A DNA stretch of 64,000 nt. It comes from Ignavibacteriota bacterium (lineage in GTDB: Bacteria; Bacteroidota; Ignavibacteria; UBA10030). The stretch spans positions 608,001 to 672,000 of the forward strand of contig CAVSHO010000009.1 in the NCBI GenBank assembly GCA_963727825.1. The letters are read 5' to 3'. The notes under the pieces are model-generated. The model made no database searches, was not told where the DNA came from, and saw only the letters and a program-made list of their open reading frames with translations. Positions 1-64,000 of this stretch are shown here, piece by piece; the first letter of the stretch is position 1, and each line of letters starts with the position of its first letter. Made by a program: the position numbers and the translations under genes.

Positions 1-1606
1 GATTGTTGTCGGTGTTAATTCGAACATTCCTTGCGGTTTCTAAAGTATTTGTAATAAACTTGATTCGATCTGGCGGCATCAATTCTTCAAACATATATTT
101 GGAAAAGTATTCAGCAGAAATTCCAGCGGCAACATAGCGTTGAGCAAGAGAATCCAATCGTGATACTAACGGTCTGGCGCTTGTTGTTCCGATAATTACT
201 GCATGCGTCCCCGGAACAATCAACGTATTAGTAAAGACGCGTCTAAGTGTTTGGTAGATAGAAGCATTCAGGTCTTTTAATTCGTCCGCTAGATATTCAG
301 TGGATGATGGAAATGAAAAGGCGAAAATACCCTTATCATTTAGAGATTGAAAACATTGCTGAAAGAATTCCACTGTATAAAATCGGTTCAAGCTTGCCGT
401 TGATGGTTCACCAACATTCATTAAAATAACATCGAAGGAAGGCATTTTACTATGCAATAACTCTCGTCCATCCATATTTACAATATGTACTCGAGAATCG
501 TGCAACGCTTGCCGATCTTGAATATTCACAACTGGTTCGACGAACGGAAGAAGAGCAGGATCGATTTCGACATATTCTACTTCTTGAACTGGATACTTTA
601 AGAGCTCCCTTAACACACCGTTGAATCCTCCTCCCAAAACAAGCACACGTTTCGCATCGGAATAGTGAACCATTATTGAATGAGTGAATAATTCAGCATC
701 GTATTTGTCGGGGATATTATAAATTGGTCGACCATCTGCGTAAAGCGTATGTTGATTTTCAAGGCGCATTAGCGAGAGATTCTGATATTTCGTATCTATA
801 GAACTGACGAATATCAGCTTATTGTTGATGAAAGACCACTGATATGAAGTAATCTTATATTCGAGCGAACGAATGGGCTGGAGTAAAACTGCAAACAAGA
901 TGACCATCCCGGCTAAGAAAAGTACCGCTAACCATTTTTTATCGGAAGACAAAATCCAAAACACCACACCCCAGGCAATTATAAAAATGAGAAAGACAAT
1001 CTGCAGCGTTGAAAACAGTAATGTAAAAAGGAATGAAAACAATAATCCACCGACAACGCTTCCGAGCGATTCAAGCATATATGCTTTGTTCGCGCCAAAC
1101 CAGAGTTTATTCCTTTCTGAAGTCAATGATTTCGCTCCAAGCGTGAAGAGCATTCCCCATAAAAAACAACCGATGCTAAGAACAACAAATGAGAATCCAA
1201 GTAAGTCGAGCATTGAGAGAAATTCACCAGTAGTTGTGTGGAGAAATGAACGAACAAATTTCACCGCGAGAATTTGCACAAGCGTTACAAGAGGCGTTAT
1301 AACAATAATTGCAAGAAAGAGGCTAGACACATTTTGATTATGCTTGACAACAATATTTCCGAATGCACTTCCGAGCCCAATCCACACTAACCAGCAAGCG
1401 AAAATGATCCCAATACTCAATTCGTTGCCATAGAAGCTAACAAGAAATTCCCGAACAAGAAGAATCTGCGAAAGAATTGAACCGAAACCAATGTAAAGAA
1501 GCGGTATCTGTTTTGTATATGAATAATTTGAATCTGTTTTAGAAATAGAAAGCCCAATGAGCGGATTGCTCACGGGCTTTCGGTTCATTTCGCCAAATGA
1601 TGTCAT
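1..1606 (-). CDS. Fused membrane (MFS-like)/spermidine-synthase-like protein, 3' end runs off the window
   Basis: Not in the ORF track; translated by hand from ATG 1606 (or 1588): SQILLVREFLVSFYGNELSIGIIFACWLVWIGLGS (membrane N-terminus), later VLVLGGGFNGVLRELLKYPVQEVEYVEIDP (SAM/dcSAM-binding motif of the spermidine synthase fold). Start uncertain. Confidence 0.8.
   Translation of the reverse strand, partial: MTSFGEMNRKPVSNPLIGLSISKTDSNYSYTKQIPLLYIGFGSILSQILLVREFLVSFYGNELSIGIIFACWLVWIGLGSAFGNIVVKHNQNVSSLFLAIIVITPLVTLVQILAVKFVRSFLHTTTGEFLSMLDLLGFSFVVLSIGCFLWGMLFTLGAKSLTSERNKLWFGANKAYMLESLGSVVGGLLFSFLFTLLFSTLQIVFLIFIIAWGVVFWILSSDKKWLAVLFLAGMVILFAVLLQPIRSLEYKITSYQWSFINNKLIFVSSIDTKYQNLSLMRLENQHTLYADGRPIYNIPDKYDAELFTHSIMVHYSDAKRVLVLGGGFNGVLRELLKYPVQEVEYVEIDPALLPFVEPVVNIQDRQALHDSRVHIVNMDGRELLHSKMPSFDVILMNVGEPSTASLNRFYTVEFFQQCFQSLNDKGIFAFSFPSSTEYLADELKDLNASIYQTLRRVFTNTLIVPGTHAVIIGTTSARPLVSRLDSLAQRYVAAGISAEYFSKYMFEELMPPDRIKFITNTLETARNVRINTDNN
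1549..1580 (-). terminator. Hairpin followed by a U-rich tract on the minus strand, downstream of amrS
   Basis: Minus strand reads AAAGCCCGTGAGC-AATCC-GCTCATTGGGCTTT then CTATTTCT. It overlaps the putative 5' end of the next CDS. Confidence 0.5.
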
Positions 1607-1651
1607 TTCTACTTTTTATACACTGGCATACACCATAATAAGAAAACTTAA

Positions 1652-2809
1652 TTAACTCCAGATACCGGGGATTTTTTCTCCGCAGAATTTGCACTTCCCT
1701 TTTACAATATGATTGGCAAGGATGGTGAACACTTGCCGTTCAACGATAATTTTCTTACACTTTGGGCAATAAGTGTTTTCTGCCCAATGGCCACCGACAT
1801 TTCCAAGATAAACATATTTGATTCCTGCTTCTTTTGCGATTGCATGTGCCTTTTCTAATGTAACTGTTGGAGTTGATGGAAGCTGACTGAGTTTGTAAAG
1901 CGGGGTGAAACGGCTAAAATGCAAAGGCGTATCGGACAAACCGTTAGTACACAGCCACTCGCACATCCGTTTGATAGTGTCTAAGTTGTCGGTCCATGTC
2001 GGAATGACAAGGTTTGTAATCTCTAACCAAACACCTTCTTCATGAAAAATTTTTAGTGTTCTGAGTACCGGGGCAAGTTTTCCGGCACTTAGCTTTGTGT
2101 ATATTGCATCATCGAAAACTTTCAAATCTATGTTTGCCGCGTTCATCACTTTGCATAATTGACGAAGAGGTTTTTCGTTGATGTACCCAGCGGATTTCCA
2201 AACGTTGTTAATTTTCTGCTCATGCGCCAATTTTGCGGTATCATATGCGTACTCGTAAAACGTTACCGGCTCAGAATAAGTGTAAGCAATGGATTCACAG
2301 CCTGCATTAACGCATGCCTTAACAACTTCTTCCGGCATTAAATCGACGTTGTCGGATTCTTTTGGACTGACTTGTGAGATTTGCCAGTTCTGGCAATTGA
2401 GGCACCGAAAGTTGCATCCTGCGGCAGCAATGGAGAAGGCATGCGTGGTAGGAAGGAAATGGAAAAAGGGCTTTTTCTCAATCGGGTCAATATGCACCGC
2501 ACATGGATTTCCATACGCGATGGAATACATTTTTCCATCACTTGCAACACGATTGCGGCAAAAACCAACATCTCCGTTGTTCAGCAACAAGCAACCTTGC
2601 GGACATTTTTCACACTGTAGCCCATAGGCGGTCTTTGTATAGAAGAGCGCTTCCTTGCTGAACTTTCCTAAATCGTTGTTTGATGGAAGTGAAAACCAAT
2701 TTGGTCTGTACGCGCCAATGGCAAGTCCGCCAGCACAAAAAGCGCACTGGCGAAGAAATTCGCGCTTGGTAACAGCGCGTGATTGTCTGAATTCGGTTTT
2801 GATATCCAC
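1652..2809 (-). CDS. amrS: AmmeMemoRadiSam system radical SAM enzyme
   Basis: CNFRCLNC radical SAM motif, HIDPIEKKPFFHFLP, IAYTYSEP, C-terminal CPKC...CKFC; adjacent to the Memo/AMMECR1 gene. Confidence 0.93.
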   Translation of the reverse strand: MDIKTEFRQSRAVTKREFLRQCAFCAGGLAIGAYRPNWFSLPSNNDLGKFSKEALFYTKTAYGLQCEKCPQGCLLLNNGDVGFCRNRVASDGKMYSIAYGNPCAVHIDPIEKKPFFHFLPTTHAFSIAAAGCNFRCLNCQNWQISQVSPKESDNVDLMPEEVVKACVNAGCESIAYTYSEPVTFYEYAYDTAKLAHEQKINNVWKSAGYINEKPLRQLCKVMNAANIDLKVFDDAIYTKLSAGKLAPVLRTLKIFHEEGVWLEITNLVIPTWTDNLDTIKRMCEWLCTNGLSDTPLHFSRFTPLYKLSQLPSTPTVTLEKAHAIAKEAGIKYVYLGNVGGHWAENTYCPKCKKIIVERQVFTILANHIVKGKCKFCGEKIPGIWS

Positions 2810-2847
2810 AACAAAATTCTATATAAAATTGATTAATAACTATCCAC

Positions 2848-4350
2848 TTACTTTTTCTCTTCTCCGAACACCAAAGCTTCATACACAAATAACTCCGCAT
2901 CCTTCCAGCCATCCCAGCTAATGCCTGCTTTATCCTGAGCGCAGTGGCCCAGGAATTCTTCTTTTGTCCAACCGGTTTCTGCAGCCACCTGCGGCAGGAA
3001 TGTTCCAGAGCGGTATCCTTTTCGAATGTAAATACCATGCTTGCCAAGTTCTATTTCATCTACCGAGCTAATTCGCCGCATCGGCGTTAGCACGGAAATT
3101 TCTATTTCAAGTTCTGGAATTTCGCTAGATTCAACTGGTAAGAAGCGAGAATCCTGTGTTGACGATGCAATTGCCATTTCCTGCACAACTTTGTAAAGCG
3201 GCTCGCTCGCATCGAATCTCCCAATGCATCCGCGTAAGTTGCCGTTCTTTTTCAGAGTGACAAACGCACCGCAGTTTGTTTTCAATATCGGTGACAGATT
3301 CTTTTCATCTATTTCAGGCCTTGTATTATTCTTTACATAATGCTCAATTGTATTACGCGCAATTGCAAGCAGATTCTTTTTGTCTTTATCAGTAAGCTTG
3401 AATTCCGATCGTCCCTTCTTCTCTTTCAATGAGACAGTGATTGCGTTGTAGCCAACAACTCGGTTTTTATCTCCATATTCCGAATCACCGGAATTTTTAT
3501 ATTGAATATGAGTAAATGCAACATCTGCATTTCCTTCCGTCATGTAAAGTAATGTCAACACACTTGTCCAACCGCAAAGGCAGGTAGCAAGATTGGAAAT
3601 ACCTTTCTGCTCATAATTCACCATCGAGCGTATAAGATTCTCGGGTGAGTTAGTAAGAATCGCATCGGCAGTCGCTTTGTCTACGTTCTTTGCATCTGAG
3701 TAGGATGGATAGTGCGAAAAGTCTGTGCTGATGACAAAGAGATTTTTCGTGTTTAAATATGGATGCAATGCCTCGGCAATACGCCGGCAGGTTTCCGGAG
3801 ACTGAGTTCCAAGAATAATTGGAACAATTCTAAAATCCTTCTTCATTCGATATTGAAGAAAAGGAAGCTGCACTTCCAGACTGTGCTCGCGCGCATGTGC
3901 ATCCGTTCGATTGGAGAAAACACTGTTATTCTTGATAAGTTGATCGGCAAGCTTTGTGTTGACCTTCACCGTGCCCAGCGGCGTTATAAAATTGCCCTGT
4001 GAGTAAATCGATGCACCTTCAAAAGCAACATAGTGACTTGAACCAAGAATGAAGATGTTCTCATATTCTTTTGTCGGATCAATCTGGTTAAATGACGAAG
4101 CTGCCACTTCGCCGGAAAAAACATATCCCGCATGTGGAGAGATGATAGCAATAATGTTTTGAATATCTTTAGATGGGACAGCATTTGTGAAGAGCTGCTT
4201 CAATGTTACATTGAGTGTGTCCTGCCCAGCGGGATAGAACGAACCTGCAACTGCAGGCTGCCTGTCGATATTATTTTCTTGTGATTGGCAATCGGCACAC
4301 AAAAGCAGGAGGCAAGAAGCAATGACCGTAAGAGTCTTAGTTCTGTGCAT
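2848..4350 (-). CDS. amrB: AmmeMemoRadiSam protein B (Memo) fused to protein A (AMMECR1), with signal-peptide-like N-terminus
   Basis: RQPAVAGSFYP, PHAGYVFSG, EHSLEVQLPFLQ, STDFSHYP (Memo), then GAFVTL...LRGCIG, EISVLTP, GTFLPQVA (AMMECR1). Confidence 0.93.
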   Translation of the reverse strand: MHRTKTLTVIASCLLLLCADCQSQENNIDRQPAVAGSFYPAGQDTLNVTLKQLFTNAVPSKDIQNIIAIISPHAGYVFSGEVAASSFNQIDPTKEYENIFILGSSHYVAFEGASIYSQGNFITPLGTVKVNTKLADQLIKNNSVFSNRTDAHAREHSLEVQLPFLQYRMKKDFRIVPIILGTQSPETCRRIAEALHPYLNTKNLFVISTDFSHYPSYSDAKNVDKATADAILTNSPENLIRSMVNYEQKGISNLATCLCGWTSVLTLLYMTEGNADVAFTHIQYKNSGDSEYGDKNRVVGYNAITVSLKEKKGRSEFKLTDKDKKNLLAIARNTIEHYVKNNTRPEIDEKNLSPILKTNCGAFVTLKKNGNLRGCIGRFDASEPLYKVVQEMAIASSTQDSRFLPVESSEIPELEIEISVLTPMRRISSVDEIELGKHGIYIRKGYRSGTFLPQVAAETGWTKEEFLGHCAQDKAGISWDGWKDAELFVYEALVFGEEKK

Positions 4351-4478
4351 AAGATGAGTCCTACATTATTCGGTAGAAACTTAACGAGAAGAATGAAGAG
4401 TTGCAAGTTGAGTCTATTGACCGACAGAGATATATTTATATCATAGAAATTATTCCGTAATCTATTTTATTTTTTTTC

Positions 4479-5342
4479 TTATTGAGATACAGATTTAGCT
4501 AATTGAACGGAAAGCCATAATTCCATTCGTTCCGTTTTTTTAGTACCACCAGAATGACCGCCTTGATGTCCGTTACCGTGGGATCTTCTGCCGCCGCCAA
4601 TGCTGCCTCCTTCTGTAGAATTATCTTCACCCACTTCTTCGTCACGATTATTTCCGCCTTCAATGCGCATGCCGTCTTTTCTTTGTTCTGGCTTGAATTC
4701 ACCTGTTTCGAATTCAATTCCGATACGGTGTGCTGAAACCGGTTCGATGGCAAATGGCTGCTCAGAAGTTTTATTTAATGGTACGCACAATTCATATATT
4801 AATGTCTCGTGTATGCGGCCAAGTTTTACACGAATACCCGGCACTTCCAACAATGAGAACCGTTGAATATTTTCCTTCTTTGGACCAATAATCTCCATTT
4901 CAGGAAACTCTTGGTCAAGAAACGTGTAAAGTTTTTCTTCGTTGGTATCAGGAGAAAATCCGGCATGCATTTCTTGCCGGCTTATTGGATATTTGATGCC
5001 AAATGTCTGATTTTTTCCATCTTCTCTATCAAACCAAACCATCAAACCTTGTCTCATAATTTGCATTTGGGTGGATCGATTTTGGGTTTTCAGAAGAATG
5101 TAGACATATTTATCATCGTTCCGAACGCCATATACCATATCAGATTCTTTATCGTAATATAATCCGCGCTGCCATTGAGAATCGCTCCCGTCAATATTCA
5201 TCTTACCTTGCTGCCAATCGCTGGCAAGTTTAAGCCCGCTACTGCAGCCATTCAGTATAGTCAACAGCGCCGTTATAATTAGTAATAGTAAAAATGTTTT
5301 GCGTAAGCACAGCTTTCGTTTTAACATCGTTGTATTCCTCAT
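4479..5342 (-). CDS. Hypothetical lipoprotein with Gly-rich low-complexity C-terminal loop
   Basis: Basic N-terminus, hydrophobic stretch and lipobox-like LNGC; GGSIGGGRRSHGNGHQGGHSGG near the end. Confidence 0.65.
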   Translation of the reverse strand: MRNTTMLKRKLCLRKTFLLLLIITALLTILNGCSSGLKLASDWQQGKMNIDGSDSQWQRGLYYDKESDMVYGVRNDDKYVYILLKTQNRSTQMQIMRQGLMVWFDREDGKNQTFGIKYPISRQEMHAGFSPDTNEEKLYTFLDQEFPEMEIIGPKKENIQRFSLLEVPGIRVKLGRIHETLIYELCVPLNKTSEQPFAIEPVSAHRIGIEFETGEFKPEQRKDGMRIEGGNNRDEEVGEDNSTEGGSIGGGRRSHGNGHQGGHSGGTKKTERMELWLSVQLAKSVSQ

Positions 5343-5387
5343 TCTTCCCTTTGCCTTTTAATAGTTCCTATGTTTGCAGATAAACTG

Positions 5388-5517
5388 GAAGCCATCTCAA
5401 AAATAGAATATTCTATAAAAAATGTCACCCTGAGCTCGTCGAAGGGTGAATAATCAGGACATAGTCAGTCTTCGACAAGCTCAGACTGACTATGTTATTG
5501 TTTTTGAAATAGGTTCT
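5388..5517. repeat. REP/MITE-like palindromic element
   Basis: TCACCCTGAGCTCGTCGAAGGGTGA and TAGTCAGTCTTCGACAAGCTCAGACTGACTA are each hairpins and are mutually inverted. Flanked by imperfect inverted ends (GAAGCCATCTCAAAAATA / TGTTTTTGAAATAGGTTC). Confidence 0.65.
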
Positions 5518-5681
5518 AATAAATATGACGAACAAAAAATGCCTTGGTTCCCTAAATGAAATAATTTATGCAAGGTTGTTAACAAAAAGAATTGTTTGGT
5601 AAAGTCTGTTTCACTGATTGAGTTCATAGAAAAAGAATACTACATTTTTTCTAGAAACAACACTTAAAAGGAATTAAAATA

Positions 5682-6452
5682 ATGACATCACTCGCTAATA
5701 CTATTGTTTTCATAACTGGTGCCAGCAGCGGCATCGGACGTTCTTGTGCACGAGCATTTGCTGAAGCCGGCGCAGACCTCATTCTCGTCGCACGCCGTAA
5801 AAATCGGTTAAAAAAAATCGCGGATGATTTAAGGAAACAGTTTAACACCGAAATATTTATTAACGAATTAGATGTGCGTGACAATCGTGCTGTAGCGAGG
5901 TTTTATAAACAACTTTCTGCTGAATGGCGGGATATAGATATTCTCATCAACAACGCCGGATTAAGCCGCGGACTAAATAAATTATGTGAGGGAAAATTTG
6001 AAGACTGGGAGGAAATGATCGACACGAATGTTAAGGGGCTGCTCTACGTTAGCCGCACTGTGCTTCCCGGAATGGTAGAACGCAAGAAGGGCACAGTCAT
6101 CAACATCGGTTCCGTTGCCGGACATGATGTCTACCCAGGCGGAAACGTGTACTGTGCAACCAAGCACGCTGTTGACGCGCTTACGAAGGGCATGAGGATG
6201 GATTTAGTTGATACACCAATTCGCGTTTGCACAGTTGATCCGGGATTAGTGGAAACAGAATTCAGCGAAGTGCGCTTCCACGGTGACAAGGAACGCGCGA
6301 AGAAAACATATCAAAACATGATACCTCTAACGCCTGATGATATTGCAGATGCTGTTTTATTCGCAGCTACACGCCCGCCGCATGTACAAATTGCCGAGTT
6401 AATTATCATGCCGACTGCACAGGCTTCGGCAACGCTTGTACATCGCACATAA
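5682..6452 (+). CDS. SDR family oxidoreductase (YdfG-like NADP-dependent 3-hydroxy acid dehydrogenase)
   Basis: TGASSGIG, NNAG, YCATK catalytic motif, PGLVETEFS. Confidence 0.9.
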   Translation: MTSLANTIVFITGASSGIGRSCARAFAEAGADLILVARRKNRLKKIADDLRKQFNTEIFINELDVRDNRAVARFYKQLSAEWRDIDILINNAGLSRGLNKLCEGKFEDWEEMIDTNVKGLLYVSRTVLPGMVERKKGTVINIGSVAGHDVYPGGNVYCATKHAVDALTKGMRMDLVDTPIRVCTVDPGLVETEFSEVRFHGDKERAKKTYQNMIPLTPDDIADAVLFAATRPPHVQIAELIIMPTAQASATLVHRT

Positions 6453-6530
6453 TAACAGGTTAGAAGTAATTCTCAATGCGAAAAGAATTTGAGAGGTTTA
6501 CGGGGAAAATTTTCGGGGATTTTGATGCGT

Positions 6531-7160
6531 TTATTCAATAATCTTATTTTTAAAAGCATATTTAACCAGCTCGATATTTGACCTTGCATTAAGTTTAGTA
6601 AAAATACGCTTACGGTAAGAGTTGACTGTATTCAAAGAAACTTTATACTCTCCGGCAATTTCTTTGGAACTTTTTCCCTCTGCCAGTCTTCGCAACACTT
6701 CATATTCGCGGTCGGTCAAATTGTGATGCTTTGGCTTACTTATTGCTTCATCTATAATATCCGGAAGTTCCTGCTGAACTTCCGGACTGAAATATTTCAT
6801 ACCTCGTGTAACCGTACGTACTGCTTTGATTAATTCTTCCCCCGGTTCGGCTTTTGTTAAGTATCCTGATGCCCCCGCTTGTAATATCCTGCGCGCATAC
6901 TGCGATACGGGAACCATGCTCAAGATCAATACCGGCACCTTGGATTCAATGGTTCTAATCGAGCTAAGAATTTCAAGTCCGCCTTTTCCCGGAAGATTGA
7001 TATCAAGAATAATAATATCCCATTTGTTGTTTTGTATCTGCTCCATTGCGTCTTCGTAATTTCCTGCTCGTGCAAGTTTCGTAATATCGAAATTGTCAGT
7101 TAAAATGTGAATGATTCCTTCACGCGTAAATTCATGATCATCTACAACAAGCGCTCTCAT
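6531..7160 (-). CDS. NarL/LuxR-family response regulator
   Basis: VVDDH, ILDINLPG phospho-acceptor, GYLTK, C-terminal LTDREYEVL...TVNSYRKRIFTKL HTH. Confidence 0.93.
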   Translation of the reverse strand: MRALVVDDHEFTREGIIHILTDNFDITKLARAGNYEDAMEQIQNNKWDIIILDINLPGKGGLEILSSIRTIESKVPVLILSMVPVSQYARRILQAGASGYLTKAEPGEELIKAVRTVTRGMKYFSPEVQQELPDIIDEAISKPKHHNLTDREYEVLRRLAEGKSSKEIAGEYKVSLNTVNSYRKRIFTKLNARSNIELVKYAFKNKIIE

Positions 7161-7162
7161 AG

Positions 7163-8002
7163 TTAATTACTCTCCGCCATTGACACCTTTGCCACATCTG
7201 CTACCACTGATTGATTCCCGTTGTGGATCGGGGCATTTAAAATAATGCATGTGCCTTTCCCGAGATTACTCGTGATTACAATTTTCCCGCCTAATATCCG
7301 GGCGCGTTCCTGCATGCTCATAATTCCTAATGACTCAGGATGAACAATCATTGCCTGATCAATACCTTTACCGTTGTCTGCTATTTCCACCTGGAGATCG
7401 CCGTTGTTTAATCGCATTGTAACTTCAGCGTGTGTAGCTTCTGAATGACGGGCAACATTGGTTAATGCTTCTTGAATTATCCTATAGACACCCGTTGTCA
7501 TCGCATCATTCAGAGATGGAAGCTTATCTGTTTGTTTGAGCCCTACTTCGATTGAAGTCCTTTTTGTGAATTCATGTATATGCCATTCCACCGCCGCTTC
7601 CAAGCCGACAGTATCTAATATTTTGGGCCTCAATCCGGAAGAGATTCTCTGAACAGTTTTCGTCGTTGTATCGACCATAGCCCGTATAGCTTCATACCGT
7701 TCTTTTACAATACTCTTCTTCATTGCAGTATGTTTTCCCAGCCAGAGCAGGTCATACTTGATGCCTGTCAGCGCGCCGCCGAGTTCATCGTGCAGTTCTC
7801 GGGCAATCTGTTTTTGTTCTTCCTCCCGTGCAGCTTGCAGCTTTTCTGAAAATATTTGCATTTGGCGAAGCCGTTCGCGCTGAGCGGCTTCTATTTTACG
7901 ATGGCTCCGTACCATCATCAGCACAAAAAATAAAAACAATCCTAGCATTACAATTGTAACGCTGAAAATTGCTATAAGTATTATGTTTGAGTCTGAGGAC
8001 AC
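7163..8002 (-). CDS. NarX/UhpB-type (HisKA_3) histidine kinase with one TM helix and no sensor domain
   Basis: One N-terminal hydrophobic helix, then IARELHDELGG H-box, QEALTNVARHS N-box, DNGKG, G-boxes. GTG start overlaps the upstream gene by 22 nt. Confidence 0.9.
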   Translation of the reverse strand: MSSDSNIILIAIFSVTIVMLGLFLFFVLMMVRSHRKIEAAQRERLRQMQIFSEKLQAAREEEQKQIARELHDELGGALTGIKYDLLWLGKHTAMKKSIVKERYEAIRAMVDTTTKTVQRISSGLRPKILDTVGLEAAVEWHIHEFTKRTSIEVGLKQTDKLPSLNDAMTTGVYRIIQEALTNVARHSEATHAEVTMRLNNGDLQVEIADNGKGIDQAMIVHPESLGIMSMQERARILGGKIVITSNLGKGTCIILNAPIHNGNQSVVADVAKVSMAESN

Positions 8003-8622
8003 AAGAATCCTATTGCAAAAAGTACATTAAAAAGGACCTTAAGACTCCAATCTATAGAAGAAACAAGTAAAAAATTTTCTACAGAAAAATGGATGAGAAT
8101 CCCGCGTAACGCAATAATTAACAATGTTCCTGCATAATAGATCACACAGGAAAGAAGTATCCAAAAACGATGATTATTTATTAAGGACTGCGTTCGATTT
8201 CCAATGACAATAAATAAAGTATATCCCGCACCGAGCGTAAGAATGACCTGTGAAGCACATGCTGTAACCGAATATAATCCATTTAGAGGCTCAAACGTGA
8301 ACTTTGCAATGATCCAAAAAATTACGTAAAGCAACATTAGTACTTGAAATAATTTCTTTATCCGACGCGATTCCTGCCAAAAAGTAACAATAGACATGAT
8401 AAATATATATTCTATGAGATAATAAGCATGGTGAAGTCCAAGAGCAAATTGATATCCCCTAACGAACCATATAAAATAAATGTCTGCCGCAAATGCAAAT
8501 ATTAGATAAAAAAGTATAATATACATTTCTCGGTGTAATACCTTTATTTTCGAAATTCCTACACCGATCGGTAAAACAGAACTGAAGATTGATATATACG
8601 TTAATAATGGATATGGATTCAT
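7981..8622 (-). CDS. Uncharacterised integral membrane protein (~7 TM), probable sensory partner of the kinase
   Basis: Seven hydrophobic segments with short loops; stop codon lies inside the kinase 5' end. Confidence 0.75.
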   Translation of the reverse strand: MNPYPLLTYISIFSSVLPIGVGISKIKVLHREMYIILFYLIFAFAADIYFIWFVRGYQFALGLHHAYYLIEYIFIMSIVTFWQESRRIKKLFQVLMLLYVIFWIIAKFTFEPLNGLYSVTACASQVILTLGAGYTLFIVIGNRTQSLINNHRFWILLSCVIYYAGTLLIIALRGILIHFSVENFLLVSSIDWSLKVLFNVLFAIGFLCPQTQT

Positions 8623-8822
8623 CTGCTATGAATATAGAAGTCGTTCTTGAAATATGAACTCTAAATATCATAAGTCAATCAACAGAATGTCGTTCCATCA
8701 ACAAATAAAGTCTACGACACTTGAATATTGATACGGTGGACATCGCTTATCGTACATTTCCACCACATTATATTATGACTTTTAAGATAGCAAATGAATC
8801 TCGCTCTTGCAATCTAAGTATC

Positions 8823-9194
8823 TTAATTACCACACCAGGGGGGACAAAGATCTACCGGACCAGCCAAAACAGTTGGAACCATATCCTTTCCATATTTATC
8901 AACTCCAACAATCGCGAATCCAGATCTGCCGTTTACATGTTTGGCATAATACATGCGAACTCCTACACAGCCGGGTTGCTTCATGGTTTTTTCTACAACA
9001 TCCTTTCCAAAGTAATGAACAAGTACATCATTCGACGAAACAGAGATGCGGTGTACGTTTGTCAGAGCGGCTAAATTCTGTGAAGCACTTGATTGTCCTG
9101 CATTAATAGATTTATCGGTTGATGGATAAACGAAGAACATGATCACGCTTATTGCGAGGATCGAGGCGACAGCAACAATTTTCTTTATAGACAT
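8823..9194 (-). CDS. Small exported protein with C-terminal CPPWC motif
   Basis: RBS-like AAGGAG upstream; MSIKK plus hydrophobic helix; HYFGKDVVE..QPGCVGVRMYY..AIVGVDKYGKD..LCPPWCGN. Confidence 0.75.
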   Translation of the reverse strand: MSIKKIVAVASILAISVIMFFVYPSTDKSINAGQSSASQNLAALTNVHRISVSSNDVLVHYFGKDVVEKTMKQPGCVGVRMYYAKHVNGRSGFAIVGVDKYGKDMVPTVLAGPVDLCPPWCGN

Positions 9195-9499
9195 TTGAAA
9201 TCTCCTTAAGAAGATGATTAGTTTTTTTTATTTATTCACGATCAATAGACAAGAATGTATATAATGGTGACATTGGAAAACAATACGGTGGGGAGCGCGT
9301 TGGCTGCGATTTACAGATTTCAAACATTGTAGTCCTTTCAATGTTTTTTATGATCAATGCTAACGAAAACTGTGGGTCAATTTTTTGTTCAGCCTGTTCT
9401 AAGCAACCTTGACAACCTTTCAAAATAGCTCAAACAACGTAAAATATTCAATACTGCATTTGTGTCAAATTGCTATACGAGTAAATTAACATGTATTCT

Positions 9500-9828
9500 T
9501 GTCGTTATTTACACTATAAGCTACACCAAAACACACTATTTGTCTGTCGTATTTTAACAAGTTGCTTGTAGCGATTTTTGTCACGTCCCTGTCGTAAAAG
9601 TACTAACGATTTGACAACATTTACACATATAGACCTAACAAAATGGTTTAAGAATATCATGTGTATACTTGTGGAAAAATCACTACAAGATTATAAATAG
9701 CAGTTATTTGGCTGTTTTTTATCACTTCGTAATAAGATAAGAGTTGACAACTTGTTCATAGTATACTGCAAAACGACAGAAGTACGTGGTAAAAATACGA
9801 CAATGTACTTGTTGTAATACGACAAGTA
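9500..9828. promoter_or_regulatory. Phased TGTCGT/ACGACA boxes in a divergent intergenic region, candidate regulator sites
   Basis: TGTCGT at 9500, 9545, 9590; ACGACA at 9773, 9797, 9819; 11-1-11 inverted repeat at 9806-9828. Confidence 0.5.
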
Positions 9829-9940
9829 GAAAATTGCTTTTACTTACGTCTCCTCCGTATATTGATTTGCGTAGATTCTGAATTCGTGATAAGAGGTGTT
9901 AGATTTTTAATAAACGTTCTATTACAAAAGTATAAAGTTA

Positions 9941-10345
9941 ATGCAAATACAAGATTATAAATCCAGGCGCGGCCTTCAATATTCATATGGACAAATATGG
10001 GAAAAGATACTGGGTAATATGAAAGAAGAATACAATCAAATATCTGCTGAAAAAATTCTTCACGAAGCGACCACGGTATTAAATGCCGCACGTCAGCATG
10101 CCTCAGAACTTTCAGAGCGCGGAGTGACGGATGAGGAGTTTCATGCCATGCGTGTTCTTATTACTCGTGTTGCTGCGCGCACATATACTTCTTCACTAGG
10201 AAATAATATCGACTTCGCTACCGAAGTGCGCAACCTTAAAATTTATAAAGAAGTCATTTTCAGAACGGCAGAAATGCAATTTGGCCACACAAACAATGTG
10301 CTGAACGAATTTAAATATGCCGCACCACATTATTCGTTTATTTGA
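9941..10345 (+). CDS. Hypothetical alpha-helical protein (true start may be ATG 10019)
   Basis: 134-aa ORF with amphipathic helical pattern; no recognised motif. Confidence 0.55.
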   Translation: MQIQDYKSRRGLQYSYGQIWEKILGNMKEEYNQISAEKILHEATTVLNAARQHASELSERGVTDEEFHAMRVLITRVAARTYTSSLGNNIDFATEVRNLKIYKEVIFRTAEMQFGHTNNVLNEFKYAAPHYSFI

Positions 10346-10505
10346 TATATCTCGCATCCAAAAGATTTATCCCAGAAATTGATAGATGTAAATGGTATTC
10401 GAGTAAGTAAAAATACTTCGTAGTACCAATTGGTTTTACATAATGTAGATTATATATAGAACCGACTACTTCTGCTTTTTACCACATTCATCAAAGGAGA
10501 TTATA

Positions 10506-11300
10506 ATGAGGCCACGCATATCCATAGCACGTATAAAATCAGTACAGAAGTTCCGATATGGCTGGGTTCCGGATGTGCCCGACCAGCGAGATCTTCTTTA
10601 TGGCGCAGTGTGTCCCGCTCCTTTAGTGCTTCCGCAAAATGTTGACTTGCGACCGACATGCTCGCCAGTGGAGAACCAAAGTACTCTCGGAAGTTGTACG
10701 GGCAATGCTCTTGCCGCTGCAATCGAGTTTCTCGAACGAAAGGACAATGTTCCGTTCGTGGATGCGAGCAGATTGTTTATCTATTATAATGAACGGGCTA
10801 TCGAGGGAACCGTCAAATCGGATTCAGGGGCAATGATACGCGATGGAATCAAAACATTGAAGAATCAGGGAGTGTGTTCCGAAATAAATTGGCCATACAT
10901 CGTTTCAAAATTTGCAATTAAGCCAAGTGAATCTTGTTACAAAGAAGCGCTGAAGCGACAAATCACATCGTACCATCGCATTCTTACGGTCGACGAAATG
11001 CGGACGTGCCTCGCCGAAGGTTTTCCGTTTGTGTTCGGGTTCACTGTGTATGAGAGTTTCGAATCGCAGGAAGTTGCGCGCTCCGGCATTGTGCAAATGC
11101 CTCAGCCGAATGAACGCTCCATTGGCGGTCATGCAGTGCTTGCCGTTGGGTATGACGATATACAGAAACGATTTATTGTCCGGAACTCGTGGGGAACCGA
11201 CTGGGGAATGAAAGGATATTTCACAATCCAGTACGACTATCTTGCAAACCGAAATCTTGCCGACGATATCTGGACGATACGTAGAGGAGAAAAGATGTAG
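10506..11300 (+). CDS. Papain-like C1 family cysteine peptidase
   Basis: NQSTLGSCTG (Gln/Cys), GGHAVLAVGYDD (His), VRNSWG (Asn); RBS AAGGAG; no signal peptide. Confidence 0.92.
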   Translation: MRPRISIARIKSVQKFRYGWVPDVPDQRDLLYGAVCPAPLVLPQNVDLRPTCSPVENQSTLGSCTGNALAAAIEFLERKDNVPFVDASRLFIYYNERAIEGTVKSDSGAMIRDGIKTLKNQGVCSEINWPYIVSKFAIKPSESCYKEALKRQITSYHRILTVDEMRTCLAEGFPFVFGFTVYESFESQEVARSGIVQMPQPNERSIGGHAVLAVGYDDIQKRFIVRNSWGTDWGMKGYFTIQYDYLANRNLADDIWTIRRGEKM

Positions 11301-11444
11301 TATGGCTTCGATAAAAAGAACAAATATCAATTTGTAAATCTTGTTGTACAGAATCTTGAAAAGCGTTAAAAGTCACTAACATTAAATCGGGGGCTTTTCT
11401 AATTTCTTGTGCGCTGTCACCCTTTACGGCGCGTTAGCCTCCAT

Positions 11445-11476
11445 AATCCCCGGTACTTAACAGAGTGCCGGGGATT
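11445..11476. terminator. Strong hairpin, probable terminator
   Basis: AATCCCCGGTAC...GTGCCGGGGATT followed by TAGTTTATT. Confidence 0.5.
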
Positions 11477-11646
11477 TAGTTTATTGACTATGATTCTAAA
11501 CAGAGCTAAATTATCACAAAGTAGTTGCCGTTACGTGGAGGGACTAGGCATCTAATACTTATCTCTTTCTTCAAGGAAAAACCTAAAATAATAATGGATA
11601 GAGATATCAAATTACATGTTAGGCCGCCTAAAGGTAGTTTCAATAA

Positions 11647-12114
11647 ATGATTAAAAGCCTAAATATTCGTGAAGCGAAGAAGACCGACGCCATTGCGCTT
11701 GCAAAACTTTCTGGAGAACTCGGGTATCCTACAACAGCGGAAGATATGGAAAGTCGTTTCGATAAATTGTCTGCTAAATCCGATAATGGTATTTATGTTG
11801 CCGAACTTGATTCTATTGTGGGTTGGATTCATGTTTCCGTTATTCAATCGTTGGAAAGTAATCCATTTGTAGAAATTTGTGGGCTTGTTGTTGCGGAGTC
11901 ACATCGTGGCACAGGAATCGGAACACGACTCGTTGCAATGGCTGAAAGTTGGGCTCAAGAAAAGGGATATAACCAAATTCGTGTTCGTACAAATATTCTG
12001 CGAGAGGAAACGAGAAGGTTCTACAGACAAGTAGGATTTCAATTCAAGAAAACTCAAGAAGTGTTTGATAAAATAATTCAAATCGGCGGCCTAACCGAGG
12101 CGCTCCCCGCTTAA
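11647..12114 (+). CDS. GNAT family N-acetyltransferase (cassette-borne)
   Basis: LVVAESHRGTGIGTRLV acetyl-CoA motif, RFYRQVGF; C-terminus reads into an attC-like site. Confidence 0.9.
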   Translation: MIKSLNIREAKKTDAIALAKLSGELGYPTTAEDMESRFDKLSAKSDNGIYVAELDSIVGWIHVSVIQSLESNPFVEICGLVVAESHRGTGIGTRLVAMAESWAQEKGYNQIRVRTNILREETRRFYRQVGFQFKKTQEVFDKIIQIGGLTEALPA

Positions 12115-12237
12115 CCCGCCACAAGACATGCGGGCAGGCATGGTACGTTAGGCGGCACAGAAGCAAGATTACAATTATTAGCAAATATTATTATTATTAT
12201 GATAATTCACTCTGTCCCACAATTTTAGAGGTGCAAT

Positions 12238-12903
12238 ATGATGAATGTTTATAGTAAAAGGTCATTCCTGGTGTTTTCCGCTATGTTGGTGTTTTTAATC
12301 AGTGGTTACATCACATTGGGATATGCTTCTGAAGAACCCGGAATAAATGTAAGTCTAATTGTTCCTGCCTGGGCACCCCCTTACCAAAATGCTCAACTTG
12401 TCAAATATTATTATCTCCCCGACATAGAGGTATACTATGATGTCTCGAATCAGGAGTTCGTTTATCTACAAGATGGTAGCTGGATGTTCTCGTCTTCTCT
12501 CCCGCCAATTTACGCAGGTTTCGATTTATACAATAGCTTTGTCGTAATGCTTGACTCCCGGGTGTACGAACCCTGGATGCATCATCATTATTATGTTTCC
12601 CATTATCCACGTTATTACTATCATTCAGTTTACAATGTCACCGATACGCGTGACCTCAGAGGCTTTAATGAAAATAAGAAAGTTGTAATCCGACTTAAGG
12701 CGGAAGAAAAGATAAAACTCAATGAGGCGTCTAATAAAAGATCTGAGAATGAGAAAGTTATACCGCTTAATAAGGAACAAAGGAAAATTGAATCCAAACG
12801 ACCGCCACAACGAATGAAGTATTATGGACAAAATATTGGCAAACCCGTTAAAGTCGAAAAACAAATGATGCAGCCAAAAGAAAATAAGGAGAAGAATAGA
12901 TAA
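12238..12903 (+). CDS. Hypothetical exported protein (Tyr/Pro-rich core, charged tail; cassette-borne)
   Basis: Signal-like N-terminus; PAWAPPY, YYYLPDIEVYYD; Lys/Glu-rich C-terminus. Confidence 0.65.
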   Translation: MMNVYSKRSFLVFSAMLVFLISGYITLGYASEEPGINVSLIVPAWAPPYQNAQLVKYYYLPDIEVYYDVSNQEFVYLQDGSWMFSSSLPPIYAGFDLYNSFVVMLDSRVYEPWMHHHYYVSHYPRYYYHSVYNVTDTRDLRGFNENKKVVIRLKAEEKIKLNEASNKRSENEKVIPLNKEQRKIESKRPPQRMKYYGQNIGKPVKVEKQMMQPKENKEKNR

Positions 12904-13235
12904 CAAGGGGCTTTATTTGAACCGCCTAACAACTTTGAAAAGGGACGAGGCAAGGCGCCCCCGACGATTGCGGGCAGGCATCCATTAGATGGTGAACGGA
13001 GTAAAGAGAACAAGTTATTTTTTCTTCTCCTGAGAACTCAAATGGTACGTATTGGATTTAATGCCGAAAATTCTACGGCAATAGAACAATATTTCAAAGA
13101 AAAAGGGCTTACTCTCTTAATCATCAAGCAACAGTCTAACCGCACGCTCCTCGTTTGAAAGCATAGGGTTGGTTGGCGGAGCTGCACCGCCTCCTGCAAG
13201 TAATAAACACAAACAAGAATAAATAGGAGTACACA

Positions 13236-13505
13236 ATGTTGTTCCAAGTGAAAGTCAGGGTAAATGTTGCAAAAATGGCAGAGTTTGGACAGAAATTACA
13301 GAAAGGTGAATTGGACAGAAGTTGCATCCGAGGAGAGACTTATTGCCTTAAAAGTGATCCTGCCATTGGATTCAGCATCTGGGAAGCTGACAGTAAAAAT
13401 GAATTTGATGGAATATTCGCTCCGTGGTGTAATTACTATGACGAAGTTGAAGTTAAAGAGGTCATTACTCCATTAGAAGCAATGACTATGCTTTTTAAAA
13501 AATAA
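13236..13505 (+). CDS. Small hypothetical protein (cassette-borne)
   Basis: RBS AGGAG, 89 aa, stop immediately before the attC-like site at 13515. Confidence 0.65.
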   Translation: MLFQVKVRVNVAKMAEFGQKLQKGELDRSCIRGETYCLKSDPAIGFSIWEADSKNEFDGIFAPWCNYYDEVEVKEVITPLEAMTMLFKK

Positions 13506-13766
13506 TAACTGGCCGCCTAACTGGACACTCCCCGCTTGAAAGCATAGGGCTCGTTGACCGAGCGCCAATTCGTTAGGGCGCAATTGTGTCCTTTGATCTT
13601 CTCTTCACTCGAATATTTCTTCCGGATCTTTCATTTTATCTCTTGTACTGATCATCATAACAAAGTATTTCTGGTTTAAATATTTTTCATTTACCTTGTT
13701 ATAGTGACATAAAGAGATCAAGTTGATTACAGTGCAATCAATAAAATATTTAACGGGAGATTTAAT

Positions 13767-15830
13767 ATGAATAAACCAAGAAACAGCTTTAAAGACTTCC
13801 GATCTATTATTCGGTTGATTTCTTCTGTAGGAATCAATCTTGTGTTAGTCATGAATCTTTTTTCTCAATCATCCACATTCCGGCTCGCTCCGCTATTCCA
13901 GGATAATATGATACTTCAGCAACAAACTGATGTAACTATCTGGGGAAAAGGAAATCCCGGAAGTTTGGTGGTCATCCAGACGTCATGGGGAAAAATTGCT
14001 GATGCAGTAGTTCAATCAGATGGTAATTGGACAGCTAAGGTATCGACTCCAAAAGCGGGCGGGCCATTTCAAATGACTTTTCGATATGGAAAATATATAA
14101 CTGTAGTGCGGAATATCTTGATTGGCGAAGTATGGCTTTGCTCTGGACAATCGAACATGGAAATGCCGCTTGAGGGCTGGCCGCCATCGGATACCATTGC
14201 AAATAGTGCTAATGAAATTGACCATGCACTATATCCCACTATTCGTATGTTCTCTGTCATGCAAGTGTATGAACCGGCTCCAGTGAATATATGTGTCGGC
14301 AACTGGACCGAGTGTTCACCGCTTGATGTTCGCAAATTCAGTGCGACAGCATTTTATTTCGGGAAAATATTAAGTAAGGAACTTAAGGTGCCTATAGGCC
14401 TCATCAATTCAAGTTTTGGTGGAACATCCATCGAGGCGTGGATGAGTAAACAAGGCCTGAATCCTTTCGAAGAGTTTTCCGGTCAATTGAAAAAACTGGA
14501 TGAAAGCCAAGAAGGTTTGCGTTCGCTGAACCAGTGGATCACGAATCATAAAAGCATTGATGTAACCGAACAAGATCCGCTCCGGAGGTGGGAAGGATTC
14601 AGTTTCCAAGATGAAAAATGTTCTGCACGCGCTTACAACGATAGCAGCTGGAAAGAAATGAAGCTGCCTACATTGTGGGAGCAGACTTCTGTGGGCGAAT
14701 TTGATGGTGTCGTTTGGTTTAGGAAATCTGTTGTTATTCCCAATACTTGGATAGGAAAAGAACTTATACTTCAACTTGGTCCGATTGATGATATGGATGA
14801 GACATATGTAAACGGTCAACAAATCGGCCGTCATATGATGGATGGATACTATAGTACGAATCGTATCTATAAAATAAATGCGCCGATCGTAAAAGATTCT
14901 TTGCTGCAGATTGCAGTGCGCGTGATTGATATACGCGGAGGCGGCGGCATTTGGGGAAATGGAATAAAGATGAAAGTTGCGCCAGACTCTCTGAGTGATG
15001 GAATCTCAATCGAAGGCAATTGGAAATTCTTGCCGGTGGCGGAATTAAAGTCAAATACATTTTATATTTATGGAGCGGAAGGATGTGAATTTAATTACCG
15101 GCCCAAATTCTCACTCCCTTTTTCGCAGGCGACCCCAACCTCACTTTTCAATGGCATGATCAACCCGTTGCTTCCGTTTACTATCAAGGGAGTTATCTGG
15201 TATCAGGGGGAAAACAATGTTCCCAATCCTCTGCTTTATAAAAAATTATTCCCGGCAATGATTGCCGATTGGCGAAAAGTATTCCAGAGCGGCGAATTTC
15301 CATTCTATTTTGTCCAAATTGCGCCATATGATTACGATAAAGACTCAAAATCGCAGCTTCTGCGCGAAGCACAGTGTGAGGCGCTTTCTGTGAAGAACAC
15401 AGGCATGGCGGTTACACTCGACATCGGGAATCCAAAAAATATACATCCAACTGACAAAGAAGATGTCGGGAAACGGCTTGCTTTTTGGGCATTAGCAAAA
15501 ACATATGGAAAGAAAATTCCATTCTCTGGCCCATTGTACAAATCTATGAAAGCATCGAAAGGGAAAATTATATTGTCATTCGAACACATTGGCAAGGGAT
15601 TGATTCTAAAAGATAGAAACGGAGATTTCAATTTTCTTGTTGCCGGTGAAGATAAGGTTTTCAAAAAAGCATTGGTAGCAGTAGAAGGCAAAAATCTGGT
15701 TGTTTATCATCCGGAAATTTCAAAACCAATCGCGGTGCGGTATGCATGGAGTAACATCGAAGAAAGTACGTTCTTTAATAAAGATGGATTACCAGCCCCG
15801 CCATTCCGAACAGATACCTGGCCGGAATAA
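13767..15830 (+). CDS. Sialate O-acetylesterase (SASA family) with inserted sugar-binding domain
   Basis: GEVWLCSGQSNME, GGTSIEAW, KGVIWYQGE, NIHP.DKEDVG.RL, VRYAW; signal-like N-terminus. Confidence 0.9.
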   Translation: MNKPRNSFKDFRSIIRLISSVGINLVLVMNLFSQSSTFRLAPLFQDNMILQQQTDVTIWGKGNPGSLVVIQTSWGKIADAVVQSDGNWTAKVSTPKAGGPFQMTFRYGKYITVVRNILIGEVWLCSGQSNMEMPLEGWPPSDTIANSANEIDHALYPTIRMFSVMQVYEPAPVNICVGNWTECSPLDVRKFSATAFYFGKILSKELKVPIGLINSSFGGTSIEAWMSKQGLNPFEEFSGQLKKLDESQEGLRSLNQWITNHKSIDVTEQDPLRRWEGFSFQDEKCSARAYNDSSWKEMKLPTLWEQTSVGEFDGVVWFRKSVVIPNTWIGKELILQLGPIDDMDETYVNGQQIGRHMMDGYYSTNRIYKINAPIVKDSLLQIAVRVIDIRGGGGIWGNGIKMKVAPDSLSDGISIEGNWKFLPVAELKSNTFYIYGAEGCEFNYRPKFSLPFSQATPTSLFNGMINPLLPFTIKGVIWYQGENNVPNPLLYKKLFPAMIADWRKVFQSGEFPFYFVQIAPYDYDKDSKSQLLREAQCEALSVKNTGMAVTLDIGNPKNIHPTDKEDVGKRLAFWALAKTYGKKIPFSGPLYKSMKASKGKIILSFEHIGKGLILKDRNGDFNFLVAGEDKVFKKALVAVEGKNLVVYHPEISKPIAVRYAWSNIEESTFFNKDGLPAPPFRTDTWPE

Positions 15831-15885
15831 TAGAATCCGAATGTACTTATTATAAATTTTCTTGGAGATTATTATTATTAATCCT

Positions 15886-16001
15886 CGGAGCAGAAGTACT
15901 GGCAGATTCCGGGCAATCGAAATTTTCTCATTTATACATCAGGATTATCTTGCTTGAACTTTAATGTTGTGCTATTAATTTTCAGTGTCTAAATCTATAA
16001 G
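15886..16001 (+). pseudogene. Degenerate copy of the 3' end of the cupin gene and its downstream DNA (direct repeat of 17402-17518)
   Basis: Manual alignment gives about 19 differences over 117 nt, including a 1-nt deletion. Confidence 0.8.
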
Positions 16002-16097
16002 TTGAAAGTTCGCTTCTGTGCAAGAATTCATTTGAATGCCAATGTTTGCACAAACGAAAAATATTATTATTTTATTTAATGTCTAGACGGAAGTAAT

Positions 16098-16478
16098 ATG
16101 AAACTACGTCACCTCTTCATCATTAACTTTTTCTTCGCCATTTTCTTTGGTGGGTCGTGTTTTCTATTTCCTCATTGGGTTTTCAAATTGTATGGCCTTG
16201 CTCCCAATGGCGCGGCTATTTGGACAGCCCGCTTAGTAGGTGGATCAATTCTTGGTTTTGCAACTCTTATGTGGTTCGGACAGAAAGCAATATCCATTGA
16301 TACACGTAGAGCAATTGCAATCGCCCTCTTAATTCAGGACGTGATCGGATGTATTGCATCGGTTGAATTCCAGCTTACTGGGACTATCAATACATTTGGC
16401 TGGTTTAGTTTAGCATTGTATGGCCTTTTGGCAATTGGTTACGCCTTCTTTCTATTTGTGAAACCCTTGAACTGTTAG
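16098..16478 (+). CDS. Hypothetical 4-TM membrane protein
   Basis: Four hydrophobic segments in 126 aa. Confidence 0.7.
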   Translation: MKLRHLFIINFFFAIFFGGSCFLFPHWVFKLYGLAPNGAAIWTARLVGGSILGFATLMWFGQKAISIDTRRAIAIALLIQDVIGCIASVEFQLTGTINTFGWFSLALYGLLAIGYAFFLFVKPLNC

Positions 16479-16512
16479 GAAGAATACGAGACTGCTGCCT
16501 TACTATGCACTT

Positions 16513-16596
16513 CCCGCCAGAACGCATGGCGGGCATGCCCGCAACAAAGCAGCGATCTGATTGGTGGAGCTGCCCTGTCTGCTGCTGCGGGCAGGC
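16513..16596. repeat. GC-rich nested palindrome (REP-like)
   Basis: CCCGCCA/TGGCGGG and TGCCCGCA/TGCGGGCA stems; TGCGGGCAGGC also occurs at 12129 and 12969. Confidence 0.55.
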
Positions 16597-16645
16597 TATA
16601 ATAATATCGGACGTTCGCAGATAGGCCATATGTGGCAACACAAAT

Positions 16646-17068
16646 ATGGAGATACCCATGGCAAATTCTCAAGATGTCGAAACCCTGGCACGAAGTTGCA
16701 TCGAACTCTTTAACAAACGAACTGTCGAATGGGTTGATACATGTTACGCTGAGAATGTTGAGTGGTTCGAATTACCGTTACCATCCACACCTTCCGGACA
16801 ACATGGCAATAGGGCATTCCTGCGTAATACCGCCCAAAGTCTTAATTCCCTGTTCCCAGATCGCCAAATGACAATCAACAATCTTATTGCCAAAGAAAAC
16901 TACGTTGCTATGGAATTGGAATGGAGAGGTACCGCTGCTGCAAGTTTCGGCAATTTCAAGATGGGTTCGATGGTTCAGTTTCGCATAGCTTCATTTCTAA
17001 CATTTTCTGACGGACTAATAGTCAAACAAATTGACTACTGCGTGCCAATTCAATCTGGTGTCGCTTAG
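16646..17068 (+). CDS. SnoaL-like/NTF2-fold protein
   Basis: CYAENVEW, FPDRQMTINNLIA...VAMELEWRGT, DGLIVKQIDY pattern. Confidence 0.8.
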   Translation: MEIPMANSQDVETLARSCIELFNKRTVEWVDTCYAENVEWFELPLPSTPSGQHGNRAFLRNTAQSLNSLFPDRQMTINNLIAKENYVAMELEWRGTAAASFGNFKMGSMVQFRIASFLTFSDGLIVKQIDYCVPIQSGVA

Positions 17069-17150
17069 CCTGTATTTATCCATTCAGAAACATGACAAAT
17101 AGTGGAATGAAATAAAGCCATGCCCCTTTTTCATAATAAGGAGATTGTAA

Positions 17151-17474
17151 ATGCTTTACAAACCGGATCCGTTAAACTTCAAACAGATTCTCACCGGTAT
17201 TTTCATGAAGCCGCTGACTTACGGAGATAATTCTCTTCTGTGCAAGTTTCAGCTCAAACAAGGTTCGATAATCCCCGCTCATCAACATCCTCAGGAGCAA
17301 ACTGGATATCTTATCTCAGGTCGATTAAGATTTTCTAGTGATGAGGAAGATTTTATCGTCGAACCTGGATGTAGTTGGAATTTCAAAGGCGGGATATTAC
17401 ACGGAGCAGAAGTATTGGAAGATTCCGTAGCAATCGAAATTTTCTCGCCTATACGTCAGGATTATCTTGCCTGA
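17151..17474 (+). CDS. Cupin domain protein
   Basis: PAHQHPQEQTGYLISG and HGAEVLEDS..EIFSP.RQDY. Confidence 0.85.
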   Translation: MLYKPDPLNFKQILTGIFMKPLTYGDNSLLCKFQLKQGSIIPAHQHPQEQTGYLISGRLRFSSDEEDFIVEPGCSWNFKGGILHGAEVLEDSVAIEIFSPIRQDYLA

Positions 17475-17720
17475 ACTTCAATACTGCACTATTAGATTTC
17501 GGATTCTAAATCTATAAGGTCATATATTGAAGTAAATATATTCCCTAAGAAAATATTGCTATAAATCAAATTTCCTTCGCCGAATGCATAACATAAACCT
17601 GTAATATGCGTTTATTGTAAAATTTAGGGTTCCTCGTTGTCTCTCGCTCCATTTTTTTCTACCTTAATCACAGTCGTAAGTTTATAAGGCGCCGACTTCG
17701 TCGCTTCAAAGAAAGGGCAA

Positions 17721-18740
17721 ATGAAGCCAACAACTATTTTTATCACCGGCGCAACCGGTTTTATCGGCACAAAACTTGTCAACGAACTAGTTCGCCAGGG
17801 ACACACAGTCCACGCGCTTACACGAGCCGCAAGCAATCGCGACGGATTGGGTCACGAGCGCATCAAATTAGTGCAAGGCGATATCATGAATCGCGAATCG
17901 CTTATTGCAGGAATGAAGGGCTGCACGCATGTATTTCATCTTGCAGCGTATGCGAAAAACTGGGCACGAGATCCAAGAATATTTTACGAGCATAACGTCA
18001 CCGGTATGTTGAATGTCTTTGATGCGGTAAAACAACTTGGCGTTCAGCGCGTCGTGTGGACGTCAACCATCGTTACTTTTGGACCTACCGCGCCTGGTGT
18101 GATAGGCGACGAAACAATGCCGCGCATCTCATCGAAATACTACACAGAGTATGAAGAGACAAAAGCGGCCGCAGAAAAAGAAGCACTCAAAATGGCGGCG
18201 GAAGGATTCCCTGTGGTTATAGTAAATCCCACGCGCGTTTATGGCCCCGGTAAACTGACGGAAGGAAATTCTGTCAGTTTAATGATCGATCAATACGATC
18301 GTGGTTTAGTACCGATTCTTCTAAACCACGGCGTTAACATCGGGAATTATGTATTTGTAGATGATCTCGTACGTGGACATATTCTCGCAATGGGAAAAGG
18401 GCGCATTGGCGAGCGATATATTATCGGCGGCGAAAATTCATCCCTGAAACATTTCTACGAATTAGTGGATGAAGTAAGCGGCAAGAAACACTTCCAGATC
18501 AATCTTCCACCTATGGTGGGACTTGCTTATGGCGGCATCCAGAAATTTGCTGCAGAAAAATTTGGCATCTATCCTCAAATAACTACCGGCTGGGTGGAAA
18601 CATTTTTGCAGAATTGGGCATATTCTTGCGCTAAAGCCGAGCGTGAACTTGGTTACACATTTACTCCGCTCAAGGAAGGCGTACGATCGACTTATGAATG
18701 GATTTTACAGCAGCGTCAACTTCGGAAGAAAAAATTATGA
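17721..18740 (+). CDS. NAD-dependent epimerase/dehydratase (HpnA/3-beta-HSD-like extended SDR)
   Basis: TGATGFIG, VFHLAA, YEETK, VNPTRVYGPG, GRIGERYI. Confidence 0.88.
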   Translation: MKPTTIFITGATGFIGTKLVNELVRQGHTVHALTRAASNRDGLGHERIKLVQGDIMNRESLIAGMKGCTHVFHLAAYAKNWARDPRIFYEHNVTGMLNVFDAVKQLGVQRVVWTSTIVTFGPTAPGVIGDETMPRISSKYYTEYEETKAAAEKEALKMAAEGFPVVIVNPTRVYGPGKLTEGNSVSLMIDQYDRGLVPILLNHGVNIGNYVFVDDLVRGHILAMGKGRIGERYIIGGENSSLKHFYELVDEVSGKKHFQINLPPMVGLAYGGIQKFAAEKFGIYPQITTGWVETFLQNWAYSCAKAERELGYTFTPLKEGVRSTYEWILQQRQLRKKKL

Positions 18741-19459
18741 ATAGATTTGAGAATTTCTTTTCGCTCCCTGAACTTTTTTCCAAAGAAAACAAGAAACCGG
18801 TGATAATACTTCTCCTTGCACCGCTTGTTCTTGCAACGTGGAAATACTACGGTTCAAAATCGTTTTACCTTGCCCATCTCAGCGGCAAACTTGTAATTTT
18901 CAACAGCGCTGCTATGACAGCGGAGTGGTACAATTATTTGTCCGCTTTCTTTCTGCTTGGCGTAATTGCAGCTATAGTAATCAAATTCATTTTCAAAGAA
19001 TCTCTTGCTGATTATGGATTACAAATTGGCGATTGGAAATTCTGGATTCCCGCAGCACTGGTTGTGGGAGCGGTGATGGTAGCACTCTCCTATCCTTCGG
19101 CAAAGGATCCACAGTACATTGCAGAGTATCCTTTGTACAAAGGCGCCGGCGACTCGATGCAGATGTTTGCAATCCACGCTTTTGCCTATCTTATTTTTTA
19201 CTTCGGCTGGGAAATATTTTTTCGCGGATTCATGCAATTTGGATTGACCGACCGCTTCGGCGCATGGGGTGCAATACTTGTGCAGGTAGCGCTCTCGTGC
19301 ATAGTTCATATCGGCAAACCGGATAGTGAAATTTACAGTTCAATTCTCGGCGGCCTTGTATGGGGAATTATTGTATACCGGTCAAAATCACTCTGGCCAT
19401 CAATCATAACTCACTGGATACTTGGTGTTTCACTCGATTATTTTATTTGTTTTTACTAA
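18698..19459 (+). CDS. CPBP (CAAX/Abi) family intramembrane protease (likely start 18737)
   Basis: Multi-TM; WEIFFRG, HIGKPDSE, SIITHW motifs. Confidence 0.82.
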   Translation: MDFTAASTSEEKIMNRFENFFSLPELFSKENKKPVIILLLAPLVLATWKYYGSKSFYLAHLSGKLVIFNSAAMTAEWYNYLSAFFLLGVIAAIVIKFIFKESLADYGLQIGDWKFWIPAALVVGAVMVALSYPSAKDPQYIAEYPLYKGAGDSMQMFAIHAFAYLIFYFGWEIFFRGFMQFGLTDRFGAWGAILVQVALSCIVHIGKPDSEIYSSILGGLVWGIIVYRSKSLWPSIITHWILGVSLDYFICFY

Positions 19460-19462
19460 GAG

Positions 19463-19511
19463 AACCTTCCGAAGGTTTCATTTGATTGGACTCAAGTAGC
19501 CTTCGGAAGGT
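19463..19511. repeat. Inverted pair of small palindromes (REP doublet-like)
   Basis: AACCTTCCGAAGGTT and CCTTCGGAAGGT. Confidence 0.5.
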
Positions 19512-19531
19512 ATCCTAAGATTAGAAAAACT

Positions 19532-20443
19532 ATGACAAATAAACGACTCGCAATTGGCAAACTCCAACTCCGTGCGACAGATGGATTAATTCTTGCAACA
19601 CTAGGTTTCTTTAGCCTGCTTACAATCATCTTTTATTATCGGATCGATGGTTGGTGGATGCTCGTTCTAAAGAATGTCACCGTCGCCATTGCGTATATTC
19701 TCTTTAACCAATTCAGCGAACACGCAAAGAAAAAATTCTGGAAGTTCCTTCTCCGCATGACTTCAATTATATTTGCCTATGCGTATCTCTTCGGAGCTGT
19801 TGATAAATTGCAGATGCTCATTTACGGGCATTGGATGGATGATTATGTCCTTGATTTTGAACAATGGGTGTTTACCGTGCAGCCAACACTTTGGATAGAA
19901 GACTTCATTTCTAAACCGCTGACCGAATGGATGATGTTCTCTTACGTGATTTACGTTCCAATGTATCCTATTCTTTGTGGTATCATCTACTATATGCGCG
20001 GCGAACTGGCAATGGAAGATTGTTTTTTCACTCTTGGGTTCACAAATATTCTTTGCGATATTGGTTTCATTCTTTTTCCAGTTGCGAGCCCGATGCATTA
20101 CATCAAACAGTTATATACTGTTCCGTTGGATGGCTGGGTCTGGACATTTCTTGGTGAGTGCATGCGAAAGTATTTACACTATGCCGGCGGATCAATTCCA
20201 AGTCCGCATGCAGCTGCCGCAACTATTATGTGGGTAATGGCATATCGTTATCATCGTCCCTCATTCTGGATTTTGACGCCCATAATACTGTCCCTTTACG
20301 TTTCAACATTTTATTGCCGTTATCATTACGTAACAGATGTTGTGGTTGGAGTACTTGTAGCGTTTCTCGCAATTGCCATCGCACCTTTATTGATGAAAAT
20401 GTGGGATAATTTAGCAACACGCAAAATTGTCTCATCCATTTGA
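19532..20443 (+). CDS. PAP2 superfamily membrane protein (AUR1/inositol-phosphoceramide-synthase-like)
   Basis: LFPVASP, IPSPHAA, STFYCRYHYVTDVVVG. Confidence 0.82.
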   Translation: MTNKRLAIGKLQLRATDGLILATLGFFSLLTIIFYYRIDGWWMLVLKNVTVAIAYILFNQFSEHAKKKFWKFLLRMTSIIFAYAYLFGAVDKLQMLIYGHWMDDYVLDFEQWVFTVQPTLWIEDFISKPLTEWMMFSYVIYVPMYPILCGIIYYMRGELAMEDCFFTLGFTNILCDIGFILFPVASPMHYIKQLYTVPLDGWVWTFLGECMRKYLHYAGGSIPSPHAAAATIMWVMAYRYHRPSFWILTPIILSLYVSTFYCRYHYVTDVVVGVLVAFLAIAIAPLLMKMWDNLATRKIVSSI

Positions 20444-20533
20444 TTTAATAAAATTGATATAATACTTATTCACTATTCATATATTATCTGCTTCAACTCT
20501 TAGCACTCTACATTCATAATAAAGGAGTATGTT

Positions 20534-22054
20534 ATGAAAAAGAATGTTTATTTACACGTCTTCATTTTTTGCTGGTTGACCGTTATTGGTTCCATTTCTC
20601 CGGCGCAAATAAAACAATCTGCCAGCGAACGAACATCGGTCGATTTAACAATTTATAATCAAAATCTGGCACTCGTTCGCGAAGAACGGTCAATCGATTT
20701 ATTAAAAGGATTGAACCGTATAATCATTCCCGATATTCCAGCCACAATTGATGGCACATCGCTTCATTTTTCCAGCCTCACCGACCCGTCGGCAGTAAAA
20801 GTGATTGAACAAAATTATCAGTACGATCTTGTTCACCAAGCTAAGTTACTGGAAAAATATATTGGCAAAGAAGTAGAATTCATCCGAACGGACAATGAAT
20901 CAAAGAAAGATTATACCGTCAAAGGAAAACTGCTCGCCACCGGATGGCAACCGCAGCTAAATTATAATCCGTACAGCGGCAGCGCACCGTATTACATGTC
21001 AGGACAAATGATCGCTGAAATCAACGGAAAGATTGAAATCTCGCCGGAAGGCATGCTTATCCTTCCTGCTTTGCCGGAAGGATTAATCCTCAAACCGCAG
21101 CTTGAATGGCTCGTGACAAATTCCAACCAGGGTCAGCATAAAACAGAAATAAGTTATTTAGCCGGTCAATTGACTTGGAGTTGCAATTATGTTGCACTAC
21201 TTGATGCAAATGATTCACAGATTGATTTAACCGGTTGGGTAACAATAACAAATAATTCCGGCACAACTTTCAAAAATGCAGGTCTAAAGTTAGTTGCAGG
21301 CGATGTGAATCTTGTTAAAGAAGGACAAACAGGATATGCTTTAAGAAAATCGGACTTGATGGAAACTAACGCCGCGGCTCCTCAATTCCAGCAAAAAGAA
21401 CTTTTTGAATACAAACTTTACTCGCTGCAACGCAAGACAGACATCAGCAATAACGAGACAAAACAAATCGAACTTACTTCAGCAAAAAATATCTCCGCAG
21501 AAAAGGTTTTCATTTATGACGGATTGTCTAATCAGTGGCGGTACTGGTCTAACAATTATTCATATCGCGAGCAGGGAAGTTTTGGTCAACAATCGAATAA
21601 AAAGATTGGTGTATTCGTAACATTCAAAAACGAAGAGAAATCCGGACTTGGTATTGCACTGCCAAAAGGCAAAGTGCGCGTCTATAAACGTGACGATGAC
21701 GGCAAGGAACAATTTGTGGGCGAAGATGAAATTGACCACACACCGAAGGATGAAGAAATTAAACTCTATCTCGGCAACGCATTTGACATCGTCGGCGAAC
21801 ACACTCAGCAAAACTTCCGCGTTGTCGTTCCCGGACACGTTGTTGATGAAACATTTGAAATTAAAGTACGCAACCATAAATCCGAACCTGTGGAAGTACT
21901 GGTATATGAACATCCTTGGCGCTGGAATGAATGGGATATTACCAAGAGCACTGCCGAGTGGGAGAAAGTGGATCAGACAACGATCAAGTTTCCAGTGAGG
22001 CTGAAGAAAGATGAAGAGAAAGTAATTACCTATACGATACGATATAACTGGTAG
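20534..22054 (+). CDS. DUF4139 domain exported protein
   Basis: LTIYNQNLALVREER, EQNYQYDL, GWVTITNNSG, LVAGDVN, GEDEIDHTPKDE, LGNAFDI. Confidence 0.85.
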   Translation: MKKNVYLHVFIFCWLTVIGSISPAQIKQSASERTSVDLTIYNQNLALVREERSIDLLKGLNRIIIPDIPATIDGTSLHFSSLTDPSAVKVIEQNYQYDLVHQAKLLEKYIGKEVEFIRTDNESKKDYTVKGKLLATGWQPQLNYNPYSGSAPYYMSGQMIAEINGKIEISPEGMLILPALPEGLILKPQLEWLVTNSNQGQHKTEISYLAGQLTWSCNYVALLDANDSQIDLTGWVTITNNSGTTFKNAGLKLVAGDVNLVKEGQTGYALRKSDLMETNAAAPQFQQKELFEYKLYSLQRKTDISNNETKQIELTSAKNISAEKVFIYDGLSNQWRYWSNNYSYREQGSFGQQSNKKIGVFVTFKNEEKSGLGIALPKGKVRVYKRDDDGKEQFVGEDEIDHTPKDEEIKLYLGNAFDIVGEHTQQNFRVVVPGHVVDETFEIKVRNHKSEPVEVLVYEHPWRWNEWDITKSTAEWEKVDQTTIKFPVRLKKDEEKVITYTIRYNW

Positions 22055-22116
22055 GTGATTTTACTGATTGCCCCGATTTCACACAGATAATAGATTTCGC
22101 TGATTGTTTTTTAGTG

Positions 22117-22198
22117 GCGTCAGGAGTTATCTCCTGACGCTAACATTTGTGATATCTTAGTTTTTAATATGGCAGTGTCAGGACAAAAGTCCTGACAC
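22117..22198. repeat. Two REP-like palindromes GTCAGGA-n-TCCTGAC between convergent genes
   Basis: GCGTCAGGAGTTATCTCCTGACGC (22117) and GTGTCAGGACAAAAGTCCTGACAC (22175); third copy at 36265. Confidence 0.65.
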
Positions 22199-22221
22199 AA
22201 CATTTTCTACGAAGTTCCCTA

Positions 22222-23598
22222 TCATCCAACCGACTCCGCCGCTTTTCTTCCGCTCATCACCGCTCCTTCGATAGTGGCAGGATAACCGGTTGCAGTCCAA
22301 TCGCCAGCAAGAAAAAAGTTGTCAAATTCTGTTCGCGCACTTGGACGCAACGCTTCAAGTCCAGGTGAAGGCAAAAACGTAGCTCGCTTCTCTTTGATCA
22401 CCAACGAGTGAATAACTTTTGCATTCTGTGCTTGAGGCAAGACCCGGCGTAAATCTTCCATCGCAATTTCTACCAATTGTTTTTTATTCAAATTGACAAA
22501 TTCGTCGGCACTGCTGATAACCATCGAAAGATATTGACGAATTGCTGTTCCTGCTCTTTTCTCATTCAACAATTTACTTTTATTGAAGATCCATTGGATA
22601 CGAGTCTCCAGCAATGCGGCAAAATCGAGATCAGTAATTTCCCGGTCGAGCCAGAGATGAATGGAGATGATAGGTGAAGATTTAAAACTCCTTATTAAGT
22701 TGTCATCTAAAATGACAGCTCCTCGATTATGTTCCTGTTTTGATTTGTAATGATTTGCCAATAGAATTTCCTCAAACGAATACCAGGGAATTGCGCTGAT
22801 GAATGACTTTCCTTGAAGTTCCTTCCCTTCCAAGGTTCTCACTGATCGAACATGTGCCCCTTCCAATATCATACTCTCTACGCCAACGCCGGTACGCACT
22901 TCACCACCGTGAGTTTTTATGAATTGCACCGCCGGATCCACAAATAATTCACTCAATCCGACGTTCGGAATTAACAGGCTTGCATTTTCGCTTTTTCCAA
23001 GGAATGCTGAACGCAAAACACGGAATAATATCAGTGCCGAAACATTCTTTGGATAGTTGTTCAGCGCGCCAATCGTAATCACGTCCCACAAATACTTTCT
23101 ACTGACGTCAGACTGCCTCAACTTTACGAGCCATTCTTCTACGGTGAGCCGATCCAATTCCAGTTCTTTCTCAGGCGATGTGTTAATCAATTCTTTAACA
23201 ACCATAAGCAATCTTAACCGATCTTTGAACGGAATTGCTGTGAACCCAAGCAACCCACCCAACAAGTGTAAAGGTGCAGGAAACCGGGCACACAGAAGCA
23301 GAATATCATTTTGGGATGGACACAAATACTTAATCCGAAGCGATGGCTGGAGAAAAGCAAGATGATCGGTCCCAATTAGTTTTAGAAACCGGCGCGTCGC
23401 GTGGTAACACCCCATCATCAGATGCTGACCGTTATCCACAAAGCTGTCCGTCGCGGCATTGAAATAAGACTGTGTACGTCCACCGCAATGCTGGTGTTGT
23501 TCCAATAATAAGATTTTACGTCCGAGCGCAGATAATTCCACTGCTGCACTTAAACCGCTTAACCCGCCGCCGATAATTATTGCATCATAATTATACAT
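22222..23598 (-). CDS. hpnE: Hydroxysqualene dehydroxylase HpnE (squalene-associated FAD oxidoreductase)
   Basis: IIGGGLSGLSAA, DNGQHLMMGCY, EKRATF, AGDWTATGYPATIEGAVMSG. Confidence 0.85.
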   Translation of the reverse strand: MYNYDAIIIGGGLSGLSAAVELSALGRKILLLEQHQHCGGRTQSYFNAATDSFVDNGQHLMMGCYHATRRFLKLIGTDHLAFLQPSLRIKYLCPSQNDILLLCARFPAPLHLLGGLLGFTAIPFKDRLRLLMVVKELINTSPEKELELDRLTVEEWLVKLRQSDVSRKYLWDVITIGALNNYPKNVSALILFRVLRSAFLGKSENASLLIPNVGLSELFVDPAVQFIKTHGGEVRTGVGVESMILEGAHVRSVRTLEGKELQGKSFISAIPWYSFEEILLANHYKSKQEHNRGAVILDDNLIRSFKSSPIISIHLWLDREITDLDFAALLETRIQWIFNKSKLLNEKRAGTAIRQYLSMVISSADEFVNLNKKQLVEIAMEDLRRVLPQAQNAKVIHSLVIKEKRATFLPSPGLEALRPSARTEFDNFFLAGDWTATGYPATIEGAVMSGRKAAESVG

Positions 23599-23761
23599 AC
23601 ACTTCTCTCATTATGAGAATAATAAAATATCATTTCAAATTCATGATATTCTGAAATGCGCGCGTGTAGGTATCTTGACTTTGTTCACAAAACTTATACT
23701 TTAAGGATGAATTTGTGCTTTAAGAAAGTGAAGTGTCCCTACCAAAAAAATCAAGACAAAC

Positions 23762-26626
23762 GTGAAAGAACTATTCACACAACTGGCCGAAGCACTTCAG
23801 AAAGAACTTGAGCAGCTCAAGGCTACTCGCCGCGAGATACGTCTGTTTAGCGGCGAACGCATCGGAGCATTTGCTGGATACACTTACTACCGTTTTGAAA
23901 TTCCCGAAGATATTATTCTCCGCACTACGGAACGTGCTACATTTACATTTGGCCAGCAGCAACCCGTCGGCGTTATCGGCAATATCATTGCTATAGAAAA
24001 TCAATTTTTCATTGTTGCCTTGCCTCAAAATTTCGGCTCGTCTTTGCCGGAGACGAAATGTTCTTGGAATTATGAGGATGAACACAAGCCGATTATTGAT
24101 TTGCTTAAGAGAATTGATGTGAAATCCATTATTCCGCAGTTGCTCTTCGATCCGGCAGATAAAAGAAATAGTCACATCGTTAGTTTTGAAACAAGCGGTG
24201 TTGCGACCACGCCGCATGACCAAATAGAGACAGTGAAAAAGATTTTGCAGAACAGGGTCACTATGGTTTGGGGTCCTATTCTCTCCGGTAAGACAAATGT
24301 ATTAGCGCTTACTGCACTTAGTTATATAAAAGCCGGCCGAAAGGTACTGTTCGTTGCTCCGTCTAACGATGATGTTGATTCGATGCTTTTAAAAACCGTA
24401 AGCGTCGGAGAACAACTTGGGGTTAAGATGACAAAGTTTGCCGCGCGCGTCGATCTTCCATCCCCTGGTGTGTTCGATGCAATTGCGCCGTACTCGTTTG
24501 AGAACCAAGTAGAAACAGCAAAAGCGGAAAAGCGCAAGGTGTTTCAAGAACGAGTGACGCTATTGAACACTTATTGGCAAGTTAAGATTAAGCAAATTCT
24601 TCATGAGGACTTCTATCATAGGGTGCAAGAGAAACGTGATCGGTTAGCAGAGCTTCGTAAGAAAATCGAACAGACATCGAATGAAATTACTCAACTTAAT
24701 CAAATCATAGTCGAATTGGAAAATTCATCACTTATCGAGCGGATGAAAAAGGGATTTTCCAAAAATGATATCGATCACGCACAGGAACAACTGATACGGC
24801 AGCAACAGAATCATAAACGCTTGCTTTCTATTCAGCAGACGATATCTAACGAAATCACAGCGATCGAACTCAACGCGCCAATCACGCCTCAGGAACAAAT
24901 GGAATTTAGAGAAACCAGTAAGAGAATTGATGAGTTGGGCGGGTTGGAGAAAGTTGCAAAGGCAGTAGAGGATTTTATTTCTGTTGACGAACATGCATTG
25001 TTACAATCAAAGCTTTTCATTGCTACCGGTATTTCCGCGGCATTGATAGATCCTGCTATACGCAACCAACAGTTCGATCTCGTTATTGTAGATGAAGCGC
25101 AACGTGTTAACTTGCCCACACTCGCTGCATTATCAATGCTGGCGCGAGATAAATTTGTCATTGCGGGCGATCCATTCCAAGTGGAGCCCGAGTCAATTTT
25201 CACGGATGAGCAAGGTGAGTATTGGCTTCAGCGGGATATTTTTCTACACGTTGCACAGACAACAGAGCTGCATCGGCTTTTTGAATGGGCAGAACAAAAT
25301 CCGCGTTGGTCCATTTTTATGAAATCGCATTATGCTACTACTCCTAAATTATCGTCGTTTATGGCATCGGTTTTATTTGATGAAAAGATAAATGTTCATG
25401 TTTCGCCTAAGGCAAAAGGTCGAATTTACTTTTTTGACACAAGTATAATTCATTCACGCTGTAAACAATATGCCGGCAAGAAAAAAATTCTTCCTTATAA
25501 TCAACTCCATACAAAGCAAGTTATCGAATGCGTCAAGCATGCGCTAATGGAACCAAATCGAATTGCATTGGATGTGGGAGTTATTCTTCCGTTCACCGGT
25601 CCAACACTTTACACTAAACTTCAATTGCGGATTCAGGGAATAAAGAATGTTGAAGTAGGCACACCGCAAAGTTTTTGCGACCGACGTAAAAATGCAATTA
25701 TTTTTGATACAACAATGGCAGGCGTGGATTATACCATGCGCTCTATCGATGATAAAAAGATTGGTGAGCATAAAATTGCGCGTCTCTTTAACACGGTTTT
25801 TTCCTGCGTTGGCGAAGATTTATATGTAATTGCAGATATGTCTCACTTTAGATCTTCATACCAAGACCGCCTCTTCACCCGGTTATTGATGTTGCTTCAA
25901 GCGCAGGCGGATGATCAGCAATTATCATGTGCAAACGCTGTAAAAAAATTCGAAGATCTATCTCAAAAGCAGATGGAAGAAATTTATACATTGTACCGAA
26001 ATAAGCCGCTGGCAGTTATTCCGAAAACTGCAGTTGATGCTCCAAAAGAGAAAGTAGATCATGAACTCGAAATTCAGATGAAAATGATGGCAAAGCAATG
26101 GGAAACGAAACTTGCTGCTAATACAGGACACGACAAGGAACGAGAAGTTTTCACCGCGGTACAGCGTGTTCTCGGCTGGCGCACAGATGTAAATTTTGTG
26201 TCACAATTCATTGGAGGCGATCTGATCTTCCGCAATTCATTTTCAACGGAATCGGCAATACGCAAACTACCTTTTGATATCTGCGAAAATGAGAAACATT
26301 TCCGCGATATAATGGAAAAATGGAATTTGCTTATATACGAAATGTCCGGCGGCCAGAATACCGATTTGTCTTTCTTTGCAAGTAAAGGCCCAGAAGCACG
26401 TGTTAGGCAGGATATTCGAAACCTTCGCGCTTATTATTCTTCCGATGTTGAAGCTGTAATTGAAGAAGGCAAAAAGAAAATCGCTGTAGAAGTAGCACGC
26501 GTATTTCAGGAATTACTAGGCAAAAGCAGACCAAACAGTCCAGCCGAATATTCAACTGCGTATCTAAACTTCCTCACGCGCTTGGAAGCGTACCTTAGCT
26601 GGACTTCAGATCAAGTGCGCCGATAA
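23762..26626 (+). CDS. SF1 helicase-like protein (DNA2/NAM7/UPF1 type) with coiled-coil insert and degenerate C-terminal motifs
   Basis: WGPILSGKT, APSN, DEAQ, GDPFQ present; motifs V and VI altered. Confidence 0.75.
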   Translation: MKELFTQLAEALQKELEQLKATRREIRLFSGERIGAFAGYTYYRFEIPEDIILRTTERATFTFGQQQPVGVIGNIIAIENQFFIVALPQNFGSSLPETKCSWNYEDEHKPIIDLLKRIDVKSIIPQLLFDPADKRNSHIVSFETSGVATTPHDQIETVKKILQNRVTMVWGPILSGKTNVLALTALSYIKAGRKVLFVAPSNDDVDSMLLKTVSVGEQLGVKMTKFAARVDLPSPGVFDAIAPYSFENQVETAKAEKRKVFQERVTLLNTYWQVKIKQILHEDFYHRVQEKRDRLAELRKKIEQTSNEITQLNQIIVELENSSLIERMKKGFSKNDIDHAQEQLIRQQQNHKRLLSIQQTISNEITAIELNAPITPQEQMEFRETSKRIDELGGLEKVAKAVEDFISVDEHALLQSKLFIATGISAALIDPAIRNQQFDLVIVDEAQRVNLPTLAALSMLARDKFVIAGDPFQVEPESIFTDEQGEYWLQRDIFLHVAQTTELHRLFEWAEQNPRWSIFMKSHYATTPKLSSFMASVLFDEKINVHVSPKAKGRIYFFDTSIIHSRCKQYAGKKKILPYNQLHTKQVIECVKHALMEPNRIALDVGVILPFTGPTLYTKLQLRIQGIKNVEVGTPQSFCDRRKNAIIFDTTMAGVDYTMRSIDDKKIGEHKIARLFNTVFSCVGEDLYVIADMSHFRSSYQDRLFTRLLMLLQAQADDQQLSCANAVKKFEDLSQKQMEEIYTLYRNKPLAVIPKTAVDAPKEKVDHELEIQMKMMAKQWETKLAANTGHDKEREVFTAVQRVLGWRTDVNFVSQFIGGDLIFRNSFSTESAIRKLPFDICENEKHFRDIMEKWNLLIYEMSGGQNTDLSFFASKGPEARVRQDIRNLRAYYSSDVEAVIEEGKKKIAVEVARVFQELLGKSRPNSPAEYSTAYLNFLTRLEAYLSWTSDQVRR

Positions 26627-26745
26627 CGCTGAGGTGACTGTGCCAAGCATAAGGGAATACTGTTTTTTTCCCACCTTCAATCTCTTCCTTGAAGCATGAA
26701 ACATAATCGACTATATTAACTTTATCTATAGAAAGATTATCTATA

Positions 26746-28047
26746 ATGTTCATGCAATACATCATTGATGTTTTAGTAATTCTTCTCTTCGTTTTCCTAA
26801 ACGGATTTTTTGTCGCTGCTGAGTTTGCCATTGTCAAAGTGCGACTTACACAAATTGAACCGTTAGTGATCAAAGGAAACTGGCATGCCAAAATCGCTCG
26901 AGAGATGCTACTTCACTCAACCGCATATCTTTCGGCGACACAATTGGGAATTACCATGACTTCATTGGTTCTTGGATGGATCGGTGAACCGCTCGCTGCA
27001 AAAATGTTGCTTCCCGTATTTCAATGGATCGGGATTATTCAACCCAGTATTATTCATGGCGTTTCTTTCGCAGTCGCATTTGCGCTAATAACCACTGTCC
27101 ATATTGTCGTGGGTGAACAAGCGCCGAAAGTGCTTGCTATTCAAAAATCCCGAGAAACCATTCTTCTGATTTCTTCACCAATGCGTATTTTTTTCTTCCT
27201 ATTCAAACCAATTATTACTTTACTGAACACATCCTCCAACAACTTGCTTCGACTAATCGGAATTAAGGCATCCGCAGATTCTGAATTAGCTAATACAGAA
27301 GAAGAACTCCGCCTAATTCTTGCTCACGACACTCACGTCTCCACCACTACGCGAAACATCGCGCTCAATGCTATGGATTTTCACCTGAAACAAGCACGGC
27401 ATTCAATGATTCCTCGTAGAGAGATTATTGCACTATCTGCACTTGCTCCGGTTAAGGAAACTATATCCATAATGCGTACGAACAAGTTTTCCCGTTTTCC
27501 CGTTTTCAAAGATACAATTGACAATATTATCGGTGTCGTTTATACAAAAGACATATTCAAACATGACAAGCATTTGCAGACAGATTTTACGCTGAATTCT
27601 GTTCTCCGGGACGCAACATTTTTGCCGGAAACAGCTTCGCTCGAAAGAGTGCTGACCACAAGTCTACAGAAAAAGACCCACATGATAATTCTCGTCGATG
27701 AATATGGCGGCACAGCAGGCATCATCACACTGGAGAATGTGCTGGAAGAACTTGTTGGAAATATACAAGACGAGTTTGATAAAGAAATACCTGATATTCT
27801 AAAAATTGCTGAAAACGAATTTATTGTTGCCGGTTACATTACTACAAGCGATGTTGAACGGCTTTTTTCAATTGAACTTTCACCTTTAGACATTCGTTCA
27901 ATAGGGGGATTTATGATTGAGCGGCTTGGCCATATCCCCATTGTAGGTGAACATTTGCAGCTTAATGGCATTGAATTCACGACAGAAAAGGTTGCCGATA
28001 ACGCCGTTGAATCAATCCGAATAAAGAAATTACCAATAGTTAACTAG
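26746..28047 (+). CDS. CNNM/CBS/CorC 'hemolysin-family' membrane protein
   Basis: NGFFVAAEFAIV, QLGIT, VGEQAPK, FSRFPV, VDEYGGTAGIITLENVLEELVG. Confidence 0.92.
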   Translation: MFMQYIIDVLVILLFVFLNGFFVAAEFAIVKVRLTQIEPLVIKGNWHAKIAREMLLHSTAYLSATQLGITMTSLVLGWIGEPLAAKMLLPVFQWIGIIQPSIIHGVSFAVAFALITTVHIVVGEQAPKVLAIQKSRETILLISSPMRIFFFLFKPIITLLNTSSNNLLRLIGIKASADSELANTEEELRLILAHDTHVSTTTRNIALNAMDFHLKQARHSMIPRREIIALSALAPVKETISIMRTNKFSRFPVFKDTIDNIIGVVYTKDIFKHDKHLQTDFTLNSVLRDATFLPETASLERVLTTSLQKKTHMIILVDEYGGTAGIITLENVLEELVGNIQDEFDKEIPDILKIAENEFIVAGYITTSDVERLFSIELSPLDIRSIGGFMIERLGHIPIVGEHLQLNGIEFTTEKVADNAVESIRIKKLPIVN

Positions 28048-28078
28048 GACTGAATTTAGTATTTAAAAGAGTCTTTAT

Positions 28079-29134
28079 ATGCCAGATGCATCAGATCCAT
28101 TGGCACAGAATATCACTCAGACAGAAATAGAAACGAAAGCTGTTAACGATGTCTTTATCGGTATGGGCGGTTGGGAGTTGCCGCCTTTTGATGGAATATT
28201 TTATCCATCGAAACAGGAAAAAGGATTTCGCAAACTTGAATATTACAGCCGATTCTTTGATTTGGTTGAAGTGAATGCGACCTTTTACAATTCGTCATTA
28301 TCGCCGCAGCAGTCATTGCAATGGATAAAAGATGTAAGCGCAAATAAACGATTCGTATTTACTATAAAACTCTTTCGCGGTTTTACTCACACTTTTGATG
28401 CAACCAAGGACGACGCACTGGCAATACATCGGCTTCTAGAGCCATTGCGTGAAGCAAATAAATTTAGCGGACTGTTGATTCAATTCCCTTCAGCATTTTC
28501 AAAATCAAGTTCTCGGCTGGCGTATCTAATCAAGCTCCGTACGGCATTTCCAGAAGATCGTTTATTTCTAGATCTCCGGCACCGATCATGGAATGAAGAA
28601 CTATTCTATAAATTTTGTTATGAAAATGGTTTTAACCTTGCTAATATTGATTTACCACGTTTACCCGGACATATCCCTTTTAATTCTTTTGCATGGGATA
28701 GCGTTGCATATTTCCGAATGATGGGACGTAACGCATCGGCTTGGAATAAACCGAGAAATAACGACCGTTATCTGTATCCTTACAGCGAAGAAGAACTGCG
28801 AGACCTTGTTGAACGCATTAAGCATCTCAATACACAAACAACATACGTCGTATTTCATAATGATCGCCAGGCATTCTCGTTAGTGAACGGCAGGCAAGTT
28901 GAACATGCTTTAAGCCCTTCAAAACATCTGAACGCACCGATAAATCTTCTGGCGGCATTCCCACAATTAAAGATTTTTTGTGAGCCTCCATCCATCGATG
29001 ATGAACTATTTTCTCCAACACTCAAGCCAGAACCTTCCATTATTCACCGCAGCAAATTCCATCCCAATAATTCCACGGCTGACGCACCAATGTTACAAAG
29101 TCGCATTATTAAAAGGAAAAAGAATAAAAAATAA
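28079..29134 (+). CDS. DUF72 (YecE-like) protein
   Basis: IGMGGW, LEYYSRFFDLVEVNATFY, LIQFP, RHRSW, YPYSEEEL. Confidence 0.88.
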   Translation: MPDASDPLAQNITQTEIETKAVNDVFIGMGGWELPPFDGIFYPSKQEKGFRKLEYYSRFFDLVEVNATFYNSSLSPQQSLQWIKDVSANKRFVFTIKLFRGFTHTFDATKDDALAIHRLLEPLREANKFSGLLIQFPSAFSKSSSRLAYLIKLRTAFPEDRLFLDLRHRSWNEELFYKFCYENGFNLANIDLPRLPGHIPFNSFAWDSVAYFRMMGRNASAWNKPRNNDRYLYPYSEEELRDLVERIKHLNTQTTYVVFHNDRQAFSLVNGRQVEHALSPSKHLNAPINLLAAFPQLKIFCEPPSIDDELFSPTLKPEPSIIHRSKFHPNNSTADAPMLQSRIIKRKKNKK

Positions 29135-29766
29135 TGTCAACGAACCATCTGCCTCAGCTTCAACTACTTTTTAATAAGTATGGAAACAAAAAACATCCGC
29201 TGGATTATGCAAATATTTATCAGCTTGTGATAATGGTAGTGCTTTCCGCACAGACTACGGATGTAATTGTAAACAAATTGGCACCGGAACTATTCAAACA
29301 TTTTCCATCAATGAAGCATCTTGCAAAAGCGGATCCTGAAGAATTATTTCCGTTCATTAAATCTGTACGAGGATTTCGAAAAAAAGCAGATTGGCTCGTG
29401 CGAATTGCTAAAAACTTAGGTGATGAGAAGAAAATACAACTTACGATAAAAGAGCTAACGGAACTTCCAGGTATCGGCAGAAAATCGGCAAATGTGATTA
29501 TTCGTGAAGCTGGAGGAGCGCCTCAAGGCATCATTATTGATTTGCATGTTCTGCGGGTCATACCCCGGCTTGGTATTACCGCAGAAAACAAGCTCGATAA
29601 AATCGAAAAGGTGTTGATGGATCTTATTCCGAAGAGGTATTGGAATAAAGCGGGCATGTCGTTTTCCTATCTTGGCAGGGAATTGTGCAGACCAACAAAA
29701 CCAAACTGTTTAGAATGTGTTATGAACAATGTCTGTAAGTACTGTAAAGATAATAAACTTGTCTAA
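29134..29766 (+). CDS. nth: Endonuclease III
   Basis: VLSAQTTD, LPGIGRKSANV (HhH), IDLHV, C-x6-C-x2-C-x5-C Fe-S motif. Confidence 0.9.
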   Translation: MSTNHLPQLQLLFNKYGNKKHPLDYANIYQLVIMVVLSAQTTDVIVNKLAPELFKHFPSMKHLAKADPEELFPFIKSVRGFRKKADWLVRIAKNLGDEKKIQLTIKELTELPGIGRKSANVIIREAGGAPQGIIIDLHVLRVIPRLGITAENKLDKIEKVLMDLIPKRYWNKAGMSFSYLGRELCRPTKPNCLECVMNNVCKYCKDNKLV

Positions 29767-29888
29767 ATGCACAATTGGGTGAGGAGAACTAATTGAGAAA
29801 TTAACATATAAGATGTGTTTGAAACTTATACCTCTTTTCCGTACTATCGAAGGAAAACAATGCCTGCCACAACAAATGTACGTGAACT

Positions 29889-32368
29889 ATGAAAAAGAAA
29901 ACCGTCATTCAAACAATTCGTTATAAATCTGCGCCTGTCCATAAACCATTGCAAATACACAAATTGCGCTGGCAGTGTGATCCAAAATCGCTTGGTATAA
30001 AAACCACAAACGACATTCATCCGACACGCGAAATTATCGGGCAGGAACGTGCTCTTCGTGCATTGCGCGTCGGATTGGAGATGGAACACGACGGATATAA
30101 TATTTTTGTTACAGGCATCACAGGCACTGGACGAACAACTACTATAAAGCGCCTTCTGCAGGACTTTGAGAAGAAACCCGCTCAGTTGAAAGACCACTGT
30201 TATGTGTATAATTTTAAGAACCCGGATACGCCTATTGCCATCTCTCTTCCTTCCGGCCAGGGACGCGGACTTAAGCAGGATATGGAAAATTTTATAAAAG
30301 AATTATTGCGAGATATCCCTGCGATCTATGAAAGCCAACGTTACCAGCAGGCACGCAAGAAATTAGTAACTCATTTTCAGGAACGGCAGAAAAGCGTTCT
30401 TAAGGATTTTGAACGTCGTGTAAAGGAACACGGTTTTGATCTAGTACAAGTGCAAGCTGGCAATTCAATGCGTCCAGACATTGTCCCAGTAGTAAACGGA
30501 ACACCTATGGGATTAGATCAAATAGAAGCACTTGTTCAGAAAAATGAGTTTAGCAAAGAACAATTTGATACCATGCGCGATGTATTAACGGATTTAGAAA
30601 AACAAATGGCAATTGTCTTCCGCGAACTGCGAAATATCGAAAAAAAGGTACAGGTATCGTTAAGCGAATTGGAGGAACAGCTTGTCATGCCGGCGGTTGA
30701 CGAAGCAATGGGTATTTTAAATGCAACATATGAACATCCAAAATTACGTTCGTATTTTGAAGAAGCACGAATGAGCATTCGAAATAATCTTGACCGATTT
30801 CGCAAACAACAGATAAATCTTCCATCTCAGGATGCGCAACAGGAAGAAGATAGTGAAGAAAAAAAAGAAGAAGATCGGTTTTTAGAGTTTCAGGTCAATG
30901 TGTTAGTAGATAATTCAGAAACACAGCATGTTTCGATTGTTATTGAAACAAATCCAAAATATAAAAACATATTCGGCATTGTGGAACGTGACATTGAGAA
31001 AGGCGGTGTATGGCGCACCGACTTTACTAAAATTAAAGCCGGTTCGCTTCTGCGTGCTGATGGCGGATACCTTGTTCTTAACGCGCTTGATGTACTCATC
31101 GAGCCGGGTGTTTGGCAAGATTTAAAACGTACACTGCGTACCGGGTTGATTGATATTCAAACGTATGAACCGTTGTTTGGATTTGCCGCTGCAAGCTTAA
31201 AGCCGGAACCGATTGAGATTAATGTGAAAGTGATTATGATCGGTGAAACGGAACTATACAACCTTTTATATTTTCGCGATGAGGACTTTAAAAGACTTTT
31301 AAAATTCGTGCGGACTTTGATTTTGAAATGCCTAAAACAAAAGGCACTGTGGCGCAGTACATACGCTTCGTTAAAATGGTTTGCGATGACGAAAAATTGC
31401 TGCCGTTCAGTTCCTCCGCCCTAACACAAATCGTCGAGTTTGGTGTACGCCTTGCGGGACACCGACAAAAGATTTCTACCCGCTTCAATATCATTGCCGA
31501 CGTAGCACGTGAAGCCAGTTACTGGGCGCGAAAAGAACAAGCCGAGATTGTTCTCTGCAATCACGTGGAGCGAGCTTTGGATGAACGCATCTATCGTGTA
31601 AAATTGGTAGAAGAAAAAATTCAAGAAATGATATACAACGGCACGATTATGATCGACACAGAGGGCGCACAAATAGGGCAGGTGAACGGTCTCTCGGTGT
31701 ACGACATTGGCGAATATGAGTTTGGTAAACCATCCCGTATCACAGCGCGCACATCGCTTGGACGTAATGGTATTATAAACATAGAGCGCGATGCTGAATT
31801 AAGCGGCCCTACACACAACAAGGGCGTAGCTATTCTCAGCGGATATTTCCGAAGTACGTTTGCGCAAAACAAACCGCTGATAATGGACGCAAGTATTACA
31901 TTCGAACAATCGTATGGCGGCGTCGACGGTGACAGCGCCTCTTCTACAGAAATCTATGCTATCCTTTCCAGCCTTTCAGAAGTTCCAATTCGTCAAGACA
32001 TTGCCGTAACCGGTTCGGTAAATCAGAAAGGTGAAATTCAACCGATTGGCGGAGTGAATCTTAAAATCGAAGGATTCTACAATGTCTGTAAAGCACGTGG
32101 ATTAACTGGCAAACAAGGTGTTATTATTCCGATCCAAAATGTAGACGATTTAATGCTACGTGAAGAAGTGTATGAAGCCGTTGATAAAAAGAAGTTTTCA
32201 ATTTATGCTATCAAATCCATCGATGAGGGAATAGAAATTCTTACTGGATTGAAAGCAGGAAAAAAGAAATCCGACAATACTTTTGAATCCGGCACCATCA
32301 ACGCACTTGCTGATGAGAAACTTCAGCGCTATGCTGGTGACTGGAAAAAGTTTGAAAGTCGAATTTAG
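29889..32368 (+). CDS. LonC-like protease (AAA-like + Lon_C), split by a -1 frameshift near 31290-31304
   Basis: IIGQERA, GTGRTT, GGYLVL in ORF 29889-31424; the -1 frame continues KIRADFDFEM...GQVNGL, FEQSYGGVDGDSAS (Ser), NLKIEGF (Lys). Confidence 0.88.
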
Positions 32369-32413
32369 ATATTTTCTGCTAATAATAGAGCATTTAAAAA
32401 ATACCAATACAAT

Positions 32414-33415
32414 ATGAATGCTGCGCGCAACGCACTTCAAATAATTTTTCTACTTTTACTCATCCTCATCGCAGGCACATTGGGGTATCATTTCATTGAG
32501 GGCTGGTCACTCTTTGATTCATTGTATATGTCGGTGATCACGCTTGCCACAGTCGGTTATAGCGAGACCCATCCACTGTCCATACCCGGACGTGTCTTTA
32601 CTATTTTTTTAATTTTAGGCGGCATGGGCATTATCCTCTACGGCATATCGGAAATAACACAATTCATCGTGCAAGGAGGCATAAACGGAATTCTTAGGAG
32701 ACGAAAAATGGAACGCACCATTAAAAAAATTTCACATCATTATATTCTTTGCGGCGCTGGAAAAAACGGACACTATGTTTTGGAAGAACTTATTAGGACA
32801 AAACGGAAGGTCGTAGCTGTTGAGAAAGATCCTAAAAAAGTGCAGGCTCTTATCAACCAAGGTATTCCGACTATTGAAGGCGATGCTTCAAGCGACAATG
32901 TTCTTCATTCGGCAGGCATAAATCGCGCTATTGGTCTTGTAAGCACATTACCGGAAGATAAAGATAATCTATTTGTTGTTATCACAGCGCGTGGATTGAA
33001 TCCAAAGCTTCGCATAGTGGCAAAAGTAGATGATATTGAAGTGAGAGAGAAATTTTTCCGCAGCGGTGCTAATTCGGCTGTATCTGCTCCATACATTGGC
33101 GGCTTGCGAATGGCATCTGAATTGATACGTCCGGATACGACAACATTTTTAGACTCGATGATGCGTGATAGTTCAGCGCTGCGTGTAGATGAAGTGAAGA
33201 TTGGCTCAACAACAAGCTATCGCGGCAAAACAATAGAAAACTGCGATGTAATTGCATCTTCTGACGTCGTGCTTGTTTCTATGCGGCGCGGAATGGATGA
33301 ACAGGATTTCATCTTCAATCCTCCGCTAAGTACTATCCTCAACACGGGTGATACACTTATCTTCATCGGCAATCCGGAGCAACTTGAAATCCTGAGAGCA
33401 AAGTTATCAAAGTAA
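32414..33415 (+). CDS. Potassium channel protein with TrkA-N/TrkA-C (RCK) domains
   Basis: 2-TM pore with TLATVGYSE filter, HYILCGAGKNG, GDTLIFIG. Confidence 0.9.
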   Translation: MNAARNALQIIFLLLLILIAGTLGYHFIEGWSLFDSLYMSVITLATVGYSETHPLSIPGRVFTIFLILGGMGIILYGISEITQFIVQGGINGILRRRKMERTIKKISHHYILCGAGKNGHYVLEELIRTKRKVVAVEKDPKKVQALINQGIPTIEGDASSDNVLHSAGINRAIGLVSTLPEDKDNLFVVITARGLNPKLRIVAKVDDIEVREKFFRSGANSAVSAPYIGGLRMASELIRPDTTTFLDSMMRDSSALRVDEVKIGSTTSYRGKTIENCDVIASSDVVLVSMRRGMDEQDFIFNPPLSTILNTGDTLIFIGNPEQLEILRAKLSK

Positions 33416-33470
33416 CAATTTCTATGGTATTCCCCTGACGGAAAAAATATCTTTACAGAAAGGCTGTCTT

Positions 33471-33842
33471 ATGCCAACATTTATTCCAGCGCCATCGATC
33501 ATCAAAGCTGCCGGCAATATACCAAAGGTCATTGAAGAATTCATAGGTAGAATCAATACCAGTACAAATGGTTTGAGCATTGCACGCATGAAAAGTCCCA
33601 GCGGATGGATAGAACCCGGTCAAACACCTGAATTTGACGAGTACACAATAGTCCTTTATGGCACTTTGCGTGTCAAGACAAAAACTGGGTCAAATGATGT
33701 CGCTGCAGGTCAAGCAATTGTCGTTACAAAGGGAGAATGGGTTCAGTACAGCTCTCCGGAACCAGGCGGCGCAGAATATATTGCCGTCTGTCAGCCGGCT
33801 TTTTCACCCGATAATGTACATAGAGATATTGGTTCAAATTAA
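33471..33842 (+). CDS. Cupin (EutQ-like) protein
   Basis: EPGQTPEFDEYTIVL.G, GEWVQYS, PAFSP. Confidence 0.8.
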   Translation: MPTFIPAPSIIKAAGNIPKVIEEFIGRINTSTNGLSIARMKSPSGWIEPGQTPEFDEYTIVLYGTLRVKTKTGSNDVAAGQAIVVTKGEWVQYSSPEPGGAEYIAVCQPAFSPDNVHRDIGSN

Positions 33843-33888
33843 TTTTGAACGTCATAATTGATTCCTTAACTATTGTGGAGATTTTTTT

Positions 33889-35208
33889 ATGGATGCACTT
33901 TTACTCGCGCGGTTGCAATTCGCGTTTACCATTGGATTTCATTTCCTTTTTCCCCCGATCTCCATCGGACTTGCATGGCTATTAGTGATCATGGAAGGAC
34001 TTGGATGGCAAAGAAAAGATGAAGTGTACGTGCGTATGGGCAAGTTCTTTGGGAAATTACTCGCATTAACGTTTGCAGTCGGTGTGGCGACCGGTATTGT
34101 TATGGAATTTCAATTTGGGACTAACTGGGCTGTATATTCAAAATTTGTTGGTGATATTTTCGGCGCACCGCTTGCCGCTGAAGGTATATTTGCTTTTTTC
34201 CTCGAATCGGGTTTCCTCGGACTCTATCTTTTTGGACGCAACAAAGTTTCTAAGAGTGTTCATTGGTTCTCAATTCTAATGGTAGCAGTTGGTGCGACTA
34301 TCTCTGCATTCTGGATTATCGTAGCAAATTCCTGGCAGCAAACTCCGGCGGGATATATTCTCAGAAACGGAAGAGCAGAACTTACCAGCTTTTACGAAGC
34401 TGTCTTTAATCCATCGACTGTGATTCGTTATTTCCACACTGTAGATGCCGCGTTGATTACTGGAGCTTTTTTTGTAGCAGGTATTGCAGCTTATCTCATC
34501 TTAAAAGGAAAAGAAACCGAACTTGCCCAACGTGCGCTGAAGATTGCCGTTATTTTTGGATTAATTACTTCTCTGCTTGAGCTGATGCCTTTGGGCCATG
34601 AACACGCAAGGCAAGTAGCACACACACAACCCGAAAAATTTGCTGCTATTGAAGGGCTCTATGCAACGCAATCCGGAGCACCGCTTGTCTTCTTTGCAAT
34701 TCCATTCACTAAACCGCCAGAACTAAAAGCAAAAATGGAATTATCAGGACTTCTCAGCTGGATGGCATTTGGCGATGTCAATGCAAAGATTAAAGGCATT
34801 AATGAATTTCCGCCTGAAAATATTCCACCGCTCTGGCTGACATTCGTTTCATTTCACAATATGGTTGTGTTGGGGATGTACTTTATCGCGGTTACACTTT
34901 ATGCTTTCATACAACTTCGCAGGAGAAAATTATTTGAAACGAAGTGGCTGCTGAGGATTTTCGTGTGGTCTATTCCCCTGCCGCTTGCAGCCTGCCAGCT
35001 TGGATGGATTGCAACCGAGGTCGGCCGTCAGCCATGGATTGTGTACCATTTATTAAAAACATCGGAAGCATATTCGGCGACTGTAACTGTAAGTGAAATT
35101 GTATTCTCAATTATTCTATTTGGTATAATTTATTTATTGCTTGGTGTTTTGTATGTCTATATTCTCGTACGGGAAGTAAAACATGGACCGCAACATACAC
35201 ACGCTTAG
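33889..35208 (+). CDS. cydA: Cytochrome bd oxidase subunit I
   Basis: ARLQFAFTIGFH, GVATGIVMEFQFGTNW, QPEKFAAIEG, EVGRQPW. Confidence 0.96.
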   Translation: MDALLLARLQFAFTIGFHFLFPPISIGLAWLLVIMEGLGWQRKDEVYVRMGKFFGKLLALTFAVGVATGIVMEFQFGTNWAVYSKFVGDIFGAPLAAEGIFAFFLESGFLGLYLFGRNKVSKSVHWFSILMVAVGATISAFWIIVANSWQQTPAGYILRNGRAELTSFYEAVFNPSTVIRYFHTVDAALITGAFFVAGIAAYLILKGKETELAQRALKIAVIFGLITSLLELMPLGHEHARQVAHTQPEKFAAIEGLYATQSGAPLVFFAIPFTKPPELKAKMELSGLLSWMAFGDVNAKIKGINEFPPENIPPLWLTFVSFHNMVVLGMYFIAVTLYAFIQLRRRKLFETKWLLRIFVWSIPLPLAACQLGWIATEVGRQPWIVYHLLKTSEAYSATVTVSEIVFSIILFGIIYLLLGVLYVYILVREVKHGPQHTHA

Positions 35209-35220
35209 GAGCTTCTGAAA

Positions 35221-36237
35221 ATGAATTTGAACACGATTTGGTTTTGCCTTATAGGTGGATTGATAATCGGCTATGCCATTTTGGATGGATTTGATTTCGG
35301 TATCGGTATTTTGTCACTATTTGAGCGCGATGAAAAAAAACGTCGTATTCACTTCAATGCTATCGGTCCTGTATGGGATGGAAACGAAGTCTGGCTCCTC
35401 ACCGGCGGGGGTGCATTGTTTGCGGCATTTCCGGCTGTCTATGCAACAGTGTTCAGCGGCTTTTATCTTGCGTTAATGTTATTATTAGCTGCACTTATCT
35501 TCCGCGCAGTATCTTTCGAATTCCGCAATAAGGTTGATTCACCAACTTGGCGGAGTGCATGGGATTGGGCATTCGGACTCGGAAGTCTTCTTCCAGCTCT
35601 TCTCTTTGGTGTTGCAATTGGGAATATTCTTCGCGGTGTACCGATTGATGCAAATGGAAATTATCTGGGAACGTTTTTAGACTTACTTAATCCTTATTCC
35701 ATCGGTGTTGGTATATTGAGTTCAATACTCTTTACGATGCATGGCGCGATCTATCTTGCGACAAAATCAGAAGGCGGTCTGCGTGACCGATGCCAGAAGT
35801 TGGCATCATCTCTGTGGGTGGTTTATGTAATGATCTATGTTATTATATCGGTGTGGACTTGGCTGGCGTCTTCATTTCTATTCAAGGATTTACTCGGCAA
35901 TTCATTATTCTACATTTTTATCATTGCATTGTTCGGATGTATAGTGTATCTGCCGATTCCTTTAAAGGCAGGAAAATTTCAACGCGCATTCGTCTTTTCG
36001 TCATTGATTATTGCAGCGATGTTAGGTCAAATGGCGCTCAGTCTTTATCCGAGGCTTGTGCCGTCATCTATCGATCTAAATTATAGTCTTACAATCTACA
36101 ACTCGTCATCCAGTCCATTAACTTTACAGACAATGTTGGTTATTGCCGTTCTGGGTGTGCCAATAGTGATTGCATATTCTATTTTCATTCACTATGTTTT
36201 TCGCGGGAAAGTTGAAATCACCGAAGAAAGTTATTAA
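35221..36237 (+). CDS. cydB: Cytochrome bd oxidase subunit II
   Basis: LDGFDFGIG, IGPVWDGNEVWL, RAVSFEFR. Confidence 0.96.
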   Translation: MNLNTIWFCLIGGLIIGYAILDGFDFGIGILSLFERDEKKRRIHFNAIGPVWDGNEVWLLTGGGALFAAFPAVYATVFSGFYLALMLLLAALIFRAVSFEFRNKVDSPTWRSAWDWAFGLGSLLPALLFGVAIGNILRGVPIDANGNYLGTFLDLLNPYSIGVGILSSILFTMHGAIYLATKSEGGLRDRCQKLASSLWVVYVMIYVIISVWTWLASSFLFKDLLGNSLFYIFIIALFGCIVYLPIPLKAGKFQRAFVFSSLIIAAMLGQMALSLYPRLVPSSIDLNYSLTIYNSSSSPLTLQTMLVIAVLGVPIVIAYSIFIHYVFRGKVEITEESY

Positions 36238-36264
36238 GGAAGTTTGTTCTGGTAATATGCATGC

Positions 36265-36287
36265 TGTCAGGACCTTTTGTTCTGACG
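36265..36287. repeat. Degenerate GTCAGGA-family palindrome
   Basis: TGTCAGGACCTTTTGTTCTGACG, similar to the 22117 and 22175 copies. Confidence 0.45.
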
Positions 36288-36326
36288 GTTATTTGTTTAA
36301 AGGAATTAAGAAGCGAGTAGAATGCT

Positions 36327-36737
36327 TTACTCAAACGCGGCAAAATTATATACATGACTTGTCATATCTATTACCGATGAAATATAATCCTTGCTCAACC
36401 TAAATTCTGCAGCGTACTGTTTGAGAAGATCTTGTTCCGATACTGCAAAATCCCGATCAACTTGTGCAAGGTCGTACAAAAGATGGTATGTTATCCTTTT
36501 TTGTTCATCGTTCAATCTTGCCGATACAACTTTGATACAAACATCAAGAGGCCGTTCATTATAGAAGCTGAATGCATTTAAAAACGCCGACTCATCCGTA
36601 TGAATCAAATTGCGAAGCTTTTCTAATTCTTCTTCTTTGAATACTTCATCGATTCCTGCCATTGTAATTGCTGCAAGACATAAAGCCATCTTAGCGGATA
36701 ACCCGGATTCTTCCTCTGATGTCGAATTTGTAACCAT
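36327..36737 (-). CDS. TerB-like (tellurite resistance family) protein
   Basis: AITMAGID...EE...LAQVDRDFAVSEQDLL pattern. Confidence 0.7.
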   Translation of the reverse strand: MVTNSTSEEESGLSAKMALCLAAITMAGIDEVFKEEELEKLRNLIHTDESAFLNAFSFYNERPLDVCIKVVSARLNDEQKRITYHLLYDLAQVDRDFAVSEQDLLKQYAAEFRLSKDYISSVIDMTSHVYNFAAFE

Positions 36738-36817
36738 TATTGTGTTTTCCTAGAAAGTAAGAATTATGATTGCAAATTAAATTGATGTGCTGTTAATATA
36801 AACAAATTCTTCTAATT

Positions 36818-37700
36818 TTACGCAAGCATCAATAATATAAACAGTAATAAAAGAAATAGAAGGGAGAAATAGAAAATCCTGCGCGCAGCATTGGGTGATT
36901 TATTATGAAAGAATGCAATTCCTATGGTTAGAAAGGATATTGACAAGATCAGTGCACCAATAAAATATACGTACCCGGTAAAACCTACTAACGTTGGCAT
37001 CAATGAAGCCGGTACAAGTGCGCAGCAATATACAAGAATCTGCCGGCTTGTGATTTCTCCAGTTTGATCTAAAACGACCAGTATTTTATATCCGGCACGC
37101 GCATAGTCCTTACGATACATCCAAGACAATGACAGGAAATGCGGCATTTGCCAAAAGAATAAAACGAAAAAGAGCGACCATGCTTCCATTGATACCCTGC
37201 CTTGTACAACCGCCCATCCAATGAGCGGCGGTAATGCTCCAGGAATACCACCAACAACTGTCGCAAAAGGCGTCAATCTTTTTAATGGAGTATAGATTGC
37301 CAGATAACTGAACCAGCGTTAACACTGAAAGTGAAACAGCAATCCAATTTGTGAATAGTGCAAGATAGGATAGTCCGGAAATGCAGAGAATGACCCCAAA
37401 GAATAAAGCATCTGCCGGTTGAATGCGTCCGGCGGGAAGCGGACGATGTTCCGTCCGTTTCATCATTGCATCATATTGGCGTTCAATATATTGATTCAAT
37501 ACTCCGGCGGCACCGCCGACAAGCAGTGTCCCGATAAGCGTGTGAACGAGAAGTGAATAATGCATCGAACCATGAAGTGCTATATAGGCACTGCCGACAG
37601 CTGTTGACACAGAAAGTAGTGTCAATTCGGGTTTCATTAACATGATATAATCAGAGATAGACTGCGAGCGATGAAGAGCCATAGAATCAAAAATTTTCAC
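36818..37700 (-). CDS. cyoE: Heme o synthase (protoheme IX farnesyltransferase), frameshifted near 37311
   Basis: LMKP, NQYIER.YD.MMKRT.HRPLP; removing one base gives SYLAIYTPLKRLTP...GGIPGALPP...FWQMPHF. Confidence 0.9.
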
Positions 37701-39071
37701 GTTAGTTTCGCTCCACCCTGTAGAGATCGTGCAACTCTTCGCAGGATATAACGTGCAACGGAATCTGCTTCAAGCTGCCCGTAATCCCGGATTTTGCATC
37801 GGCGGATAATCAGGATTCTTTTTTGTGGGATGGAGAATGAACGAAACCAGCTCTGCTTTCTTCCCTTGGTATTTTGGTATCGTTTCAAAATAAGGCGGTC
37901 CAACTTTTTTCTTATCAAAGAGATGACACGATTCGCATCTGCTGTTATAAATCCCTTCCCCGGTGAACGATACCGTCGTTACTCCCAGCGTGGCTTTTAA
38001 ATCTTCAATAGATTTTTCATGAGAATTTGCCAGGCGCGTTACCTGATTGCGTGTTGCGGTACCAAAAGCAAGATTATCGCCTATTACTAACATTCCCGTT
38101 GCAAATAAAAACATTGCGAAACCTACGGCAAGCGAAACGGATTGCAGCGACTTGTGATATCCGTATATAAGATGCGCCGAGAGAAAAAAGAATATAATCG
38201 CCGTACCTGCAAGCGAATAGAATGACCCCGAGAGTGCTTCATTGGACATCATCGCAACATTCAATAACACCGAAGCCGGCAAAGCAATTAGTCCAACAAC
38301 ACTGAGACGTATGCCGAGCATTTTTGCTAGCACCGAATAATCTTCCCCATGATCTTTCCGTTTTTCCCATACAAATGAGAAAAAAAGTATCCCGATACCC
38401 GTTGTTCCAATACTTAAAAATAAAAGCTCGATGATTTTCAGCCAAACATTCAAGGAAACAATTACAGGAAATATGGAATCCAGATCCCTGTTGAGAGGGT
38501 TTAATGCGGTACTATTAGCGGCGGCATAGAGCGCAAACGATGCGCAAAGAAAAATTATTCCGTATCTTCCCGAACGAATATGTGCTTGTGTGTTTGATTC
38601 CTGATATGCTATTACAGCTTTATTCGATTGACCATGCGGCTGTTTCTTCAACAATTGTTGATAAGACCCAAGAAATTCTTGTACGCGAAAAGTGTATTTA
38701 TGGGAGTAAAGAAGAGCCATACCTGCGATAAGAAATAAGAACCCAAAGCCGGCGAGACTTGCACCCGGGGATTGTGTCCCCTGTAGGATTTGGGCATAAA
38801 CAAATACTAATGATAATCCCGGCAGAATAGAAAGAAAAATAATGAGACTTTTATTGAAGAGTGCGCGATCGATAAGGTCATGTGCAAATTGGAGAAAAAT
38901 AACATTATCATCTCTGTGCCCTCTATGGTTATACCACAAAGACAAAAGTGATGATCCTACTACAAAACCGAGATACGGAATAAATACAAGCGAACTGAGC
39001 GTCGCGACGAGCACGAGCAGATGAAAATGTTCCAGTGATTGAGGGATTGCAAAATCTTTGAGAAATTCCAT
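37697..39071 (-). CDS. Multi-TM membrane protein with C-terminal c-type cytochrome, frameshifted near 37772
   Basis: Many TM helices, CESCH, VGPP, YPPM; removing one base extends it with EADSVARYIL...LT to a stop at 37697 overlapping the cyoE start. Confidence 0.8.
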
Positions 39072-39075
39072 ATCG

Positions 39076-39735
39076 TTAATCCGGTTGCTTCACAATGTTG
39101 ACAAATGGCAGATAAGGCTTAGTCTGTTGTGCTGATATTTGCCGATACCAATGATCGAAGTCGGACGAATCCTGCGAGATAACTTTTGTATACATATAGG
39201 AATGATTAAGACCGCAGTATTCCGCACAGGCAATGTCGTAAGCAGCTTTTCGTACTGTTTTAAACCACATGACATTTTCACGATTAGGAATGACATCTTT
39301 TTTGATTCGAAATGATGGAATATAAAACGAATGATTGACATCCATTGAGTGGAGCGTACATTTAATCGGTGTATTCATCGGCACATACAGCGTATCGGTT
39401 TGTACACCATTAGGATATTCAAACGTCCATTTCCACATTTGAGCGGTTACTTTGATCGGAATCGCATTGTCCGGTACTTGTAGTTCTGTCAGGTACCCCC
39501 GCCATCCCATATAGAACATTCCCATAAAAAGGACAAGAGGAATAACTGTCCAAGTGATTTCGAGAGGAACATGACCTTCGATATTTGTAGGATGGGGATT
39601 TTTCTTGCGGCTATAGTGTATGATGAAGTACACCATCGCAATCAACAGTCCCAACAAGACGAGAAGAGAGATTCCCGTGATTGTCAAAAACGTTGTATCA
39701 ACAGAGTCCGAAAACGGAGATGATCCTGAATACAT
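39076..39735 (-). CDS. coxB: Cytochrome c oxidase subunit II
   Basis: LEITWT, DVNHSF, CAEYCGLNHSYM CuA motif. Confidence 0.95.
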   Translation of the reverse strand: MYSGSSPFSDSVDTTFLTITGISLLVLLGLLIAMVYFIIHYSRKKNPHPTNIEGHVPLEITWTVIPLVLFMGMFYMGWRGYLTELQVPDNAIPIKVTAQMWKWTFEYPNGVQTDTLYVPMNTPIKCTLHSMDVNHSFYIPSFRIKKDVIPNRENVMWFKTVRKAAYDIACAEYCGLNHSYMYTKVISQDSSDFDHWYRQISAQQTKPYLPFVNIVKQPD

Positions 39736-39749
39736 ATCAGTAATTCCGC

Positions 39750-40103
39750 TTAGTGAAAAGCATAGTCAAAAAAAGTTAACGAGATGAAGATGATAAATGT
39801 TGTTATCGCGACACCGACAAATATTCTGAATATCCGATCTTCATATTTCAAATGCATAAATATATTAACCACCAACATTGATTTAATAGAAGCAATGGTT
39901 AGTGCTGTGATAATTATCCAGCGGCCCATGTTCATGCCTGCAAACGATACAGTTGCACAGGTTAACGCGAGCAACCCCAGCCAGTTAAGTATGTACCTGC
40001 CGTAACCTATTGGCTGGTGTTGTTGATGGTCCTCTGATTGCACTGATTTATTATTCGTTTCAGTATTCATCGTTATTATGTCTTTTTCATTGTCGAAGTA
40101 CAC
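39750..40103 (-). CDS. Cytochrome c oxidase subunit IV
   Basis: IASIKSMLVVNIFMHLKYE; operon position. Confidence 0.88.
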   Translation of the reverse strand: MYFDNEKDIITMNTETNNKSVQSEDHQQHQPIGYGRYILNWLGLLALTCATVSFAGMNMGRWIIITALTIASIKSMLVVNIFMHLKYEDRIFRIFVGVAITTFIIFISLTFFDYAFH

Positions 40104-40104
40104 A

Positions 40105-40719
40105 TTAATGAATCAAGTAAAAGAGAGGAAATAAAAATATCCAAATGATATCCACCAGATGCCAATAGAGTCCGCCTGCTTCGAGCCGGACAAATGAATC
40201 CTTGTTGATCTTTCCGGTCTTAATAAATATCATCATGACTGAAAGAATAACCATTCCAATAACGACATGCAAAGCGTGCAGTCCTGTCATAACATAGTAT
40301 AATCCAAAATATAATATTTCTCCCTGGGGCTTGTTTACTAAATCCGGTGATTGAGGATAGATACCAAGAGAAATCTTATGGCTCCATTCAAAGTACTTAA
40401 TCACCAAAAACACCGAAGCAAATAGAATCGTAATCCCTACTAATGACATCGAAAGATTCTTTTTCCCTTTCTGAATAGCAGTGATCGACATAGCCACAGT
40501 CAAACTGCTTGTCAGCAGAATGATTGTATTTATTGTTCCTATGAACGGGTCAAGCTCCTCAGCTGCAAGACGAAATTCTTCCGGATGCTTAAAGCGGTAG
40601 ACCGCATAGATAATGAACATTCCTCCGAACAAGATTAACTCGCTGAAGAGGAACAACCATAATCCCATTCTCGAACCTACATCATCTCGGTGGCTATGCT
40701 CCATTGTTGTTGATATCAC
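40105..40719 (-). CDS. coxC: Cytochrome c oxidase subunit III
   Basis: WLFLFSE, NTIILLTSS, TGLHALHV, YWHLVDIIWI. Confidence 0.93.
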   Translation of the reverse strand: MISTTMEHSHRDDVGSRMGLWLFLFSELILFGGMFIIYAVYRFKHPEEFRLAAEELDPFIGTINTIILLTSSLTVAMSITAIQKGKKNLSMSLVGITILFASVFLVIKYFEWSHKISLGIYPQSPDLVNKPQGEILYFGLYYVMTGLHALHVVIGMVILSVMMIFIKTGKINKDSFVRLEAGGLYWHLVDIIWIFLFPLFYLIH

Positions 40720-42359
40720 GTCGGCTCCGATGCGGTTCGTTCATATTCTGAATAGTCATACGGTCCTGCAGTGACAACCGGAATTTCTTGAAAATTTTCT
40801 GTCGGCGGCGGTGATGAGACCGTCCATTCAAGCGTTCGTCCGCCCCAAGGATTCGCCGATGCCTTATCGCCACGTTTTAATGACACAATCAGATTAATGA
40901 TAAGAATAAGTATCCCGGCGACCATAATCCACGAACCGACGGTTGCAATACGTTGAAGCGTTTGATATTCAGAGAGGTAATGATAATATCTACGAGGCAT
41001 ACCAATATACCCCAGTATTAGCATCGGGAAATAGAGAATGTTAAATCCAATTGTCATGAACAACCACCCGATAAATGCCGGGCGTTTTTTGTACATCCTT
41101 CCGAACATTTTTGGAAACCAATAATGCATTGCGCCAAAGAGAGCAAATCCTGTTCCGCCAAACATTACATAATGAAAGTGGCCAACAACGAAATACGTGT
41201 CTGTTACGTGGATATTCACCGATAGTGCACCAAGCATCAATCCGGTAAGTCCGCCAATGCTGAATTGTACGATGAAGGCAAGCATAAAGAGAAGAGGAAC
41301 CTCAAGTTCAATCGATCCTTTGTAGAGTGTCGCAACCCAGTTAAAGACTTTGATAGCGCTTGGAATTGCGACCAGAAAGGTTAAGAGTGAGAACATAAAC
41401 ATTCCCGTATTACTCATTCCAACGGTGAACATGTGATGTGCCCACACGAGCGAACCGACAGAAGCAATCGCCAAACTGGAATAGGCAATAGGTTTATACC
41501 CAAAGATTGTCCGACGCGCAAATACAGGAATTATTTCCGATACCACTCCCATGGCTGGAAGAATGATAATATAGACTGCGGGGTGAGAATACATCCAGAA
41601 TAAATGTTGATACAAGACAGGATCCCCTCCTAGAGTTGGGTCGAAAATACCAACTCCAAACAACCGTTCAATGGTCACGAGTAAAAGCGTAATACCAATA
41701 ACGGGTGTGGCAAGAACTTGGACCCACCCCGTTGCATATAACGACCAGACGAACAACGGCATTTTAAACCAGGTCATTCCATGTGCCCGCATGCGATGAA
41801 TGGTGGTGATAAAATTCAACCCTGTTAAGATTGAGGAAAAGCCAAGGATGAACGCGGCCAGCAGAGCGGGGATAATATTTGTATTGGAACGGATGCTGTA
41901 AGGAACATAAAATGTCCATCCGGTATCCGCAGCGCCACCCGGAAGAAAAAGCGAAACAAGCGCAAGTGTTCCACCGGCAATGAAGAGCCACCACGACAAA
42001 AGATTTAACCGCGGAAAAAATACGTCTTTCGCCCCGATCATTAACGGTAGGAAGAAATTGCCGAATATAGCCGGAAACGCCGGAATGACAACTAAAAAAA
42101 TCATAATAATACCATGCAGCGTAAAGAATGTGTTGTACATCTGTGCCGTGACAATAGTGTTTTCCGGATTTAACATTTCCAGCCGCATTAAAAATCCGAG
42201 GGTCATCCCAACCAAGAAAAACACGATGATGGCTGTAAGATACAGGATACCGATTCGTTTGTGATCGGTACTGAAAATCCAGCCAAAAATTCCCTTCAAC
42301 CTTGTTTTCTCGTGATAAAAATCAGGTACGGTGTCCATAGCGATTGCTTCTGTTGTCAT
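40716..42359 (-). CDS. coxA: Cytochrome c oxidase subunit I, A2 type
   Basis: DHKRIG, GWTFY, YSHPAVY (A2 YS signature), WAHH, HFHY, GMPRRY. Confidence 0.96.
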   Translation of the reverse strand: MTTEAIAMDTVPDFYHEKTRLKGIFGWIFSTDHKRIGILYLTAIIVFFLVGMTLGFLMRLEMLNPENTIVTAQMYNTFFTLHGIIMIFLVVIPAFPAIFGNFFLPLMIGAKDVFFPRLNLLSWWLFIAGGTLALVSLFLPGGAADTGWTFYVPYSIRSNTNIIPALLAAFILGFSSILTGLNFITTIHRMRAHGMTWFKMPLFVWSLYATGWVQVLATPVIGITLLLVTIERLFGVGIFDPTLGGDPVLYQHLFWMYSHPAVYIIILPAMGVVSEIIPVFARRTIFGYKPIAYSSLAIASVGSLVWAHHMFTVGMSNTGMFMFSLLTFLVAIPSAIKVFNWVATLYKGSIELEVPLLFMLAFIVQFSIGGLTGLMLGALSVNIHVTDTYFVVGHFHYVMFGGTGFALFGAMHYWFPKMFGRMYKKRPAFIGWLFMTIGFNILYFPMLILGYIGMPRRYYHYLSEYQTLQRIATVGSWIMVAGILILIINLIVSLKRGDKASANPWGGRTLEWTVSSPPPTENFQEIPVVTAGPYDYSEYERTASEPT

Positions 42360-42363
42360 AGAG

Positions 42364-43134
42364 TTATAGCCTTTCTTTTTTCTTCTTTGGTATTACTATG
42401 AACACTACCACAAACAAGGCAACTAAGCCTACAACGACTACTCCACTGATCTGGACAATATTAAATACATAATGTTTCCCATCCGGATCGTATGTGTAAC
42501 ACATATTTAATATCTTCGATATGGTTGGTGCAGTATGTCCTTGCGAAGCTTCCATAACAGCCAGTTTTACATCAAGCGGAAGTTGATAAATACCATAAAG
42601 GTACCGTGTTATTTTTCCCTCAGGAGAAACTGCAATGAGCCCTGTCGGATGAATCCAATCCTTCCCGCTTCGTTGATAATAAAATCCCATACTATCGGTA
42701 AGGCGGCATATATTTGTGCTGTCCCCGGTGAGAAATCGCCATCCATCGGGATTTACTGATTTTCTTATTTCGCCGAGATAATTATCACGTTTGTCTGACG
42801 CTGTTTCGGGCTGCTCTGTAAAATCGAAACTGATGGTGAGAATCTGATAATCTTTTCCAAGTTCTAGATCCATCTTGTCTACAACTTTGGTAACCTCATT
42901 AAGCAAAGGAGTGCAGATGCCGGTGCATCGGAAATAGACAAACGCAATAAGCGTCGGCTTGTTGATAAGCGATTTAAGTTGGACAAGATTCCCGGATTCA
43001 TCATACAATTCTACATCCAGCGGTACATAGTGTCCGAGTTTTTCGATGATACCGACAGGAGGCTTTGCCTGCTGCCCCATTCCCTTCATCGTAACGAAGA
43101 AGAGTAACAGAGTAAAAATAATTCTCTTTTTCAT
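42364..43134 (-). CDS. SCO family copper chaperone
   Basis: CTGIC, WRFLTG, HP, GKITRYLYG. Confidence 0.9.
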   Translation of the reverse strand: MKKRIIFTLLLFFVTMKGMGQQAKPPVGIIEKLGHYVPLDVELYDESGNLVQLKSLINKPTLIAFVYFRCTGICTPLLNEVTKVVDKMDLELGKDYQILTISFDFTEQPETASDKRDNYLGEIRKSVNPDGWRFLTGDSTNICRLTDSMGFYYQRSGKDWIHPTGLIAVSPEGKITRYLYGIYQLPLDVKLAVMEASQGHTAPTISKILNMCYTYDPDGKHYVFNIVQISGVVVVGLVALFVVVFIVIPKKKKERL

Positions 43135-43146
43135 AGGTATGGATCT

Positions 43147-44082
43147 CTATTGAATGATTGAATACATATATCGATACAACTCCCTCCACTCATCTTGGGA
43201 CAAAAGAGCGACAGTTGGTTTAAATCCAAGATAAATCGGGTCGGAAGATATATCCTTAATAAACTCATCTACATTCCGTACATTATTTTTCATGTGGTGA
43301 ACGCTTATGATTACCTTTGTTTTGTCTAACGAGATACGTTTTAATATTTCCGCACCGATAGTTTCTGATGCATCCATTGTTCTTCTGACTTCCTGAATCT
43401 TTGCGATGAACGGATCATTCTCCTTGGTTACAATTTGCATTGCCTTTTTGATCGGTATTTGCCCAGCAACGTTCATTCCTTTGGAAAGTTGATACACAGC
43501 ATCAAGTTGTTTTAATTCCTCCGGAGAATCCTGAGGTTGATTGTTCGCAAGTGTTCGTGTATAGTGAATCAAAGCAAATCTATCTTCAGGAGGCATATAA
43601 TTATATGATGCCATGCCGCTCCCGGTAATTCCCTCTTCCAGTGTTTTATATATCTGCGAAACTTTTGAGCCGTTTTTCCAGCCAGTAAGTGAATGAAAAT
43701 TACGAGGTTTCGGATTTAGCATAGATGCCGATGGCCCGTCGCCTTGGCCGTTTTCGCCATGACATGCAACGCAATTTGCTTTGAATAATTCTTGTCCTCT
43801 ATTGATAAATTCCGGTGTAGAGACACCAGCCTTCATTACGTCTACTGGCGGAATAACACGCGGACTCTGCAAAGGAATATCCTTTATCAAAGCTACTGAA
43901 TCTTGCAAAACCGATGGATTGACTGCGTTCTTCCCAATCGTACTCAGATTCCAAATATAAAGCAACCCAATGCCTACCAAGATGATAATAACATATATGT
44001 ATGAATAGCCAAATAATTTCTCCGGCTTTCTTACAAAATCCATCCAATCAATCTCATCTTTATAGTGTGGTGTTTGATCCAT
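43147..44082 (-). CDS. Membrane-anchored monoheme cytochrome c
   Basis: One TM, CVACH, GDGP...NPKPRNF, GMASY. Confidence 0.88.
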   Translation of the reverse strand: MDQTPHYKDEIDWMDFVRKPEKLFGYSYIYVIIILVGIGLLYIWNLSTIGKNAVNPSVLQDSVALIKDIPLQSPRVIPPVDVMKAGVSTPEFINRGQELFKANCVACHGENGQGDGPSASMLNPKPRNFHSLTGWKNGSKVSQIYKTLEEGITGSGMASYNYMPPEDRFALIHYTRTLANNQPQDSPEELKQLDAVYQLSKGMNVAGQIPIKKAMQIVTKENDPFIAKIQEVRRTMDASETIGAEILKRISLDKTKVIISVHHMKNNVRNVDEFIKDISSDPIYLGFKPTVALLSQDEWRELYRYMYSIIQ

Positions 44083-44101
44083 TGTTCTTTTCTATCAACA
44101 A

Positions 44102-45286
44102 TTACAGTCGAAATTCTAATCCGCGTCCGAGCTTCGGGTCGCCGATTGGTATTAAATTCTGCCGCTTCATCTTCCACACAAAAACGATACATACCAAGCC
44201 TATAATGAGAATAGGAAAACTGATTTCCATCCAAGTCAATACCGGAGATGCGCTAAAACTCGGCATGACAAGCCAATACAAATCGAGCAGATGAGCAAAG
44301 AGCAACCAAATGGATATAAACTTCAGCCGTTTCAGATCCATCTTTGAATCCTGAGATAACAGCATAAAATACGGGACAGCAAAATGGACAACAATAAGGA
44401 GGATCGAGATATACTCCCAGCCGTTTTTCCAGCGAGCAATAAACCAGTATGTTTCTTCCGGCAAGTTCGCATACCAGATGAGCAGAAATTGACTGAAGGC
44501 TATGTATGCCCAGAAGTTGACAAAAACAAACATTAATGTGCCGAGGCTGTAAAAATGATCACGCCTCAATTGCGGAAAATATCCATGCACGTGCAGTTTT
44601 ACGATGATATATGTCGCGGCTGATACTCCCGCTAAAACAGTGCCGGAAAAATAATACACTCCATAAATTGTTGAATACCAATGCGGTTCTAAACTCATCG
44701 CCCAATCAATTGCAATTGAAGTCAATCCAATTGCAAAAGTTGGAATAAAAGCCGCAGCGAGGCCAATATTGAATTTAGTACGCTTCTGATCTTTATCGGT
44801 ATCCTGCTTTAGCGAATTCCGTGTAAACAAATAAAAGAAAAGTGTCCACGATCCGAAAATAACAACAAACCGGACTGTAAAAAAGTTTACGTTCAGGTAC
44901 GGTTCTTTTACTTTCAGCAAAGTATCATGTGCAACTGTTTCTGTATTCACCCATGGAAAGAGATCGTGCAGATGGAAAAAAAGCGGCAATGCCATTAGCG
45001 CTGCGAAAGGAATTAAAGAAGCAAGGAACTCATTCACTCGCCGCATCGGAACACTCCAGACGGCCCCAGCGATATATTCGAGTGCGATGAGGAATAAGGC
45101 ACCGGCACCGACACTTGTGAGAAAAAGAAAATTCACTACGTGTTCAAATGCTGCATGTCGAACATCCACCAGATAACCGATTGCATAACACGCTATACCC
45201 GACATAAGAAGCCCCCAACCAATTCTGCCGATTATCGCAGGCAAAGGTTTCTTAAACGATTCTGTTGAAGAAGGTGGGCCGATCAT
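44102..45286 (-). CDS. actF: Alternative complex III subunit ActF
   Basis: DWAMSLEPHWYSTIYG, FWAYIAFSQFLLIWYANLPEE. Confidence 0.9.
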   Translation of the reverse strand: MIGPPSSTESFKKPLPAIIGRIGWGLLMSGIACYAIGYLVDVRHAAFEHVVNFLFLTSVGAGALFLIALEYIAGAVWSVPMRRVNEFLASLIPFAALMALPLFFHLHDLFPWVNTETVAHDTLLKVKEPYLNVNFFTVRFVVIFGSWTLFFYLFTRNSLKQDTDKDQKRTKFNIGLAAAFIPTFAIGLTSIAIDWAMSLEPHWYSTIYGVYYFSGTVLAGVSAATYIIVKLHVHGYFPQLRRDHFYSLGTLMFVFVNFWAYIAFSQFLLIWYANLPEETYWFIARWKNGWEYISILLIVVHFAVPYFMLLSQDSKMDLKRLKFISIWLLFAHLLDLYWLVMPSFSASPVLTWMEISFPILIIGLVCIVFVWKMKRQNLIPIGDPKLGRGLEFRL

Positions 45287-46442
45287 TTTAAGTCGGACTC
45301 CTTTGCATTTTGCGCCCGCTGGAGAACACGAATATAATTGATGATCGCCCAGCGTTCTTCTGGAGAAATTTGAGGGGCATAGCTCGGCATGGCATTCTGC
45401 CCTTCAGTGATAACATGATAAATTCTTCCATCTGTCCAATTGCGAATTTTCTCCGAATGCAGAGTTGGCGGATTGGGGAATTGTCCCTGCAAGCGGCTGT
45501 CGCCGCGCGCGAAGTTGCCGTGACACGGACTGCAGAAGGTAAGATATTTTGACTTTCCCTTGTCCAGCACTTCTTTTGTAGGCAGCAATGGATCAACGAG
45601 ATATTTTCCGGCGTCTTCAGGTTTACCTTTGAATGGATACGGCATAAATCCGCTCGCTATAGTTCCTTCCACCGGCTGCCGCATTCCAATGCCATTCTTA
45701 AACAATTCGCTCGGCTGTTGTGCTTTCAACTTGTTCTGCACCATCATCCAATTAAAAGGCTGCATATAAAGGAGTTTGTTCAGTGTGAAATATGATGCTC
45801 CAGAAACTGTCAGCGCAACGACGATAAGAACACCGATAAATTTCAAATCGAAAAGCTGTTGTCCGTGATCGAGTTCTTCCGGTTCAAAATATACAGATGT
45901 AATTTCTTCTCCCCCTATTGATTTGAGAAATTCTCTTACTCGTTTTTCATCAAACTTCGTATCTTCTGCCTGGATACTGAGACCAAACTTGTCGGAGGAA
46001 ACCTGCTTCATATATCGTGTGTCATGCAGGGGGTGCGCATTGTTCGGAAATTTAAAATAGAGAACGATCATCGTCAATGTAGAAAGGACAGACGCAAACA
46101 AGACCATTACTTCGAATGAGACAGGTACAAATGCAGGCCACGACCAGAATGGTTTTCCGCCGATGACGAGCGGGTAATCGGAGATTGTTATCCACGAAAT
46201 AAATGTAACAGCGCCTAATGCACCAAGCAGACCGAATGCGAATGCAAAGTAACCGATCATCGATGTCTTTAATCGCATCGCATGGTCACATGCCATGAAC
46301 AGGGTACGGTGTATGCACATCGAACTTAGTATATCCGGCATTACTTGTTTTTTCTGCTGCATGAATAATTTCATCCGGTGAATTGAACAAAGCTGTTATC
46401 GAATACAATGGTTTTTGCTTAATAGATAGTTTCTTGTTCAAT
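45283..46442 (-). CDS. actD: Alternative complex III ActD (DUF3341)-ActE (cytochrome c) fusion, frameshifted near 46288
   Basis: N-terminus ([20 protein letters not shown]) lies in the ActC frame; it continues [22 protein letters not shown], then CSPCH and MPSY. Confidence 0.82.
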
Positions 46443-47809
46443 GATTGTTTAGTCTGTGCACCATCGATCACTGCCTTCAATTCCGCCATCGCTACCGTCG
46501 GCAGGAAGCGGACAAAGAGCAATACACAGGTGAAAAACAAACCGAATCCAAGCGATAAAATTCCATAGTCATAGAGTGTCGGTGAAAAATGGCCCCAACT
46601 CGACGGTAAAAAATCCCGCGAAAGAGACGTGACAATAATGACATACCTTTCAAACCACATGCCGACATTCACAAAAATACCGATGATAAACATAAAAGGA
46701 ACATATGTGCGAATTTTTTTGAACCAAAATCCCTGAACAAAAATAACATTGCAGGAAACCATCGTCCAGTATGCCCATGCGTACGGCCCGAGTGCACGGT
46801 TGAGGAACACAAACCTCTCGAACTGGCTTCCGCTGTACCATGCCATGAAAAATTCCATTGCGTACGCATATCCAACCATACTGCCGGTAAGAAGCATGAC
46901 CTTGTTCATGTTTTCAAGATGTTTTATCGTGATGATATGTTCGAATTTGAACATCTTCCGAACAACAACAAGCACGTTCTGCACCATCGCAAAGCCGGAG
47001 AAAACCGCACCGGCAACAAAGTACGGCGGGAAGATTGTCGAATGCCAGCCGGGTAAAATCGAAACTGCAAAGTCAAAGCTCACAATAGTATGCACCGAGA
47101 GCACGAGCGGCGTGGCAAAACCTGCAAGGATAAGATACAACCGTTCATAATGTGTCCAATGACGATTCGAAAACCGCCAGCCCAGACTGAGAATGGAATA
47201 GATTATTTTCTTGTATTTATTTTCTGCCCGATCACGCAATGTAGCAAAGTCCGGTATGAGGCCAAGATACCAAAAGACAAACGAAACGGCGAAATATGTC
47301 GAGACAGCAAACACATCCCACACAAGCGGCGAGTTGAAGTTAATCCACAATCCATGTTGATTGGGATACGGGAAGAGATATCCCATCAGCCAGACACGAC
47401 CAAGATGTGTCACGGTCACAAACATGCCGGCGCACATGACTGCAAAGATAGTCATTGCCTCCGCAAAGCGCGCAATGGCATTCCGCCACCGCTGACGCAT
47501 GAGAAATAGAATGGCTGAAATAAGCGTACCTGCATGACCAATTCCAACCCAAAAAACGAAATTTGTAACGTCAAACGCCCATGCAACTGGCTGATTGAAC
47601 CCTGCCACTCCAAGCCCCTTCAACTGGATCATTGTTACCGCAAAGAGTCCAAACGACAACACGGAAAGCGATATAGCGAATGCGATCCACCAACGTTTCG
47701 AAGGGAAGCGGATGAGCGGAGCTTCTATTGCCGCGTCAATGTCCGCCGATGCAACCGGCTGCGTTGTAATCTGTGGTTCTTTTGTATAATCAATAACCGC
47801 GGAAGTCAA
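46286..47809 (-). CDS. actC: Alternative complex III subunit ActC (NrfD/PsrC family); true stop probably near 46438
   Basis: [44 protein letters not shown]. Confidence 0.92.
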
Positions 47810-50800
47810 CCTGATTTCTCCGATTCAACATTACGCAATTTGGCAAGGTACGTTACATTCGGACGCACATTCGTCTCTTCCAGCACATGATACCCCAGTG
47901 TATGCGTCCGGTACTTCGACACTTCTGAATTCGAGTCATTCATATCTCCAAACACAATCGCTGTCGCAGGACATGCTTCCTGGCACGCCGTTTTTACATC
48001 GCTGCCTTTAAGCTCACGTCCTTGTTCGATTGCATATTGCCGCGCTTCCATAATTCGCTGGATGCAGAAGGTACATTTTTCCATCACGCCGCGCGAGCGA
48101 ACAGTGACTTCCGGATTATGCACAAGACTCACCGGTTGTTGCTCATAATATCCAGCAGCAAAATTAGTATGCCAATTATAGAAATTAAAGCGACGTACCT
48201 TATAGGGACAGTTGTTCGAACAATACTTTGTTCCAACGCAGCGATTATACACCATTTGATTAAGGCCGTCAGGACTATGATTGGTCGCTGCAACAGGACA
48301 TACATTTTCACAGGGTGCATTATCGCACTGCTGACATAACATCGGTTGATGGCTTAATAATGGATCTGCGTCGATTCCTGAATAATATCGATCGATGCGA
48401 ATCCATTGCATCGCACGCCCTTTTGCTGTTTGTTCTTTACCAACCACGGGAATATTGTTTTCCACATTACATCCCGCTACACAAACATTGCATCCGATAC
48501 ATTTATTCAGATCGATGGACATTGCCCATTTGACACCTTTATATTCGATTTCCTTGGTAATGCTGGGCAATTTTGTTTTTTCTTCATGGAAGAAATTCGG
48601 ATTCTTTTCGTACTCAGCGAGGGTTTCCTCACGGATAATTTTTCTCTTGAGATGCAGATCCTTCGTGAATTCATCGTCGAGCGAATGATGCTCTTGTGTA
48701 GAAACAAGTTCGTACTTCTCCACGGTTTTAGCTATTATCGCCCCCGTAAAAACGTGTGGGCCAGTGAATGATGCTTTCGTAAGCAATGGACATGCATTCA
48801 CTCCGACATTACTTCCAATGGGGCCAGCGTTAGTTCGTCCATACCCGAGTGAAATAGAAATACAATCATCTGCCTGCCCAGGCTGCAAAAAAACTGGTAC
48901 CGATAAAGACCCTTGTGGCAGCTTCACTTCAACTATATCGTTATTCTTGAGGTTAAGAGACCATGCTGTTTTTGGCGAGATTGCAGCATAATTATCCCAC
49001 ACAATCTTTGATATCGGATCCGGCAACTCCTGAAGCCACCCGTTGTTTGCAAACTCACCATCTCCAATAAAAGAACTTTCCGTTAATGCAACCGCCGTTC
49101 CAGAAACCGGCACGAGCGCAATTGAGGTGAGCGCACCGGTATTAAACTTTCTGTCGTTCTTCATCGGTTCATGAAACTTTACAACTCCATCATGCAAAGA
49201 GGAATACCAGAACGTCTTGAAATCAACTTTAAGCTTGAGCATCGGGAATACTTCCTTTTCCCAGCGGCTCATGAGATATTCGTGGTAGATCGTTTCCTTG
49301 TAAGGCTCATTTTTATTCATCCAAGAAAGCAAGACTGCTTCTTTTTGCCGCGTATCATATAAAGGAGCAATGACTGGCTGCTGTAGAGAAATAATTCCAC
49401 TCCTTACTTGATAATCACCCCACGATTCGAACGCATGATGAATCGGGAGCACGAAGGTACAGTGCCGGGATGTCTCGTTCTCCGACTCAACAAGGCTGAT
49501 GCTGAGTGGAGTGGATTTCAACGCCTTTTCATAATCAAATTCTTTGGGAAAATGATAGAGAGGATTTGAATCAAAGTGGACGACAATCCCAACTCTTCCT
49601 GATTTCATCCCGCTGATAAGCACTTCTATTTCTTCAGAGGATGATAACGGCATACTATTTATTGTACGATGTTCCTTCTGGAAAAGGGTTATATTGCCAA
49701 GAAGTTCATTCAGATAGTTCACGGCAATATGCACTTCTTCCGAGAGAATGTCCCCGGCATAGATCATTGCCTCACCGCGATGGGTCTTTAAATCGTCGAT
49801 AAGGCGTTGCAGTATCTCAGTTGAAAGTTCATAGTTCTGTGCAACATCTTGAAGAGACGGGCTCGACGGGAAGTTATTGCCACCGAGTTCCTTTGCAAGT
49901 GCTAAGACAAATTCCACCTGTGCATCCGGTCGGAGCCGCAGTCTATAATCTGCATTGGCACCAGTCAGAGACATTGCACCTTCCATACAGTACAGACGGT
50001 TGAAGGTTTTAGATTTCATGATATCCCGGGCATTCGTGAATTTGCGGATTTGTTCGACCACCATTCCATCCGTCCCAAGGAAATCGGATTCTAACGCAAG
50101 AATAATTTTTGCTTTTTCCCACTCAACAACCGGCAAATCCAATGAACCATAACATTTATGCCATGCTTTTCTTCGTGGTTCATCATTCAAAAGCGAGTAG
50201 CTGTAGACTTTTGTTGTTGGGTACTTTGATTTAAATTCATCCAATAGTTTTTTTGTTGTCGGCGAATTGATTTCTCTTGTCACAACTGCAATTTCTTTTC
50301 CGCTGTGAACGGCATCAGTAAGACTTCGAATAATCTCTTCATCTATCTGCTTCCAGGATGCATCTCCATGTTTATCGGAAGCACCTGCATAGTGCGGTGT
50401 GCGCAAACGAAATGGATCGTAGAGATTCAGAACGCTTGCCTGTCCTTTTGCGCAAATTTTTCCGCGGTTGATGGGATGGTCCGTGTTGCCGTCAATTTTA
50501 ATAGGACGGCCTTCACGTGTTTTGATAAAAATGCCGCATGCTTGTGAACATCCCGTACAGGTAGAAGCATAATAATTCGGAACACCTGGGGTTACTTCTT
50601 CAGGTTTTTTTGTATACGGAACGATTTCACCTTTGTCCCGATAGTTTGAACACCCGGCTGCTGTAAACGCAGCGGAAGCAGCAAGCAGCGCAAGAAATTG
50701 TTTGCGTGACATTCCTGACATTTCCGACGGAGAAAAATCATCTGTCGCACCATCAAAAAACTCATGCATTTCTGGTGAAGCATTAGATTTTTGTGTATCC

Positions 50801-50841
50801 AATTCACGGAGGCTTTTCCAATATTTCGGATTATGCACCAT
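47806..50841 (-). CDS. actB: Alternative complex III subunit ActB (molybdopterin-oxidoreductase-like + Fe-S)
   Basis: YWKSL, SRKQFL Tat variant, [53 protein letters not shown]. Confidence 0.93.
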
Positions 50842-51088
50842 GAGATTTTTCTTCCTTATTCGAGCGTGGAATCGCTAACGGATTGATTTTAACCTGAATT
50901 GCTTTATTGCTCTTTATAAGAGCGGTCGAGCGCTCAATACCCGGGAAAAGATTTCCAGCTACCCATCCTCCGGCGATACCGCCAAAAATTCGTATTATAA
51001 AGGAACGACGCTTATACACGTTTTTATCTTCTATTGTTTTCATATTCAATTGTTTACCGATGACACGCATAACAATTTTCGGGTCCAA
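50831..51088 (-). CDS. Small Tat-motif protein between actA and actB (likely start ~51043)
   Basis: KRRSFIIRIFGGIAGGWVAG; stop overlaps the actB start; fills the actA-actB gap exactly. Confidence 0.6.
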   Translation of the reverse strand: MDPKIVMRVIGKQLNMKTIEDKNVYKRRSFIIRIFGGIAGGWVAGNLFPGIERSTALIKSNKAIQVKINPLAIPRSNKEEKSHGA

Positions 51089-51623
51089 TTTTAATGCCGT
51101 GGATATTTGTCAGCAATGTTGGCGCATTGCGATGACAATTCAAGCATGCCGCCATAGTAAATTCCGATACCTGCATTGCACCATCCATATCCTCTACTTT
51201 ACCATGGCAGCTTGCACATTCAATTCCTTTGTTAATATGTACACTGTGATTGAAATACGCATAATCAGGAATACGATGAACACGTTTCCATGGAATGGCA
51301 ATACCTTCATTATAATATTTTGTGAGTTTGACGATTTCCGGCTTGTCTTTCTGTGCTATTGCATGACAATTCATGCAAGTTGCGACAGATGGAATAGTCG
51401 CATGTGGAGAACTATCAACAGCCGTATGGCAGTACTTACAATCAATTTGCATAGTCCCGGCATGGAGCTTATGCGAGAATGCAATTGGCTGAATTGGTGA
51501 ATATCCTACTCCGTCGCGTTCGGCACGAGAATAGAAGTATGTGATGATGAAAAACAGTGCTACGACAAATAGAATGATGGGGAGTCGAATGCGTAGCGTG
51601 TAATCAAGGAGCGCTTTTTTCAT
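51054..51623 (-). CDS. actA: Alternative complex III pentaheme cytochrome ActA
   Basis: One TM, QPIAFSHKLH, five CxxCH motifs (CKYCH, CMNCH, CASCH, CLNCH, CYACH). Confidence 0.92.
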   Translation of the reverse strand: MKKALLDYTLRIRLPIILFVVALFFIITYFYSRAERDGVGYSPIQPIAFSHKLHAGTMQIDCKYCHTAVDSSPHATIPSVATCMNCHAIAQKDKPEIVKLTKYYNEGIAIPWKRVHRIPDYAYFNHSVHINKGIECASCHGKVEDMDGAMQVSEFTMAACLNCHRNAPTLLTNIHGIKIGPENCYACHR

Positions 51624-51909
51624 AAACGTTCGGTGTACATTTTTCTATCTTTCAATTATATCGGCAAAACACACCGATAAGATGATAGCTTTCTGAAGCT
51701 ATCCTACGAAAAAAAAGGTATCAAGTCAATTAGTAGATTGAATTACATTCTGAAGTAAAACGGTAAAGAGTTAAAAAATGATTCCAAACAGACTACATTT
51801 CGAAAAACATTTTTATAAAATAAAAAAGAATGGCTTTTACGCAATCGACATGATTGTTGACAATTTGCAATAGCAGAGAAGAATACGTAAATTTGAGTAG
51901 TATTTTACC

Positions 51910-51984
51910 GGACGCTTAGCTCAGCTGGTTCAGAGCGCTGCCCTTACAAGGCAGAGGTCGTAGGTTCGAACCCCACAGCGTCCA
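51910..51984 (+). tRNA. tRNA-Val(TAC)
   Basis: GGACGCT/AGCGTCC acceptor stem, AGCTCAGCTGG D arm, CTGCC-CTTACAA-GGCAG anticodon arm, GGTTCGAA T loop; CCA not encoded. Confidence 0.95.
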
Positions 51985-52039
51985 CAAAAAAGGCCGTATT
52001 CAACGGGCTTGTGTATGAACGTTTTTTATATTCTTTCTA

Positions 52040-52528
52040 TTACCTTACCTCTTCAAACTCTCCGGTCTTCCGGTTTTTTTTCACATTATTCCACATAAAA
52101 CAGCGTCCATTCATAACAACATAAACACCACATGAAAGAGTTTGTGCAAACGCGAGTGCGCTGCCAAGATTAAAAAGTCCATCAGAGCTTCCAAACTTGT
52201 ATGGTACCATAGCCCCGGTAAGCACAATGGTCTTCTCAAGACCCGCTTTACCAAGCACCTTTGCCGTTTCTTCCATAGTATCGGTGCCATGTGTGATAAC
52301 TATACGGTCTTCTTTACATTTCCGGCATTGCTCAACAATAATCTGGCGATCTGCATCGGTCATCTCCAGACTATCGACAAGCATTAGAGTACGAATTTCC
52401 ACCGGTACTTTGCATCTACCCAGTTTAAGCATTTCCGGCAAGTGCGTGTCTTTAAAAAAGAGTTTGCCGTCCAGTTCATTATATTCTTTATCAAATGTTC
52501 CGCCTGTAATAAAGATTCTAACTGCCAT
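52040..52528 (-). CDS. Asparaginase N-terminal domain protein
   Basis: TGGTFDK, ITHGTDTM, LTGAM; start trimmed to MAVRIF. Confidence 0.88.
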   Translation of the reverse strand: MAVRIFITGGTFDKEYNELDGKLFFKDTHLPEMLKLGRCKVPVEIRTLMLVDSLEMTDADRQIIVEQCRKCKEDRIVITHGTDTMEETAKVLGKAGLEKTIVLTGAMVPYKFGSSDGLFNLGSALAFAQTLSCGVYVVMNGRCFMWNNVKKNRKTGEFEEVR

Positions 52529-52562
52529 ATATTGCTTCCTATTGATATCAGTTTGTTTCTTC

Positions 52563-53969
52563 TTATATCGGTAGTGAAAAAGTAAAAGTGGACCCATTTC
52601 CAATTTCACTATCCACCCAAATAATACCACCATGGGCTTCGACTATGCGGCGTGTAATCGCAAGTCCCAGTCCAATAGATTTTTCACCTGCAGTGGGCTT
52701 CACGCTGGTGCGGGAAAATTCCTTAAATAGATGCTTCATTTCTTCTACCGGAATGCCTTGTCCCTGGTCTTTTACTGCTATCCATACCTCTTTATTAAAT
52801 ACTTTTACAATGAGAAGAACAGTTGTGTTAGAAAAAGAGTATTTCAATGCGTTCGTGATGAGGTTCGTAAGTACCTGTTTGATCCGAGCTTGATCAATTT
52901 GAAGAACGGGGAGCGACATCGGGAGATCGACCTCAATTTTTATCGACTTTGTATGTGCAAGTACGCGAAGAGAAGCCTGAACGTCATGGAGGAGTTCATC
53001 AATCTTCGTCGGTTCTCGCTTAAGCTGCAAGTTCCCAGTTTCAATTGCAGTTACATCAAGAAGGTCATTTATCAGACCCAGCATGACATCGCTTGTCTGA
53101 TTCATATCATTCATTACTTCTCTTTGATCAGCTGTAAGTTCGCCTAATGCATTAGTAAGGAATAATTCAAGATATCCTTTTATAGCCGAGAGTGGATTAC
53201 GCAAATCGTGCGCAGCCATACCAAGGAATTTATCTTTAAGCTCGTTTAATTCAAGAAGCTGCTGAAGATATCTGCTTTTTTCTACGATTGTGGATAATTG
53301 ATTGGCAATTCGAATAAAAATGTCTTGATGGATTTTTATATACATATCGGGTTTCATGCTGGAAAAAAATAGAAATCCAATAGGTTTTCCCACTGCACTC
53401 AATGGACATGTAAAACTGGAGCGCATTCCTTCTCTTACAATTTTTTGTGTCGATTCGGAGTTAGGATGATTGACAAGGTACATTTCCAAGTTGTTGATTA
53501 TACGCGGCTGTCCTGTTTCCATAATGGCATGTAAACTACTTCCTTCTAGCTCCGCTGAATAGCCTTTAGTAATTTCCATATAATCAGCATCCGAACGTGC
53601 CCAGCATGCTCGCACAATTTTTCCATTCTCTTCAATAAGTGAGCATCCAATGCGATCGTACGGAATGATTGGCCGAAAGGATTCAAAAACATAATTGAGC
53701 ACATCATCTAATAACATTCCGGAATTGATATGCGTGGTGATATTCGTGAGAGTTTTAATTTCCTCAAAACGCTTTTCCAATGAGCGGGCAAGATCTTCAA
53801 GTGCCGCCCCGAGCTCGGCTACCTCGTCTGTTCCTTCTTTTGGAAGGTTGACTTTGAAGCTGCCTTGCTTCATTGCATGTGCAACTTCGACATATTTCAA
53901 GATTCTTGGATCTGTATTAGAGGTCATAACGATTTTCCCATGGAAAATACATTCAATAAAATAATACAA
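52563..53969 (-). CDS. Cytoplasmic HAMP-like/GAF histidine kinase
   Basis: DEVAELG (HAMP-like), GAF region, AHDLRNPL, NLITNALKYS, DQGQGI, GLGLAI. Confidence 0.9.
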   Translation of the reverse strand: MYYFIECIFHGKIVMTSNTDPRILKYVEVAHAMKQGSFKVNLPKEGTDEVAELGAALEDLARSLEKRFEEIKTLTNITTHINSGMLLDDVLNYVFESFRPIIPYDRIGCSLIEENGKIVRACWARSDADYMEITKGYSAELEGSSLHAIMETGQPRIINNLEMYLVNHPNSESTQKIVREGMRSSFTCPLSAVGKPIGFLFFSSMKPDMYIKIHQDIFIRIANQLSTIVEKSRYLQQLLELNELKDKFLGMAAHDLRNPLSAIKGYLELFLTNALGELTADQREVMNDMNQTSDVMLGLINDLLDVTAIETGNLQLKREPTKIDELLHDVQASLRVLAHTKSIKIEVDLPMSLPVLQIDQARIKQVLTNLITNALKYSFSNTTVLLIVKVFNKEVWIAVKDQGQGIPVEEMKHLFKEFSRTSVKPTAGEKSIGLGLAITRRIVEAHGGIIWVDSEIGNGSTFTFSLPI

Positions 53970-54049
53970 AACATAACATTGTTTTTTTAGATTCTATTGC
54001 GTGATGGCCATTGTTATATTTGCATAACGCTTTAGTGTTGCTCAATATT

Positions 54050-55159
54050 TCAATCGCCAAAACTGATTCCCAAATCACGGCCGGTAAGAATGATGTCACA
54101 ATCTACAGGAACGCACTTCATCCGATTTGTTGCTTCTGCAAGCGGTACATAGCGCACAGTTGGCGGATCAAGCGCTACCATCACACCATTCTGTCCTTCA
54201 TCCAGAGCACGTACTGCTGCTGCACCAAAGCGAAGCGAAATTAACCTGTCAAAAGTCGTCGGGGTTCCGCCGCGCAGCAAGTGTCCGAGTACTACACAAC
54301 GCGTTTCTTTCCCTGTTATATCTTGAATTTCTTTTGCAACGCGTTCGCCTGCGCCGCCAAGCTTTTCAGCCCTGCCGATCTCTTTTGAGACAACGGAAAC
54401 TGTTCCACCTTTTGGTTTGGCTCCTTCCGCTACAACCACGATAGCGAAATGTGCCCCAATATCCCAGCGTTCATTTATTTTTTTTGCAATCTTGTGAATA
54501 TCATACGGAATTTCGGGAATAAGAATCGCATCTGCAGTACCAGAGACACCGCACTCAAGTGCAATCCATCCGGCGTAGCGGCCCATCACTTCCACAACCA
54601 TTACCCGCTGGTGCGATTCAGCCGTTGTATGCAGCCTATCGATGCATGCTGTCGCAAACGAGACTGCTGTGTCAAACCCAAATGTGATAACAGTTTTATC
54701 CAGATCATTGTCTATGGTTTTTGGTACGCCGATCACTCGTAATCCTTTTTGAGAAAGGATATTAGCTATCCCAAGAGATCCATCGCCACCTATGGCTATA
54801 AGTGCGTCAATTTTATTTTTTTGAAACATTTTTATCAGTTCATCTGTGCGATCGATTTCATGCAGTTTGCCGTCTTTTCCTTTCACTGGCCACTTTAATG
54901 GATTACCTTTGTTGGTGGTACCAAGAATCGTTCCGCCGAGATGAGTAATGCCGCGCACCCTCGATCTTGGGAGCGGAATTAATCCACCATCGGGATAATT
55001 CTTCGGCTCTAACAATCCATTATAGCCGTCGCGTATGCCGTAACATTCCCATCCGCGATTAATAGCAGAAACAACCGCTGCACGGATAACTGCGTTCAAG
55101 CCCGGCGCATCGCCACCTCCGGTGTTTATCGCTATTCGTTTGATTATTTGACGTTTCAT
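54050..55159 (-). CDS. pfkA: 6-phosphofructokinase
   Basis: TGGGDAPGLN, GGDGS, PKTIDND, EVMGR, LGHLLRGG; start trimmed to MKRQII. Confidence 0.93.
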   Translation of the reverse strand: MKRQIIKRIAINTGGGDAPGLNAVIRAAVVSAINRGWECYGIRDGYNGLLEPKNYPDGGLIPLPRSRVRGITHLGGTILGTTNKGNPLKWPVKGKDGKLHEIDRTDELIKMFQKNKIDALIAIGGDGSLGIANILSQKGLRVIGVPKTIDNDLDKTVITFGFDTAVSFATACIDRLHTTAESHQRVMVVEVMGRYAGWIALECGVSGTADAILIPEIPYDIHKIAKKINERWDIGAHFAIVVVAEGAKPKGGTVSVVSKEIGRAEKLGGAGERVAKEIQDITGKETRCVVLGHLLRGGTPTTFDRLISLRFGAAAVRALDEGQNGVMVALDPPTVRYVPLAEATNRMKCVPVDCDIILTGRDLGISFGD

Positions 55160-55315
55160 TATTGATTCCTTTCTTATATTAGAAAAAGAAAACAATTCCA
55201 GCGCATGGTTTCGATGAGGATAAAGAAAGTGAATCTTCTTTGAAGAAATTAACTATTGCAGAGAGCAATAGCAATACCTGAAATATACAGGTATTGTCGA
55301 ATGAGAAAATAAGGG

Positions 55316-55346
55316 GATGGAGTCCGTATAATAATTGGACTCCATC
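55316..55346 (-). terminator. Probable intrinsic terminator after yceI
   Basis: GATGGAGTCC/GGACTCCATC stem, then CCCTTATTTTCT on the minus strand. Confidence 0.55.
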
Positions 55347-55357
55347 TTGAGAAAGGA

Positions 55358-55975
55358 TTACTTGTTCAATTCCAAATTCATCGTGATGGTCACATCTTGT
55401 CCGACCATTAAACCGCCAGTTTCTAGAGTTTTGCTCCATTTTAAATTATAATCAAAGCGGTTAATCGTCGTAGTGGCTTTCCAGGCAGAAAGTACACCAC
55501 GATCAGTTTTAAGCGTACCATTGAGGACTGCATCAAATGTTACGTTCTTTGTTACATCGCGAATTGTTAAATCGCCGGTAATTTTGTACTTATTATCACT
55601 AAGTTTCTCGAATGATGTACTCTTGAAATTTATCTCCGGGAACTTCTCAGCATTAAAAAAATCATCCGATTTTAGATGATTATCTCGCATTGCATTATCC
55701 GTACTGATGCTGCCAACCTTGATAATGCTCTGAACCTCTGCATCTGAGAAATCATCTTTTGCGGATTTCAGTGTGATAGAGAAATCTTTGAAACTTCCTG
55801 CTACTTCAGAAATAACCATATGCCGCACTGTGAATGTGATGCTGGAATGGGCCTTATCTAACTTCCAATCAGATTGCGCTGATGCAAACACCATGGCAAT
55901 AAAAAAAGTGAGAAGAATCATTGTTATTCTTTTCATGATAGTATCTCCATAATTGATTAAAGATTTGTTTTTCAT
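55358..55975 (-). CDS. YceI family protein
   Basis: WKLDKAHS, RDNHLKSDDFF, GDLTIRDVTK, INRFDY; signal peptide (likely start 55936). Confidence 0.92.
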   Translation of the reverse strand: MKNKSLINYGDTIMKRITMILLTFFIAMVFASAQSDWKLDKAHSSITFTVRHMVISEVAGSFKDFSITLKSAKDDFSDAEVQSIIKVGSISTDNAMRDNHLKSDDFFNAEKFPEINFKSTSFEKLSDNKYKITGDLTIRDVTKNVTFDAVLNGTLKTDRGVLSAWKATTTINRFDYNLKWSKTLETGGLMVGQDVTITMNLELNK

Positions 55976-55996
55976 TCTGTATTATAACCTGGCAAA

Positions 55997-56293
55997 TTAG
56001 TTCATAGATAAATGCATTCGTGCTTGAACTGGACTGTTATGAAACATCAACTCAACAATATCATAGTGCATAAACTTGAACAGTGGCATCATTTTAAGCG
56101 TTTTCTCTACTGCTTCCAAAGAAGTTGCAAGCAATGTTACCCAAAGTGTTCCTCGATCTGCGGATAAGCTATAGCTTGTGATTATTCCATTTTCCATAAG
56201 GCGGCTAATTTGTGCACGCTGGTTAGGAAGCAGATCAATAAATTCTTCGTTAAACGATGTTATAAATCGGATAATGATCATATACTCATTCAT
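55997..56293 (-). CDS. Muconolactone-isomerase-like small protein
   Basis: QRAQISRLMENG...SYSLSADR..LW...MPL pattern. Confidence 0.6.
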   Translation of the reverse strand: MNEYMIIIRFITSFNEEFIDLLPNQRAQISRLMENGIITSYSLSADRGTLWVTLLATSLEAVEKTLKMMPLFKFMHYDIVELMFHNSPVQARMHLSMN

Positions 56294-56349
56294 AAAAGAC
56301 TGCCTGTTCTATAAGAATCATTAATAGTTTTCATTTGCACTTCTTGATA

Positions 56350-56721
56350 TTATACAAACGTATGCGCCAACAGAATTAATACAGCGCCAAGTAGCGCAAT
56401 ATTTTTAGTAAAATTTATCATCTCACCCATTTTGGCCATTGGATCTTGAATCTTCCAAAAAGCGTGCATTATAAATGTGACCGGAACAAGAAAAAGCGCC
56501 AAAGCGATAAGACCAAAACCTGGCAATATATCAAAGAGTACGCTCAATCCACCTACAATTAGCAGAACTCCCGAAAATGCTACAGATAATTTCGGCATAG
56601 GTGCACCTTTGGACTTTGCATATCCGGACATCATATCAAGCATTCTTAAATTATTTAACCCGTTATAGGCAAAATATCCGCCAAATAATATCCTGCCAAG
56701 ATAGAGCAAAGTTGTTTCCAT
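56350..56721 (-). CDS. DoxX family membrane protein
   Basis: GRILFG, MHAFW, FTKNIALLG. Confidence 0.88.
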   Translation of the reverse strand: METTLLYLGRILFGGYFAYNGLNNLRMLDMMSGYAKSKGAPMPKLSVAFSGVLLIVGGLSVLFDILPGFGLIALALFLVPVTFIMHAFWKIQDPMAKMGEMINFTKNIALLGAVLILLAHTFV

Positions 56722-56794
56722 TCGATTTCTCCTTTTATTGTACCAATTGCAAATAATTATTAAGTGCTGATAATGTTAGCAATATTGTCTTTTG

Positions 56795-57373
56795 CTAAAC
56801 ACTTCTATTTTCTAATTTGCGATGAGCGAGTTTTAACGTCGCTTCAATCAATTGAAGAAGTTGTTGTTCTATTTTCTTGTCGGCTAGTGATCCGTCTGAT
56901 AGAAACGCCTCGTTGGCAGAACGAATAAAGACTTGCGGTTGCGACACAAGATCGACATTCAATGCTGCCAATACTTGCCGAAGATGAAGCTGTGCTCTCA
57001 ATGTTCCAAATAATCCTATCGACGCACCGAAGATTGCTGCCGTCTTTCCCGCAAATGGATTAGTTTTATCAGACGCCCAATCGATGGCGTTCTTTAATAC
57101 ACCGGGAATCGAATGGTTATACTCAGGTGTTGCGATAAGCAGTACGTCGGCTGAAGCTATTACATCTTTCAGTTTCTTTACTGATTCCGGAAATCCATTA
57201 GTTCTAAGATCTGCATCAAACAGTGGAAGGTCGAGTGTTTTCAGATCTAATTCCACTACATTTACATTTAACTCAGATACAATCTGTTTTGCTTTCTGCA
57301 GCACTTTCCGATTAAAAGATTCTGACCTTAGGCTACCGGCGAGTGCTAGAATATTTAATGTTTTGATTGCCAA
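56795..57373 (-). CDS. NADPH-dependent FMN reductase
   Basis: GSLRSESFN, TPEYNHSIPGVLKNAIDW. Confidence 0.92.
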   Translation of the reverse strand: MAIKTLNILALAGSLRSESFNRKVLQKAKQIVSELNVNVVELDLKTLDLPLFDADLRTNGFPESVKKLKDVIASADVLLIATPEYNHSIPGVLKNAIDWASDKTNPFAGKTAAIFGASIGLFGTLRAQLHLRQVLAALNVDLVSQPQVFIRSANEAFLSDGSLADKKIEQQLLQLIEATLKLAHRKLENRSV

Positions 57374-57447
57374 TTCTTATTCTCTCTGTGATATTGATAA
57401 CAGTGAACCCATTCTCACCGTTACAAATTTGTAATAAACAAAATTTA

Positions 57448-57906
57448 TTAGCGCACTTCTTGCAGGCTGGTGCCAAGCTTCTTTAAAAGAAGTCCGAGTT
57501 CTGCTTGTTCGGATTCTAAAAGCACTGAAGCAAGTTTTACTATATATTGTGCTTGCTTTGAAAATATTTTTTCAAAAAGGCGCTTGCCTTTGGGTGTTAA
57601 TTTCACATAAAAAGCACGGTGGTCTTTATCGTTTACCGAACGCTCTACAAGTTCATCTTTTTCTAAATTATCTACTACCACCGTCATATTGCCGCCGCTG
57701 ACGAGATGCTTCTTCGTAAGGTCACCGATAAGCATAGTACCAAGATGACCAAGACATTCTATCACACCAAATTGTGCCGGTGTCAATCCGAACGAACGGA
57801 TATTTGCCGCTGTTAGGTGGCTGAATGTATCATGAGCCCGGGTCAGTTTTACCCACATTGAAAGTGCAAGATCAACTTTTTTACCGTATTGCTTTGTAGT
57901 TTTCAT
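57448..57906 (-). CDS. MarR family transcriptional regulator (MhqR-like)
   Basis: GLTPAQFGVIE, SGGNMTVVVDNLEK, VKLTPKG. Confidence 0.92.
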   Translation of the reverse strand: MKTTKQYGKKVDLALSMWVKLTRAHDTFSHLTAANIRSFGLTPAQFGVIECLGHLGTMLIGDLTKKHLVSGGNMTVVVDNLEKDELVERSVNDKDHRAFYVKLTPKGKRLFEKIFSKQAQYIVKLASVLLESEQAELGLLLKKLGTSLQEVR

Positions 57907-58082
57907 ATGTCATCCTTTTAAGTTCAAAGTATTTAACAGAAAAATAATATGGATAGTTCCCGGTATCAAGAGAAAAAGAAAAGGTGTTACAGGAGAAAAA
58001 GATGGTTTTTGCTGAATCTGTAATGGCGATACATAAATTGCTATTATGAGTTTATTTCGCCGATTTTTTCGTTTTTGTTATT

Positions 58083-58455
58083 CTATTTGTCTAATTTCAC
58101 ATCGATAATCGGTACATCCCAATGTCCGATTAATATTTCAAACCGGCGCTGTTCTTCTTTTTTGAATGTTTCCTGATTTTTAAACAATTGCCGGCTAAGT
58201 TCGGCTTCATCAAATCCATCATCAGTTGCCTGCACATTCTTCCAAACGAGAGTAACTCTATAATCCCATCTGCCGTCTTCGGTTGCATGGAGACGTGGAC
58301 GGGTTGCCGAAATATGAAGAAGTCTTCCTAACTCTATTTGTTTTTTTAGAATTGGATAATGGTTCTTTCTAAATAAGCGAATAAACTCTTCGGCATGTCC
58401 CCACTTAGTTTTGTAGTAATATTCGACTAACATACGGTTTGTCTTGTTGGGTCAT
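58083..58455 (-). CDS. Hypothetical protein, frameshift near 58429
   Basis: RBS GGAG and ATG at 58455 give MTQQDKPY; removing one base joins this to VVEYYYKTKWGHAEEF...HWDVP. Confidence 0.65.
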
Positions 58456-58503
58456 TGTTGTTCTCCAAATTGTATTATAATTGGTTCTCTTTCTTTTGTT
58501 ACA

Positions 58504-58530
58504 GTAGGACGTTCAATTGAACGTCTCTAC
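58504..58530. repeat. GTAG-type REP palindrome
   Basis: Minus strand GTAGAGACGTTCAATTGAACGTCCTAC, immediately after the thrC stop. Confidence 0.6.
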
Positions 58531-58534
58531 ATGT

Positions 58535-59860
58535 TTATTTCCCAATTGCACGATCAATTGCGTTCCGGACTGCATTGACATCCGCAGGCAGAAGTATCGG
58601 TGGATTCGGATAAAGTGAATTCGCGTCAGCTATTTTTTTCTCATGATAGTCTACTTTGAATTGGGAAAATTTTAATCCGTGAGCAGTAGATACAACAACT
58701 ACTCGGTCTTTTTTCTTGATAACTTTGCGTTCAATCAATTTTGATAGAGCAGCGAGCGCCACGCCGGTTTGCGGGCAAGTGAACAATCCGGCACGGTCAG
58801 CACGGGCAGAGGCATTTGCTAATTCATCTTCCGTTGCCTGCTCTACAATGCCATTAAACTGCCGCAATACTTTCACTGCCCGTTCATAACTTACCGGTGC
58901 ACCGATTTGGATGGCAGAGGCAAGTGTTTTCTTCGCCTCGACAGGTCTATATTCTTTATATCCGTTAAGAAAACTTAGATAGAGCGGATTTGCATGCGAT
59001 GCTTGTGCACACGCAATACGCGGAAGTTTTTTAATCAAGCCAAGATCGCGCATCATCAACAAACCTTTGCCTAACGCGCTCACGTTGCCAAGGTTTCCCG
59101 CAGGTATGACAATCCATTCAGGCACTTCCCAATCGAATTGCTGAACGATCTCCACACCGACTGTTTTCTGTCCCTCCATCCGTAAGGAATTCATCGAATT
59201 GGCAAGATAGATAGAATTGTCTGCAGTAATTTCTTGAACAATACGCATACATCCGTCAAAATCGGTATCGAGAGAAAGTACTGTTGCACCATTGGCAATC
59301 GGCTGCACAAGTTGTGCTGTAGACACTTTTCCTTTTGGCAGAAATACAATTGTGGGAATTCCCGCCGCAGCACCGTATGCAGAGAGAGCCGCAGATGTAT
59401 CACCAGTAGAAGCACACGCAACAGCGCGAATAGGTTTTCCATCAGCAATCATTTGTTTTACGACGGAGACGAGTACCGTCATACCAAGATCTTTAAACGA
59501 ACCAGTATGACTGTTGCCGCAGAGCTTCACCCATAAATCAGGGATACCGATTTCCTTGCCTAACCGTTCCGCCCAGAAACAATTGGTATGTCCTTCATAC
59601 ATCGAGACAACATTTTCGTTATCAAGCTGGGGGCATACCCATTCTTTTTTACCCCAGACACCGCTTGCGTATGGCCATTTGTTTGTTCTTGTGCGGTCAT
59701 CAAATAACTTCTTCCATGATGCCGCAGTTCGGCGTTTGAGTGTTTTGATATTGTGTTCAACATCAAGCAAACCACCGCAATTCTCGCATCGATAGATTAC
59801 ATCGTAAATAGAATATTTCTTTCCGCATCCTCTAATACATTCTAACCAGCTCTGTTGCAT
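58535..59860 (-). CDS. thrC: Threonine synthase
   Basis: [10 protein letters not shown] (PLP Lys), [23 protein letters not shown]. Confidence 0.94.
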
Positions 59861-59899
59861 ATTTCTCCTCCTTTTCTACATCTTGCTATCCGCAAATAT

Positions 59900-60493
59900 T
59901 CACTCCACCCAGATTGTTACAACACTGACAATCATCAGGGAAAACATTGTATATCCCAATATCTGACTTGCTTTCTCCGATTTAATGATCTTTGCAATCA
60001 TATCACCCATCTTGAGCCATATTATCATACAAGGAAATCCGACCAACCCGAAACTTATTGCGTATACGAAGACATTCAGATGAATATTATTAGATTGCGG
60101 CAAAAAGGCGGTTGCTCCAGTGATTGCCATTACCCATGCTTTCAGATTAATAAATTGCATGAAAAATGCTTCAACAAATCCAATAGCTACTTTTTTATCC
60201 GGTTCTACTTCTATACTGAGTTTTCTTAATACGAATGCAAGATAAAGCATCCATAACGACCCGGCAATTTTTAATACCAATCCCGCCGTTGGACTGCTCG
60301 TGATGATTTTCGCAATGCTATACCCAGCTGAGCAAAGCATAAGAAAGAAACCCAAAAAAATCCCGAGTATAACATTTCTCGAATCATTAAATCCATATGC
60401 TTTTCCGTATGAAAGAAGCATTAGGTTATTGGGACCCGGGGTAATCGACATCAAAGAGGCATAGATGAGATAGCCAAATATATTAAAACTCAT
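59900..60493 (-). CDS. LysE family translocator
   Basis: SITPGPNN, QFINLKAW. Confidence 0.88.
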   Translation of the reverse strand: MSFNIFGYLIYASLMSITPGPNNLMLLSYGKAYGFNDSRNVILGIFLGFFLMLCSAGYSIAKIITSSPTAGLVLKIAGSLWMLYLAFVLRKLSIEVEPDKKVAIGFVEAFFMQFINLKAWVMAITGATAFLPQSNNIHLNVFVYAISFGLVGFPCMIIWLKMGDMIAKIIKSEKASQILGYTMFSLMIVSVVTIWVE

Positions 60494-60510
60494 GCAATGT
60501 ACAAGTTTCT

Positions 60511-61702
60511 TTACTGTAGAAAATATTCCATTAACTGATAGCCGTTATCAATCTTAATACCTGTTTTGGCGGCATTAGTTTCGCCAAGAGGCAGATGTAC
60601 CTCGCCGCTGATTCCATCACCCATCATTGCAAAAGGTACCGCTTCCCCTGTATGCCCGCGCGTTGACACAGGCGTAGGGTGATCTGGCATCACAAGTATA
60701 CGCCAGCTTTTATATTTTTTTAGTTCTTTCATTGCTGGTCCAATAATGTGCTTATCAATTTCTTCTAAAGCTTTCTTCTTCTCATCTGCTTGTCCGGCAT
60801 GACCGGCTTCATCTGTTGCCTCCACATGAACAAGCACGATATCATATTTTTTAATCGCTTCAACTGCTGCCAACCCCTTAGCGCGATAATCGGTATCGAA
60901 ATATCCTGTTGCACCTTCAACTTTTATAAAATCGAATCCGACGAGATATGCCAGTCCTTTAACAAGATCAACTGCTGTGATTACTGCACCATTTAAACCA
61001 TATTTTTTTTTGAACGCTTCCATCCGAGCTTTTTTTCCATGTCCCCAGAGCCAAATCGAGGTGGCTTCGTTCTTTTTGAGGTTCCTACGGATAAGATTGA
61101 TCTTATGATCCTTAAATAGTTTTTCACTTTTTTTAATAAGATCGATAAGAACATCAGCGTTTTTTCCACGGGGCAGTAATTTTTCCGTCTTTACACCAAT
61201 ATTATCATGCGGTGGCTGTAATTGGAGATCAGGAAAATCGTAACCTTTTACTACCATCAAGTGGCGATAACCTACTCCCGGATAAAATCTGATGCGTTCA
61301 CTGCCAAGAGTTTTGTTTAATTCTTCAATAAAATTTTTACCTTCTTCGCTGGAGATGTTACCAGAACTATGGTCGACCATTTTACCGCTTACGGTTGTCA
61401 CAAGGTTGCAGCGGAATATCCAATCGTTTTCTGTAACGTTGATTCCTTGTGCAACGGCTTCAATTGGTGCTCTGCCCGTGTAATATTTTGCCGGATCATA
61501 ACCAAGCACTGCCATCATTGCCACATCGCTACCCGGTTGAAGCGCAGGAGGTACCGTCTGGCAAAGTCCCTGTCTACCATTCATGGCTATGAAATCGATA
61601 TTGGGCTTTTCCGCAGCTTCGAATATAGTTTTACCGCCAAACACCTGTAACGGTCTATCGGCTGCTCCATCAGGGTACTACTATTATATATTTCCTACTC
61701 AA
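60511..61702 (-). CDS. apgM: ApgM-family cofactor-independent phosphoglycerate mutase / proposed homoserine kinase, frameshift near 61674
   Basis: RBS AAGGAG and TTG at 61702; removing one base gives KYIIVVPDGAAD; PGSDVA, GRAPIEA, HVEATDEAGH, PDHPTP..H. Confidence 0.85.
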
Positions 61703-61727
61703 TGATAAACTCCTTTATTCGATCGTA

Positions 61728-64000
61728 CTATTGAGGTAAATAATGAAGCAATTTTAGGAGGTCGGAAAAAACACCCATAGCTGTAACATCCGCACCTGCA
61801 CCTGGACCTTGCACAACTAACGGTGTCTTTGAATATCGTTGTGTTGTAAACGCAATAATATTATCGCTTCCCTTAGTGGAGGCAAGCATATGATTTGCCG
61901 GAACTTCTATGACTCCGGCCGAGCCTTTGCCATCCTTGAGGATAGCAACATATCGAAGGACATTACCGTGTACTCGAGCCTTCTCAAGCCGACGTTTCAT
62001 AATATTATCATACTTGGAGTATTCTTGGAAAAAGCTCTTAGAAAATGCTCCACCTTGCAAAGGCTTAGGGACTAGATTCTCAATCTTGATGTGGTGGAGG
62101 TCCATTTTTAGACCTATCTGACGGGCAAGAATCAAAAGCTTTCTATGAACATCGGTCCCGGACAAATCTTCTCGTGGATCCGGCTCGGTATAACAAAGTT
62201 TGAGTGCTTCTTCAACGAGTGCACTGAATGGACGTGAGCCGTCATAAGAATTAAACAGATGACTTAGTGTACCAGAGAATATACCTTCAATTTTTACAAT
62301 TTGATCGCCGCTTACGATTAAATCGTTCAATGTTGAGATAATTGGTAAACCCGCACCGACGTTTGTCTCAAACAAGAAATATTTTTGCCGCTTTTTCAGT
62401 AACTCCGTTAACCGTGTATATCGATTCCAGGGAAGAACGTTCGCTCTTTTATTCGGTGTGATAATGTGCATATTGAGATTTACGAAGTTTTCATACAAAT
62501 CAACAATTTCCGAGCTTGCGGTGCAATCAACAAGTACTGCGTTGGTGAGATGCAAATTTGAAATTTGTTTTAATAGTTCAGAATAACTTATGCGTGCAGA
62601 AGAACTGTCGATTAATTCTTTCCACTTCTTTAAATTGATTCCTTTAGAAGAAAAGACGGCTTTTCCAATATCAAAGATTCCGTTTACTCTGACATCATAT
62701 CCTAACGTACGAAGATACTGCTGTTGTTGTTGTATCTGCTTCAGGAATGTCCCTCCAATATTTCCCGGTCCGATCAAAATGATACCGAGCTTCTTCATTG
62801 GTTCAAAGAACGCTTCATGGATAACGTTTAATGCCAGGAGCTTCTGTGCTTCGTCGATGACGAAAGAAATGTTTCGTTCAGAGGCTCCTTGAGCAATCGC
62901 AGAAATATTGACGCTGTTTCGTCCAAGTGCCTGAAATACTTTTCCCGACACGCCCGGTGTCCCTTTCATACCATCGCCGACAATTGCAACAATTGTCTGA
63001 CATGGTTTTTCGTCCAACGACGTTAATTTGGATTGAAGCTCAAAATGAAATTCTTGATGCACCGCTTTTTTTGCTGCGGCGGAATCCGACGTACTGATAG
63101 CAAAGCAAATAGTATGTTCAGATGATGCCTGAGAAATCAAAATAACATTGACCCTGTGAGATGCAAGCGCCCTGAATAATCGCTCTGCGATTCCGGGAAC
63201 TCCCACCATACTCATGCCTCGTAATGTAAGAAGCGTGCAATCGTCAACCGAAGTGATTCCTTTAGCTACTCCTTCCCAGCGGTTCACATGATGTGAGATG
63301 TGTGTACCCGTTGCCGCAGGATTCAGTGTATTCTTGATGTCGATAGGAATATGTTTTGCCACTGCAGGGGCAATAGTTGAAGCATGTAGAACCTTTGCAC
63401 CAAAATAGGAAAGCTCCATTGCTTCTTCATACGACATCTGCGGTACGACAAATGCTGCTGGAACACAATTCGGATCCGCACTCAGAATTCCATCGACATC
63501 TGTCCATATTTCAATTAATGATACATCCAACGCTGCACCGAAAATTGCTGCAGAATAATCTGATCCATTTCTTCCGATAGTGGTGGTAAGACCGTCGTCG
63601 GTTGAACCGATGAATCCGGTAACAACTGGAATAAGCCGTTTGCTAGAATGCTCAAAAAGTTTTTTGAAATACGCTTTGATTGCGCGGTTAGTTTTATCAA
63701 ATTGAACGGCTGCGCGCATGAATTGATCATCGGTCTTTACTATATCACGCGAATCGACGAAGCACGACGATTGTGATTGTTGGAGAAATGAAGCGATGAT
63801 TAATGCTGAAAGTCGTTCGCCAAAACTTGCCGTCAAATCAAGTGCGCGCGGAGAACTATGACGAAGCAAATAAATTCCATGAAGAGTATCCCAAAGTTCA
63901 GTGAGCATTGTTTGGAGATTTGCTTCAACATGCTTCTGCGAACGATTGTTATGGAGAACCCTCAACGCTGCGATATGGCGTTGAACAAGTGATTTGTACA
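61728..64000 (-). CDS. thrA: Bifunctional aspartate kinase/homoserine dehydrogenase, 5' end off the window
   Basis: TTIGRNGSDYSA, WTDVDG, two ACT domains, GPGNIG, ETNVGAGLP, EPDPREDLSG, GPGAG; frame open to the window edge. Confidence 0.95.
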   Translation of the reverse strand, partial: YKSLVQRHIAALRVLHNNRSQKHVEANLQTMLTELWDTLHGIYLLRHSSPRALDLTASFGERLSALIIASFLQQSQSSCFVDSRDIVKTDDQFMRAAVQFDKTNRAIKAYFKKLFEHSSKRLIPVVTGFIGSTDDGLTTTIGRNGSDYSAAIFGAALDVSLIEIWTDVDGILSADPNCVPAAFVVPQMSYEEAMELSYFGAKVLHASTIAPAVAKHIPIDIKNTLNPAATGTHISHHVNRWEGVAKGITSVDDCTLLTLRGMSMVGVPGIAERLFRALASHRVNVILISQASSEHTICFAISTSDSAAAKKAVHQEFHFELQSKLTSLDEKPCQTIVAIVGDGMKGTPGVSGKVFQALGRNSVNISAIAQGASERNISFVIDEAQKLLALNVIHEAFFEPMKKLGIILIGPGNIGGTFLKQIQQQQQYLRTLGYDVRVNGIFDIGKAVFSSKGINLKKWKELIDSSSARISYSELLKQISNLHLTNAVLVDCTASSEIVDLYENFVNLNMHIITPNKRANVLPWNRYTRLTELLKKRQKYFLFETNVGAGLPIISTLNDLIVSGDQIVKIEGIFSGTLSHLFNSYDGSRPFSALVEEALKLCYTEPDPREDLSGTDVHRKLLILARQIGLKMDLHHIKIENLVPKPLQGGAFSKSFFQEYSKYDNIMKRRLEKARVHGNVLRYVAILKDGKGSAGVIEVPANHMLASTKGSDNIIAFTTQRYSKTPLVVQGPGAGADVTAMGVFSDLLKLLHYLPQ

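Follow-up and report, generated by a model that had tools for sequence, protein, structure and literature searches.

In the window, i.e., the whole stretch of 64,000 nucleotides analyzed here, four co-oriented genes were identified on the minus strand between positions 6531 and 9194 from the open reading frame (ORF) list and Pfam analyses. They encode, in order, a small protein, a seven-transmembrane-helix (7-TM) protein, a histidine kinase and a response regulator. The features of the locus are as follows.

8823..9194, minus strand: ORF of the small protein, 123 aa, with an export signal or anchor, an alpha/beta domain of ~80 aa and a C-terminal CPPWC
8782..8812, minus strand: conserved non-coding block just past the stop codon of the small gene, with a hairpin after it at ~8725-8765
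7981..8622, minus strand: stand-alone 7-TM protein, 213 aa, N-out/C-in (ORF and AlphaFold2 model)
7163..8002, minus strand: histidine kinase, 279 aa, with a six-residue outside stub, one TM helix, HisKA_3 and HATPase_c
6531..7160, minus strand: response regulator, 209 aa, with REC and GerE (NarL/LuxR type)

The ORFs at 6531-9194 confirmed the layout described in a first-pass annotation of this DNA, in which four co-oriented genes, an overlap of 22 nt and a gap of 2 nt before the regulator had been noted. The overlap is shared by the 7-TM and kinase genes (positions 7981-8002), and the ATG of the regulator gene lies 2 nt past the stop codon of the kinase gene. The small gene has AAGGAG 8 nt ahead of its ATG and, in the window, is separated from the other three genes by a 200-nt spacer. 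The kinase gene starts with GTG; nine codons ahead of it a TAA closes the frame, and no alternative start (ATG, GTG or TTG) occurs in between. Parts of all four genes are covered, in the form of relatives that are mostly 88-95% alike, by contigs of two metatranscriptome runs. Given that such contigs cannot show transcription, strand or level, they are only a hint that the four genes are naturally expressed.

The kinase contained a HisKA_3 domain at residues 62-127 (PF07730, E 3.3e-10, 40.8 bits with a cut-off of 24) and a HATPase_c domain at residues 171-259 (PF02518, E 4.6e-13), and the regulator contained a Response_reg domain at residues 4-115 (PF00072, E 3.1e-25) and a GerE domain at residues 147-202 (PF00196, E 5.5e-19). 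By these domains, the two proteins are predicted to form a two-component system of the NarL/LuxR class. The kinase matched the NCBIfam model of LiaS with an E of 1.3e-23, which was far below the cut-off of that model, and the UhpB model in its C-terminal part (positions 269-495 of 499) with an E of 1.9e-35, which was also below the cut-off. The only other element found in the kinase was a single hydrophobic segment at approximately residues 7-31, which follows the six-residue stub; Pfam and ORF analyses revealed neither an extracytoplasmic domain nor any other input domain, in agreement with its earlier description as a sensor-less kinase. The same one-TM build, with basic residues after the hydrophobic stretch, was found in all 38 of the 38 HisKA_3 kinases that adjoin 7-TM genes.

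Matches to the small and 7-TM proteins were searched for in 401 genomes of the phylum. Of the 77 small-protein matches, 63, distributed over 39 genomes, were followed directly by a 7-TM match that lay no more than 600 nt downstream and on the same strand. Among the 14 exceptions, seven were examined: six had a weaker 7-TM match in place (E 5.8e-3 to 2.5e-7), and the remaining one had an unassigned gap of ~590 nt in the 7-TM position. All four genes were present in 18 of the 20 small-protein loci examined. The cultured bacterium Larkinella soli has a locus (L076) with the small, 7-TM and kinase genes. When 29 loci were anchored on the 7-TM gene, the small gene was present in 25, and a histidine kinase gene came after the 7-TM gene in 24 (23 recognized by Pfam, one by phmmer), with no Pfam-recognizable kinase after the 7-TM gene in the other five. 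Given that the same gene order was found again in dozens of genomes, the four-gene arrangement is far beyond chance. These results bear out the first-pass proposals that the four genes constitute a conserved functional unit, that the small protein is linked to the 7-TM, kinase and regulator genes, that the 7-TM protein is a separate and conserved partner, and that similar gene orders are common in Bacteroidota. The 7-TM family itself was found in 82 of the 401 genomes, with up to seven matches per genome.

The kinase that accompanies the 7-TM protein is either of the short HisKA_3 type or of a PAS-containing HisKA/HisKA_3 type; thus, the 7-TM/kinase pairing holds across kinase classes. In the loci L008, L010 and L046, two or three tandem 7-TM genes lie ahead of one kinase gene, as expected of input modules. 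The open frames of the 7-TM and kinase genes often overlap, and outside the window's genus the frames of the small, 7-TM and kinase genes abut or overlap, with gaps down to 8 nt. The flanking genes are not conserved among 23 loci, and no processing protease, AgrB-like protein or ABC exporter was conserved beside the module among the neighbors that were scanned, which are a part of all neighbors. A C1 peptidase gene upstream of the module in the window was considered as a source of a processing enzyme and rejected, because only the nearest relative, L054, retains it. In two of the 23 loci, the small gene occurs alone, beside type IX secretion cargo genes. In a mirror-tree comparison, the Spearman correlation of distances was 0.13 between the small and 7-TM proteins and 0.58 between the kinase and regulator; the correlations of the small protein with the other three proteins are all weak and, at such divergence, uninformative either way. 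Literature searches on this module returned nothing relevant.

The small protein has a hydrophobic N-terminal segment right after MSIKK and terminates with LCPPWCGN. Its family yielded 100 matches, without a name or a Pfam model. Neither C117 nor C121 varies among 26 diverse homologues, and 43 of 48 homologues contain a C-x2-3-C motif. The motif of the tail is C-P-x-x-C family-wide, and CPPxC is the form of the window's own clade, found in 87 of 100 close matches, so that the CPPxC tail singled out in the first-pass annotation is indeed conserved. The variable residue of CPPxC among close relatives is L (21), Y (19), W (14), I (11), F (9) or N (7). It should be noted that the whole domain of ~80 aa is conserved, not the tail alone. 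A conserved Ala at position 33 belongs to an AxA-like site. The AlphaFold2 model (pLDDT 66.9) has the order beta-alpha-alpha-beta-beta-beta, for which nothing usable was found by Foldseek (best E 0.35), VIA-align (best Z 4.5) or a profile search of PDB (best E 1.5). No Pfam family is common to the members, and the protein atlas contained them in unnamed Bacteroidota clusters only. An export signal is found in 18 of the 48 homologues and absent in 30, and the stop-to-stop frames of the latter did not hide a hydrophobic segment upstream; L034 and L045 are examples of loci with a signal-less small protein. In the seven copies of one genome, the small protein is a lipoprotein of two domains; it lacks the Cys pair, and no kinase is adjacent.

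The AlphaFold2 model of the 7-TM protein (mean pLDDT 94.3) consists of helices at residues 6-24, 31-53, 60-81, 86-109, 118-141, 151-176 and 181-207, and all of its loops are very short. Judged from the bias of K and R residues, the topology is N-out/C-in in 54 of 54 sequences. Conserved polar residues (H65, E71, K107, E111, R152, Y162, N199 and C208) are positioned inside the membrane, and several conserved residues lie in the outer half of the bundle; Cys208 is at the cytoplasmic end of TM7, and the C-terminus is conserved (GFLC). No residue of the 7-TM protein tracked the presence or absence of the export signal in the small protein. The 7-TM protein had no sequence match in Pfam, NCBIfam or PDB, and only unnamed clusters were found in the protein atlas. 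The best match of its model to known structures by Foldseek had an E of 0.046 and a TM-score of 0.55. The best Z by VIA-align was 13.6, a value to be read against those below ~13 that are common for helical bundles. GPCR-class, GPCR-like or rhodopsin chains accounted for 49 of the 50 matches listed by VIA-align; the alignments with GPCR-class and rhodopsin chains had Z of 10.4-13.6 over 186-213 residues, which may reflect only the common helical arrangement.

The 7-TM family comprises 440 representative clusters with members of ~210 aa. The best 150 of the 440 representatives are all 69-252 aa long and include no fused domain; a search among proteins of at least 392 aa also found no fused member, which is weak evidence. 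Given that the 7-TM protein is N-out/C-in and the kinase helix is N-out, fusion of the two would place the kinase domain outside the cell. The possibility that the two ORFs are a frameshifted fused kinase was thus rejected, because the 7-TM family is stand-alone, its C-terminus is conserved and the topology forbids fusion. Accordingly, the earlier notion of a split sensor stands insofar as the 7-TM protein and kinase are functionally separate; as a sensor divided from a fused form it does not, as no such form was found and fusion is topologically impossible.

From the gene anatomy, family-wide linkage, topology and conservation described above, we infer a physical contact, a direction of control and the nature of a signal. 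With one TM helix and no input domain, the kinase would be unable to sense outside signals by itself, and the 7-TM protein is proposed to be its membrane partner. The 7-TM protein may perceive a signal, probably in a polar pocket within the helix bundle, and pass it sideways to the kinase helix, and the kinase would then set how far the NarL/LuxR-type regulator is phosphorylated. As a third subunit, co-inherited with the 7-TM protein, the small protein would modulate the 7-TM/kinase pair, with the invariant Cys pair as the likely switch, responding to thiol oxidation, a metal or an electrophile. Its place of action in the window's clade would be the periplasm. A single fixed docking mode is awkward, because the membrane side of the small protein varies by lineage and the topology of the 7-TM protein is constant. 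Also at odds with this reading are the five loci with no recognizable kinase after the 7-TM gene, the two loci in which the small gene occurs alone and the lipoprotein copies that lack the Cys pair. To this reading, i.e., an accessory-dependent two-component system in which signals reach the kinase from the 7-TM protein through the membrane, modulated by the small protein via its Cys pair, we assign a probability of about 0.55.

The four-gene module resembles a sensor assembled from separate proteins more than it does a peptide-pheromone system. The first-pass annotation had proposed Agr/Com-type peptide quorum sensing, and cell-to-cell signaling in which the exported small protein, or a disulfide-closed CPPxC tail, is the ligand of the 7-TM protein, which in turn activates the kinase, would accord with the export signal and the conserved Ala at the likely cleavage site in the window's clade, with a residue in CPPxC that varies among close relatives as a specificity residue might, with the multiple 7-TM matches (up to seven) in a genome and with conserved residues in the outer half of the bundle. 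Like Agr and Com, the module also has a small gene, whose product bears a functionally suspicious cysteine, adjoining genes for a membrane protein, a kinase and a regulator. The analogy is nevertheless not supported. Of the 48 homologues, 30 have neither an export signal nor a hidden hydrophobic segment, some exported forms lack the Cys pair, and nothing for processing or export is conserved beside the module among the neighbors scanned. AgrD is ~46 aa long, and its kind of precursor is short (about 40-50 aa) and unstructured; the 123-aa small protein, in contrast, keeps an entire ~80-aa domain with a predicted alpha/beta fold. AgrB is a processing membrane peptidase, AgrC contains a polytopic sensor of its own, and AgrA belongs to the LytTR regulators, whereas here only one hydrophobic segment is present in the kinase and the output domain of the regulator is GerE; the classes of both proteins are thus unlike those of Agr and Com. 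No AgrB family was matched by the 7-TM protein of the window in Pfam, or among 25 of the 30 weak families (E up to 1) listed for 43 members. In Com-type, i.e., double-glycine, signaling, an ABC exporter with a C39 peptidase domain is encoded beside the precursor, and no ABC exporter was found among the scanned portion of the neighbors of 23 loci. We therefore consider pheromone signaling unlikely, and thiol-redox or metal input via the Cys pair, the alternative that the first-pass annotation had offered, fits better. Slightly less probable again is a broader version, in which the 7-TM family consists of stand-alone receptors of GPCR-like topology that pair non-covalently with single-pass kinases, with the small protein as a cognate ligand or co-receptor whose export in the Ignavibacteria-like clade would provide protein or peptide cell-to-cell signaling. 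We know of no such stand-alone seven-helix receptor/kinase system in Bacteroidota, and literature searches found no such receptor/kinase/ligand system in this phylum.

Two other explanations assign different tasks to the 7-TM protein. It might work as an enzyme or a transporter, on the small protein or jointly with it, for example to handle a thiol, metal or lipid-linked compound, with its working state monitored by the kinase in the manner of BceAB-BceS. Such activity sensing would make use of the conserved polar and charged residues (H65, E71, N199 and Y162) and of Cys208 at the cytoplasmic end of TM7, and would suit both a kinase without a sensor and the finding that most small proteins are cytoplasmic with a Cys pair. 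We hold only a small chance for it, as the 7-TM protein matches no enzyme or transporter family by sequence, its closest folds are receptor-like seven-helix bundles rather than known transporters, and its loops are very short throughout. Alternatively, the small and 7-TM genes could be the output instead of the input, i.e., regulated cargo, for example an autoregulated operon for envelope-protection proteins like liaIH, with the kinase sensing the membrane state via its single helix. Gene order alone fits input subunits and co-regulated output genes alike. Membrane perturbation can trigger single-helix or intramembrane-sensing kinases such as DesK and LiaS, and the 200-nt spacer with its conserved block and hairpin behind the small gene may give that gene a different expression, both of which favor the output explanation. 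It is nonetheless improbable in light of the abutting or overlapping frames outside the window's genus, which suggest matched amounts, the persistence of the 7-TM/kinase pairing across two kinase classes, and the tandem 7-TM copies that share one kinase.

Consistent with the proposed multi-protein sensor are known systems in which a kinase is controlled by accessory proteins. In Staphylococcus aureus, the lipoprotein SaeP (146 aa) and the membrane protein SaeQ (157 aa, four TM helices) are described as forming a ternary complex with SaeS and switching on its phosphatase activity (PMC5083920). SaePQRS and the module follow the same logic in their gene order: first an exported protein of small size, then a small membrane protein that is polytopic, next a kinase that lacks an extracytoplasmic domain, and last a regulator. 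The likeness lies in the way of working and implies no homology; no sequence relation came up in Pfam, where neither the small nor the 7-TM protein matched any family. SaePQRS is from a different phylum, SaeQ has four helices compared to seven here, and SaeS has two TM helices and HAMP compared to one helix and HisKA_3 here. In addition, SaeR is of the OmpR type, compared to the GerE-type regulator of the module, and, to our knowledge, SaeP has no Cys-pair motif.

In the LiaFSR-LiaX system of Firmicutes, which its authors called a four-component system, LiaX and LiaF are reported to restrain together the HisKA_3-class kinase LiaS, and the surface protein LiaX to bind the stimulus (PMC10269926). 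As far as this account goes, that system resembles the module in having an intramembrane-sensing kinase of the HisKA_3 class, a NarL-type regulator, and a membrane protein and a surface protein in control. LiaX is, however, a large two-domain protein encoded elsewhere, unlike the small protein here. The LiaF domain (PF09922) was found neither in the proteins of the window nor among 25 of the 30 weak families listed for 43 7-TM members, and LiaS has two TM helices. In UhpABC of Escherichia coli, the stand-alone polytopic sensor UhpC signals to the HisKA_3 kinase UhpB and then to the NarL-type regulator UhpA. UhpC belongs to the MFS proteins and has 12 helices, and the N-terminal domain of UhpB is itself polytopic; no MFS family was matched by the 7-TM protein in Pfam, and its model has seven helices. 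The module also differs in that the link to sugar phosphates is absent here, and the Uhp system has no small Cys protein.

Seven-helix bundles that are N-out and linked to signal transduction are also found in 7TMR-DISM, 7TMR-HD, HisKA_7TM and GPCR/rhodopsin proteins. The 7TMR-DISM, 7TMR-HD and HisKA_7TM domains are fused to their output domains, and none of the three was matched by the 7-TM family in Pfam within the reach of HMMER. Microbial rhodopsins have a conserved retinal-binding Lys in helix 7; among 122 sequences of the 7-TM family, no column for a TM7 Lys reached 60% conservation, and the column of K195 of the window varied.

Many histidine kinases of Bacteroidota have no recognizable input domain. 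For one large group of them, the module offers a testable answer, i.e., that input is delegated to a seven-helix family and a Cys-pair protein, both of which represent unnamed families for which Pfam has no model. Confirmation of the pairing would make the 7-TM family a new receptor class in bacterial signal transduction, and the module a natural case of a receptor and a kinase that are kept as separate chains for topological reasons. The move of the small protein from cytoplasm to periplasm, with the orientation of the 7-TM protein kept, would be an evolutionary experiment on which face of the complex matters.

In addition to the four genes, the non-coding block at 8782..8812 appears to be a conserved element of the locus. 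An Rfam search of positions 6300-10500 returned one chance-level match only and none for the block, whose sequence is unique within the window and found in one exact copy genome-wide. The core of the block is invariant in six of six same-genus loci, and the block is also present in the relative L054. The pairs of the hairpin at ~8725-8765 are largely kept. An RNA processing site has been described between saeP and saeQ (PMC5449607), and its position, as given there, recalls that of the conserved element just past the small gene.

The module consists of four ORFs, all co-oriented on the minus strand of the window, with a conserved non-coding block between the first two:

9194..8823, minus strand: small protein, 123-aa ORF
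8782-8812, minus strand: conserved non-coding block, directly after the stop codon of the small gene
8622..7981, minus strand: 7-TM membrane protein, 213-aa ORF
8002..7163, minus strand: kinase, 279-aa ORF with a GTG start
7160..6531, minus strand: regulator, 209-aa ORF

The 22-nt overlap of the kinase gene with the 7-TM gene is real, since a TAA nine codons 5' of the kinase GTG closes the kinase frame and no further start codon lies in between. The regulator ATG is found 2 nt past the kinase stop. Pfam identified HisKA_3 (62-127) and HATPase_c (171-259) in the kinase and Response_reg and GerE in the regulator, and matched neither the small protein nor the 7-TM protein. Among the NCBIfam models, the kinase aligned solely with MctS, UhpB, NarQ/NarX and LiaS, in each case with the C-terminal half and far below the cut-off. 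These sensors possess N-terminal input regions, while the window kinase has no such region and begins with a six-residue stub that is followed by one hydrophobic helix and a basic stretch. The ORFs, Pfam and AlphaFold2 confirmed throughout the anatomy proposed in the first-pass annotation (i.e., four co-oriented genes, a 7-TM protein, a 22-nt overlap, a sensor-less kinase with one TM helix and a 2-nt spacing before the regulator).

In an even, phylum-wide sample of 401 genomes, whose related members do not count as independent, the 7-TM profile had matches in 82 genomes (52 of 179 genera), and the small-protein profile, built from 26 diverse members, matched 45 genomes (33 genera). A 7-TM match was located directly downstream of 63 of the 77 small-protein matches, on the same strand and within 600 nt (39 genomes; gaps from 8 nt upward), and 62 of the 150 listed 7-TM matches, beyond which there were nine more, had a small-protein match directly upstream. 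Fourteen small-protein matches had no adjoining 7-TM match. Seven of their loci were fetched, and six contained a weaker 7-TM match in the expected place, while the seventh had a 590-nt gap without assignment where the 7-TM gene was expected; some of the others were tandem extra copies. Of 20 loci retrieved around small-protein matches, 18 carried the full set, ordered small protein, 7-TM protein, kinase and regulator. The predicted linkage of the small-protein homologues to 7-TM, kinase and regulator genes thus holds, both in this count and in the 63 adjacent pairs among 77 matches.

In the 29 loci anchored on the best 7-TM match of each genome, the small gene was present in 25 (directly upstream in 24), and a histidine kinase gene came right after the 7-TM gene in 24 (23 by Pfam and one by phmmer). 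Three of the five exceptions had a one-helix coiled-coil ORF without Pfam match after the 7-TM gene, one had the regulator directly after it, and one had no signalling gene. The partner kinases were of two kinds, short HisKA_3 kinases as in the window and longer PAS-containing HisKA or HisKA_3 kinases; in each of the 38 HisKA_3 partners, basic residues come after a single hydrophobic stretch. At loci L046 (genome G335), L008 (G085) and L010 (G189), two or three 7-TM genes stand in tandem, flanked by a single small gene and a single kinase/regulator pair. The flanking genes varied (tRNA synthetases, a dehydrogenase, a metallo-beta-lactamase-fold protein, type IX secretion cargo), and none beyond the four was conserved among the flanks compared; loci of 3.6 kb may lack more distant genes. 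The named carriers were MAGs labelled Ignavibacteria, Ignavibacteriota and Bacteroidota, MAGs of Crocinitomicaceae, Lishizhenia and Sphingobacterium, and the cultured Larkinella soli.

AlphaFold2 modelled the 213-aa protein confidently (pLDDT 94.3, pTM 0.90), as seven helices of membrane length joined by very short loops. Among 1.84 billion representatives, 440 clusters matched it at E ≤ 0.001, and the best 150 of these were all 69-252 aa long; no match within proteins of at least 392 aa was found, in a search that the tool itself calls weak evidence. The C-terminus is kept across the family as GFLC, with C208 in 78% of 122 sequences. At E ≤ 1, no Pfam family was shared by three or more of 43 members, and no PDB sequence matched. 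Foldseek gave GPCR transmembrane domains as best matches (E about 0.05, TM-score about 0.55). In an independent structure search, 49 of the 50 rows listed were GPCR-class, GPCR-like or microbial rhodopsin chains (rmsd 3.9-5.3 Å, 186-213 residues aligned), with Z of 10.4-13.6, a range that by the tool's own warning is common for helical bundles. This predicted likeness is therefore taken as a shared seven-helix arrangement, not homology. Helix 7 has no conserved Lys. Conserved polar residues inside the membrane are H65 and E71 (TM3), Y162 (TM6) and N199 (TM7); an outer conserved cluster comprises N60/W62 (most members), W103, K107 and E111, and an inner one R152-F153-W154 and C208.

By their Lys/Arg counts, all 54 sequences have loops 1, 3 and 5 on the inside (4-11 K/R versus 0-4 in loops 2, 4 and 6), and the 7-TM protein is thus N-out/C-in. 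Given that the catalytic domains have to be cytoplasmic, the kinase helix must also be N-out, so a joined chain would have an extracellular kinase domain. Both proteins would therefore be obliged to stay separate chains, which agrees with the lack of any fused form seen. That the 7-TM protein is a broken-off kinase N-terminus was considered and rejected in view of the stand-alone lengths, the conserved GFLC end and a topology against fusion.

The small protein belongs to an unnamed family, of which 100 close relatives were matched. As the first-pass annotation had predicted, CPPxC is conserved: 87 of 100 close relatives had it among their last 30 residues (CxxxC in 90), several of those without either tail being fragments, and both cysteines (C117 and C121) were invariant in 26 diverse members, with the two prolines kept in at least 90%. 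A third cysteine, C76, was not universal among these members. Phylum-wide, the tail motif is C-P-x-x-C, often followed by x3-SPLN, and C-x2-3-C was found in 43 of 48 small-protein ORFs. The conserved part is a domain of ~80 aa, modelled with modest confidence (pLDDT 66.9) as a strand, two helices and three strands, for which structure, PDB profile and Pfam searches returned no fold or sequence match.

A hydrophobic segment at the N-terminus, whether a Sec-type signal with an AxA site, an anchor or a lipobox, was carried by only 18 of 48 homologues; the remaining 30 had none, even when the full stop-to-stop frame was included. In a tree of 52 7-TM proteins, one 19-row clade (support 90/87), to which the window's protein belongs, held 18 of the 20 rows with a signal-bearing partner, and at least three changes of state were required on the tree. 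The retention among relatives of Ala at position 33 of the window small protein (INA|G) suggests cleavage after this residue to a soluble periplasmic form of about 90 aa. In one genome of the same order (G125; loci L078, L079 and L080), the small protein occurred in seven copies as a lipoprotein that has the domain twice in tandem and lacks the Cys pair; a divergent 7-TM gene followed each lipoprotein gene, with no kinase or regulator adjoining.

The gene anatomy, conserved linkage, constant topology, sensor-less kinases and invariant Cys pair are consistent with a reading, put at 0.55, in which the 7-TM protein would be the input subunit and contact the single helix of the kinase within the membrane, while the small protein may bind or modulate this pair via its Cys pair. 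That the 7-TM protein is the partner of the kinase is likely; the specific role of the small protein is proposed more tentatively than the reading as a whole. UhpC signals to UhpB and UhpA, a precedent for the same logic of accessory proteins acting on a kinase. Further precedents are the lipoprotein SaeP and the membrane protein SaeQ, reported to form a ternary complex with SaeS that triggers its phosphatase activity (PMC5083920), and LiaX and LiaF, reported to restrain the LiaS kinase jointly in what the authors term a four-component system (PMC10269926). The location of the small domain poses the main difficulty: it is periplasmic in one clade and cytoplasmic elsewhere, whereas its membrane partner has a fixed orientation. 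This implies either no single fixed docking or an autonomous role, which could be that of a switch, based on a thiol or a metal and able to convey its state to the complex from either side.

The first-pass annotation had proposed a split peptide-signalling system analogous to Agr/Com, with the small protein or its tail as ligand. Such a protein or peptide signal is conceivable only in the clade with exported small proteins, and it is unlikely overall, since most homologues lack an export signal, no processing or export gene is conserved near the module among the flanks compared, conservation spans a folded domain instead of a short tail, and the kinase and regulator are of classes unlike those of Agr/Com; the analogy was therefore not upheld. 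A 7-TM enzyme or transporter with its activity monitored by the kinase is similarly improbable, and we also doubt that the small and 7-TM genes are regulated cargo of the two-component system. Kinases dependent on accessory proteins are already known; what is new are both protein families, the pairing of a 7-TM protein with a single-helix kinase and its topological constraint. Searches of published work found nothing on this module, and the database records of these proteins either label them hypothetical or carry clearly spurious names.

The core of the non-coding block was invariant in six of six same-genus loci, and the block was also present in the nearest named relative (locus L054); it is unique in the window, with one exact copy in the genome. 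A hairpin with mostly kept base pairs comes next, and nothing in Rfam matched the whole element (8712-8812, minus strand). Candidate functions are a promoter/operator, a terminator or an RNA processing site, governing how much small protein is made relative to the other three.

Upstream of the module, and divergent from it, are a 134-aa ORF of no family (9941-10345, plus strand) and a papain-family (C1) peptidase without signal peptide (10506-11300, plus strand), both probably not part of the module because they are kept solely in L054. A 500-aa ORF with a signal-like N-terminus (2848-4350, minus strand) lies further downstream. Within 6400-9400, parts of all four genes, in relatives mostly 88-95% alike, were covered by contigs of two peat metatranscriptome libraries, each from a different study; this shows presence in RNA libraries only. 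At loci L074 and L075, from MAG records labelled Zixibacteria and Ignavibacteria, a signal-less small-protein homologue without 7-TM, kinase or regulator gene sits between genes with type IX secretion sorting domains. In addition, the window's own genome has a second module copy at G000:C9:160435-161873 (loci L002 and L003), in which a signal-less small protein (110 aa) is followed by a 7-TM gene interrupted by an internal stop (TGA) or frameshift, a second, degenerate small gene without Cys pair, and a PAS-HisKA kinase gene; this copy looks like a decaying paralogue.
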